Positions 1-64,000 of a DNA stretch of 64,000 nucleotides are shown here, one piece after another. The notes under the pieces are model-generated. The model was not told where the DNA came from and searched no databases. It worked only from the letters and a program-made list of their open reading frames with translations. The stretch comes from Geosiphon pyriformis uo1 (taxonomy: Eukaryota; Fungi; Glomeromycota). Made by a program: the position numbers and the translations under genes. Each line of letters begins with the position of its first letter. Positions within the stretch are counted from its first letter, which is position 1. The stretch covers positions 180,052-244,051 of the forward strand of contig JAAOMT010000183.1 of NCBI GenBank assembly GCA_016748015.1. Direction: 5' to 3'.

Positions 1-119
1 CAAATATTTAGTCTACCGCCTTCATAGGTTTCTGGATTAACTTGAAGTCCTCCTAATAAATAGCCCCAATTTGGCCTATATATTTCTACTGTGTATCAAG
101 GTCTATTTAAATATGATTC

Positions 120-977
120 TATTTCCCTTAATAAGTCTTTTGATTTTTGGTGAAGCAAAGTAACATCCTTTGATTTTACCCAAGTAGCGTCCCGGTATTA
201 AAAGCTCCTAATTTTTCCCAATCTTTTCCATATTTTTGCAAACCTTTGATTAAATTTTAGTCTTCTTCGTCAGTCCAGGGGCCTCTTTTAATCCCAGGAG
301 CAAGAGAAGCAATATAGTGAAGATATATGTTATGAGCAGATCTCTGAAGAATATGGCTTACTTTTCTCCATTGATTACCAAACTTTTTGACCAAAATTTT
401 TCTTCTGATTTCGTTCATTTGCCACACTTTGGACATATTAATATAATATAATAGCGATACTTCAGCTGAGCAACATTTTTCGCAAGAAAAATTCCATTTA
501 ATAATATACCCTTCCAGGAAATTTTGCTTGTGCCTTATTTTTCCAAATCTGAGTTCGATATCCTCCCTTGGCGTTCACTTAGCAGCTCCAATACAAAAAG
601 TTCCAGAGTTTAATGACTACTGCTTTTTGATAGCATAGTATTGCTTTTGTATACCATTTACTGTCCGATCTGGGAAATACTTTTCAGCAATAATCTTCCA
701 TGATAACCCATTTTGCCTTCGAAACTCAATCAAAGCTGTCTTCTCTTCAACAGTCCATTTCTGATAATCTCTCACTTGAGGTGCTTTCCCGATTATTCTT
801 TGATCAGTTATACGATTCTTAATCTTTAAGGAATTAACCGAATCATTCTTCTTGCTAGAATCAGTAAACGATAGAATGGGATTAGCAGGTATTTTAGTTT
901 AAGAGCCCTTTTGAAGAAATGAAAAGAGGGATGGTGTCTTATTCTCAAAAATCTTTGATCAAATTTAAGATATTCAT
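120..977 (-). pseudogene. Myb-repeat protein pseudogene (copy 1)
   Basis: Manual minus-strand translation gives ATG at 977 (MNILNLIKD, then frameshifts), YQKWTVEEKTALIEFRRQNGLSWKIIAEKYFPDRT, K*TPRED, PGIKRGPWTDEED*NLIKGLQKYGKDWEK and SPKIK. It is collinear with the intact Myb at 9952. In-frame stops at 617-619, 575-577 and 257-259. The 3' boundary is approximate. Confidence 0.85.
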
Positions 978-1732
978 TAAAGGAAGGATTCTCAGATTGA
1001 ATAGGTTTTACAGATCGCGATTAGGACAAATGATCATGTGAATGGTTAACGGGGATCCAAAAGTTTCATTTGAGAATAAACTTTATAAAATGTAATACTG
1101 CTCAAGCATAAAAGCACCAAAAAAATTNNNNNNNNNNNNNNNNNNNNNNNNNNNNNNNNNNNNNNNNNNNNNNNNNNNNNNNNNNTGCACATGCGATATA
1201 ATCTATAATTATTTTAAATTTTAAATTATATTAACTACAGCCTCATTTCACATTTCAAAATAGTTTTTTGCCTATTAAATTTATTATAAAATCTTCTCTC
1301 AAACTTAAAAAATGCATATCATAATAATTTAAGAATAATTTATTTTTGAACATAAATGTTCTTAATTTCAATAAATTCGGAGTGTGCTTTTTTGTGATCA
1401 TAGTTCAGTAGACATATTTCAATGAAAACAAAAGGAGAATACATTTATTTATTCAAAAGTTGAAAGTTTTTGCTTCACTTAATTCGTCTCTATCTTTAAC
1501 TTTTAGATGTCATTTTATTCTAGTATTGTAAAATTTCTACTGATAATTTGGTAACTCTTAGGTTTTGAAATTTCTATTAAATTCATCGCATTAACATTAG
1601 CAAGCGCAAAGTAACTTTTCAGGATTATCGTTTCGAAAGAGAAAATGAACTTGCTAATTAAAGTTTTTAGAAGATATTTTTAAAGAAATTAATATTTTAA
1701 AAATTGAAAAAAAGTTTTTATTTCCCAAAGTT

Positions 1733-2765
1733 TTACTGTAAATCAACGGAGTAAGTTGTTTTCGACTTCCTTCTATAATTTTCTTCATACCAGATTCTGT
1801 CATAACATTGCCTTGAGGTCCGAGTTCTAACTACCTCTGAAACTTTTTCCCACCTTTTACCATATTTCTCAATCGCTTTTTTCAAAGCATTGATCTCCAC
1901 CGGGTTCCATTGCCCAATGTTAAACTTTGCTGAAAGTTTAGATGAACAACGACAAATACGTTTAAGCATGTCTGAGGAACGCCAGGGGATTACTTCTTGA
2001 AATTTTTCCTAATCTTCCCCATATTCATGAAGAGATTTCGCCAATTTTTGTAATTCTTCATCTGTGAAATTGCCTTTTTTAGTCCCCGGAGCCAAATGCT
2101 GGTTATAGCGTTCATATATAAGGTGTGGGGGTCGTCCAAGTTTATGACTTATTTCTTTCCAATTCTTGCCATATTTTTTAATCAGATCTTTCAATTGATT
2201 ATCCTCTCGTTCTGTCCATAGCCCACGCTTTGAATGCGCTATGACGTTTTCATAATGCTTGAATAGTTCCCTATAACTTCTATTTGGAAAATGGTTATCA
2301 CTAATTTTTTTCCATTCAATAGGATCGTTGCCAAATAGTTTTACAGCATTTTTGAGCTTTTTGTCTTCACTGGGGGTCCACTTCACAGTATCAAAGTCAA
2401 ATTCACAATCCTTATTTGTTCGGGTGTGTTTAAATTCCCTCCAAAATTCCTTTAAAGCTTTCGGTGTAAGAGATGGAAAATAATTTTTCTTTAAAAGCTC
2501 CCAATTATTGCCATGTTCCATAAAAGCCTTTAAAAGTATTTTCTTATCCTCAGAGCTCCATTTTTGGTAGGTTTTTTGGCCAACCATTATATGATTACTT
2601 AGTTCAGCAACGGGCAACGATTTTTTTTCCTCTATAGAGGCAGGGGAATTTTGATTTAACCTAACTGATGTGTTAATATGTCGAAGCCCATTTTTATAGA
2701 TTTCGGTGTGTAATAATTTTTTAAATCCTTGACAAGACTGTCTTTATAAAATTCAATAAAATCAT
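1733..2765 (-). pseudogene. Myb-repeat protein, 5 repeats, disrupted (copy 2)
   Basis: ORFs 2009-2617 and 1733-1969 are in the same frame, separated by one TAG (2009-2011) where the paralog has Trp (YGED*EK versus YGEDWEE). The frame stays open upstream to 2743. The likely start ATG at 2765 (MILLNFI) is one nucleotide out of frame. Repeat motifs: WSSED, WTPSED, WTERED, FTDEE, WNPVE. Confidence 0.85.
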
Positions 2766-5291
2766 TTGGTAGTGACCGATGTTTTCAAATGGCATCTAAG
2801 GTTGGGAAATTTTCTGGTGTTAATAAACTGAGCAAACGATAACTGTAATTTAAGTTCATGTATCATAAAAAAATCACCAATCAAAGGTAACTTACATTTT
2901 GATGATCTTTTTTCAATCAAAAATTCTTTGAATTTTTCTTCTAATCAACATTTAAAATAGTATATTCTAAATAAAATTCTGGAAAAAAAGCATTCTATCC
3001 GAATAATCTTCTTCATAATTATCATGTTTTTTCTTAACTCCCTTTGAAAATTCATCCGCGATAAGCTTGAATCACAATCAAACAAAAATTTTGGACTTAC
3101 ACATCCGATAAAATATATATCGATGAATGAATCTCAATCTACATTGCCGGCATTATTTGTTTTTGATTCAGGAAATCTTATCAGGCAGCAAATTTATAGT
3201 CATATTATTGATTGTAATAAATCATGTTTTAGTCCTTTTTGCAATCATTGAGATTTTTTATCGAAATTTAATAAAAGAGACTCTTTTGATCTATATTCAT
3301 ACAAATAGCAAAAATTCCAAAGTCTAGATTTTTTTCTCATGATAATTCCTGTTCAAAGACAAGTCTCATCTTTTCGCTAAAACTAGCCTTCAGAAAAAAG
3401 TCATGAAAATGAAACGCTAATTTTAATTACCAGTTCCCAATAAGAAAAGGCTGATGAAGTCATTCAGGGAAAATTCGGCATCTTTCAATGTTTTAATATT
3501 TTATGGACTTAATTGTTTATTTTTAAGCTTTTTGAAAATCAATGGAATTTTCCCAAAGTTTAATCATGAATTGACGATCTATTGATTCGCTGCAACCGCA
3601 TAAGTTAGAAAGATAAGAGATATATCTGATACTCAAAGCTAAACTTGGTAGGCTGGTCACTGTATTTATAGGGCAAAGCTCTCTTTTTTTTTCTTTGTCA
3701 CTAATCCAATATTTCTCTTTAATATTTATCAGAAAATTTTATTTCTTCCGAAAAATATTATCGTATTTAGCAAATATTTTGCCATTAGCACAATGGTCGT
3801 GATCCACACATAAAGGTGATACCCATCTACCCAAATCTCAGCTCTTTCGATCAAACTCAAAAAATTATATATTGTTAGGACATTATAAAATTCTTGACAT
3901 AATATCGCTGTTTATAAACGAAGGGAATCGATATGAGCTGAAATTTTAAATATTATTTAGATTGTATTTAGGCTTAAATTTCAAGATTTTCAAGAACCAA
4001 GGCTCTTCAGCACAAGCCAAATGTGATTGTGCTACTCAAATTTAGAATCAGAGTGATTCAATATTTTAATTCACTTACACTTCGTTTTGGAAACTCAACA
4101 ATTAAGAAGTCAATTCTAATCAAAAAACATGCAATCAAATTTAGATTTCTTAAAATGAATAACATTATTACACAGAGCTACCAGGACAATCCTGTTATCA
4201 GGTTGAAGATCCACTACCCTATAAAGTATAAAATAGCAAAGGTTTTGCACACCTTCATTAGCAAAAAAATCAATTTCAAAAGCTTTTGTGAACTTTAAAG
4301 CGCAATCATAAAGTATTGCCAATTCAAACCTTTTTATAATTTATCATTTTTTTTTATAACAACTTCATTTGAATCTTCAATATATGCTATGACGCAAAAA
4401 ATTACAGCCTATAAATTACAAATCTGTCTATGCAAAGAAAGAAATTTTCATCAAGAACAATATCCACTTTTAAAGATTCAAGGAAAGCAGATTCGCATGA
4501 TGAAACATAACGCAAAAATTGATAAGCAAATTCTGATCGAACCACCATTAAGCTATTCTGATATATTGGATTCTGTTCGAGTGACAACTCCAGTTAGAGA
4601 ATATAATCAAATTTAATTATAGCACAAGATAAAAACATATTTATGCTTATATTTAGCTTCTTTTTGATGTACCAAAACCTGCATTGATCTATTGTATTTA
4701 AGAATCAACAGCTTTATTAAAAGACATTCTAAATAAAAAATGAGAAAAATTCAAGTGCAACACAGAAGCTATGAAAACATAGTAACTGTAAATAAATTTA
4801 ACACTTCAAAGATTTGCTTATACTGTTTTTAAAAACTTATTCTTCATCAAGTCGGCAAGATTGTTAGTGAAAAGAATGGATTGTTTGTCTGTATAACAAT
4901 AGAATCCATCCATCTTTAATGCTCAGCAAGAAGAATCAAATATACAACATAAAAAAGGAATGCCAATGCAGCTGTAAATATTGCTTTGTCTGAAGCATCA
5001 ATTGTTTTAGCTCTGACCACCAACCACTTTCTTTTTTTTGTCACAATGTCAATTACACAAGGTGCAAACAAAAATTTTTCACTTTGTCTGGTTTTGTTAC
5101 AGCACATCTCATATTGTCACTATTGTATTCTTAGCAAAAGGTTAAAGATAAATATCAAAATTCAGAATATATTCCTTTTTTCTGATAAATCAATCCAAGT
5201 TTTTTCTTCGGATAAACTTACTATTTCTCAAGTTATTTTTTTATTTACGCTCAACTCAATTGTCTGGTGAAAGGCTAAATTTCTATGATAA

Positions 5292-5560
5292 TTTCCCAAA
5301 CCAAAAAAGGGAAAAGGGGCTAAGAAACCTACTATATGTACTTGTGTCATATATGCGTTAGCATTGAAGTAGAAATCAATGAAAACAGACTGAACGAACA
5401 TCAAAAGATCAGTTAATCAATAAGGAACCCTTGAGAGAGAGTATGACTGAACCCACTTATAAAGAGTTGGTAAGCTTATATCAAAATGCAAATAGGAATT
5501 CACATTTAGTGTTTAATCAAACCTAATATCCTCCACCTAATGCTCAAATCTGTTACGAAA
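5292..5560 (+). pseudogene. possible decayed HMG-box-like gene remnant
   Basis: FPKPKKGKGAKKPT..IYALALK*KSMKTD*TNIKRS...YKELVSLYQ loosely follows the HMG-box layout, with several stops and a frameshift. Weak support. Confidence 0.2.
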
Positions 5561-6097
5561 ATCAAAAAAATGCGATTTTTAAAGTAAGAAGCTTTTCAAG
5601 CGTGATATATTAAAAGCTAGAAAACTTGGGTGAACTGAAGTGAGAAGGTGTGACTTGTGGACTGAGCTGCCAATTCGAGCAACGGTTAGTTTTGGAGAGG
5701 GAATTACTATTTTTGCTTATGCTATGCATTTGAACGAATTATTCCTCTGATCGAAAGTAACAAAAAGCGTTATTACAAAAGTTTAAAGTCACTAAATCAA
5801 GTTTATCGTAAAGTCTAGAAAATAAGCAACCCCCCTCAAAATTCGATCCAAAATCGATGACGTAGGGGTTGCTTATTTTTCGAGACTTTACGGTAATGAC
5901 CTTATCGCCCTTTCAAATAGCTTATAAAAGGTTAGTTCTTCCTACCAAATTACAAAATCAACAAATACCTTATAGCTTTATTTGTCCAGCTAGGTCTTCT
6001 TCAAAACTTTATACAGTAAAAGGTGATTTGTTCTTCTGCGCTAACTTCTTTCGCTCAAGTTTATCTACTGGCCACAACTATTATTATTATTATTATT

Positions 6098-6431
6098 ATA
6101 AATTCATCTGAGACGGGTAAATCTAACAAAGTAGTGAATCTTCCGTGTCGCAAATATCGTTTGACTTTTGCTCTTCGCTTTTTCCTAAAATTTTTATTAT
6201 ATAGAAAGCAGAATAAACCCAAATATAGAAGGGACAAAAGACATTGTTACTGGTATAGTTGAAGCAGTAACTGTTGCCTGCCCACCGGCTGGAGCTGCTC
6301 TAGGAGCCATGAGAGGAAAAGAAAAAGGAATTGGTAAGATGGTCGGTAATCAAGACGCCCAAGATGTGGGAGAGGCCCAGCAAGCGGCGATGACAAAGCC
6401 CATTGAAGATATAAAGAAAATATTCGATTAG
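6098..6431 (+). CDS. small Gly/Ala-rich hypothetical protein (start uncertain, possibly a pseudogene)
   Basis: GC-richer open frame 6205-6431 after an AG acceptor: SRINPNIEGTKDIVTGIVEAVTVACPPAGAALGAMRGKEKGIGKMVGNQDAQDVGEAQQAAMTKPIEDIKKIFD*. A phase-compatible GT donor lies at 6117. The upstream mini-exon has no ATG (ATA at 6098). Confidence 0.45.
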
Positions 6432-6978
6432 AAAAATAGCATACGAGAAAATTTTTTACCATTTCTTAAGCGAAATTTATGAAGAGAAGACCTGACTATA
6501 GTGAATATTGATCTTTAATGTAATATATTAGTGAAAGATTGTTTGGTTTAATAAATAAGTTGGGATAGCCTATGCTTTTATCCAAATTGCCAAACTAGCA
6601 ATAATTTTTGTTTTGAGAACAACCTCTTACTTTGCCTCGCTTTAGGAATAATTTTGGTTTTCTATTTCTTGTTGTGTTAAGGAAGGTAAAGGAGAATCTA
6701 AATGTACAGAATTCCCTATGTAAAAGCTTTTAAGAATTATTGATTTTATCCGAGCGATTGCGGGAATTTTCAATTTCAAAATTTCTTTTGAAAGATAATA
6801 TTAAATCGAATATTTAAATCTTTCATTATTATTAAACATTAAGTCCACAATCTCCCAAAATTTAAAGTAAATAAATAAATTGCAAGTTATAAAATATACA
6901 AGTGGTTTAATTTATAACATAAATAATTTTGCTTATTCAATAGAATTTCTCTGACAAAACTTTTCAACATTTAAAAAC

Positions 6979-8529
6979 TTATACTTTCTGAAAAGGTAAA
7001 AATTCGGTAGATTCCAAAACCAAGGAAAACTGCCGAGAGACATAGTCTTCAACTACTGATGAGATACCATAATTTGAAAATTTTAATATTGGAGAACATT
7101 ACTCCAGAACAAAGGGATTAGGTGTTATTATAAATGGAAAGATTTTCAACTCACTTTTAGAATTATCGACTTCTGTAGAACTCAAACTATTTTGTCGTGA
7201 AATGCTGGATGGATCGATTTTTGGCAAAGCTTTACTCGTATAAGTAGCCAATGAATGCTTGTGTTCTTTTGAAAGCGAAGAACTTCTAGACTTGACGGAA
7301 ATCTTATCAAATCTCATAATTTCTTTCCTGTTTTCTGAATCCCCCGATTGCCAGTTATACAGTGTCTCCGAAATTTCTTTCGCGGTAGGTCGTTTCTCAG
7401 GATCAGCATCCCAGCATTGTTTCATCATTACTAAATAACATTTAGGGATAATGCAACTTGGGTCAATCGCTGGCCTTAACCCATCACAAATGTTCAAGGC
7501 CAAATCAATATCATGTGAATATTGAAAAAATGGCGGTTTGCCGGTAGCGATTTCATACATAAGCATTGCAAAACTATAAATATCTGCTTTTTGAGTGTAT
7601 TGATGAGAACGCAAAACTTCTGGAGCAACGTACGGCATTACTCCAGTTATTTTAGATGTTTCATCTGTGGGATTATTGGTGTTGAATTTTACATGTTTAG
7701 TGAGCCCAAGATCACCGATGTGACATTTTTTGTGAGAGCGTAGAATGTTTCCAGCATGTAAATCCCGATGTACCAACCCTGCTAAATGAATTGTTCGAAT
7801 TCCTTTCGCAATTGAGGCTGCAAATGAGACTCGGTCGCTCCAGCTTAGGGAACGATATACTTTTTGAAGATGTTGCCGCATGTCACCATGTTTAAAATAG
7901 AGAGTGATGATCCCATAAGCCCTCGTTCCCGGATTTTGTGTGATTCCAATGCAACGAACAACGCAACCTAGATGCTTTGAACATTTATGATATTGTCGAA
8001 CCTGAAAAATGTTACTTTTTAGTTGAAATTTTTAACACTCAAAATATAAATCATTAATCAGAATTTAAATAGTTACCTCATTCAAAAACTCCAATTCTTC
8101 ACTTTCAGTCCCTTTCAAAATTTTCAAGACAACCGGAAAATTCGTATACCTTCGCCAACCATCTTTTTTTTCCTTTTGACCTAGGATAATACCATCCAAC
8201 CAATTGGCTTTAAACACTTTTGCATACCCCCCTTCAGCTAGCGGTTCAATGTTTGTTAAATCTTTATACGGTATCCACGTTACAACTTGTTCACCATTAG
8301 TAGCTTCCAGTTGAGTTTCTTGAATGAATTTATCAATTTCTTGATTACCACTAGTCCAGTGGGGAAAATATTTTCGAAACCTGGTAGAATTACATGGTTG
8401 ACACCACGTCTTTCCGGTGTTTGGTTGATTACATTTTGTACATGTCCCATACTTCTCGAGACACATTTTAGAGATGTTTTCAGAGTTAAATTTGAGAGAT
8501 TGGATTGGCAATTCCTTAGTTTCGGACAT
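6979..8529 (-). CDS. tyrosine-kinase-like (TKL) Ser/Thr protein kinase
   Basis: Exon 8529-8077, intron 8076-8002, and a probable second intron 7154-7056 (if unspliced, the stop is at 7099). Motifs: AEGGYAKV, VVLK, HRDLHAGNIL, DLG, YVAPE, DIYSF. The N-terminal CTKC..WCQPC..WTSGNQEIDKFI segment is typical of the kinase family expanded in Glomeromycotina. Confidence 0.92.
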
Positions 8530-9951
8530 TTTGAGTGGTGAAATATTTATCTAAGGAGTCGAAAATTTATTTTTGAGGAAATGTGGATTTCGAACTAAGG
8601 GATTTTTTATTAAGCGCAGATATATGCATGTATAAATAACTTGAATGCATAATATTAATAATAGCTGCTCATTAATGATTGTGAACAGGTTTAAACTACT
8701 ACATGTATTTTGTATTTCCTTGCTTGTCACACTTCCCATTACTTGTACTTTATCTTTATTATATATAGCATCGCAAGATTTCTCACAACATAAAATAAGC
8801 AGAAAATTTGTGCCCTTGATAAATTCGGAAAGCATTTCATAAAAAAAATATGATTTTCTTTTGTATACAGGTTAACTTATATAGTAAATTTGAATTTCTA
8901 AATCAATATATTTTTTTATTGAAAATGTGAGAGAATCTTTTTTATCAAGTCTGGAAAAGGAAAACTTGTTGGAATTTAATTTCTTTTTTTTAAAACTTAT
9001 TAATATTTTCACAATGTCCAAATATAGTTGAAATCAAAAAAAGTAAAAATATATGCCTCAAATCTTGTTACAGATTTAGTTAACAAAATTTTCATTTCTT
9101 AAAAGTTATCTATCCAATAATTTCTTTTTAAGAAAATAATAATCATTCATGTCTTATTTTTCGCTTGTAAGAAATGTATCATATATTGCTAATTATTTTA
9201 TAAAAGTTATTTAATTTCGAAATATAATATTTTATATTCACTAAATAAAAACTATAATACCTTTAATTTAAGAGTTAATAGATTTCATTTTAAATGCAAG
9301 AAACAGATGTTTGAAATCGAACAAATTTAAAGTATTCTAAAACAGCCATTTTTAATTTAATACAAATTTTCAGTAACAAGTTTAGCCATTTTTAATTTCA
9401 AATTTAATTTAATAAAAAATTATTGTTTCTTTTTTATCCTAAACCCCTTTAAGTTTTCAAAATTGAAAATGAAACGAGAAAAATAAAATGAAATAAATTC
9501 AATTCAATCTATTTTTTGGTCACAAAAAAGGATTTTTATCTGTAAACTAATATAAAATTTAATCAAGCCTTTCCCTTTTTTTAAAAAAAATTCAATAATT
9601 TCACTCCCTCTAATGAGAATGTCTATTTGGATAATATAGCATGTAATTATATGTTGAAGAATACCTTAATAGAATGAAAAAAAATTTAAACCCAAGAATT
9701 TTTAATTATTTTACAAAACTTTAATGAACAGAAAATAAAGCTTGAAGTTCGATATGAGTAGCTACTGAGTAAATTTTTTTAGAAGGTAATAATTAAAATT
9801 AAGCTTCTTTATTTTACAACGATCGTCGCTCATTTCTATTAAATTATTTAGCCAATCATCATTTGATGCAAGAATAAAAAGTTGATTAATTAAGCTGAAC
9901 TTGTCTATCATTTTTCATTTAGGCCAAAAAAAACGCAATCATTGACTTCGG

Positions 9952-10989
9952 ATGATGTTATCGAATGTTTTCAAGATTGGCAGGCGCAAGCGGACCCATT
10001 TTTTGGGATGTCGTGGTAAAGCTTCACTGAGCGAAATTCAGGCCACTTCCCTTCCGCAGTTGAACCATAATAAGAATGGAGAATCTGACTCTTCGGCTGA
10101 CATAAATAAATTAACCCTAAATGAACCACTCGCCGAAGCAGACGTAAATAAATTAACCACAGAATCAAACAGTAATAAAGTTTCGAAGATTTACAACCAT
10201 CATAAATGGACAGTCGAAGATCAGAAATTATTAATCGAGGCTTATAAACAACATGGCTCAGATTGGAATTATATTGCTAAAACCTATTTCCCAGCCAGGA
10301 AACCAACAGCTTTATATTCACAATGGAACCATTTAAAAACTAGCGGGTTGGCAGATAAAGAAAATCTTAATCTTTATTCTCCATGGACGCTTAAAGAGGA
10401 CACTGAACTTAAAGCAGTGGTGGGAAATTATGGAGACGGTAGGGTTGATTGGAAAGCTATTTTATCGACAGGCAAATTTCCTAATAAAAGCACCAAACAA
10501 TTATCATCTCGTTATACCAATGTATTAATGCAAACGAAACGTGGTGGATGGACGCCACAAGAAGATGAAAAATTATTAAAATTAGTTCAAGAATATGGGA
10601 ATCGATGGACATACATTAGTCAAATTCTCAAAAGACCACCTAATCGCATTAGAGCACGGTACACAGAAGACTTGGCTCCAGATATTCAAAAAGGCCCTTT
10701 AGAAGATTATGAATACCAAAAATTGGCTAAGGCTCTTGAAAAATATGGCGAAGATTGGGAAGAAATTCAGAAAATTTTCCCTAAACGTCCTTTGAGTCAA
10801 ATTAAATTTTATTGCCGTAATTCACCTAAAGTTAAAAATTTCAAGACTGGACCATGGGATTCGGCCGAGATACAGGCTTTTAGCAAAGCATTGACAAAAT
10901 ATGGTAGAGATTGGATTAGAGTTGCAGAATCAGTTGCGACAAGAGGTCCAATACAATGTTACCGCAAATACTTCAGTGCAAAAATATAG
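9952..10989 (+). CDS. Myb-like DNA-binding repeat protein, 5 repeats, intact (copy 3)
   Basis: Intronless 345-aa ORF with repeats starting WTVED, WTLKED, WTPQED, LEDYE and WDSAE, followed by (H/Y)G..W and mostly (F)P.R motifs. Confidence 0.92.
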   Translation: MMLSNVFKIGRRKRTHFLGCRGKASLSEIQATSLPQLNHNKNGESDSSADINKLTLNEPLAEADVNKLTTESNSNKVSKIYNHHKWTVEDQKLLIEAYKQHGSDWNYIAKTYFPARKPTALYSQWNHLKTSGLADKENLNLYSPWTLKEDTELKAVVGNYGDGRVDWKAILSTGKFPNKSTKQLSSRYTNVLMQTKRGGWTPQEDEKLLKLVQEYGNRWTYISQILKRPPNRIRARYTEDLAPDIQKGPLEDYEYQKLAKALEKYGEDWEEIQKIFPKRPLSQIKFYCRNSPKVKNFKTGPWDSAEIQAFSKALTKYGRDWIRVAESVATRGPIQCYRKYFSAKI

Positions 10990-11429
10990 TGATATTTTTC
11001 CTAAAAACCGATTTCTCAATTTTTTTGCAAGATGAATAAGCTTAATTTCTCAAAAAAACATAATTTTCTGTCAACCTTTTCCTTGTTGGACAGAAAATTT
11101 GTTTGACAAAAGCACTCTAAAAGAAAAAAACTCCCTTTTAAAAGCCATGTCTTATTATTCTCATGAAAATTTTCACCATAGGTTTAAGCGAGTTATCCTT
11201 ATTCTATTTTCTAAAAATTACACTTTGGTAGTTGTAAATTTTAGATGACTCCCTTTATTTTCAAATATTTCAATGGTTACAAAGAGACATCTAAGATTTG
11301 GGCTCCAAGATTATGATTTTAGAATTGCTTGTTCTTGATTCATTGTCCATTTTTTCAAAATCAGTTGATAAAAGATCTTATTACAAAAGCCTACTTTACT
11401 TTTTTAAAAAGCTTTCAATCCAAATCTCA

Positions 11430-12664
11430 TTAATCAAGCTTGCGGCCAACTATCTTCTGAAACTTGAAATATGAATTCTGTTCATTCATTTCCTTCACCA
11501 GTTTGTCAAGCATTATTCGATAAGTATGAGCAGAAAATCTTAAAGTTTGAGTAGCAAATTCTTCAACGACCTCTAGAATATGTTTGAAATCTGCAGCACA
11601 TGCTTTGCCTGGAATTCCTCCCCAGTCACCGATTGGGCATGTGGTGTCTTTCAACTCTATGGTTTGAAATTTATTGGTATCTTTGATAATTTGCGATAAC
11701 AAAGGAATCAGCTCTGGGTCGAATCCCCTCGAAATAATTGCCGATGATGCTGAAAAATTGTTTCAATATGAGTAAATCATCAAAATTTTTGCTCTGAAAC
11801 GTTACCTAGTTGATCGAGAGAAATCTCTTACCAATATCCATATAAGCCTTCCCACGTGGCCCAACATTTAAAATTTGAAACGGATGTTCAGCAACCTCCA
11901 TCCATCCACCTGGTTTCAATAATCTTGCTACTTCATTTATCACCAAATTCCTCCATTCTTCCAGGGTAAAAACCAACTTCAAATTTCTTAAAAATACAAA
12001 ATCAAATGATGAGTCATCAAATGGTAATGTTTCCAGTGCGTCTGCCTGGATAAAACTGACATTTGGTGGTTTAATTTCTTGGGGATAGTTTTTTCGTATG
12101 TCAATTCCAATAAACGTGGATTCTGGGTAGTCATTCGCCACATCAAATAGCCACGTTCCCACGCCACAGCTAATGAAAGTAATAGGCCATATTAGATGGT
12201 GGCTTAAAAAACCAGATTGTTGTATATTCTTTACCATATATCAAGAACTCGCGCTCCGTTATTCAAAGTAGCTTCGATTGGTGCAGAAAAATTTTTTTGC
12301 CATACAAGTTTGAAAAAATAGTGTCTGTTTATTTCGAAATCTTGTTCATTGTAATTATCCTGAAATTTCGCAATCAAATTGAGTTTTTTTTGCTGATTTA
12401 TTTGACAAAATTTTAGTTATTAACAAAAACCTTACCGGAAATATACCCTTTTCAATAACAGGGTCAAAAAATCGTTGGGCATTCAACAATGTTTGTTCTT
12501 TATTACCCGAATTCTTACTGGTTTCATCGGCTATTTTATTGAATGAATCTTAGAGGCTGGCAATTGAAGTATTCAAAGTCAATTTCGAAATGAAGAGAAT
12601 TACCGTTATTCTTTAAGTTTGGTGAAATGGAAGGTCGCCTCTTGGTCGAAGATATGTTTCCCAT
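11430..12664 (-). CDS. class I SAM-dependent methyltransferase (LaeA-like/Methyltransf_25 type)
   Basis: ATG at 12664 (MGNISSTKRR), four GT-AG introns. Motifs: NFSAPI, VLDICCGVGTW, IGIDI, LPFDDSSFDFV, RLLKPGGWME, PIGDWGG. Confidence 0.9.
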
Positions 12665-15119
12665 TATAGGTTTTATAGTCCTTTTTATTCAAACTATATT
12701 TTAAATTAGTAAAAATACTTATTTTTCAAAAAAAAATGGAGTGTCTCTAGCATTTATAAAGAATTTCATACTCTACAGAATTTTGACTATTGTTCCAAGA
12801 AAATCAATAGATAACGCCGCCAAATCCATTGTTTCCAATGATCTCCAGCACAGATAAGGTGGCAGTGTCACCAAGAATGCATTTTTTGTAAATGGAAACG
12901 CCACAAACAGATTATGTCCGAGTTTTTTCGATTTCACAACTCAGTCATAAAGTAGCTTTTGATGGACGAATCAGGTAGTCTTTTAGATATTTTGCCATTG
13001 ATTGATGGGCTTTAAATTGTGAATTTTTCAAAAATGAAATCTACCCTATTTTACTGTTCTTGTTTCCTATCAATTTGGGATGGTTTTTCCTTTTATGTAT
13101 TAAGATTTAATTTAGGGATAAATTTTAATATAAAGCTTTATAAATTTGAAGATTCTTATGCCTTTCGAGCATTTAGAAAGAAGTTTAAAATTGGCTTTGA
13201 TAAATATTTTTCAATATGTTGTAAAAATAGGCTGTTTTAATTCAAATTAAATATGAAGATTGTGAAATCGATTCCAAATAATAATCTCAGTAGCTATTTA
13301 CTTTTTCCCTTGTGTGTGTAATAAGAAATGGTAATTTGAAAGTTATTTTGCTCCACATTATCTTGATAATTCTCTCGGTTATCAAAAAACTACATTTGAT
13401 ATAGCAAATTTAAAATTTTGGGACTTACGAAACAGATGTGTTTGATAGCACATACCAATTATTCCCTTTCTTTCATCCCAATATGTTTCATACATTTCGT
13501 TCTGTTTTTGTAACGACTAAAATTAAAGGTTGTTTAATTTGTTTCTCGATGCCCAAATTTTCACTAGGTTTCATACAAATTATCGAAATTGGTAACTGAG
13601 CCAATGGTTTGGATCTTATATGATATATACATTTTGATAGTTTTCTGAGTGGTCCAATCTTAAATATTTGAAATGGTAAAAAATTTAATAAATCTTGCAT
13701 GATTTTAATGAATTACGACTGAAATTGTATTAAAGTATTTGAAGCTTCAATTTACTTTTATATTTTTAAAATCAAGCTAATTAATGTGATTTGAAAATTT
13801 TTTATATATCATTAAATAATCAAAAAATTATCAATGTGGAATAAAAATAAGCATAATTCAGAAAGTGAATCAAAAAAAGTATAATTTTCATGAGTAAGGT
13901 AAAAATTTGTAATGCTGAATATTGAAAAAAAGCTTTAATTAAGTTTATACTAAAAATATTCAATTACAGATTACTGATTTATCTCTCATTTATAAATCAA
14001 ATTTGATAATTGTTAAAATATTTAAGTTTATTTTAAAAATTTTGGCCAAATTCTATTTTATTAAGATTAATAGATTGTTATAAATTTAATATGATTTTTT
14101 TACATTTACTGTTTTATAAAAAATTTTAATAATCAAGCAATTATTTTAATTTATTTACCAATAAATTAATTTAATATCCCAAATTAGAATTTAACTGACT
14201 TGATAATTTAATTTAATTTATTCTAAATCTATAATATTGAAACAATTGGTTTATAATTTAACTTTATGTACTTAATTAATATATTAGCAAAAAACATGAT
14301 TACAATTAAAATTAAATATTTTATTTTTATTATATTATTAAAAACTTGGTAACAAAATATAATATTGTAAAAGAAAAAGAAAGTAAATAAAAAATAACTT
14401 TCAATGATTAAATATATGTTTTATTCAAGTTTGATCAAATTTGGAAAAGGATAAAACTTAATTTGAGAAACTGGGACTGACATTATTTTAGATAAGTCTA
14501 AAAAAAATCTATAGTTGAATATAAAATGCAAATTGTTTATTTAAAGTTTTATTTTATATAAATTTTGTTTGATCGATTTAAAATAATAACTGCCCAGATC
14601 GTTATTCAAAAATAGTTTGTTTTGCAAAAATTTCATTCTCATTTAGTAATAACAAACATTTAAATATATACTAACCAACCATGTTAATTTTCTTCTTGAA
14701 CATATATAGCTTTGCTCAATGTTACCGTTCACAAAGTTTTATTATGAATTCTCAACTTTCTAATATTTTTTTATAGGGCCAATTTTGAAATCTGACATAA
14801 TTCGTTACCAAAAGCTTATTATCTTGATTCATATTTTCGACACACCATTAGCCCAAGGAAGGTGCCTTGTAAACCTCAAGCCTAAAGTTTCAACCCTTTG
14901 TCAAAGGCTCAAAACTTGAATCTCATGTATAGGGAGCTTGAGTGTAATGAAATTTTCCAAGACTTTCTCAAACGAATTTTTATTTTTAAATTTTTTAAAA
15001 AGATCAAATTGAATTTTTAGAAAAAATTATGTAGGAATGAAACACAAAATTAAAGCATTTATTTACCACCAAATATGTTGAATTTAATTTTTTGATTTGA
15101 TGATGAAATTTGAATTATA

Positions 15120-15734
15120 TGCGCTTTCAACTAACATTCGGTGGGTGTTCTTCCAAATACTTGAATTGCTTTTTTTTTACGATATTGCTTTCTGGTGCAT
15201 TAGAAACCCCAGCATTGCAGTTTATGGAATTCAAAAAATAATATTTAATACTTTTAATGTGCGTCCAGGCAACTTTTTCACAGCGTTTTCAATTATTTTT
15301 CCTAGCAAACTTTTTTTGTTTGTGGGGCTAAATTATTGGTAAAATTTTTATAGATAGCATTAAGAACACTCATGTTTTTCCATGTTATTCAATCAATTCT
15401 GGACCAAAATTTTCAGAAAATTTCCCTGTCAGCAATATGACGGGTGTTAAATTTTTCAAATGCCAATTGAGTTCACTATCTTGTTTTGATGTCCAGTTTT
15501 CAGCTTTGATAACGCATAGCGTGCTGGAAAATATTTTTCAACAATATGTTCCATATTAGACCATCGTATTCTTTCCTTTCCATTTCAAATTTTTTCTTCT
15601 GCGGAGACATTCTTATTATTGGCATCTCCTACACTCCGTTCATTTGCAGCATAGGAATGTGAAAAGTATTCGAGTGAAGTGGCTGAAATTCCAGGAGATC
15701 CTTTGGGATATCTGATATGGTTTAGTAAGATCAT
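15120..15734 (-). pseudogene. highly decayed Myb-repeat paralog (copy 4)
   Basis: ATG at 15734 (MILLNHIR...GISATSL, compare EIQATSL in copy 3). Fragments VEKYFPAR, ENWTSKQDSEL, LIE*HGKT*, TNNLAPQTKK, LPGRTL and GRTPTEC occur in the same order as in the other copies, with many deletions and frameshifts. Confidence 0.7.
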
Positions 15735-17139
15735 CTTTTAACTCGTGACTTGACAGCAGCAAGGTTCCCCAGATTTATTTGCAGGTTTAATAGTCTTAAA
15801 GTGGAGGAACTAAGCAAATAATATAACTCAACAATTGCAAAAATTTATTCTATCAGTGATAAATAGGAGCTGAATTACTGATTTTTGCATATCACATTCC
15901 TATTATGTCCAACTCCGATCAAGACTAAAATGATCCCCATTGGCTTTCACCTAGTATCCCCAACATTTTAAAATATCACTTTTTGAAGAAAATTTTCGAG
16001 TTTAAAAAATTAGAAATATAAATGGTGGAATATAAAATAAAGTCAGTACTCTCAGTTTGAGGCTCTATATTTTTATTTGGGTATCCCCCTTAAAAAAATA
16101 ATCAAGCTTTTGAGGTACTAAGAAATAAGCTTTATTTTTTTATAAAGTGAAAAGAGAATCTTGATTAAATAAATGATCTTTGATGTTTTGTACAATTGGA
16201 AATTTAGTCAAAATTCTCAATTGCATGAGCCAGATTCTTTTGTAAGTTTTTCTGGGTTTCAAATTTTTGTGTTACTTACATCCCTAAATGTTGTTCCCAA
16301 TTCCCAAAATTTGCACATAATTGGCATAAAACAGAGGTTTGTAGAATCCTGGTTAAGATATTCAAAGTTTAAAAATGACAGAAATCTAGATGTGCCTTTG
16401 TGTTTAAAGGGAAGTTTTGAACATGGATTGTGGTTAAAATTTTCTTAAAAGGCATTCAAATTGATGAGAATTTCAGACACGGATTCCATTTCAAGTTAAA
16501 TTATCTCATTGGATGCTCTTTAAATTTTAGAAGCGACCTAACTAATTTATGCATAAATATTTCTCGACGTATTCTTTGGTTAATTTTCTTTGGAACTTTT
16601 ATTATTCTCCCAATGATGTCAAATTAAAAAATTGAAGAACATTCAATGAATTGGCAAATAGCTTCAATTTCTTATTTGCAAAGCGATTTTCAGTATGCTT
16701 TAGGATTGCCAAAAACAATATTATTAACCTAGCCATTGCACAAAACCTTTGGTTAACAGTTGATTATTAATTTAAAATGTTCTTGGAATGTTCTGTCTGA
16801 AATCCATGTGAACTATTATTTCAGTTAATTTAAATTAATTGAACTTTTTGAAGTCTTAAAATTCCCAAAAAGATCAAAAATTAGACAGAATCCAAACCCG
16901 ATTGTCAATCACGGTGACCAAAATGACTCCACAATCGCCGTCAGCACCATCACTGAAGAGATTATGCTAAATGAGAATCAATCCAATAATTTCATTGGGT
17001 CAAACAAGTATATCATCTCATGCAGAGCCCCATAAAACATCCCTTGTTCTCATTCTCTTTTTTTCTTTCTTGCCCGTTATTTTTTTTTAAACGGAGCTAT
17101 AATATTTTTCCACCTACAATTTTTTCTTTGATTTATAAA

Positions 17140-17922
17140 ATGCAAGACAGATTTGTTGATGATTCTTCAGCGAAAGGTTAGTAGCTTGTTTGAAAAAACT
17201 TTTGTCATTGCTAGACAGTGAAAAAAGACCTGGTTTCAGGAAAGAGTACTAAAAAATTCACGACGGAAGCTCTTAGTAAGTCTTTGTTGCAGGAAAGCTT
17301 CAGGTTTATCACACAAAGGGTAAAAATTTGACAATAGGGAAAAATGTATACAATTCAAACAATATTTATGATGTTTTTACTGAAGGATTCTAGCATTTAA
17401 AACTTATAAAACAAGGCAGACAGCCCAAGTAAACATTTTGAAAGAGAGAAAACTAATTATTTTCCGAAATCTGAATGCTCTAAATATAAATAAACAGATT
17501 CGAAAACACAATTTGAAATAAAAGTCGAACTACCAGAAATACCATCCAAACTGGAACTCATAAAATTGAACGCTTCCATTATCGCTCAACAACTTTTAAC
17601 ACCTGAGGATTCTATTAGTGGCTCAGTTGCCACAACTCCTATACCATCAAGTGCTCCAACTATCGTAGAAGACCAAGAATCAACCGATGAACTTCCCAAA
17701 CGAAGCAAAAGAAAAAGTTCATTTCCCATTCGATCACCTGATCGATTGGAAGATGACCAAGCCTTTCTTGGGACATGTCTCGTATATGAAATCTACGCTA
17801 AGAATCCATTATTTCTGTTGGACTTACCCCAAACCAAGCCCAAAGGTGGAATTAAAACAAGACTACGATCATCGGCTGGAAATAAGAAAAGGGTAAGTTT
17901 CAAAATTTCTGACGTGAAATAA
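17140..17922 (+). CDS. small, probably disordered hypothetical protein with C-terminal KKRVSF motif
   Basis: ATG 17140, exon to 17176, GT-AG intron 17177-17497, then in frame into ORF 17566-17922. S/T/P-rich composition. Confidence 0.65.
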
Positions 17923-19390
17923 TGAGAAATTCTAAAGTAATGAAATTTTATATTTACAAACAGAGACTTTGATAGATTCGTGACCCTGTTGATAAATTTT
18001 TTGGAGTTTCGATATTTTTTGATGTGCAAACCATTTTTGTGAACAAAATTATTCAAAGTAGCTTTGCATTATTATTTGAAAAGAATTTTAGAACTGTGTA
18101 ATCAGTCTCATTGTGTACAGGATTTTTTTTGATACTAACAAAGCTAAAAACAATTATTAAATCACTCTCATTAGTCTAAGCTAAAATTTTGCTGAAATAT
18201 AATAAATTTCCAAAAAAAATGCTTTGGCCTAAATATTGTAATATAATTTGCAACTTTGTCAAGGAATTGACAAAAGAAATTTCCATGTACAATTCCCTTT
18301 CTCTCTAAAAGTGTTGAAAACTTTGAAATTTTTAGAATTCTAAATTTTAAAATCATTCCATAATTTCTATTCATTCATATTCCAAAACTCTTGGATCTTT
18401 AATGGGATTAAGTTACAGTTTGCCTAAAAAAAATAGCAAAGATCTAGTTTTTTTGGCTATGTTATCGAAATAAAATAGAGACAATTTTTCAACTGAAAAA
18501 AGCTGAAGTTAAAAAGAGCGGAAAAAATTGCAAATTCTTTTCTACCCAACCAAATTGAATAATTTAAAAACAATTAATATTTTTATATTTTTCAATTTCG
18601 GTTATTATCCTATGTGAATAATTATCTGTGAAAAATACTTACACTGGTCAGTTTTATAGCTTGCAAAAACTCGAATTTTTCAAATAAATTTGGAGAAATA
18701 GAGCTTCAAAGCAAAAAAACGTTTGGTTTTCTCAAATTCTTTTATCAGAATAAGTTTACAATGACTTTACAATTGGATTTGATTAGCTATGGTAGACAAA
18801 AAAAAATAGTTAAGGATATTTAAACATAGCTGTATCAATTCACATCTAACAAAGAAAATTTTCAACCTCAATTATCTGCATCATGCTTAATCTCAAACTC
18901 ATTCTTCGTTATTTTTATGTTTATTACATGGAAGAATTGTGAAAATAGGTAGGCCACATCAAAGAATGGTTCTTTTACTTTGTGAATGAATCTAAATGAA
19001 TGTAATGTTTGATTCTAAGTTAGGTTAGTTCGACTGAAAAATTAAAAATTTCTACCGGAAAAACATTTCCTCAAATTCACACACCCGTAAAAGACTTTAA
19101 CATCTATTTAATTTTAATTTTTTAAAATACAGAATATAGTTAGACTACGAATATTTTTATTAAAATTTCTATTTTTCGAATTTAAATAAAAATTTAGACA
19201 ATTTGTTTTATATTTGATAAAAGGTCATCTGAGGCTTTTTGAGTCAGGTTTGTATATTTGTATACATTTTTATTGGAAGATCCTACTTAATCTTGAACCT
19301 TAAGATACAAATATTAGTCTTGAGCAAAAGTTTCTAATAGAAAATTATGAAATCTGTTTTATTAAATGGACACAAATGACTAAGCAAATC

Positions 19391-19560
19391 AAATATTTAT
19401 CAATAACAATCAAAAACTCAAAAGTCATTTTGGTTTTTTAATCTCTCTACAATCTAAGCTTCTCTTGGTTGAATTGAACCTTTAGCCAAATCACTAAATA
19501 TTTATCAATAACAATCAAAAACTAAAAAATCATTTTGATTTTTTAATTTGAACCCTTAGC
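19391..19560. repeat. imperfect direct repeat of about 52 bp, two copies
   Basis: aaatatttatcaataacaatcaaaaact..aaa.tcattttg.ttttttaat at 19391 and 19496; ttgaacc(t/c)ttagc also occurs twice. Confidence 0.8.
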
Positions 19561-22269
19561 TTTCAAATATTATATGCTTAGTGACGACATACATTATCAA
19601 ATGGCAAAAAATTATGATCTCTAGGTCTATTTCAATGAAATTAGTGGAAAATTGAACATTAATATGCGAACAGTCTCTTCTTAAGGCGAAAATCAGCCAT
19701 CATAAATATCGTGTTAAATAGAATGATAAGCGATATCAGGTACCCCTACATTGTAATTTAACGACCATCTTTCCATTTCAACTTTGTCCGTTTGATTTGA
19801 CTAGCAAACTTTCTTACTCCATCTAAATGGAGGGAGTGATGCTTTGTATTGATCCATAATCAATAACAATTTTACCCATTTATTTTTGGATGTCAAAGTA
19901 CATATTTTGAGATGTATCTCAAATCCTTTTGACTACATAACAATTTTTATAAAACAACTAGGGTGTTAGTTCCCTCATTTAGGGTAAAAGCATGCACAAT
20001 GAGAAAGTTCTCAAGATATTGACTCATCGAAATGAAAAAATTTCTTACCTTCGGGAACTTGAAGCGATTAAATGGATATTAAAAAAAGAATAAAGTTCAA
20101 ATTAGCAGAGAAAATTGTTTGGCAGCTATAATTGGACTGTAACATTAGTAATAAGAAATTTCCCATGTTTTGTCGCCATCAAACTCCAAAGCTTGGCTAC
20201 CAAACCAAGAGTGCTTTAAAATAGTTGACAGAAATCAACCTCGGTTATGAAAAGGCCCGGATTGTCAGCTATAAAGAGGACAACTATAAGTCAAATAGAG
20301 AAAGTTGATCTTGGGTAAATTTATTAAAAGCTAGTTAAAAAATTTGCACATAATTTGAATGGCACTCAGTACAAGGATTAAATGAGAATTGAAGACAAAA
20401 TTTTGCCGATGATTGTATTTTAATTTACCAGCTTAATTTATGATAATATTAATTTTTTTTTTGACTGCAAGACTTTTTAAGTTAGGTATCAAAAACTTCT
20501 GAATGAAGCTTTGGATGTATTTTTTAAATATATTGAAGATAGGTTTTTTGTAACATATTTAACTTGATATTTTAATTTTTGATCTCATTAAAGAGAATGA
20601 GTTTTTTAAATGCTAAATTTTATTGTAATTATTTGGGTTGAATTGGATTAAAATGAGAAGAGTTTATTTTATAATTTTTTTAAAAATAATTTAACAATTC
20701 ATGCTTATTGTGAAATAAATAAACAAGTTTCCAAAGTTTTAATGTTCAGAGCTCAAAATTACTTCAAGTGAATAAATAACATTTAAAAGCATTTATATTC
20801 AAAATAGCTTTTCGACAATATTAAGTATTCATTTTTTAATTGATATCACAAATAAATGAAATTTTTAAGAAGAAAAGTTTTATAATAAATTAACATATAT
20901 AAAACTCAGACTTAATTTTATTTTTTATCTATTTTCTTGCTATTAACATTATTTAACTTAATTTATAATTCAGCAAATAATTTATTTTAAAAAAAATTAT
21001 TAAATTAATTGTTAATATTATTATTAATCTAATTAATTATTCTCTTTGATTATAAAATTTGTTAGTCGAACATATTTTCTGTAATAATACTTACTAAGAA
21101 ATTATTTTGAATTTTATGATAACCAAAAATTCATGTAATTTTAAAACTTGATTCTTTAATAATTACTTATCCAATATTTACAATATTTGTATTTATTTTC
21201 TTAAACAATTTTATTTTAACATTAATGAAAAAAAAATCATGTATCTATTGAACATTTATACATTGTTGCATATTAAATTAAGTAGTCACATATATAACAA
21301 AAATAAAAAAGCTGCAAGTTAATTATTATAATAATAATATATAAATTTAAATTTGTTACAACCTTTTTATTAAAAGTCTTAAGACTTTTATTAGTAGTTG
21401 TTATAACATTAAAACTATTCCTGGCGTGTCATTTGCGAGAAACTTTGACTGGAGAAAAACTTGCGGTCAAAGAAAAAGAAAAAGCTTCAAAAAACAACCG
21501 AAAACTGTTTTAAATCTGTATTATTTAAGAGAAAAGCTTCCAAAACATTTTTTTAACTGTTTTTACTACTGAAATAACCTTCCTAATTGTCGCTTTCTTT
21601 GATATAATAGCAGAAATAGTGGCTAGTAATTTTTTTGATATAATGCATTACTTTTAAAATAATATCTTATCTATTGAAGATATTTTATGCAGAAAAAATT
21701 ATGCTATTGAGAAAAATTAATTGGTGTATTAAAAAAATTTTGTGCATATTGAATTTTCATATCTTTTTAATATTATATTTTCTTAACACGATCTCTTAAT
21801 TTAAAAGTATTTATTGCTGAACAATTTGCTTTTTTTCGGCATAAATTGAATTTAAAATATTTAATAATTAATTAATATTGTTATAATTAATGATTTACAT
21901 AATTCATTTCTTTTTTAAAAATCAATTTCAAAATTATTTCTTGAAATGTGTGAAAAAAAACAATTTTTTACCAATAAAATTATCAAACTTAAAATAAAAT
22001 ATAAATTATGTTTATAAATAGAATTATTCACAATAAATCATGTACTTGATAAACCATTTTTTTAACTTTATTTCAAGAGTAATTTTTAAAAATTGTGAGT
22101 TACAATTAATTGTAATTCATTATAATACTTCCAAAAAGTTGGATAATTGCAAATAGTGACAGTTATTGTAAACGGTTGTAGTAATTGAGAAAAATTATGG
22201 AACTTTCAAATGAAATTTAGGTTGCAACCTTCAGAGTTACAACCCTTTAATCTTTAAACCACACTCATA

Positions 22270-23030
22270 GAATATGGCAATGAACATATACGGAATCAGC
22301 CAAGATTTAGAATAAAAGCCTCGAGCTTGGCGTCAAAATGGAAATTAAACTTTGAAGGGCTGATAGTTTCAAGTTAAAATTCTGTGATTGTAAGTGAAAA
22401 GAATTGATAAATTTGTCATTAAAAATATATATATATATTTTTTCGAAGAGCGGTAAATTACGAAAGAGGAAATACGTCAAAATATCTTCGCGTATATTGA
22501 TAATAGACGTTTTCATGCTTTGCAATTTGATCAGCTTATTAGAAATGTCGAAGCTTCCAAATCGAGTTCCTTAGATTCGTATGTATAAACTTTTTAGAAA
22601 AATTTTCGAATAAATTCGGATTTTCTTTTAAAAAACAAAAAGTATAGAGCAATCACAAACAACCTTGACAATTAATAATACGGTAGGAGCAAAATTTTAA
22701 TCACATTTATTCGAAAATTCAAAACAAAAGCCCCAATAACCATCTTGCACCTCACCGGAACAATATATTTTGGATTGTAATTCCTTCGTGGAGAACCGGA
22801 TTGGTATGCCAACTTTTGGTGATCAGAGTCCTGGAAACGTCAATAAAGTGCCGGCTGCTGCCATCGCTCTATCACCTACAGGAGAGGCTACTACAACTAC
22901 AAGCTCGGCTCCATCAATTAGTCCTTTGACACTAATTTAAAGACAATCAACATCAACTCTAACTTCTTTTCATGCCGTTGCAGCGCAGCTATCAAAATGT
23001 CACAAAGCTCTGAAAAAGAGAATCTCCGTA
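22270..23030 (+). pseudogene. decayed multi-exon gene remnant, family unknown
   Basis: GC-richer blocks bounded by GTAAGT/GTATGT donors and AG acceptors. They encode protein-like stretches (ITKEEIRQNIFAYIDNRRFHALQFDQLIRNVEAS; GMPTFGDQSPGNVNKVPAAAIALSPTGEATTTTSS) interrupted by stops. Confidence 0.3.
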
Positions 23031-24967
23031 AGTTCTCATGCTTTTTTCTTTGGAAAGAATATTTGACGTAGAGAATTTGAAGCTTAAATTTTTTTTCTAA
23101 ATCTTATAGCGAACTATATATTTCTATGAGATAGTTTAACTATTGGGGGGGGGGGGGTAATTATCTTTTTATGGGTGCTTTTCACTTATTCACCTTTTAT
23201 CCTTTTAAACCCCAGTGAGGGCTTTTTTTAACTACCATAAATCTAATATATTACCAACAAATACTAATCAATCAAGAACCACTTCCTAGAACCCTTCATA
23301 AAACCATGGAAATCACTAGACTAGAATCTAACCGAATTAGCGACCTGAAAACCCTCGATATCCAAATTTGTAATTTTTGCCACCGACTGAATCTCTTAAA
23401 TCTCGTATGAAAGCCCTTTGGGGAGTTCTACTGTCGCTTACATGAAACGGTATCCAGTTTGCTGGGAATTGTGGTATCAAGTCTGTTAAACAAAAGTATA
23501 TAAAATCTAATTTTATTATGATATTTTCTTAATTGTAAGATCTTAAATTAAATCGTTTTAAAAATTAATTTAGTTGACAACAATAATAATAATAACAACT
23601 TATAATTATTGATTAATTAAAAAAAACATATCAACATTTGTGATATTTATTAAAATATGTTTCAAAAGAAAGAAATGTGATCATCCAAAACTATTGCCCC
23701 TTTAGTCAAAGAATCTTTTTAATCATAAACAAATGTTTTAATTTAGACGTGAAAGGATAATATATGCTATAATGAATCAAGATTATGTTAGTAATCACAA
23801 ATTTCCTAGTCATTTCAAGCTCAGAACAAGTTATATTACCTCTCTTCTTGATATCATGATGAATCTTGAGTATGGAAGCCATTTTATTTTTCTCGATTGG
23901 GTTTTCATCTTTTTTGAAAGTCTTACAAAGATGAGATTTTCACCTCAGAATTAACGCCAAAAGGCGGCACCTGATGAGAAAAAAGTTCTAAGAAATATAT
24001 TTTGAAATTCCAACTTTAAAAATATATCTAATTCCCCAAATAGATAAGTAATTGTCCATGAGCCTTAGAAGATGAGAATTAAATTTTTTTTTACCTAGAT
24101 CAAAAATGTTTTGAAAAAAAGGTTAGTACAATGCAAAAAGATTTCACAAGAAATTTTTCTTGATTTAATTAAGAAAAAGACCTTGAAACTGATGTTGTAA
24201 TTAATTGCGTTAATAGCATTTAATGTCAGGTTGAAGACAAAAGGAGGGCATAACAATTATTAATTAGGCATTTTTTAAAAAACTATCACACCATTATCTG
24301 TATATTTATTTGATTTATATTTATTTAACTTTGATACTTAAATATCCAAAAAAGCTCTGCTCGTTCCTATTAAATATCACTCCAATTTATTCAATCACCC
24401 AACACTCGAGAATGGGAGTTCACTAATATGGAGACGCGCGGGTCACAAAGCTTTCCATAAACACTATCTTCATCTTTAAAATGGAGACAGCGAGCAGCTT
24501 ATGACAGCACACAGCAAGCGACGACTCTCAGAAACTTTCAAATGAATCTTACTAGCAATGTGCATCCCAAAATCCTCAGAAACAGTTCTTGAAGCGATGA
24601 ATGGCTTGAAAGATTTGCCTTTAATAGGATATTGCGTAGGAACAGAAGGCTGAACCTATTGCGCTTTAACAAAAACGACATATTTTTTGATGATTCGGCT
24701 ATCTGGAGCGAACCAGCCGTCATCTGTCTCAGCACGCTCTTAAGTTCGGCGCATACAGCACAAGGTGAAATTATTAGACGTATAATTTTTTATGATAAAA
24801 CATGATTCAAAAAATTGTTTTATAATGACTTTTTACAAATAGTGTAATTACAAATAAATAATGTTTATTTTACAATGAACATGCTAGGTTACCAGCACCC
24901 ATAAGAATTTTTAGGTTATAGTGAATAAGAGTGGATGAGAAACTAGCTACTTTTAGGGAGAAATGTT

Positions 24968-26714
24968 TTATTCTGATAAATGAATCCAAGTTAAAGTCCA
25001 AAAGATTATTGTATAAATTATGGTCATCCCATTAGGTTGATATTGTAGAGCACTACTCCATTCAATCGTATCATTTGTTAAACTTGGCGTATAACCACCA
25101 CCATCTTCTGGTTCATTAATCTCATCATTAATGTCCCCATCTTCAGTCGGAATATTGTCGGTTCCATTATTTGGTTGTTCAGGTTTAAAGTTAGTTATCT
25201 TCTTTTTCGGCAAAGGCCCGGAGTCAACAAGGGCCAATGGATTCCAAAGCATCCACCATTCATCTACGCCTGAATCATTTTCTAGTATTTTCGCCAGGAT
25301 TTTTGAATATTTTCCATCATTATCACCATAATATTGTTTTGCTGCATATAATGGAACCAAAAAATAAATAGAGTTTTCATTTTTTGGCAACCCTTTTTTC
25401 ACTAAAAAATCTATTGCTGTTTTAATTGTTGCTCCTTCTTTTGTTTTTGCCTCCCACAAATTAGGGGTACCTGGAATTTTTACTGATAGGCGTGCTATGT
25501 AGGTAAGAGCTATGAGGTTAAAATATTGATAATGAAACGGCCTCTGAAAAAGATAGTGGAGATGTTAAATTATTGAAAAAAAGGGGAGTAACTAATTATA
25601 TCAAATTTAAAGTTGAAAACTTACTGTACGACCACTTTCCAATTCCTGTTCACCCGATGAAGAAATTTGTTCTTGGAATTGTCGATTCATATAACTCGTT
25701 ATAAGTCTGGAAGCCTTTGCGTCTTGACCTGTCCAAGCGAGATAAGTTGCCAATTGAACAATATAAAATGTCGCGTGATTATTCCCAGCATTTCTAGCGC
25801 CAGTCCCAAATTTGCTTTGAATAAGCCAATCAGCATATTGTCTGAACCAAATTTTCATGTCATACAAAAATTTTTTGCCGCCCGATTTGGACCTTCCAAG
25901 AATTTCAACACAACCTGGTATAAAAACCTTTTCGAATTTATGAAATATATCAATTATAAAAAATTTACACGTCAATTTCCTTATCAGAAAGAATGCTTAA
26001 GTGACTTACATAAAATCTTAAATCCAGAATTCCTTCAACGCGTCCGACCCAGCTATCAGGAAAACCAGGTCCTCTTATCACCTGTCCGTATTCAACACGA
26101 GGCGTCATACCGGTATTTTTATCCAGGAACCAAATATTTAATAAGTCAACTGCCTTTTTGGCATACTCTTCATCATCATACAGAAAATAATATATCGTTA
26201 ACGCGAGAACATCTGTGATCATGTTTCCTGACTCTTTTGGGTCGGCTAGTAATTTCAAATCAGACGCGAATAATCCATCTATTCGCTTGTATGGACAATC
26301 AATCATGGGATTTTTTACTCTTCGAATTTTTGAACAATCTGCATGAAGATACGGTGCCCATGAGTAGTATTCATGTTTATTACCGTTTGGTGGTATTTGC
26401 ATTCCTCTGCCTGTTGTCACCGTGTATGAGCCTTTATTCACTAGTGCGCTGTTAGCTTTCGCCTTAAGACTTCTAAGGGCTGCTTCTGCTATCCCAGGAT
26501 CTGTTAGATTATTTTCCTTGAAATATTTCAAGCCACTAATACTTATTAAATCAACTTGTAGGCCGGCTGCAAAAGGAAAACTTTCAATTAATAACAATTT
26601 TCCTTTTACAATGAAATATTGATTCAACTTACCATTTGAGAATAATACTTGAAACGAGATAAAAACTGCAGTAAAAAAAAAGTTTCTAATTTCGAAAAAA
26701 TATTTTGTTTTCAT
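24968..26714 (-). CDS. secreted alginate-lyase-family (PF05426-like) polysaccharide lyase, probable GPI anchor
   Basis: Introns 26632-26567, 26009-25928 and 25624-25544. Motifs: PPNGNKHEYYSWAPY, YKRIDG, WFLDKNTGMTPRVEYGQVIRGP, GILDLR, NNHATFY, QISSSGEQELESGRTRPFHYQYFNLIAL. N-terminal hydrophobic signal and C-terminal hydrophobic tail. Confidence 0.88.
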
Positions 26715-28759
26715 GTTTTTAACAAACTATAAAATAGAACTGCTGTTTTGACAAAATTGAATAGATTTCAAAAAATCAAAGAATTATTAAAAGTACACAA
26801 AGTTACAATATGCAAGAAAAATGTAGAAATTTATAAAGAAAATTTTTGAATAAAACGTGTAATTATAAACAGGTAAAATTATGTTACAAATGAAGAGTTT
26901 TTTAAGGAAAGGTGGACCCAATCAATGGGATTAAAGCTGGAAAGATGAGGCGATTTGATGTTGTTGGATAATGTTACAAGTTTGGTCAACCAAAAGCAAC
27001 AAAAATAAGGGAGAAAATAGGAGAGAAGAGAGAAGGAGAGAGAAAAGGGGAAGACCAAGGAACCTTGGGAATCAAGGCCCACAGAAAAAAGGGAAAAATA
27101 ACCAAAAAACCTTGTGTAGTTTCTGGATTTCTTTTTATAATATTTCTTTTTCATTATCCACATGGTAATCGTCTAATAACCACATGACAGTCGTGAATCG
27201 GGAATGATCAGGTTTAAAACATTTGGGTAATTTTAATGAATCATCTATGTATCACAAGGTAAATTGAATAAGATATTACCGAATAGAACAATGGATTCTT
27301 GATTACTTAATGTGGAATCGAAAGAAAATTTTGAAACAAAGTTTTTTTATGGACAAGACTTAGATATTGATAAATATTTCGATTGTGACTTTTCATATGC
27401 GAAAAAGGGAACGAAACGAACTTGACCAATCTAAAGTTATTAATTATTCATCAAAGAGAATCAATAAGGAGATTTGTTTATTCATTGTTAATAATATCCA
27501 GGGGGGTTTTGTTTACTTATATTTACCAGTTTCAAACCGATGACACAGTCATTCCATAAATAAGGATATAAATAGGGTTAATTTTAGAAACCATGAGCTT
27601 TAACGAAAAACATTGCAAAAAATTACTGTTTAAAGATTTTTAATGATAAACAAATTGCTACAAGTTTTGTAATCGTATCCACAATTTCTGAATTAATTTG
27701 CTTTGATATTCCTTTTTTATTAAAAAGCCACAAAAATTTGATGAGTTGGGTAAATTTTTCTCGTAAAAGAATATCCCAAAAAGGTTGAGTAAATTTCACT
27801 AAAAGTGTTTCATAGTTATATTAAGATCTTTGAGTTTCGTGTGAGGAAACAAACAAAAACACTGTTTTTAAAATCAAGGATTAAAAGTTAATCAAAATAT
27901 CATTTAAAAGACTCGGTCACTATATCTGACTGGATCTAATAATTTTTTGGTGAAATCACACAATCAAAACTAAAAACATTGACTTTTTTATTTCTAATTT
28001 AAACTCGACTTGGCAAATGTTTGTAAGATTAAATTAAAAAGGTTAAATTGTGTTGATGAATTTTTCGTCATTAGTTTCAGAAAAACTTTAAAACTAAGAA
28101 GTGACTAGATCATCTAGTTCATAAATTTTGCAAAGATAAAGTTATGATAATTTAATCTAGAACAATAATACAATAAAGTTATGATAACTTGGAACAATAA
28201 AATAAAAATTGCGGTTATGTCTTTTAAAAATTACTTAGTTTCATACAAGATTAATTTTGATTAAAATGCAAAAAAATAATTTGAATAAATGATTTATAAA
28301 TTTGAATTTTTTTACCGAAACATTAATAGAGACAATACATAAAATATTTTTACACAATGTTAAAAAATAATTTATTGTATGAAATTTGAAATGACATATT
28401 AAAATTAATATTCATACTAATATTTTTGTAATAAAATAATAAGCGTTCAAATTAAAAAATTTAATTCAAATTTTAACAATTGAAAATAGAAAAAATCAAG
28501 AAATATACATTGACTTTTTTAATTAATATTATTTATTTGTAAATATAACCGAAATTATAAAAATTTAATAAAATTAAAATAAAAAATAATAGAATTTTAT
28601 TTTATCTTATTGAATTTTATCAATAAATTTTATATTTTGAGCATTTTAATCAAAAAAACATAATATATCACTTTATAACAATTGTATTGTTATAAGTTGA
28701 AGTAACATGTTAAGAGATAGCAGAAAAAAAAGTAACTAAAAACAATATAAAAAATCTTA

Positions 28760-28990
28760 ACTAAAGAGCAAATTGAATTTGTAAACAATTTAATTAATGT
28801 GATCAGTCTGAAAAATTCACAGTTACTAATTATTTTAAAGAGAAATTTGAAGTTTGAAAAAAAAGTTTGTAATTGCTAATAAAAAATAACGTAGCTATTA
28901 TAATTCTATGCTTTAATCAGCCTTCTTAAAATTCAATAACAGATAATCATTATTTTTAGCAATTGTTTATTCAATGAATTACAAAAACAA
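28760..28990 (+). repeat. degenerate dispersed repeat, copy A (similar to 56148-56400)
   Basis: Collinear shared blocks with copy B: aaagag.aaatt, aatttgta, gatcagtct, ataatt.tatgc, ttctta.aatt.aataa.agata, tttattcaat. Confidence 0.5.
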
Positions 28991-31900
28991 GTCTTTTATT
29001 TTTCAATTTAATAAAAATCAAGAAAAAGAGAATAAAAGATATATATAGTTAACTTTAATTTAAAATTATATAGAAAATAAATTTTTTTTTGATTAATGTT
29101 TTTTTACAATTTTATTATATAACTAATAAAAAAACAAACAACAAAGTTAATTACTATAAATTATTATGTAAAATATTCAATTGTAGCAGTACTAATTATT
29201 TTATATATTTTATTCTGTAATATTTTCATTATTTTGAAATATTACTCAATAGCTTTGTAAACACTAAAGTTATAAAGATTTATATATTTTATATTTGATA
29301 TTAAAAATAAACTAAAATCAAATTTTATATTATTACAATTTAATAATTATTTTAAATTATATAAAATTAAACTTAAAATTTTAAAATTTTTTAAAGTAAA
29401 GTTGCAATTATTAACATTTTTAAAAACAAAAAAATCAAAAGAACATTGTCAACAACAATAACAACAACAACAACAATAATAATAATAATAATAAATAAAC
29501 TATAAGGTTTTTTAATGACAACTATTTCTTATACAATTAAAATTATAAAAATTTACAATAATATAAAAAAATTTAATTAAATTCAAGTTAAATAATTTGT
29601 TTGCTTTATATTATTATTATTATTATTTTGAAACTAAAATTTTTTATATTAATAATTTGTTTGAAATAAAACAAGTTAGTTTTATTTTTCATATAAAATT
29701 AATTATTTGTTAAAAAAAAATTTAGTGTCTGCAGATAGAACAAATTAATTAGTTTTTTTAATACAAATATTTTATTGGATTTGTAAAAAGTTAAAAAGAT
29801 CATCTTAATTAAGGATAATATTTTGTTTTAATTATAATCAAGCATGGAGGTTAGTTTTAAAAAACTTTAAATATTTTCAACACCAGATAAATATTTTAAA
29901 TTAATTTTTTATAGAATGATTTTTACATTCATTTTGATAGTTTCATTGTCAAGGTTTTTTGTTGAAATGAGAAGAACTATTACAAATTTATTGACCAAAC
30001 ACTTTTGAAGCATTTGCAGTAATTTTCTTTGGATGACCATTTCTTCTTGTATCATATATTGTGTAGAGGAAAATGTTTATTTTGCTATGTACAATTTGTA
30101 GCTCTTTGGGATCACGTATAACTTCATTATACAAATGTAATAAAGTCGAACATTTACTTTTTCCTGAAAGTTAACATTTTGTAGGCACGCTTCAACAAAA
30201 AAGGTAAAGCATGGTGGCAAAAGTGAAAGTGAAAGTGAAAATGAAAATTTTAATTTAATTTACAATTTTAGATATTGAAAATCTAATTTAAACTTGAGAA
30301 AGTTATACACAAACAAAGATAGATAGCTAGCTTGATAAAAATCTTTTAAAGGAAAATTTTTTAGTCTTTTCTCAATACACAATTCATTTTCAAAAAAAAA
30401 TTTGTGTACAACTTTTGAACAAAATCACAATTTTTACAAGATAATAGGTTTTTATTGTATTGTATTGTATTGACTAATGGAAATTTATAGTAGTATTTTA
30501 ATTATAAAAATATATTTGACAACAATAAGTGTGATTCTAAGAAAAAATTTATTATAGTTGTATTCTGTTTTTTACTATAAATAGAAAATTCAAACTCGCT
30601 ATATATATCAATGCCAATGAAGATAAGATTTTTCAATCATAAATATACAAATGATTGTTGATTTATAAACATCGTTTTTCTTGGCGATCTCGCCTATTGG
30701 TAACCTTTTACCATGTTGTGCACCGCGAAAGTATAAAATCTTCGGAATGGAAATTTTTTCTTTGCAATACCCGATGCAACCAGCTCGTCCGGTGTTTTCA
30801 GTGTATGGCTGAATCAATTTATTTTTAGAAAATTCAGAAATTTTCAATACCTATCTGTTCGCCAGTGACATGATAAGGATAAATTGGAATTTCAGTTTAA
30901 AAATAAACAAATCATTATTTTAAATTTTGAAAAGATCCATTTTGAAATCCTTCTATTTGGAAATACTGATTCACCCTTAAGCCACCGTCCTTCTCAAGTG
31001 GAAATTTTGGTGAGATACGCAAGAATTATTTATACATTAGAAATTAACAAATGATGGAAAAACTTTTCTCTGGAAAATTTAGGTAAAAGGTGCCACAAAA
31101 ACAAGATTCGCAGGGACCAGTTCAAAATTTCTAGGTTTAACGAATGGAAATAACCGAAACAAATTATTTTGAATTGGAATCATCAAGCTATGTTGTTAGT
31201 GGGAATCATTTGATAACATGGAACGACATTTCAATGACTCAATAGCCTTCACCAAAGCACTGAGGTAAAATCTGATACCGTTATCTTTGTGTAATTTTGT
31301 AGGATAGTGACAATTGTTTTGCCAAGAATTCATTAAAGTTTTCATTGGAAATGTAAAGTATAACTTGATTAGTAGTTTGATCGTTTTACTGAATGGTTCT
31401 CAGATATAAAACCTTATGTAGACAGATACAAGGAATTGTAATAGAGGGTGGCTAGGTTAGAAGTTAAAAGGCTTCACTCACTCAAACTTGGAAAGACGGA
31501 AAAATTTAAAAGCTTACCCTAAAACAAGTCACAATGTGATCAGCTTATCAAGTTTTTATCTTCTTGCGTTACTGTTTTTGATTCCGAGTGAACAGCTGAA
31601 GTTAACTATTTTTTGAAGGTTGACCAAGAGAGGTTGACCAAGAGAATTCGTAAAATCAAGCCTTATGATATATCAGAGAACATTGAAATATATAACGTAA
31701 TAACCGTTACAAATTTAAAGACAACTGAGAAATCACTATACAAAGCAGTACTTCAGATAAGACTTTTTATTTCAAAGACTAAAAATTAAGTAAGGCCAAT
31801 AAAATCAAGTTGAAAAATTAAAAAGAATACTTTTTGTGATAAAAATGAGTTTCATGATTGACCTACCCTAAACAAAATAATTAATTACAAGTTTTTCAAT

Positions 31901-34135
31901 TGGAATCATTAATTATCCCCATTGCCATTCCATTCCGTTCCCTTAAAGTTATCATTGGGAGGTGTCACTTATTTCATACGCGTTTACCACTTTTTAAATG
32001 TAAATGTAATAATGAAAATTTCCAATGTTTTTGGTTAGTAAGAATAAGATTCTTACGTGAACAAATATTAATTGATCAAAATTGAATGTGATTATTAAAA
32101 AATTTTATTGATCGTCAAAACCTATGTACTTACAATTCGGAGAAAACCTATGCTCTCTTGGTAAGCAAATGAGACTTGTACTTGTTATCAAAAACATAGA
32201 ACTTTCAAAGAAACTTTTATATTTCATCACTTTTTTAATTAAATTTTTAATTTGATGAAATCCCTTTACAAATAAAGCTGTTGCATTTGCAGCATATGTT
32301 ATATCTGATTATATCAAAATTTTTATCATTTATTTTATTATAGATTTTATCAACAAATAAAAAATTTTTCTCTTTGTTAAATCTTTTTAAAAGGGTAATA
32401 CTGTATTTGAGAAATGAGGTTTGCAATATTTGTAGATTTTACATCATATTATTTTCAAACCCATTATATGATCATAAATGCAAAATATAACTATTATAAT
32501 TTAAAGTTAGAAGTTTATAAACGCTTTCTTTTATAAGTATTGAAAAATTTTTATTTAAAATTATGAAATATTAATATATTTTAAATTATTTTACACTTTT
32601 TTTTTTGAACTTCGTTTAAGCAATATATTAATATAAAACTTTCAATCTTAAAAAACCCCTTTATTTTATTCTCAAAATTTTGCTTTAGATAATTTTGAAG
32701 TATCGTCCAATCCTATTTTTACAGTGATACTAATGAAGTATTAAGAAAATATTTATAGAGATGTATACTGTAAAGTTAAGCCCATTCGTCCTCACTGGTA
32801 TTTACCTATAGGATATCTCAAGAAATCAAAATAAATTTGGAATATTAGTGCCCAAAGTGCTTCCATCAAGCCTTTTTATTGATATTATCTATAAAAAGGC
32901 CCAAAATCATTAGATTATCGATAACGCTTTGCTCAATATATAAAGTGAATTTCATTAACTAAAGATAGTCAAAATCAACTCATTTGAAGATATCTAAACC
33001 CTTTTTGAGCAAGCCGATTTACTCATGATAATCAATCATCATCATCATCATCATGATGTCCTTTTTAAATTTGGATAGCCAGTTATATTAAATTTCCTTA
33101 AAAGATGTAGTTTCATAACTCCTTAAATGAAACATTTCAAAAGTTTCTGGATAAAAAAAGTACAGTTTCTTATTAAAAGAAGAAGCCATAAGAGACTGAC
33201 TGTGGGAACTTTTGAAATTATTTGTTCAGGTCCAGTCAAACCTTTAAATTAAAAGTTTTTCAAAGATCACTCCTACATACTTTCTGAAACTTTATGCCGA
33301 TTGTCGATATTTTTTGCCTCAAAGCAAAGAATGAAAGAATTAAATTAACTATTGGTAAAAAGAAGAACCCATACTAGGCTAAAATGATAGAAGTAGGAAC
33401 TTTGTTTCATTGTATTTACCAATCCTTTGAATCGTACATAATTTACCTTTCTCTTTCATGAGTTTTTTATTAAATCAATACTGATGAGATGAGACGTTGG
33501 ATAAAAATTTCTTATGATTTGGCCAAAAACAATTTAATTTTGAATTTCAAATACCCTCGTTTCGCAAATACGAATAGTCTTTGTTCCTCCTTCTGACAAA
33601 AAAATTGTGGCATTACAACAGAATTCTCAAACATCTCATAATACAGATGAAATTTTAAATTCATTTCCAAACATGAAGCTCGTAGAAAATGATGGATAGC
33701 ATGTCCCTACCATTCACAAAGTCCCTGCATAACTTAACTCAAATATATGCTGAACTTTATTGAGCAATAGCAAAACCCGGTTAAGGAAAGAAATATTTGT
33801 ACAAAACTGCTGTGCGATGATTGCATGCACCTTTATTAGCGTAGATGTGCAGAAACTTGAAACAAATAGGATTTGAAAAGTCAAATTATGAAAAAATCCT
33901 TGAAATAACGTTATTCGAAAGTGGCAAAATTCTGACAAAAAGTTTCAAAACTTGATTGTACTACTTCAATGTGAGAACACGTTTCTATTTTTCTCATGAA
34001 CACTGTTTTCCCTTGTCAAAACATTAGATTCGGAATAGATAAAAATTATCTTGATAAAATCAGATCATCTTTATAATAGAAGATGATCTAATATCTTATT
34101 CTCATGCTTATATAAAATACAATTACGATATATTC

Positions 34136-34180
34136 CCTCTCTCTCTCTCTTTATCCCTTCTTCTTCTTCTTCTTCTTCTT

Positions 34181-34211
<31 letters not shown>

Positions 34212-34224
34212 TTCTTCTTATTCT
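34136..34224 (+). repeat. (CT)n and (CTT)n pyrimidine microsatellite upstream of FKBP12
   Basis: Seen directly; ends about 40 nt before the ATG. Confidence 0.95.
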
Positions 34225-34266
34225 TAATCAACGAATTTTTTTTCTCTTAGTACTAACAATACAGAC

Positions 34267-35422
34267 ATGGTAAGTTTGACGGGAAGGTTGTATTTGTATG
34301 CAAGGCCCATTAAAAATTCTAGAACGTTTATTCGATCTTTTCACCATTCAAATGTTATGCAGGGTGTTACGGTCGAAACCATTAAGGTTGTATCACGCGA
34401 TTTTTTAATATTTTCATTTAAGCTTTGTGGAGATTTTAATTTAACTTTTTGTCACGGGTGATTGAATGAATGACTACTTGTTTTTTAGCGTGGTGATGGA
34501 ATCGTAAGTTCATTTTTCTGAAAACTCTTATATATTATGTCTATATTAATTAATTGCAATGAGGCAATCAAGTAATTTTTTTTCCTTCATCATCTTAAAA
34601 TAATGTAGAACTATCCAACTAAGGTAAAAGTATTGTGTTTAATTTTCTTTGGAAATTCTACATTATTGTCTTTTGACTCAATCTTTTGTTATAGGGCGAT
34701 ACTGTAAAGATTCATTGTAAGATATTTGATTTTTTAAAACTGAATCTCATCTCCATTTTTGCTTTGCCTGATAAGAGCGTCTAATTATTTAATACTTTTT
34801 TCACAATCAAAAGATGTTGGAACTTTGGAAAATGGTCAGAAATTTGACTCATCTTACGATCGGAATGAACCATTCAAGACCAAGATTGGAGTGGGTCAAG
34901 TTATTCGGGGTATTAAAAAGTTCTTATGAATATAGTATTTTCAATCTTATAGAATAATATAGTGATCTAATGAATCTTGTACCAATAATTTATTTAGGTT
35001 GGGATGAAGGTATGTTTTGTTTCTTTTTTTCAAATTATAAAATATTTGTGCTAATTTCAAATTCTATTCAGGTGTCACACAAATCAGTCTAGGTGAAAAA
35101 GCTAGATTAACCATCACTCCTGATTATGGATACGGCAAGAAAGGTGCCGGAAATTTGGTATGTTTGAAACCAAGATCCTTTTTATTTTCAATACATTTTC
35201 ACTTCAGAAATATTAATAATAATCTTAATGGCTGAATGGTAAAAAAATCATTTTCTGCTTAATGAACATACAGATCCCACCGAATTCCACTTTAATCTTG
35301 TAAGTTTTAGATTGATTTATATCACTCTTTGATGCTTTTTTGTCATCTTTATTCACCTTACTTTTTTTTGGCTCAATAATTATGATGATCACAGCGAAGT
35401 GGAACTTCTTGGAATTAATTGA
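34267..35422 (+). CDS. FPR1: FKBP12 peptidyl-prolyl cis-trans isomerase (FK506/rapamycin-binding), 108 aa, 10 exons
   Basis: Exons 34267-34269, 34363-34386, 34489-34503, 34609-34623, 34695-34716, 34814-34909, 34998-35009, 35072-35157, 35274-35299 and 35395-35422 (327 nt, all introns GT-AG) give [108 protein letters not shown]. Confidence 0.96.
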
Positions 35423-35883
35423 ATCTATATTGTTGCAAAAGTTCATTAATTTTGATTGGCGAATATTTATAGGGAATGGTTGTATTGGAATTAAAAACGC
35501 TTAAAAGAATTTTCCCGTAGTCATTGATTTTGGAAAATCATTACCTTTTAAGCTCAATAAAAAATCGTATATCGTGACTTTTTGGATTAAAAATTTACGA
35601 TCGTCGTGTCTGACGAGTTCTTTGTTTCATATTGAAGCATAAGTTCTAAATAGTTTATGAAAAAAAAAAAAAGTCTAATTTTGTTAAAACTTACACTAAA
35701 AACTCCTGAAACAGTTTGACAGTTTAAAAAAGAATATTTCAGCTAATTTGCAAGACATTTATAATTTCACAAAGATTTCATAGCAAATTTTTTTCGAAAA
35801 AAATGTTATTACTTGACAATAAACAAGTAAAAAAAAATTCGAATGTTTATATATTTATAAAATAAAGAAATTTATTGATATTT

Positions 35884-35920
<37 letters not shown>

Positions 35921-36809
35921 GGTTTTTTTCTCAAAATTTCTTTATGCAAAATATTAAACTTTTAAAAAAATATGTAAATTTCTCATTACTCGATACCACT
36001 GATCGAAGTTTCAAATTCTTTTTTCTGTTTCATTTGATTTTCTTCTTCTAGTTTTTTTCCTCTCTTTTACATTTAAATTTGAATCCTCATGTTAATGAAC
36101 CTAGTAGGGAAATTTGAACACATTTTTCATTTGACCCATTTTTTATGAATTCTTATTTTTTATTCTTCTTCATCGACAAAAATGATTCGTAAAGTGTACA
36201 TGCATTAGGCTTAAACTGGTAAACTGATATGCATTAAATTCAGAAGGTTTGATTTCTATCCGATTGAGATTACCCAACCAAATTCAGAATTTTCCCCTTT
36301 TGGATCTAAAATGATTAGACATTTTGTTCTACTTTGTTAGAGAACCCTCATTTTAGAAATCAAGTTTAGGCACATTATTGATGATATTTCGAGAATCTAA
36401 AGTTTTAATTTTAAAATTTCTTTTTCAACGGATTTACATTGACCAACAAAAACCCCTGAATTTATAAGCACGTACCAAAATGAACGCGATAAAATATAAT
36501 TTATATAAAAATAATATATTAAATGTATGTGTTTATATATATATATATATATGTAATTTTTTTCTCTCTTTCTCTAAAAAAAAAACCTCTCTACCAAATG
36601 AAGGATGAAAAACTAATTTACAAAACTTTTTATAGTACAAAGAATGACTGAATTTGTATAGCGTCGAGCATACAATTTTGGAGAAAAAATAAATATAGAA
36701 GGAAAATTTTCAAACCTTACTTTTCTATCGTGAGACAAAGCATTTTCCCAAGCAAATTAAAAAAAAGTTATCACAATAATCAACTTTCGCTAGCTACCAT
36801 CGATAGATA

Positions 36810-38026
36810 TCATTTACATAGAACGGTAGTACCGTCAGCATGACACGCTGTACTAGATGGACAATGGCGTTCTACATTTTTGCCATTATCACATGTATAG
36901 AAAATTGGATCGTTTCCGGAATCCTTACATGTCATTTGACCTTGTTGTGAGCAAGATGAACCATTTGAAGAAGTGGTAGTGGATGGACTAGCTGGTTTTA
37001 AAGGGGTAACATTTGATGGATCTGGCTTACTAGTTGTTGCTGATGATGGTTTCTTGGTATTCTTTGATTTCTTCTTTTTGCCAGATTTTGGCTTTTTACC
37101 AGTAGTTGGTTTTGATGGAGTTTGGGTGGTGGTTGGGGCTGTGGTGGTTGAAGCTGTGGTGGTTGGAGCTGGGCTGGTTGAATCCCCTTTTCCTGAACCA
37201 ACGATCTTTAATCCCATATTAGCATCAACATCACTCTGTAGTGGACCACTACCTTTCTCATTACCACGATTAGCTGAATCACCAGTTGGAGAAATAATTG
37301 TTGGGAACTTTGGAGGTAGATTAACACGTGTGATATCAATGATTGGTAATGGTTTGGTTGATTTTCCGACAATCTTCACGTCGGCACAATTCTGGTAGAA
37401 TTCACGATTACCAAGGGCATTAATCCATGACCAAGAGAAAATACATTTACCCGGTTTATCACATGTTGGAGCGTTCTCTGGAATTTTAACTTTCCATGAG
37501 AAGAAAATATCTGGACAAGTTCGATGATAGGTTGCAATCACCGTATACGTGACACCACCATCGTATGATAGAGAGAATTCGCAGAGACCACCATTATGAC
37601 GAGCTTGATCACGATCAGCGTCAGCGGCTGTTAAAGCGTTTGGAAAGTTTGGATTCCAAAATTTGACATCGATAATTTCACCAGCTTTATAGACTTGTGT
37701 GACCTTTGTGTCAGGCTGATAACCACCACATGGGAATGGCTTTACGGGACAACCGGCTCCACCGTTATATGGAGCTGTGATACAAGCAAAATCTTTTGTT
37801 GCAGCATTCGGATTCAATGGATGACCTCTTTTTGAAAACAAAAACAAAAAAAAAGTATAGAAAGAAATTTGAGTTAGATTTCGAATTTGATTTAAGACCA
37901 TTAAATAATTCAATTGAATCATAAATGAAACAAGGCAAACCTTGGAAGAGGATTCATCATACTACTGTGTGCGGAAACCAAAGCGAGCGAGGAAGCCAAA
38001 AAAGCGAGAGAACCAGTAAACTTCAT
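36810..38026 (-). CDS. AA11-like lytic polysaccharide monooxygenase with C-terminal Cys-rich (CBM19/X278-like) module
   Basis: ATG 38026, signal peptide MKFTGSLAFLASSLALVSA followed directly by His (HSSMMNPLPR), intron 37940-37828. Motifs FPCGG, ARHNGGLCEFSLSYDGG and WSWINALGNREFYQNCADV, then an S/T/K linker and a 6-Cys tail. Confidence 0.9.
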
Positions 38027-39093
38027 GATGAAAATGAATTATTATTATTTGATTCTTTTAAAAAGATATGAGGAAATGGTTTATTTTTTTATGAGGTTAA
38101 AAGGGTTAAATTTTGCAAGCAAAACTTTTTTTCTTTGATAGTAGTAAGAGTAATAGTAAGAAAATGATGGTTTGTTTTTGAAAATAAATAACAATTATAC
38201 CCGTCCTGGGGTTTTGTGAATTTGTTATCAAAACAAGAGTAGGAAGAGAAGAGAGATGAAAAATTCACACATACACGTACGTAAGTACGAATGAAATTTA
38301 ACAAGGAAAAGAAAGAACTAGTCTACTTTACAAAAGTATCCAAGTTCGTGTTATTTTTTTGCTTGACTGTTGCCTGATTCATTGGGTATTTATATATATT
38401 TTTTGTTTCCTATCAAGAACCTTTCTTGTACCTAGAAATGGAAGAAAACATGAACCAAAAAATTTTTTTGTGTATTATTGTAATCTTTTTATTTTGAGTC
38501 TAGTATTGGTGGTAATGTAAATATTTTTTGAAATAAAGTAAATCAAATTTTTATTTATTTATTTATTTACTCCTCCCCCCCTAATTTGAGCAACGTGTAA
38601 GCATTTTTTGATTGATCAAAATTAAGTCATAAAAAGAACAGGTTATCCCTATAGAATGTAACAAGCTATTTTTTGTAATTGGTAAAAAAGGCCGATTGCG
38701 TTTGTTAATTGACAAAAAGGAGTGCTTTTAAGATGAAACATTGTGAAACCGTGGTAACAGTTTATCTTTTGTCGTTGAGTTGATGGGCGAATAATTCACA
38801 ATAAGCGTTTACATGATTTCATAATAAGAAATTAATTCTTGACAATTTTAGCAGTCACAAGTGCGCAGAAATGAAACGGTTTATAGGCTAACAAGTGGGG
38901 ATTTGTGACTGACAAATAATCAAAGAATTGATTTTGGTTTAAATTGAAATATATTATTTTTTTTTAGTGATTATTTTAAAAAAAAAGTCCCGAATAAATA
39001 TATATGGAATTCATATGATCATAGCCGAGCGAGGAGGGGGGTTAATATATGCAGTTAAGAAATTTTGATGATTCGGGTATTATTAAATGTTGG

Positions 39094-39130
<37 letters not shown>

Positions 39131-39411
39131 GGTAAGCTAGAATGATTATGCTAGGTTTGCGGGTGGTTAAAACCGTTAGAAAATGACAATTAAGAATGTG
39201 ACCTCCTAAATTTGCCAAAGAATATAAAATTTCTATATTATTCTTTGGATATTTTGGATAATTTTTTTTTTGTTTGACATTCAAGTCTTATTGTCCCGAT
39301 TGGATAATAAAAATAATCAGAAACCAATATATATATATATAAAGAAAATTGAGAAAGAGTAAGGAGTTTAATAAAAAGTAGGATAAACTTGTAAATCTAA
39401 ATAGTATCATG

Positions 39412-39412
<1 letters not shown>

Positions 39413-39446
<34 letters not shown>

Positions 39447-39509
39447 ATAGTAATAGTAGTAATAGTAATAATAGTAGTAATAATAGTAGTATTAGTAATA
39501 GTAGCAGTG

Positions 39510-39607
<98 letters not shown>

Positions 39608-39623
39608 TAGTAGTAGTAGTAGT

Positions 39624-39657
<34 letters not shown>

Positions 39658-39673
39658 TAGTAGTAGTAGTAGT

Positions 39674-39771
<98 letters not shown>

Positions 39772-39782
39772 ATAGTAATAGT
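39413..39782. repeat. long (TAG)n microsatellite, about 370 bp
   Basis: Seen directly, with TAA variants at the ends and four single-T insertions. Confidence 0.98.
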
Positions 39783-40995
39783 TGAAACACTCTTCTTCAA
39801 TTCAAGGAAACAAAGAAATGAAATTTTTACATTTTGTTTAACATCAGACTCTAATGGCTAATATGTATCAAAATTTGTGTTCGCATGATGCTTACAAGCT
39901 TGTTTGAGAAAATGTTGCATCGTATCACAAATATCGTGTGTAAAAGAAAAGGATTACATGACAAAACTTTTTTTGTATTCATTTTTTTGATAGTGGAGCC
40001 AAAAAATCAAGCACCTATCATTTACTCGAGATCGAAGCAAAAGAAATTTTGTTACTCATTTGTCAAAATCTAGTACTTTTTAGTCGAGGAGATAAAGTAT
40101 GTGATTTTATTGAAAGAATATGTTTGGTGACTTTTTTTAAATTTTTTATTTTAGTACAAAAAATTGTGTGTTATGATAATTTGATTGAATATTTTAGATA
40201 AAAAAGATTATTATTTTTTTTGTCTTCTTTTAATTAAGAGTGTAAAACAGGTAAATTTTTTTGTGTTCAAGTAGAGAAAAAAGATTTCCTGAAAAAGATT
40301 TTATTTTATTTTGCAATCTCTGAAAATTTAAAAAGAAAAGTATTAAATTTAAACGGGAGGGAGAGAGCGAAGGAGGGGGGGGGGCATAAAGATGTTCATT
40401 TTCAATCTGGACCCTTTTTTTCATAGAAAATTTTAAATCAGAATAAAAAATATTCCAAATATTGCGCGATCAATAATTTTATTTTAAAACATTCATGTGT
40501 ATATCTTATATTACTTAATTTAAGTGACTAATCATTGATATTTTCGCATGATAATATAAATGCGTTTCACTAGAATTATGTGATCATTAATATATCATGT
40601 TGTTGTTGATGCATTTAACAAAAAAATATTTTCAATTTTTTTTATCATTTTTTTTTTTTTTTACCACGTTTTTTTGAACTTGATAGCCAAAATAATTCAA
40701 CAAAATCCAAATTCAAAATCGATGATGAACAATGAGAAAAACTACAATATTGATGGGTAGCTGGTTCATTAAAATCCACAAAAGATAAATCATAATAAAT
40801 ATATACGCGCGCGATCACTGAAAAATGAATTTTTAATATGATTCCTATCATCGTAAAATAGTAAATCAAAAGATTCTTTTTTTTTAAAAAAAAATTTTTA
40901 AATCGGGAATTGTGAATAATGTAAATAATGTAAATAATGTAAATAAACGTCATTGTAAAATTTGAAGTTTTTTGATCAATAATAATACTTATAAA

Positions 40996-41095
40996 TATTA
41001 TTATTAGTATTATTATTATTAGTATTATTATTAGTATTATTATTATAAGTATTATTAGTATTATTATTATTAGTATTATTATTATAAGTATTATT

Positions 41096-41137
<42 letters not shown>
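40996..41137. repeat. (ATT)n/(AGTATT) compound microsatellite
   Basis: Seen directly. Confidence 0.95.
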
Positions 41138-42317
41138 TCATTTTGAATCTCATATAAGATAATTTCAAGAAAAAAAAAACTGATTAGGAAAAATAAATTT
41201 TCAAAGCCTTCAAATGTGTTTTAATGTTTCACATAACTGTCTTTCGAGTGATGATTAATGAAAAAGTTTTCGCTAAATAATAAAAATTTGAAATATGAGT
41301 GTCATATAACAACTTTTAATAATATGAAAAAAAAATTTTCAAATTACATAAATGTTTCATGAAAAACTATTTTTATTCTATTGAATTGAAAAAAATTGCA
41401 AAAGAAGCCTTGAAACAATTTGTGATAGATCATTATTTGTTTATTAATTGAAAATCTAGTATTTTTAAATAAAAGTAGTTTAAAAACTGGAATTCTTGAA
41501 ACCACATATTTTTTCAGTGACTGTTTTTTTTTTTTTTTTGAATACATATTTTTTTTTCTTGTTTAAAATATGTAATATATTGATTTAATTAAAAATGAAA
41601 ATTTTTTTATGGTTTAAACAAGGACTAAAACATTAACTATTGATTAAACAACTAGTAATACTTTTGAAACTAAAATCTTTTAAAAATTTTTGATTCAAAA
41701 AATGAATTAAACTTTTTTTTTCAATTATAAAGATTTAAAATTACAAATAACTTTTTATTCTGAAAAAAAAAAAAAAAACTTTGAATCATTTTTTCCGTTA
41801 TTTAATTTTTATTATTTTATCAAAAATTATAACAATTAGTTAAAATGACTTTTTTTAATATCAAATAAAATTTGAAATGGTTAAAAGAATAAATATTACC
41901 TTTTTGAAAAAATATGAATATATATATTATATAAACCTTTTATTTAATTGTAATAATCTCATTAAAAAATTTACAAATAAACGGAATTTATTACCCAAGG
42001 GCTTGATAAAGCAATGAACTTGTTTATTCATCGTTTATAAAATATATATATTTATAAATCTTGGATATTTTTTACGGATACATAAAACTCTTGTTTATTC
42101 TCTTTAATAAAGAGAGTATCAAATAACTTTTAAATATCGATGATAAAAAACTTTTGTTTTTTACCATTGAAACTCTATTTGTAGTTTTTTTTGTTCTAAT
42201 ACTAAATAATATTATAAGGTTTTGAATAGTCTTAAAATTCTGTTTCCATAAAGAATTTAAAGGAATCTCTGAAAGCAAACTATATTTTGGTATTTTGTTT
42301 AAAATATCATTAATCTT

Positions 42318-42378
42318 TTGTTTGTTTGTTTGTTTATTTGTTTATTTGTTCGTTTGTTCGTTTGTTCGGTTGTTTATT
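42318..42378. repeat. (TTTG)n-type microsatellite
   Basis: Seen directly. Confidence 0.85.
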
Positions 42379-42629
42379 TCTTTTTGGTTCGATAATTTAT
42401 TTTTATCATGATTAGAGAGTAAACCCGTGGTGATCAAAGTTACAATTATTCCTTTGCATATTAATAAAAAAAAACTCCCGAATGTGAAAAACTTTAGCAA
42501 GTATGATTAGATCAAAAGGCATGAAAAATATAAACTTTTTAAAATAACTCTCTATTTTAGGAGTTGAAAATGATAAAATTGCACTTTCACATGGTTCGGA
42601 TAACTTCAATAAAATTTAGATAAACATTT

Positions 42630-42718
42630 CCCATTTCCATTTCCATTTCATCTTCATCTTCATCTTCATCTTCATCTTCATCTTCATCTTCATCTTCATC
42701 TTCATCTTCATCTTCATT
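42630..42718. repeat. (TCATCT)n hexanucleotide repeat preceded by (TTCCAT)n
   Basis: Seen directly. Confidence 0.95.
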
Positions 42719-43830
42719 TCTGACCAACCTGTTCCCCATTCAACAAAGCCAAGAAAAAAATATTAAAAAGTGCCATTTACTCCTTATCTATACATGATTT
42801 GTACCTCCAGAAATTCTGATTCATGTATGTTTCTTTTGACCACTCTAACTTCTTTTTCCAAAAATCTCTTATGAGCATTTGAAAAAACAAAAACAAAATT
42901 AAATATATTTTTGGTTTGTTGCCAATATAGCCAAAGTTTCATAAAAGTCAAAAAATTTTAATTCACTTAGATTTAATTAATTTTTTAGTATTTGTAATAA
43001 AAGAGTGAACTGAATATGTAATTATTCCTAATATTACAAGTGTATATAAAAATATAAAAGATAAATTTCATAATAATCATGTCAGTTTTTTTTTGGAGAT
43101 CATAATAATGTGATGTGATTAAAAGAGAATTACGCAAGACTGACAATCATCTAATGGATAAAGGAAACGATTATGATTAAAATATGTCATTAACATGTTA
43201 TTATTTATTTAGAGGTATTTAACTTTGAACATTTTGAACGAATCAAAGGAAATTCGGATCTTAAATACATGTAACTAAATTTGTGTTCCTATCATTCCCT
43301 CGTGCAAGTAAAATAAGGTTTATCATTTTAATCAATGGAATCATATAAAATTTCTACTAAACTTTATTCTCTAATGTGAGAAATATGATAGAGATGTGTT
43401 AATAAAAATTCAGGACGGGGGTTTGAATTTGTTGTCATGGGAAACTTTTGAAATTTGACAAATTTAAAGGCCAAAGAAAAATTATATCTTTAGTACACAT
43501 AAAGTTTATTTCTTCAAATAAAGTTGAATAAATTTGATAAATTTATTATTGAAAAATTAAATATTAATTGGATATATTTTATTGCATTTTTCATAAAATT
43601 GTAACGGATTTCCAAATTTATAATGAAAATTTATCAAAAAAATATTCATCAAATCTTTGAAACTCCACGCAAATGACTAAAGGATTAGGTTTAAAAATTA
43701 ATAAAAAATTAGACCATTATATTTGATGAGTATCAAATATTTTTCATAATTTAAGTATCTCCCCAAATTGAGATTGAAAAAAAAAAGTTTTGATCATTGT
43801 CAGCAAAATCTATCGTCATAGATTTGTCGC

Positions 43831-43883
<53 letters not shown>

Positions 43884-44074
43884 NNNNNNNNNNNNNNNNN
43901 NNNNNNNNNNNNNNNNNNNNNNNNNNNNNNNNNNNNNNNNNNNNNNNNNNNNNNNNNNNNNNNNNNNNNNNNNNNNNNNNNNNNNNNNNNNNNNNNNNNN
44001 NNNNNNNNNNNNNNNNNNNNNNNNNNNNNNNNNNNNNNNNNNNNNNNNNNNNNNNNNNNNNNNNNNNNNNNNNN

Positions 44075-44527
44075 NGTGCTCTGAATGGATTTCACGATCA
44101 CGGTAAGTCAAAATAAGGGCAAATTTTATTTCTTTTTTGGAAATATGATAATCATTTCTATCATATTTCAGGGAGCGGCCCCGTTTTTCGTGCTTTCATT
44201 GGAGATGTTCCACGTGATATAGATCGCGGTCGTTTGATCCAGTGTCTCGAGATCACTTTTGGTCCTGTGGTGGATATTCAATTTATTCCAAGCAAAGTTA
44301 ATTTCACTTTTCCATCATAAATTGTTATTTCCTACATTACGTTTCACAAAATTTATCAAATTTACTCCTAAAAAAAATAGAGCTGTGCTTTCGTCCATTT
44401 CGCCACCCAAAGTGGTTATGAAAATGCTATTCGTGAAGGTTTCGTCTATATCAAGGGCAGAATCTTGTGTATCCAAAAAATCAAGAAACCTTTGGAGTGT
44501 TGTAATTGCACTATGGGCACCGCCTGA
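44075..44527 (+). CDS. RRM-domain RNA-binding protein, 3' part (5' end in assembly gap)
   Basis: Introns 44103-44171 and 44297-44380 join ALNGFHDHGSGPVFRAFIGDVPRDIDRGRLIQCLEITFGPVVDIQFIPSKSCAFVHFATQSGYENAIREGFVYIKGRILCIQKIKKPLECCNCTMGTA*. RNP2 is AFIGDV and RNP1 is KSCAFVHF. Confidence 0.8.
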
Positions 44528-45271
44528 GGAACTGACGGTGAATGAGATTCTCTCCCGATATGATTGGGTTATTCTGTATATTAAGACATACCAAACCAAA
44601 GTAATACTTTCCAACGCCCCTTTCCTTTTATAAATATATTTTCAATTCATTTTCGTTGGTATTTTGACTAGAAACTAAACTCTGTGTTTCTTTAATATGC
44701 AATGTAAAGGTTCTTTGGAACATCATCGTGCAATAAAATATCGCAATAATAAGTCTGTCACCTAGTTTATTGAGAATTTCTGATGAGGTGAAAAGTATGA
44801 TTTGATGTAATATTGGTTTAGTGCAGGTGTACGAACTTTCAAAAGCTAAAATTTTTGTCGAATTTATGCCGTCTCTAGATAGATAATTTTCCAAAGCAAT
44901 TAAGCTTCAAAAGGGTGATCGATAGAAATAAATACCATATCATCTTTTTAAAGACTTGCTCTTAGGTATGCAGGAAATGCTTGAATACTTTTATTCCATT
45001 TTTCACTGATATAGAAAGTGGCATTGATGAACTTTTAAAACAAAATTTTTGTTGAGAAACAGCTTAAAATATATTCAAGTGAATCATTAACGCTTTAATC
45101 GATCACTTTTGTCCAGCGATATAAAATTCCATCGCAATCATGCTTTACTTGAGCACGTAATAAGTAGATTTTCGAAAAGAAAATTGATACTTACCAAAAA
45201 CTTCCAAAATTTGCCAAAATAAAATGTTTCCGCAATGAAATGTCTTTTCAGAATCGATAGTATTTCCAATA

Positions 45272-46036
<765 letters not shown>

Positions 46037-47522
46037 TTTCTCAAGAATTTTAATTATTTTAGTAAAAGAATCAGTTGAACAAGAGGATAAATATATTTCC
46101 AATCATTGTTCTTTTCCTGCTTATCTCTATTGTTTTTTAATATATAATTGCTAGATTTCCAAAAAAAAAAAAACTTTCATCAGATGGTCTTATGTGTTTC
46201 TTTTAGTTACGTGTGTAAGCATACTGAGAAGCATCATTGATGAATCATGGCATAAGTGTGGGATTGTTTTTTTTTTCAACATGTCTCCTTGATAAAATAA
46301 TTGAAGCTCCTCAACTTGAGATAGATTTGAAAAATTCGGATTAAATATCACACAAACTATGCAGTAAAATCCGAATCATATGTTCATTATTTTTTTTTAA
46401 AAAAACTGAAATAGGAAGTTTGAAGGAAAATAACTCTTCTATACAATGAAACCGGCGAATTTGATATCAAACTATCAAGTAACACAAAATTTTAATGCGT
46501 TATAAGAAATTTTGATATCAATATAAATTTTGGCAAAAATGTGATTTAAGAATTGAAATATCGACAATGATATAGCGAGGTGTAGAAACTTTAAAAATAT
46601 TTTTAGATGATTAAAAGGAAAATCATTATTTAAAACAAAAAAAACAAAAAACATTTTTATGATTTCAACAAATTGTAATAATAAAAATTTAAATAATAAT
46701 AATAATAATAATAAATTTTTTATTTTTTAAATATATTGGTAAATATGTGATTGAAAAATATTCAATAATCTTTGGTTTTTAATTGATGATTAAATAAATA
46801 AATAACAATATTACTGTACCGTAATGAATTTTGTTTTTTTTGTTTTTTTCATTTAACATATTTAATTCTGGAAAGAAAATAATATTTTAATGGTTTTTAA
46901 AATTTTTTGATGAGTCTTTAAATTTATAATTATTGTAAAAAAAATTTTTTTTATCAAAATCTAAATTTTAAATAGTTTTAAATACTGTGAAAATTGATTT
47001 TTCTGAAAGCATAGAATGTCTTAATAAATTTTTTTTTCAATTCCATATTTTTTTCATCAGATTGCGTTAGAATTGAATGCTGCGAGTGATAATAGCTAAA
47101 GTTACAGATTCGTCATCTTATATTCTGCGAACTAAGAACTTTACCCAAAATAAAATCGTTTTATTTGGAAAATTTTCAACCATCAGCTTTCACAAGTTTT
47201 TAAGTCTTATTTCTCCAAAGTGACATCTTTTATTTAGCTATATGTAAAATTATTTATATAGCTAGGAGCTTAGTATTTGAAAATTCTTATAAAAATTTAT
47301 ATATTAAAAAAGAGTTGAAAGGAAAGGGATTTATAAGGCTTTAATAACTTAAATCTTAAAAGGAAAACTTTAGAAATGAAAGGGTTGATTTAAAACTTAT
47401 TTATTTGGATTCATATGATTTTTAAATATGTATGAAAGGTTTTTAGTCAAGTGGAATGGTGATCTTGCTTATGTGAATATGCTAATCTTGGATTCATGAC
47501 TTAATTCTTTAAAAATTTTTGC

Positions 47523-50500
47523 TCAACTGTCGCCGAGCCATCGAAGTAACATATCCTTTAGTTGTGGGATTTTTAATGGTTTCGTGAGGTAATCATTCAT
47601 CCCATTTTTCAGACATTTATCTCGAGTGCCTTCTATCGCGGAAGCGGTTAATGCAATAATGGGAATTTCCGATTGAGGTGGCGCCATAGCACGAATAGCT
47701 TTGGACGCTGCATATCCTGACATTATTGGCTGCAAGAGAAAAAAAGTAGTATAATTTATTACAAATTTTACAATCGTGTTAGATTATTCAAGCAGGACAA
47801 AAGAGAAAATTACCATTGCACAATCCATTAATATCAAAGATACTCTATTTTGTTGATTCAAGACCTCGGCAGAATCAATGGAAGCGCCCAGTTCCCTTTG
47901 CAAAATATTCACCGCTTCTTGACCATTGGTGGCACATATTGATTGGTAACCCAGCGCTTTAAGCTGATGTTGAAGAACCTAAATAACAAGTTAAATGTAA
48001 TTATAGCCTATATACGCATTTCAATATAGCAAAAAACTAAGGAAACTGACCTTCAAATTAATAGGATTATCCTCCTGACAGCCAGAATTCATTTCAAAAA
48101 TTATGAGTTTCAATAGTTTCACTCACAGAAATCCAAATATAAAAACTCACATACCACGCATAAAATACACTTTGATTTTGAGACAACTCTAGTTCGAGAT
48201 TTATTAGATGGTTCTGAATGTGTTGGATTTTTGATTTCACTGGAAGCTGATCTCTTCCTCGGGGGCCTTGGGATAATTGACTTCAATCTTGTCTTTGGTA
48301 TCTTTTCGAAGGGTAAATGGGCTAATGATACATCTGTAGTCTCCTGCATTTTTTCAACTTCTTTAACTCGAAATTGGCCAAGTGACAATTCGGCTTGAGG
48401 ATTGGTTTCATCCATTTTAGCTGAGTTGAGCATGTCCATATTTTGCAAACTATCTAATAGTCGTCGCTGCATGATAGGTTTACAGTATGTCGCCGTATGA
48501 CCACCAATTTTTCTTGTTAATTCTTTGCCCAAAGCATAGCCTTCCAAGGATCGAAATACGAATAATCCAATAGCTAATCTGTCTTTTCCACAAATGGATT
48601 GAAATTCTTTTGCTGTCGTTAATACTTGGTCAGCATTTTTTTCATCAACATTAAAGAAAACTACATCACATGGTGAGCAGTGATATTGATCACGCAAAGC
48701 TTTTGTGGCTATTACTGCCTTGGAGCCATCTTCAAATGCTTCAACTTTTTGAACGCTAGAACTAAGCATTGTTACCATAGCAGATCGAGAGGCTTCAACC
48801 GAATCAACAATGAAAATTTTCTTTGATTTTACTATGGGTGGTATAANNNNNNNNNNNNNNNNNNNNNNNNNNNNNNNNNNNNNNNNNNNNNNNNNNNNNN
48901 NNNNNNNNNNNNNNNNNNNNNNNNNNNNNNNNNNNNNNNNNNNNNNNNNNNNNNNNNNNNNNNNNNNNNNNNNNNNNNNNNNNNNNNNNNNNNNNNNNNN
49001 NNNNNNNNNNNNNNNNNNNNNNNNNNNNNNNNNNNNNNNNNNNNNNNNNNNNNNNNNNNNNNNNNNNNNNNNNNNNNNNNNNNNNNNNNNNNNNNNNNNN
49101 NNNNNNNNNNNNNNNNNNNNNNNNNNNNNNNNNNNNNNNNNNNNNNNNNNNNNNNNNNNNNNNNNNNNNNNNNNNNNNNNNNNNNNNNNNNNNNNNNNNN
49201 NNNNNNNNNNNNNNNNNNNNNNNNNNNNNNNNNNNNNNNNNNNNNNNNNNNNNNNNNNNNNNNNNNNNNNNNNNNNNNNNNNNNNNNNNNNNNNNNNNNN
49301 NNNNNNNNNNNNNNNNNNNNNNNNNNNNNNNNNNNNNNNNNNNNNNNNNNNNNNNNNNNNNNNNNNNNNNNNNNNNNNNNNNNNNNNNNNNNNNNNNNNN
49401 NNNNNNNNNNNNNNNNNNNNNNNNNNNNNNNNNNNNNNNNNNNNNNNNGATTTCATTTTGAATAATATGCCATAACTTTAAAGCAAAATTTATTACCTTT
49501 CAGGATCAGACTTCACATATTTCGGTAATTCATTCGACCTTTCACAGAGTAACACTAATTCAATGTGTTTGGCGCCAGCACTTTCCCCAAAAATTTCAAC
49601 GGTTTTTTCGACAAGGTCAAATAAATCGAAGGTTCGATTGTTGAGGGTAATCTTATGAGCTTCAAGTTTCGCCGCGTCCAGAATATCATTTACGATGGCA
49701 AGAACTACATCAGAAGCATGAGCCATTATTTGGACCATATCTTTTTGATCGGCAGTGAAAAGGGTGTCCTCGAAAGCAGACAAAATACCAATTATAGCTC
49801 CCAAAGGCGTGCGCAATTCTAAAATAGTTTACTTTTGAGTTTAGTTTATTCAACAAAATATGTAGACAATCTAACATACCATGCGAGGTGTTGGCTAAAA
49901 TTTGACTTTTAGCCTTATTTGCGGCCTCAGCTGCTTCCATTTGTGCTTCACTTTTGATTTTTTCCTCCAAAAGTCTGGAATGAGTTATAGCTAAACTTAT
50001 TTGATTGGAAATCTGTTGCAAAAACGTTTTCTCGGAAGAAGACCAAGTCTCTTTGGGCTTTCGATGAGCGAAAATCCAGCCGCAGGAACCGGAATCCAGG
50101 TGAATAGAAACTGACATTGAAGAGACAGCTTGATTAAGTATTCTGGAAAAATGGTTTGTGTGGCTTTTGACTTCAAAATCAAAAAAACTGTTTTCAGTGT
50201 CAGATTTGCTTTTGATGGGAGCAGATGGGTCAGGTGGAGCTTCTGTGAAAGATGCCAAAAATGAAGAAAGTAGATGTGTAGTCGAATCGATTTCTGGCAA
50301 CCCATCCAATTGACCGCCCAATATATCTTGACTGTTATCAACTGCTTTGCAAGAAACCTGTGTACCCACTAAAGCTTTTATATCTGGGTCATTGGCCGAA
50401 ACAGCCATAATTTTTGCCGAGCCTTTATTCATTGGATCATTGAAGAGGACAAATATTGAATCACAACTAAGAATTCGAAAAACCTGCTCAACTGCGGTTG

Positions 50501-53500
50501 ATAATAATTCTTGAATACTTAATTCGGAACGAATTTTATTGCTAATAGAGAATAATAGCTGTTGCGTTTCGCTTTCGCCACGTTGTTGATCCAAAATTTC
50601 ATGATATAAATTTGAAATATTGATGTTCGCTCGTACACGAGCAATTAATTCACGAGAATTAAAAGGCTTAATCAGATAATCATCAGCACCTTTTCTTAAC
50701 CCTTAAACATTGACACGAGAATGATTAACTATAGAAGAAAATATTTTATAGGTATTTAAGGTACTCAACGTTCTGGTTTTATTACGTACCTTCCAAGCTC
50801 GCCTCTTCGCCTGCTCTTGCGGATAAGAGAATAAAAGGAATGCTTTGAGTAGATGGGTCAGAGCGTAAAATTTTTAATAGTTCAATGCCATTCATGTTGG
50901 GCATCATGACATCTGTTTTACCAAATTAAAGCAATATAAATAATCTAAATAATGTGTAAAAATCAAAAAAAAATTGATTGCCAAATTTACCGCTTAGCAC
51001 AAGATTCGGCTTGAATTCAACATTATTTATGATCCTTAGCGCATGAAGGCCATCGCAAGCACAAAAAATCTCAAACTCAGGTTTCAGAATATTAATGAGA
51101 TAGTCTCTGATGTTAAAAATTAGATTGATTATCTGAAAGCCGTTCTAGGAAGAACCAAGACCATGCTTCAATTCTTACCTCATATCAGCATTATCTTCGA
51201 CTATAAGAACTTTGAAACGTCCTTTTGGATCCTTTGATCCTTTTTCTTTATCCAAAGATGACCTTTTTTTCGAATCTAATCTTGGGGAGGCGATAGACAA
51301 AGTCTGTAAATGCCCTAATGTTGTAGGATTTTCGTCATCTTCGAATTTTGTGTGAAAATCATTGGAGTCATTTTTGCTCTTTATCCATTCTCTGCTTTCA
51401 TCTAAATATAAATCAATATTTTTTGATGATCGATTATCCCATGAGCTTAAACCGCTGATAATATTCTTTTTAGGCAAATGATCGGTTCCAGTTGGGATCC
51501 AAATTTGGAATGTAGATCCAACACCGACTTGTGAAGTCACCTTTATATCTCCTCCGTGACGGTTTACTAATTCTTTAACAAGAGCAAGTCCAATCCCAGT
51601 GCCTTCATGACTGCGGGCTTGTTTTGATTGAACTCGATAAAAACGCTGGAAAATATTAGGAAGTTCCTCTTTTGGGATTCCAACACCTTAGGAGTGAGAA
51701 ATTGTAGAATTCGTCAGGATGGAAAGAAGTCCCTCAAAAAGATCGTCAAATGATATTAGAAGATAAACCTGTATCAGAAACTTCTATAAAAACTACTTCC
51801 CGAGATTCTCTTTTTCCAGGGGAAAGCCGTATAGTTACCGCTCCATCCCATGTGTGTTTGAAAGCGTTCAAGCCTTTATTATGTAAATTGGATAAAGAGT
51901 GAGTAAGATTATTAGAAATATGTTAGCTGTCCAAATTTATAATAAAAATTAAATATTACATAAATTAAATATGATCTTTTCATATAGGTCTAAATCAAGA
52001 TAGACTTCGCACTCTAATTGACTTTCTAAAACTTCATCGACTGGGATGTCGATTATAAGAGTTAAGCCAAAAGATCGAGCCATGCTCTGAAAGTTTAAGA
52101 CCAATTCCCTAGTGAGCCCGGCGATTTTTGTTTCACAATAATATGCTTTCACATGACCTGCTTCAATTCGCGAGAACTAGAAAATTTAACAAAGCGTGAT
52201 AGTTGTTCGTTATGGATACTTATCAAAAACATGCGAGAAATATTTTGGACTTCGAACCAACCTCTAAAAGCGTGTTTACCAATTTGAGTAACCGTCGGGC
52301 ATTGCGTTGAATCATTTCTAAATTGAAAAGAATTGAAGAATCGGGTTCGCATGTGGCAATGGCATCTTCAAGTGGAGCTAACATCAACGTAAGCGGGGCT
52401 AATAATGGAAAAGGCAAACTATCTTACAATTAGAAGAATAAAATATATATATATGAAATGATAAATTTTACTTTTCAATTCATGACTAATGTTTTGAAAG
52501 AACCTAATCTTTTGAAGATTAAGATCGGCTAAAATTTTTGCTTTCTTTCTTTCTTCTTCACGTGAAAGACCATTTTTCAAACTAGAGCTGAAATGACCAA
52601 CTACTAGCTGATGAAATAATAATGAAAATAGCATTAGAGTGCATAATGCTCCCTGGAAGTTGAAAATTTCTTAAGCACCGACCTTGAAAAATTCTAAATA
52701 TTCTTTGTCAAGAGCGCGATGGCTATTAATGCCACATATTAGAATGGCAGTCAAGATACCTTTCCCAGCAAAGGATGTTGATACAGGAAGAAGGATTGCT
52801 CGAGATTCATTAGCGAGTTCAACGACAACATGTTTATTAGTTTTGATGACTTCTTCAAGAGGCCACGTAGTGAGATTGGACGAGGAAGAAAGACTTGGTG
52901 AAAATGTATTATCTTTGTCTGTTGATATTTCTTCAGAATCAGGCGAGTTAAGTAAATAATCCGGGAGAATTCTTTTAGATAGTCCTGTTACGAATGTCAC
53001 TTCCTCGACTCCATCTTTACCAGTTTGGGCGAGTAGATTTTCATCGAAGGTCGTTGCGGCTAAACGAGCTACATAACCTTGACATTTTTTATCAGTTTGC
53101 TTGTTCTCCTCGACAAGGTAAATCAAGGCATAGGGGATATCAGCAACATGATCCCGAAGAATTTTTGTGACTAAATGACAGGAGCTTTCAACAGATTTCG
53201 CACCTTTTGGTTGAGAATTATATTTTGATTATTTACCAAATTTGGCTAAGCCAAAATATTGCAATTTTACATTCTCATACCATGGGTTCCTTTTCCTAAT
53301 TCGCCTAGCGTTTTAAGACGACGAGCAGATATCACCCTTTCTGTTGTTTCATGAACTGCAGCGAAGATCCCAATAACTGTTTTATCTTCAGCAAATATTG
53401 GACTAAAAGCGAAGGACATATAGGACTCTTCATTATAACCGGCTCGCGAGATATAAAGCAAGAGATCTTCGTGATATTGCCCTTTACCGGTCAATGTTAC

Positions 53501-54212
53501 ACTAATAATATTCTTTTTAGATTTTATAAGCTTCATTTGAAACCATTATTTATATTAAGATACATTTACCCAGTAAAAATCGATTCTACTACATCCCATG
53601 TTTCGGCCCAAACTTCAGATGCTGGTGACCCCAATGCTGAAGAAAGAAAAATTAAAGATAGCGAGACAAAAAAGTTGAACCAATTGTGTTTTTTCTGACT
53701 AGGAATTTTTTCCTTACCATGTGGGTGTTTATTTTGCAATAAAGGGACGCAATCTAAAAAATTTCACCAAGAAATTACTATCGTCTTTTAAGTGGAAAGC
53801 TTGATAGTTGAAGTTCCCAACTTACATTGGTTATAGATTAATAAGTGTTGAGTCCCAAGGTAGATTGCATGTGGGCAAACTGAGCGAAGACAGAATGTCT
53901 ACAATGTGAGCAAAATAGAAGAGTGAAAATTTTCAGCCAAAAAGATAATTTCAATCTGAGCCATTAATATTTGGGCCAATAAATTTTCTAACAATTCATC
54001 TTAAGAGTTTATTAAATTTGCGATATTTGAAGCTGAAGAAATAGCAAATAGCAAATACACACCACAAGTGATTTTATGGAATCAGGCCAGGACTCCATAG
54101 GACCGAGTTCAGTTGCTGACCAGTCCATAGAATAAACAATCTCGATGACTGATGGTTCATTTTCAATAGGTTTCGAGATTTCCTTGTTTGCTTGAATTTT
54201 GCTAAACGACAT
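47523..54212 (-). CDS. double (tandem) hybrid sensor histidine kinase: PAS/GAF-like, HisKA-HATPase, REC, GAF, HisKA-(HATPase presumably in gap), pseudo-REC, REC
   Basis: About 17 or more GT-AG introns. MDWSATELGPMESWP N-terminus; H-box 1 FFQNISHELKTPLTL; NAFKHT, DTGVGIP, FQRFYR, EGTGIGLALVKEL; REC (LIVEDNADMR..LSDVMMP..KPF); H-box 2 LANTSHELRTPLGAIIG; terminal REC (EDNPINLK..LMDCAMPIMSG..KPL). Gap at 48847-49448. Confidence 0.95.
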
Positions 54213-56147
54213 ATATTCCTCAACTATAGATTGATTGTGAATAATTAATTGATTGATTCATTCATTCATTAATTCATTGATTCATACATTCATTTCTAGA
54301 AACACTTTAATGATTATTATGATTCAGAAAAATTCACCACCTTTAAAAGATTGAAACAAATTCTTTTCTGGTAGTTTTATCTTCTTTCATTGATATTTAT
54401 ACACCCTTCCAATATTTAATCTCAAAAATCATTTTATGGCGAACAAGCAATTTAAGAATTAATAATAATGAAAGCAATACAAACCGCACAATAATTTTCC
54501 TTTTCCTTTCTGTGGAAAATTCATATTTTCTTCCTTTAGCGGCTTATTTTTCAAAGCGAAAGAATGGTCGAGAGGAGTCCAGAACATTAATTTTTTTTGA
54601 ATGATATTTTGCTTTTGTATTTTTTAATTTACATGTAAGTGTAACCTCGGTATTGCATTTTTTGACAAGTGATTTTCGCTTTGTTTACTTTAAGATTTAC
54701 AGTTATTAATCTAAGAAAAAAACTGTCAGGAAATACATACAGGAATTTATGCAAGTATTTCAAGGCTCCTGCACAATTTTATGAATCTCATACGTTCAAT
54801 AACGCGTGGGCTTATTAAGGTTGTGCAGCATTTTTGTTTTAATTTTGGAATCAATTAGTGAAGGGTATGAAAATGGGAATATTTATTCCCTGAACATAGG
54901 AGGCTTGGGCGTGGAACGACAATTTTAGGAATGGGTTGTAACATTTACGGCTCAAATATTTTGGGTACTTACAAAAACACCTTACAAGTGAGCGATATTT
55001 GCCTAATATTAAACATACATCAAAAGTTTTATTATTTGCAAGCACAATTTCTTCGAGGCGATTTCAGGTTAAAACCTTTTAAAATATCCATCATGAAAAA
55101 ACAATCATAACAACAATTATGCTTTCCTATTGCCACTTCCCCATTAGCATCTTTAGGGGTGAAGGTTGTGACAGCCTTTATGCTTGTCACAATTATGTGG
55201 CTATTCAGATCGGGTCCTCTGGATTTTAAACTTGGACAAAACCGAGAAAACAAATATTATTGGATTTCATTTTTTAAGACCTACTTTTTATTTTGCCCTT
55301 AGAATTAAATATGCTTAATATTAATCTCTTGTAATGCATTTAATAAATGCACATTTGCCATTAGCCTTCAGAAATTCGAAATTCGGAGAAGAAAACTCTA
55401 ACCCAAAATAGTTTTATTCAAACTTTAAGTACTTGCAATAAACAATGATGTCTTTATATTGAAAATTTAATTACGTCCCAGGATCCACTTGATTGTAAAA
55501 ATATCCATTTGGAAAATTTCATGCACAACAAAAACATTTCAGTGTTCTTGTGATCCATTCAATTTCATAATTAGTTTGTGCAGTCCCATTTTTTTGACGT
55601 ATCAAAAGCAAATAATAACAATAAGCCAAAAGCGTAGTTGAAAAAAGGTTTTTCCCACACTTTTTTTTACGAGATTTCACCAAGTATAAGTTAGGAAATT
55701 ATAAATGTGAAAATTTAGATTTAAATCAGCTGCTGTTGTTTATTAAATATCCAATTTGTAATACACCTAAAAGGTATGCTATAAGACTCAAGTCGAATGT
55801 AAAAAAAACTTTAGGAGGATAATAATTAAAATTTTTCAGAGTTTTTCTTAAATCTGCAATGTAAGATGGAAATTAATGACATATTATTATAAATTCTAAT
55901 TTAAATTTTCAATTTTTTCAGTAGTACAAAAGTTTTTGAAATCATTATTTTTATTATTTAATAAATAATTGGTAATATTGATTTAGTAATAAGAGAATAA
56001 ACTTACTTACGACTATTTATTAAAAAATAATTACAAAAAATTTTTCTACCAAGTTATTTATATATTATAAAAAATATATTGTTACTGATTTGAATAACAC
56101 ATTAACAAATAGCAAAGTGGAACAAATATTGCATAACAAAAAATGAT

Positions 56148-56400
56148 CAAAGAGAAATTCAACTTGAAGAAGTGAATTAAATTTGTAGAAATTTAATGTG
56201 CAAGATCAGTCTCTTAAATTTCTTAATTATTATTCTTTCCAAAAGATAACAAAAGAATTTAAAGATTAAGAGATAGTCTGTACTGTCAATAAAAGATAAC
56301 ACAATTGCTATAATTATATGCCTTATATCAATGTTCTTATAATTTAATAATAGATATTATTGTGCTTTTTAATAAACATTTATTCAATATACTTTACAAA
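56148..56400 (+). repeat. degenerate dispersed repeat, copy B (similar to 28760-28990)
   Basis: Collinear similarity to copy A, judged by eye. Confidence 0.5.
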
Positions 56401-57874
56401 AGCTAAAAAATATACAAATCAAGAAAAGAAAAAGATATTATTGTATTGATATTTGTTTAAATTAATTGATCTGAGTGTAAATACTTTTTTATAGCTTTAA
56501 AAAGTCTTGTTTATATATTTTTAAAAAGAGATTAATGATTAAATTAGTAATCACATTAATAATTCAGTCAATAATTACATCAATGACTTTATTTTAAAAT
56601 CAGAAAAGCTAATACATGTAATTAAATATGATTAAATAATTAATATAAAAATTTCAACCATAACAATAACATTAAATGTTTATTAAAATCCAATAATTTT
56701 TTGGTTGTATAATTAAAAAAATGTAATTTTAAATTGGAATTGTGATATAGTTTAAAATTTTTCAAATTAAAAATGCATATTAAATTTTATAATTAAATTT
56801 ATAAATTATATTTTAGTATTTAAAAAAATTTACAAGGAAAATATTAAAAATATACACTAGATTTATATAATTATTCATAAAAAAAAGGAATTAAAAGTTT
56901 TAAATTTTATAAAAAACTTGGAAGTTTTTATTTAAAATAATTCTTTTGTAAACCATTTTTGAAAAAGGTTTTTTCATAACTCATTTCATTAGAAATGAAA
57001 TTTGGACAATGACTTTTAAATTTTCTTATATGTGTTATAAAAACTTCAAGAATCCATAAACCAATTTCAAGTTTAGAGATTTCAAATATGGAAATTTACA
57101 AAGACTCGAATTTTTAGATCTGATATATTATTTGGTTCGAGATACCGTCAAGAAAAGAAGGTCGTTTGTTTGACGAAAACAAAAAGTAAAAAAGTTGCTT
57201 TTGCGGTTTGCGATATCAAAAATGAATGTTTGAAGATTTTATTGATATAAAAAATATATTCCTTATCATTAATTGAAATAAAATCTTTACTTCCGAACAT
57301 TTATTTAAGGTTAACGGGCTAATAGTTTTTTTTATATTTCCCAAATCTATTTGACCTTTTAGCTTAAAGATACGTACCTCGATTGTGTTCTAAATTTTAG
57401 ATTTGTTGTATCAAACTCTTTAATTTGGTAAACTCATAAAAAGATGGGCGAAAACGAAAATTCTTGTTCAAAACTTAGATTTGACCATTTTTTTGCATTA
57501 TGTTTTTGGGAGCAACCCTCCCAGTATCACCCATCTCTGTAAGCATACATGCATAAAATTTTATTCCACAAAAAGTCAAATCTTATAACGAAAATATAAT
57601 TAACCAATTTTAGCTAGTAGAAACAGGGTTTCTTTCCATTCAATGATTCAAACTCATTTATTATTTATTATTTATGCAATCACCCAATTAAAAAGTTGTA
57701 ATACGTGAAAAAAAGATTAAACAATGTTTATTTCGGATTATGTTATAACAGGTAATCTGTCATACTAAACTACTTAAACGTGAAAAAATTGATAATTCTC
57801 AAAAGTTAAAAAAATCGTGAAGGAAAAACCGGCCAATAAGGGAAAGAGCAAATACATAAATTTCATCGGTTAAA

Positions 57875-59100
57875 ATGACTCTAGATATTAGTAACCGTGC
57901 CACCTTTGAATTCGATCTCAACAACATTGGAGTAATCACTAGACTTTACAGTCCGCTGTTTGCCACCTCCGATCGTCATTTTTGGCAACTTGAATTTGAC
58001 AAGGTTGGACCATATTGAATTGAGCGGATCAATCTTATTTTTCAAACTATTTTATACTTAGGTAAATCCAGAGTCCGTTGGTTACTGTGGATTTTATTTG
58101 CGAGCAATCACAAATGAAGAAGAAAAGAAAATTGAGTCAACTTGGGAACAAAGAAATATAATGCAAGTTACTTTATTTATCAAGGATAAGTATTTGATAT
58201 TAAAGAAGGCTTCATTAAAGAGAGAATTTACAACAAAGAGGACAAAAAACGGTATATAATGAAGACTTTATACCACATATTGGCTTTAAAGAAAGCCGCA
58301 AAACCTGACCGTCATTTTTTTGTGAAAAACCAAATCACAGGCAGCCCTAGATTTTGTAAAATTTCAGATCTTCCATTAAATATAACTCTCGGTGTTTCAT
58401 TCGAGAAAATTGAGCTGTCCGCCGAAAAAAAGCTCGTTCCATTTCCTAGCGCACCAATCCCCAAGGATCTTATCTCTGCCTGGAAGTCAGTTTTAAACAA
58501 TAGCGAATTCGCCGATATTCAGTTTATGGTGCAAGGCGTGCCTGTATATGCCATGAGTCCAATTTTGATTGCCCGTTCGGAATATTTTCGAGACATGTTT
58601 ACAGGAAGCTGGTCGGAATCGAATCAGACTGATTCTTATCATACCATTGAGGTGCCTGATTTTCATCCAAAAACATTCTTGGAAATGTTGCATTATTTAT
58701 ACACTGGACGTGTCAACTTTAAGAATGACCCATCTTCTTCTCATTATCCTGTTGCTATTTTCAGGTAGGCAATGCTCAATCTCTACATTTATTCGTGAAA
58801 TGTTTTTAATGAATTTTTTTTTTACTTGCTAGCATTGCTGATAAGTACCTGGTAAAAGAACTGCGTCAAATTGCCTATAAAATGATATCCGACCAATTGA
58901 CTATCAATAATTGCGCCGAGCTTCTATTTAAAACCGCATGGAAGTGGCCCGATTTGAAAGAAGACATTATAAAATATTTTGTGCGGAATTTCAAGGAAGC
59001 TTGTGAATCCGAAGGATTCAAGCACATAATATCCAATCCGGGAGATTATACCATGTTTTCTGAGGTTTTGGCTGATCTCTTCGCTGCTTTGAAATCCTGA
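57875..59100 (+). CDS. MATH-BTB/POZ (SPOP-like) cullin-3 adaptor
   Basis: ATG 57875 and three introns (about 58004-58061, 58253-58340, 58765-58832). MATH-like YSPLFATSDRHFWQLEF..CGFYL; BTB FADIQFMVQG..ILIARSEYFRDMF..WSES..FLEMLHYLYTG; IADKYLV; BACK-like tail. Confidence 0.88.
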
Positions 59101-61403
59101 ATTTCAGCTTTCCTATGGCTTGCTTTTTTATGAAAGTATATTTTTAATCGAAATGACTTGATATAAGCTTATAGGGCAAATTTTTAAAAACGGAAATATC
59201 CATCACGATAGCCTAAGCATTTTGCGTATCTTTTTGAACTTTTATAGAAATGATTTATAGTGCCTTGAGTAATTTCAATGCAGTGTAAGCCGAAAAATCC
59301 AAATTTAGTTTGGTTAAAAATTCGAATAAAGGATATATAGCTTTTTATAAAAGTATAAAACATGTGACCCTTGAAAATTCCAGTAATGGAAAACTTAAAG
59401 ATGAATAGTGCAACAAAAATAAGTTAGTAATAAAATAAAATGTTTTAAGATGAGAAAATGAGATGTCAACTTAAAATTTAAGGTTTTCATAAAATTAAAA
59501 GTAGACATCTGTTTAAATTGAGAATTCAAAAAATTACAAATCTTAAACACAAATACAAATATTCAAACTTTTATTTTACAAGTTTAAGTTTTATAATAAA
59601 TTTTTAACCTTTTTTTTTGTTTTATAATCAAAAATTAATATATAATTTTATTATAACTTCATATTTATAATATATTCATTTTATTTTTTCATTATTAAAA
59701 ACTTTTTAATAAAATAAATTTTCATTTTTTTTAAAATCTAACTATTGTTATAAATTTCTAAAAAAATTTCATGATAATTATAGAATAAGATATTTACCAT
59801 AATTAATTTAATTATTAGAAAGATGGATTGTATTTTTTAAAATGACATAAATAAGAATATTAAAAAGTTATTATAACCACTTATAAAAGATAATAAATTC
59901 ATTGCTTTTGATTTCTTATATTATGTATTTTTTATAAAAAAAAACTTATACTAAAAACAAAATATTATTAATAGCTTATAAAAAAGCCTTATAGTTTTTA
60001 AATGGAATAAAATTAATATTTTGGTCACTAATTTTAGTATTAGAAAAATAAATTTATAATTACTTATTAATTTATTTTGTGTATAATGTTATAAATGCCT
60101 AAATCTTTGAAATTAGTCATTCTCATTCAATTTAATTGATTATCAAGCTTATATTGGAAAAATAATAGTTTTATTTAAATTTTGAGCAAATTTCCTAACT
60201 AGTCATTCTTATAAGCAATTGAAATATTCAATTTTTGAACTGAACAACATTAAAGCAAAAAAAAATTTGTTTGAATCTTCTATTGAAGTATCGTTTATAT
60301 TTAATGTCGGGGAATTTCGGAATATTGTAAGAGTTTAACCAACCTATTTGAGGTATTAAAAGAACTTTTCAAGAATATATGACTAATTTTCTTTTTGAAG
60401 AAATTGGTCTATGGATTATTGGCAGGTTGGGATGGCTTTTTGTTTTTTTTTCATTTTCTTCAAATTAATGTTTATTACTCATTATTATTCTCACTTCTAT
60501 CTTATTGGAAGGTCTTTGGATAAAGTTAATTGTCAGCTTGTATTGTTATTATTATTAACAATACAAAAATATCCGGACTTGGGTGATGAATATGTACATC
60601 ACTGAAAACTTTGTATAATTTGTATATTTCCTTAGATTTCCCAGCATAGTAAATATTCATTAACGTAAAAGATTTTTATGGAGAACAACTATCTTGAGCA
60701 AACAATTATTTTGCAAAAAATATTGATAGGAATTTACTACTTCAAGAAGTCTTTTTTTTCATTAAACATGAATTCCTATAATCACTATGAACTTTCTTAT
60801 CAGCTAAGATCTTGATTCACTAAAACTATTTGCTTCATTGAAATTTCCTTTTTTGAGTTGATTCAAATTCCCTTTTTGATAATATATAGCTTATTGTGTC
60901 TTCCCTTTAATCGTATAATTATTATTAAATGGTTTACTCTTTTTTTTCGGCAATAGAGATTACATAGTTATTTAGAGAATGAGCCTGCGAACAATTAAAG
61001 CCCCATTGAGATAAATAATGATGCTCAAAATCAAGAACATGTAAAAAATATCTAACCTACAATATCCTTTGAAAATAAACGAGTATAGAAAGATGGTCCG
61101 AAAATAGTTTAAACATTCTCATTATTAATAGGCCTACACTTTACCCCAATCCTAAATGCGAAAAAACTTTGCTTGTTACTTTTAACTTTGAGGAAACGCA
61201 ATTTTCTTCTCAAAGACATCAAAGGTGTCGTAATCCTGATTCTAGAAACTCCCACCCCTAAACTTCTAAATGAATGACAAAATAGTGCCTATTGTGCTAC
61301 ATCCATTTAAATTGCCAATAAAAGCGATTCATTTAAGATTAAAATATATAATTAAAAAAATTTCGAGCTTTAATTTCGCCCTTTACTTCTTATTCTTTAA
61401 AAA

Positions 61404-62497
61404 ATGACTTCTCTATATTATGAGTCAAACAAAAAAAATTCAACCTTTGTAAAAAACCCTATTCCCCATTCCTTTATGAAATGTTACGCAACGGATATAC
61501 CAACAGAAATATTTGCCAATTTTTGTGAATTTCTTCCACCTCAGGATCTCTTTTCCTTAGTCCCTGTTTGTAAATCGTATCGAGATATTTTGTACGCTTC
61601 TAATTCTACAATTACCGAACAGATCTGGCGCAATTCACGGCGGACGTATTTTCCATCAATGATAGAGCCACCATTGGAAGGAATGAATGAAAGAGAGTAT
61701 ACTGTTTTACTCTTTCTACAAAGAACTTGCCAAGTTTGTGGAATGAGACGAGATGAAATGCCTGTTCCTCTTCATTGGGAGTTTAAAATCAGGTGTTGTG
61801 AAGAATGCTTTGAGAAAAATGTTGCCAGGTATGTGGAATTTTATTCAATCTAGTTTGATCTCAGGTTAAATTTGTTTTTATATTAATTTTAAATTAACGT
61901 TTCTATCTTCAAATTTTTTCTAGTCATGGGGAACTGATCAAAGAAAAAACTCGCCGCCCTCTTTTATCAACCCTACCCTATATCTCAAAAGATCGAGTAT
62001 CTACACACTTTGCAAAAAAAGCTTGGCCACAAAACTTGAAATCCAAAGTCTCCGACCCATTGACGTTAACTCATAATCGCTTACGCATTTACTGGCGTCC
62101 AGATGTTGAGAAACTCCTCAAAAGATTTCAAGCTTTGAAACCAAAAGAACGATCAATCTTCCCCGACCAAGAATCAAAAAATTTACTTTTAAAAATGCAA
62201 GATTTTGAGAAAAGACGACAAGCTTACACAATTGAGATGAAAGAAAAAAAGGAACTTGTCCGAAGAACCAGGTTTGCCCGAGAAATGGAGGCTTTTGAAA
62301 GGGAAAAAAATAGTGATGGTACCCCAAAATATCACTCACCAATGTTCGGGTATTGTCAGACGCATCAGAAACCCTTAAACTTTTTTATTTTCACCGAAAA
62401 AGATTGGGAGAATTGGAGACGACAGATGAATAAGGAATATTATTTGATGATGGAACGAGCGAATTCTTTTAAACCAATTATGTGTAATGCTTTGTGA
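61404..62497 (+). CDS. F-box protein with Cys-motif (CQVC..CCEEC) region
   Basis: F-box IPTEIFANFCEFLPPQDLFSLVPVCKSYR, IWRNSR and PPLEGMNEREY. Intron 61829-61923 joins in frame to ORF 62036-62497. Confidence 0.88.
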
Positions 62498-64000
62498 AAT
62501 TAGAAGCAGATAAAACTCTTCTCTTAAAAAATTTCTTATAATATCTCTTATAAAATTAAAAATTTTATAATCAAAATGGCCCCCTCCGAAACCCTATCAG
62601 CTAAAATTTTCTTAGATCACCAAAATAAACAAATTTGAATAAAATAGTCAAAATACCAAAAATCAAAATTATAGCATCAAAATTTTTTTATAAAAAAACA
62701 AAACCATATTTTTTACCAAATTGATTTCTTACTTTAAATTACATTTTCCATCAGAATGACTTAGTTTATTGGCTCAATTTTAAATATTTTTTGCAGTTTC
62801 TGCATTTCGTCTTTTGTCACAATAATGTGATTATTGTTTTATATAATTTAAAAACTAGAGTTTTTTCTTAATCCGAAAATTGCAACACTTTAAAAACATG
62901 AAATATAAAATAATTTACATAAAAAATTATACAGCTATTTCAAATAAAAAAGGTTAATTTATTTTTTCGACCATAATTTTTATGACATCATTTCAGAAAC
63001 ATTGGCCTATAAAATTAAGCATTGTTATCTTGCCCATTTTGTTTATTTTATTGCCCGCTTACAAATATTATTCGCGATCCTGTGATTTCTTTGTACTTTC
63101 TTACCTCTTTCTGCTTATAAACATTAATTTTCTCTACTTAGAAATGCAACTCAGAGCTTTCTAGCAAACTTCAAAAAATGACCCTCTTTTCTACCCATTA
63201 AGCATCCAAATAGCTTTGGAGTCTGGCACGCTCAAGGAAAAATAAGTGTTACACGAACTTTGGGCGAAGTTCGCCTTTATAACATAGAAAATCTCTTCTC
63301 AACTGTTAAAATTTTTGGATCCTGCAGCTATATTTACGCTTGAGGTTTGAGCCTATAACAATGATAGTAGCTTGAACAACAGAAACAACATTATAAACAG
63401 TTCTATCCTTCTTACTAAATCATCATTGATGTTGCCAGTGAAATTAATTTCAAAAAATCTGGCTTTAAAATCTTGGAATTCTCATGCCGAGTTTTATTCA
63501 CTTCTATATATCACATTAATATGTTTTTTTTTAATTGGACAGGTTGTGGTTGCTCATTGTAACCAATTCTGTCATTTTACATACAATATCTTTGAACACA
63601 TCTTTTATCTCAATGGCACAAAAATCATGGTGGTTTATTCTTAGAAAATAATGGATCAACCTTTATTATCACAGCTCAAAAGGTTGGCCAAAGATATACT
63701 TACAATTAATATTGTTTTTATTTGTTTTATGCAAAAATCAATGTAAGGGCATTGATAATAGAATGCAGAACTTCAGAGCAAAGTATATTGTTCAAAAATT
63801 AATTAACTGCTTAGAATACAAAAAATAAATAAAGTATGAGTCATTGTTGGTTTCTTTGATAAAAATATTCAAAAAGAGCATAATACATTAAATTATATTG
63901 GCCAATCATATTGAAAAAATAGATTAATATTCGGTCAATAAAAGATAGCTTCAAAAGCTGAAATTAAAAATACCCACTGTTATACTCTATAAGAAGTCTG

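What the first reader, a model, noticed from the sequence alone, without database searches (positions are those of the whole stretch)
34267..34386. FKBP12 intron 1 encodes a candidate mitochondrial presequence: an intron-retention targeting switch
Seen in the sequence: the ATG (34267-34269) is followed immediately by a consensus GTAAGT donor, and the intron ends at TGCAG (34362). Splicing gives the canonical cytosolic start MGVTVETIK. The intron is exactly 93 nt, in frame and stop-free despite the AT-rich genome. It encodes [31 protein letters not shown], with four Arg, one Lys, many Ser/Thr, no acidic residue and an RSFHHS motif. Established: this composition and R-x-F-x-x-S are typical of mitochondrial presequences and MPP/Oct1 processing sites, and a dual cytosolic/mitochondrial FKBP is known in Neurospora. 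Inference: one start codon yields cytosolic or mitochondrial FKBP12 depending on retention of this intron.
Basis: partly seen in the sequence, partly recalled or inferred. Interest (0 to 1): 0.78.

Follow-up and report, generated by a model that had tools for sequence, protein, structure and literature searches.

The report
FKBP12 intron encodes mitochondrial address tag
In this fungal gene for the protein-folding enzyme FKBP12, the intron right after the start codon is spliced out, yet it spells, in frame, the same mitochondrial-type leader that other fungi and algae place in front of FKBP12, so keeping the intron would likely yield a mitochondrial copy from the same start codon.

Summary
Observation confirmed. 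The gene is a 10-exon FKBP12 of an AT-rich fungus (Mucoromycota-like). Intron 1 (34270-34362, 93 nt) follows the ATG, is open in frame, and is spliced in the one transcript contig found. An open frame alone is ordinary (about 12% of null introns). The peptide is not: Arg, Phe and Ser sit at -10, -8 and -5 from the first mature residue, the two-step MPP/MIP cleavage motif. 40 of 66 N-extended FKBP12 homologues have it in that exact register, and nulls gave all features in 0 and 9 of 200,000. Most homologues use two AUGs. A green alga (Auxenochlorella) has a 150-aa and a 107-aa FKB12 record that differ exactly as retained and spliced forms would here. Against: no retained transcript was seen in this species, no close relative's DNA was obtained, and the same-position intron in 5 distant fungal genes codes no presequence. 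Import is untested. The scan noted the same design earlier in fungal formate dehydrogenase genes (unchecked notes), not in FKBP12. Verdict: likely a real intron-retention targeting switch, a new variant of a known kind.

The parts
34267..34269 (+). Start codon shared by both predicted isoforms; the only coding part of exon 1; strong context (G at -3 and +4)
   Evidence: spliced to 34363 in the X1 contig; no other in-frame ATG between 34100 and 34356
34270..34362 (+). Intron 1, 93 nt, GTAAGT..TGCAG, phase 0, open; codes residues 2-32 of the predicted precursor; GC 35% against 19-28% in introns 2-9; no YTRAY branch-point match in its last 80 nt
34333..34362 (+). R-10 motif [10 protein letters not shown]: Arg -10, Phe -8, Ser -5 relative to Gly33; predicted MPP cut after Ser24 and MIP/Oct1 removal of an octapeptide
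   Evidence: motif definition from PMC7996597 passages
34357..34359 (+). Second in-frame ATG inside the intron's 3' end (Met-Gln-Gly); possible relic of the older second start codon
   Evidence: the relic reading is inference
34363..35422 (+). Exons 2-10 of FKBP12: 34363-34386, 34489-34503, 34609-34623, 34695-34716, 34814-34909, 34998-35009, 35072-35157, 35274-35299, 35395-35422 (stop)
   Evidence: Pfam FKBP_C above cut-off on exons 6 and 8
34233..34266 (+). 5' UTR part covered without a break by the transcript contig; holds TACTAAC (34251-34257) and a CAG at 34264 that look like an acceptor but are not used in that contig

Best explanation
Intron 1 of this FKBP12 gene is spliced out to give the ordinary 108-residue enzyme, and when it is retained, which is inferred and not yet seen in this species, it would add a 31-residue leader predicted to send FKBP12 into the mitochondrial matrix. 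Shown: the splice, the open frame, the composition (net +5, no acidic residue), the R-10 motif, and that only full retention gives the leader in frame. Inferred: a minority of transcripts keep the intron, perhaps helped by its weak branch point; the 139-aa precursor is imported; MPP cuts after Arg23-Ser24 and MIP/Oct1 removes the next eight residues; the mature protein starts at Gly33, the same start as the cytosolic form after Met removal. The splice choice here does the job that two AUG codons do in most other fungi and algae.
For: (1) Register: 40 of 66 N-extended FKBP12 homologues have the full motif with Arg at -10 from the first Gly, against 0-2 of 66 at -13, -12, -11, -9 and -8; 38 of 63 after removing identical leaders. 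The window matches at -10. Three of these (Yarrowia P0023, Limtongia P0024, Chlorella P0054) came from a search with no leader in the query. (2) Nulls: all features in 0 and 9 of 200,000, and in 1 of 901 window segments. (3) Auxenochlorella P0463 (150 aa) equals P0462 (107 aa) plus 43 residues, Val...Gln, inserted right after Met1. The accessions are consecutive and share a contig length. Passages of PMC12636532 say isoforms were kept only with at least 5 full-length reads and 5% of the gene's reads. (4) Leaders that end in Gln or Lys instead of Met start Met-Val, as ATG|GT forces, in 7 of 11 rows (4 lineages), against 1 of 51 rows of the two-AUG type. (5) All other AG acceptors and all but one internal GT donor in the intron shift the frame; the in-frame GT lies 9 nt from the end. 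(6) The hydrophobic moment is 0.75, within 0.44-0.80 for ten homologous leaders.
Against: No intron-retaining contig was laid: one contig from one run, and it is spliced. Contigs drop rare variants, so this is weak. No DNA of a close relative was obtained. Of 120 pattern matches, 7 were FKBP12 genes (5 distinct, nearest to basidiomycete proteins). Their post-ATG introns are 74, 68, 68, 109 and 60 nt, and the only 3n open one has no Arg and no motif. The homologue set was drawn with a profile that held two leaders, which favours look-alikes. The Auxenochlorella intron is inferred from protein records, not seen in DNA. The weak branch point is not unique: introns 3 and 9 also lack a near YTRAY. 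No targeting predictor was available.
Confidence: 0.77

Rival explanations
1. Relic: the leader once worked from two AUGs, then became an intron that is now always spliced, so the presequence is a recent fossil with no product.
For: Only a spliced contig was seen. The donor is a perfect GTAAGT. An in-frame ATG survives at 34357, as if from the older second start.
Against: No stop, no frameshift, no acidic residue and an intact R-10 register in a genome of about 28% GC, where introns 2 and 3 (also 3n) carry three stops each. The intron length keeps the frame. The same design appears as two annotated products in Auxenochlorella.
Confidence: 0.12
2. The leader is real, but the switch lies in transcription: a second start site close to the ATG, or the acceptor-like TACTAAC..CAG just upstream, decides whether intron 1 can be spliced, as for fission-yeast adh4.
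For: In S. pombe adh4 the targeting sequence lies in an intron and start-site choice decides its use (bioRxiv 10.1101/226894, passages). TACTAAC lies 12 nt before the donor. Two chytrid leaders end in Gln but do not start Met-Val (P0209, P0214), which fits a start inside the intron.
Against: Here the leader's ATG lies outside the intron, so a start inside the intron would give no leader. The only GT between 34100 and the ATG is at 34250, so no 5' UTR intron is evident. TACTAAC occurs 12 times in the window, 5.7 expected.
Confidence: 0.08
3. Chance: an ordinary post-ATG intron that happens to be open and Arg-rich.
For: An intron at this position is common in fungal FKBP12 genes (5 distinct loci), one of them 3n and open. 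About 12% of 3n introns are open by chance.
Against: All features together occurred in 0 and 9 of 200,000 null introns, and the motif sits in the register fixed by homologues.
Confidence: 0.03

Closest known systems
Saccharomyces cerevisiae PTC7 (passages of PMC7491326, and PMC11653698)
   Same: An in-frame intron is either spliced or retained, and the choice changes where the protein goes.
   Different: The polarity is opposite: retention adds a transmembrane helix for the nuclear envelope and the spliced form is mitochondrial. Here retention would add the whole mitochondrial leader.
Schizosaccharomyces pombe adh4 (bioRxiv 10.1101/226894, passages)
   Same: The mitochondrial targeting sequence is coded inside an intron, and splicing removes it.
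   Different: There the second start site lies inside the intron and splicing removes the first 43 codons. Here both forms would share one ATG outside the intron.
Two-AUG dual targeting in Cryptococcus and Neurospora (PMC7049704, passages) and two-AUG-type FKBP12 records such as Yarrowia P0023, Cryptococcus P0261, Spizellomyces P0467
   Same: Same outcome, and for the FKBP12 records the same leader type and R-10 register.
   Different: The choice is made at translation or transcription start, with Met at -1. Here Gln from the CAG acceptor stands at -1 and the choice would be splicing.
Auxenochlorella FKB12 records KAL6785763.1 (150 aa) and KAL6785764.1 (107 aa)
   Same: Same protein, and the same Met + Val...Gln + Gly relation between long and short forms, with the R-10 motif.
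   Different: It is a green alga with a 43-residue insert of unrelated sequence. It is a database annotation; 'FKB12' does not occur in the main text of PMC12636532.
Neurospora crassa dual cytosolic/mitochondrial peptidyl-prolyl isomerases
   Same: One gene gives both forms; seen in passages for the cyclophilin NcCyp4 (PMC1618848).
   Different: The FKBP13 case is recalled only and was not found. No intron retention was described in what I read.

Membership tests
FKBP12 (single-domain FKBP-type PPIase) | FKBP_C domain | tested here: met
   PF00254 above cut-off on exon 6 (33.1 bits) and exon 8 (25 bits); best solved matches to exon 6 are FK506-binding protein 1 entries
FKBP12 (single-domain FKBP-type PPIase) | About 108 aa, one domain, close to known FKBP12s | tested here: met
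   108 aa; up to 82 of 108 residues identical to fungal FKBP12s
FKBP12 (single-domain FKBP-type PPIase) | PPIase activity and FK506/rapamycin binding | not testable with these tools
   needs an assay
Cleavable matrix presequence, R-10 (MPP + MIP/Oct1) type | Arg -10, Phe/Leu/Ile -8, Ser/Thr/Gly -5 from the mature start | tested here: met
   definition
Cleavable matrix presequence, R-10 (MPP + MIP/Oct1) type | Net positive, no acidic residues, amphipathic stretch | tested here: met
   net +5, 0 Asp/Glu; hydrophobic moment 0.75, a rough measure
Cleavable matrix presequence, R-10 (MPP + MIP/Oct1) type | Drives import and is cleaved | not testable with these tools
   no targeting predictor or experiment available
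Intron-retention localisation switch (PTC7-like) | The intron is really spliced | tested here: met
   joint skipping 93 nt at GT..AG
Intron-retention localisation switch (PTC7-like) | The intron is 3n, open and codes a targeting element | tested here: met
Intron-retention localisation switch (PTC7-like) | Retained transcripts exist | tested here: inconclusive
   one spliced contig from one run; long and short records in Auxenochlorella
Intron-retention localisation switch (PTC7-like) | Coding intron conserved in orthologues | tested here: inconclusive
   not coding in 5 of 5 distant fungal genes; signature in Chlorellales and some chytrid proteins; no close relative obtained
Two-AUG (leaky scanning) dual targeting | Upstream in-frame AUG and leader on the spliced mRNA, ahead of the cytosolic AUG | tested here: not met
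   no in-frame ATG upstream, and the upstream frame is a short stop-bounded Ser-rich run

The most novel reading that the evidence does not exclude
A mitochondrial-matrix FKBP12, trimmed back to exactly the cytosolic N-terminus by MPP and MIP, is a widespread and largely overlooked eukaryotic feature. Several lineages (this fungus, some chytrids, Chlorellales algae) have independently moved its leader into the intron right after the start codon, so that splicing efficiency sets the cytosol-to-mitochondria ratio.
Probability: 0.55. Interest if true: 0.65.

Novelty: new variant of a known kind. Interest (0 to 1): 0.55.

Why it matters
FKBP12 is the receptor for rapamycin and FK506 and is treated as cytosolic. 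A conserved, cleavable leader across fungi, algae and a few other eukaryotes points to a matrix pool that annotation hides, because the mature forms would be identical and gene callers pick one form. A start-codon intron as a targeting cassette is an economical design that can be screened for in any genome (ATG|GT, 3n, open, R-10). It appears to recur in unrelated lineages and, by the scan's unchecked notes, in another gene. Auxenochlorella is genetically tractable, so the switch can be tested directly there.

Tried and rejected
No whole genome is held for the window, so a genome-wide intron null and a paralogue check were not possible. The run search listed 1 run and no holder on record as RNA. 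The tool labels X1 'probably DNA', but its contig is fully spliced. No control was obtained for how often this run's contigs keep retained introns, so the missing retained contig cannot be interpreted. The protein search with the 11-row alignment and the representatives search returned mostly multi-domain FKBPs and were not used. The Atlas search with the 40-residue peptide gave no hit above 0.78, and Pfam found nothing on it. Exact look-ups of two window ORFs were not in the collection. RNA folding of 34240-34400 was unremarkable (z 0.48). A 5' UTR intron ending at 34264, internal alternative splice sites and an upstream AUG leader were each rejected. 113 of 120 pattern matches were not FKBP genes. 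Ten literature searches showed no paper on an intron-coded FKBP12 presequence; most subscription journals are not held. PMC8192932 and PMC6176087 (passages) added nothing. PMC194881 is not held.

Full report
Observation. The window is about 28% GC. A neighbouring kinase-associated ORF matches Mucoromycota clusters at 0.97-0.98; an arbuscular-mycorrhizal-type fungus is my inference from that and the GC content. The ATG at 34267 is followed by GTAAGT, and the intron ends TGCAG at 34362. Read through, the frame is open into exon 2. A ten-exon model gives a 108-aa FKBP12, with Pfam FKBP_C on exons 6 and 8. One public run held part of the stretch. Its single laid contig is 99+% identical, skips the 93 nt of intron 1 and supports the other eight introns. 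So the intron is real and spliced.

Chance. Openness alone is common: 22,880 of 200,000 Markov introns trained on introns 2-9 and 23,387 of 200,000 shuffles of intron 1 were open. Requiring also at least 3 Arg, no Asp/Glu, and Arg -10, Phe/Leu/Ile -8, Ser/Thr/Gly -5 left 0 and 9 of 200,000. Among 901 GT..AG 3n segments of the window only intron 1 passed. Intron 1 is also the most GC-rich of the nine (35% against 19-28%).

Homologues. A search with exon 6 and its flanks, holding no leader, returned Yarrowia, Limtongia and Chlorella FKBP12s with Arg-rich leaders. A second profile, which did hold two leaders and so favours look-alikes, returned many more from basidiomycetes, Lipomyces, Saitoella, chytrids, Nuclearia, green algae and a tardigrade. 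Of 66 rows with at least 11 residues before the first Gly, 45 have Arg at -10 and 40 have the full motif. The full motif in neighbouring registers occurs in 0-2 of 66. This is the R-10 motif for cleavage by MPP and then MIP/Oct1 (PMC7996597, passages). In the window it predicts a mature protein starting at Gly33, the same start as the cytosolic form after Met removal (Met removal is general knowledge).

Two architectures. In 51 of 66 rows the residue before Gly is Met, the two-AUG design described for many fungal proteins (PMC7049704, passages). In 11 rows it is Gln or Lys, as a CAG or AAG acceptor would give, and 7 of these start Met-Val, as ATG|GT would give, against 1 of 51 in the Met group. 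The 7 rows are four lineages: Chlorella A99, Auxenochlorella, an unnamed JGI pair and Nowakowskiella. The clearest parallel is Auxenochlorella, where P0463 (150 aa) is P0462 (107 aa) plus 43 residues after Met1. I infer they are isoforms of one gene from the annotation in PMC12636532, whose passages describe read-supported isoforms and whose supplement lists FKB12. That supplement was cut when stored, and I saw neither read counts nor DNA for this gene. In a tree of 42 chosen FKBP12 cores, four Chlorellales-type rows form a supported clade (97/93), while the window falls in a mainly fungal group (100/97) with two-AUG rows on both sides. This fits repeated switching between designs, but the tree is mostly unresolved and unrooted.

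Against. A pattern scan for ATG|intron|exon 2 gave 120 loci, of which 7 were FKBP12 genes, 5 distinct, nearest to basidiomycete proteins. The intron position is shared, but four are not 3n and the fifth has no Arg and no motif. The coding intron is therefore lineage-restricted. No retained transcript was seen in this species, and no close relative was available.

Mechanism. Only full retention gives the leader. The four other AG sites and all but one internal GT shift the frame, and no in-frame ATG lies upstream. Intron 1 lacks a YTRAY match near its 3' end, as do introns 3 and 9, so a weak branch point is a possible but unproven cause of retention. The in-frame ATG at 34357 suggests an origin, which is inference: an ancestral AUG1-leader-AUG2|intron gene lost the old donor and gained one after AUG1, which turned the leader into the intron.

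Known systems. Yeast PTC7 switches location by retention with opposite polarity. S. pombe adh4 codes its targeting sequence in an intron but switches by start site. The scan's earlier notes report the same post-ATG design in fungal formate dehydrogenase genes; I did not check them. Ten searches of the held library showed no description for FKBP12. The Neurospora FKBP13 precedent is recalled only.

Verdict. Best explanation 0.77. Novelty: new variant of a known kind. Interest 0.55.

Noticed in passing
window 34251-34264 (+): A perfect TACTAAC followed by CAG lies in the 5' UTR just before the ATG and donor. It looks like an unused acceptor and could act as a decoy.
   Followed up: partly
window 34126-34232 (+): A long (CTT)n pyrimidine tract lies between a TATA-like box near 34111 and the ATG.
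   Followed up: no
window 24968-26726 (-): Alginate lyase family gene (PF05426) in several exons.
   Followed up: no
window 36810-37961 (-): Cys-rich, probably secreted protein with a Thr/Lys-rich linker and a weak C-terminal CBM_19 match; its N-terminal domain has no Pfam match.
   Followed up: no
window 2009-2743 (-) and 9946-10989 (+): Two multi-repeat Myb-like genes flank a tyrosine-kinase-like gene at 7099-8550 (Pfam was run on the second Myb only).
   Followed up: no
window 48119-53228 (-): Hybrid histidine kinase with GAF and HATPase domains, running into an assembly gap.
   Followed up: no
window 39606-39678 (-): Four TACTAAC copies within 73 nt, suggesting a short tandem repeat.
   Followed up: no
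proteins P0202, P0231, P0205: FKBP12 leaders with the R-10 motif but no Met or Gln at -1 (Meredithblackwellia, Ceraceosorus, Zopfochytrium); these may be dedicated mitochondrial copies or other splice designs.
   Followed up: no
proteins P0245, P0470: Prototheca and Rhizophlyctis FKBP12 records start just before a Gln-Gly junction, as if gene callers began inside a post-ATG intron.
   Followed up: partly
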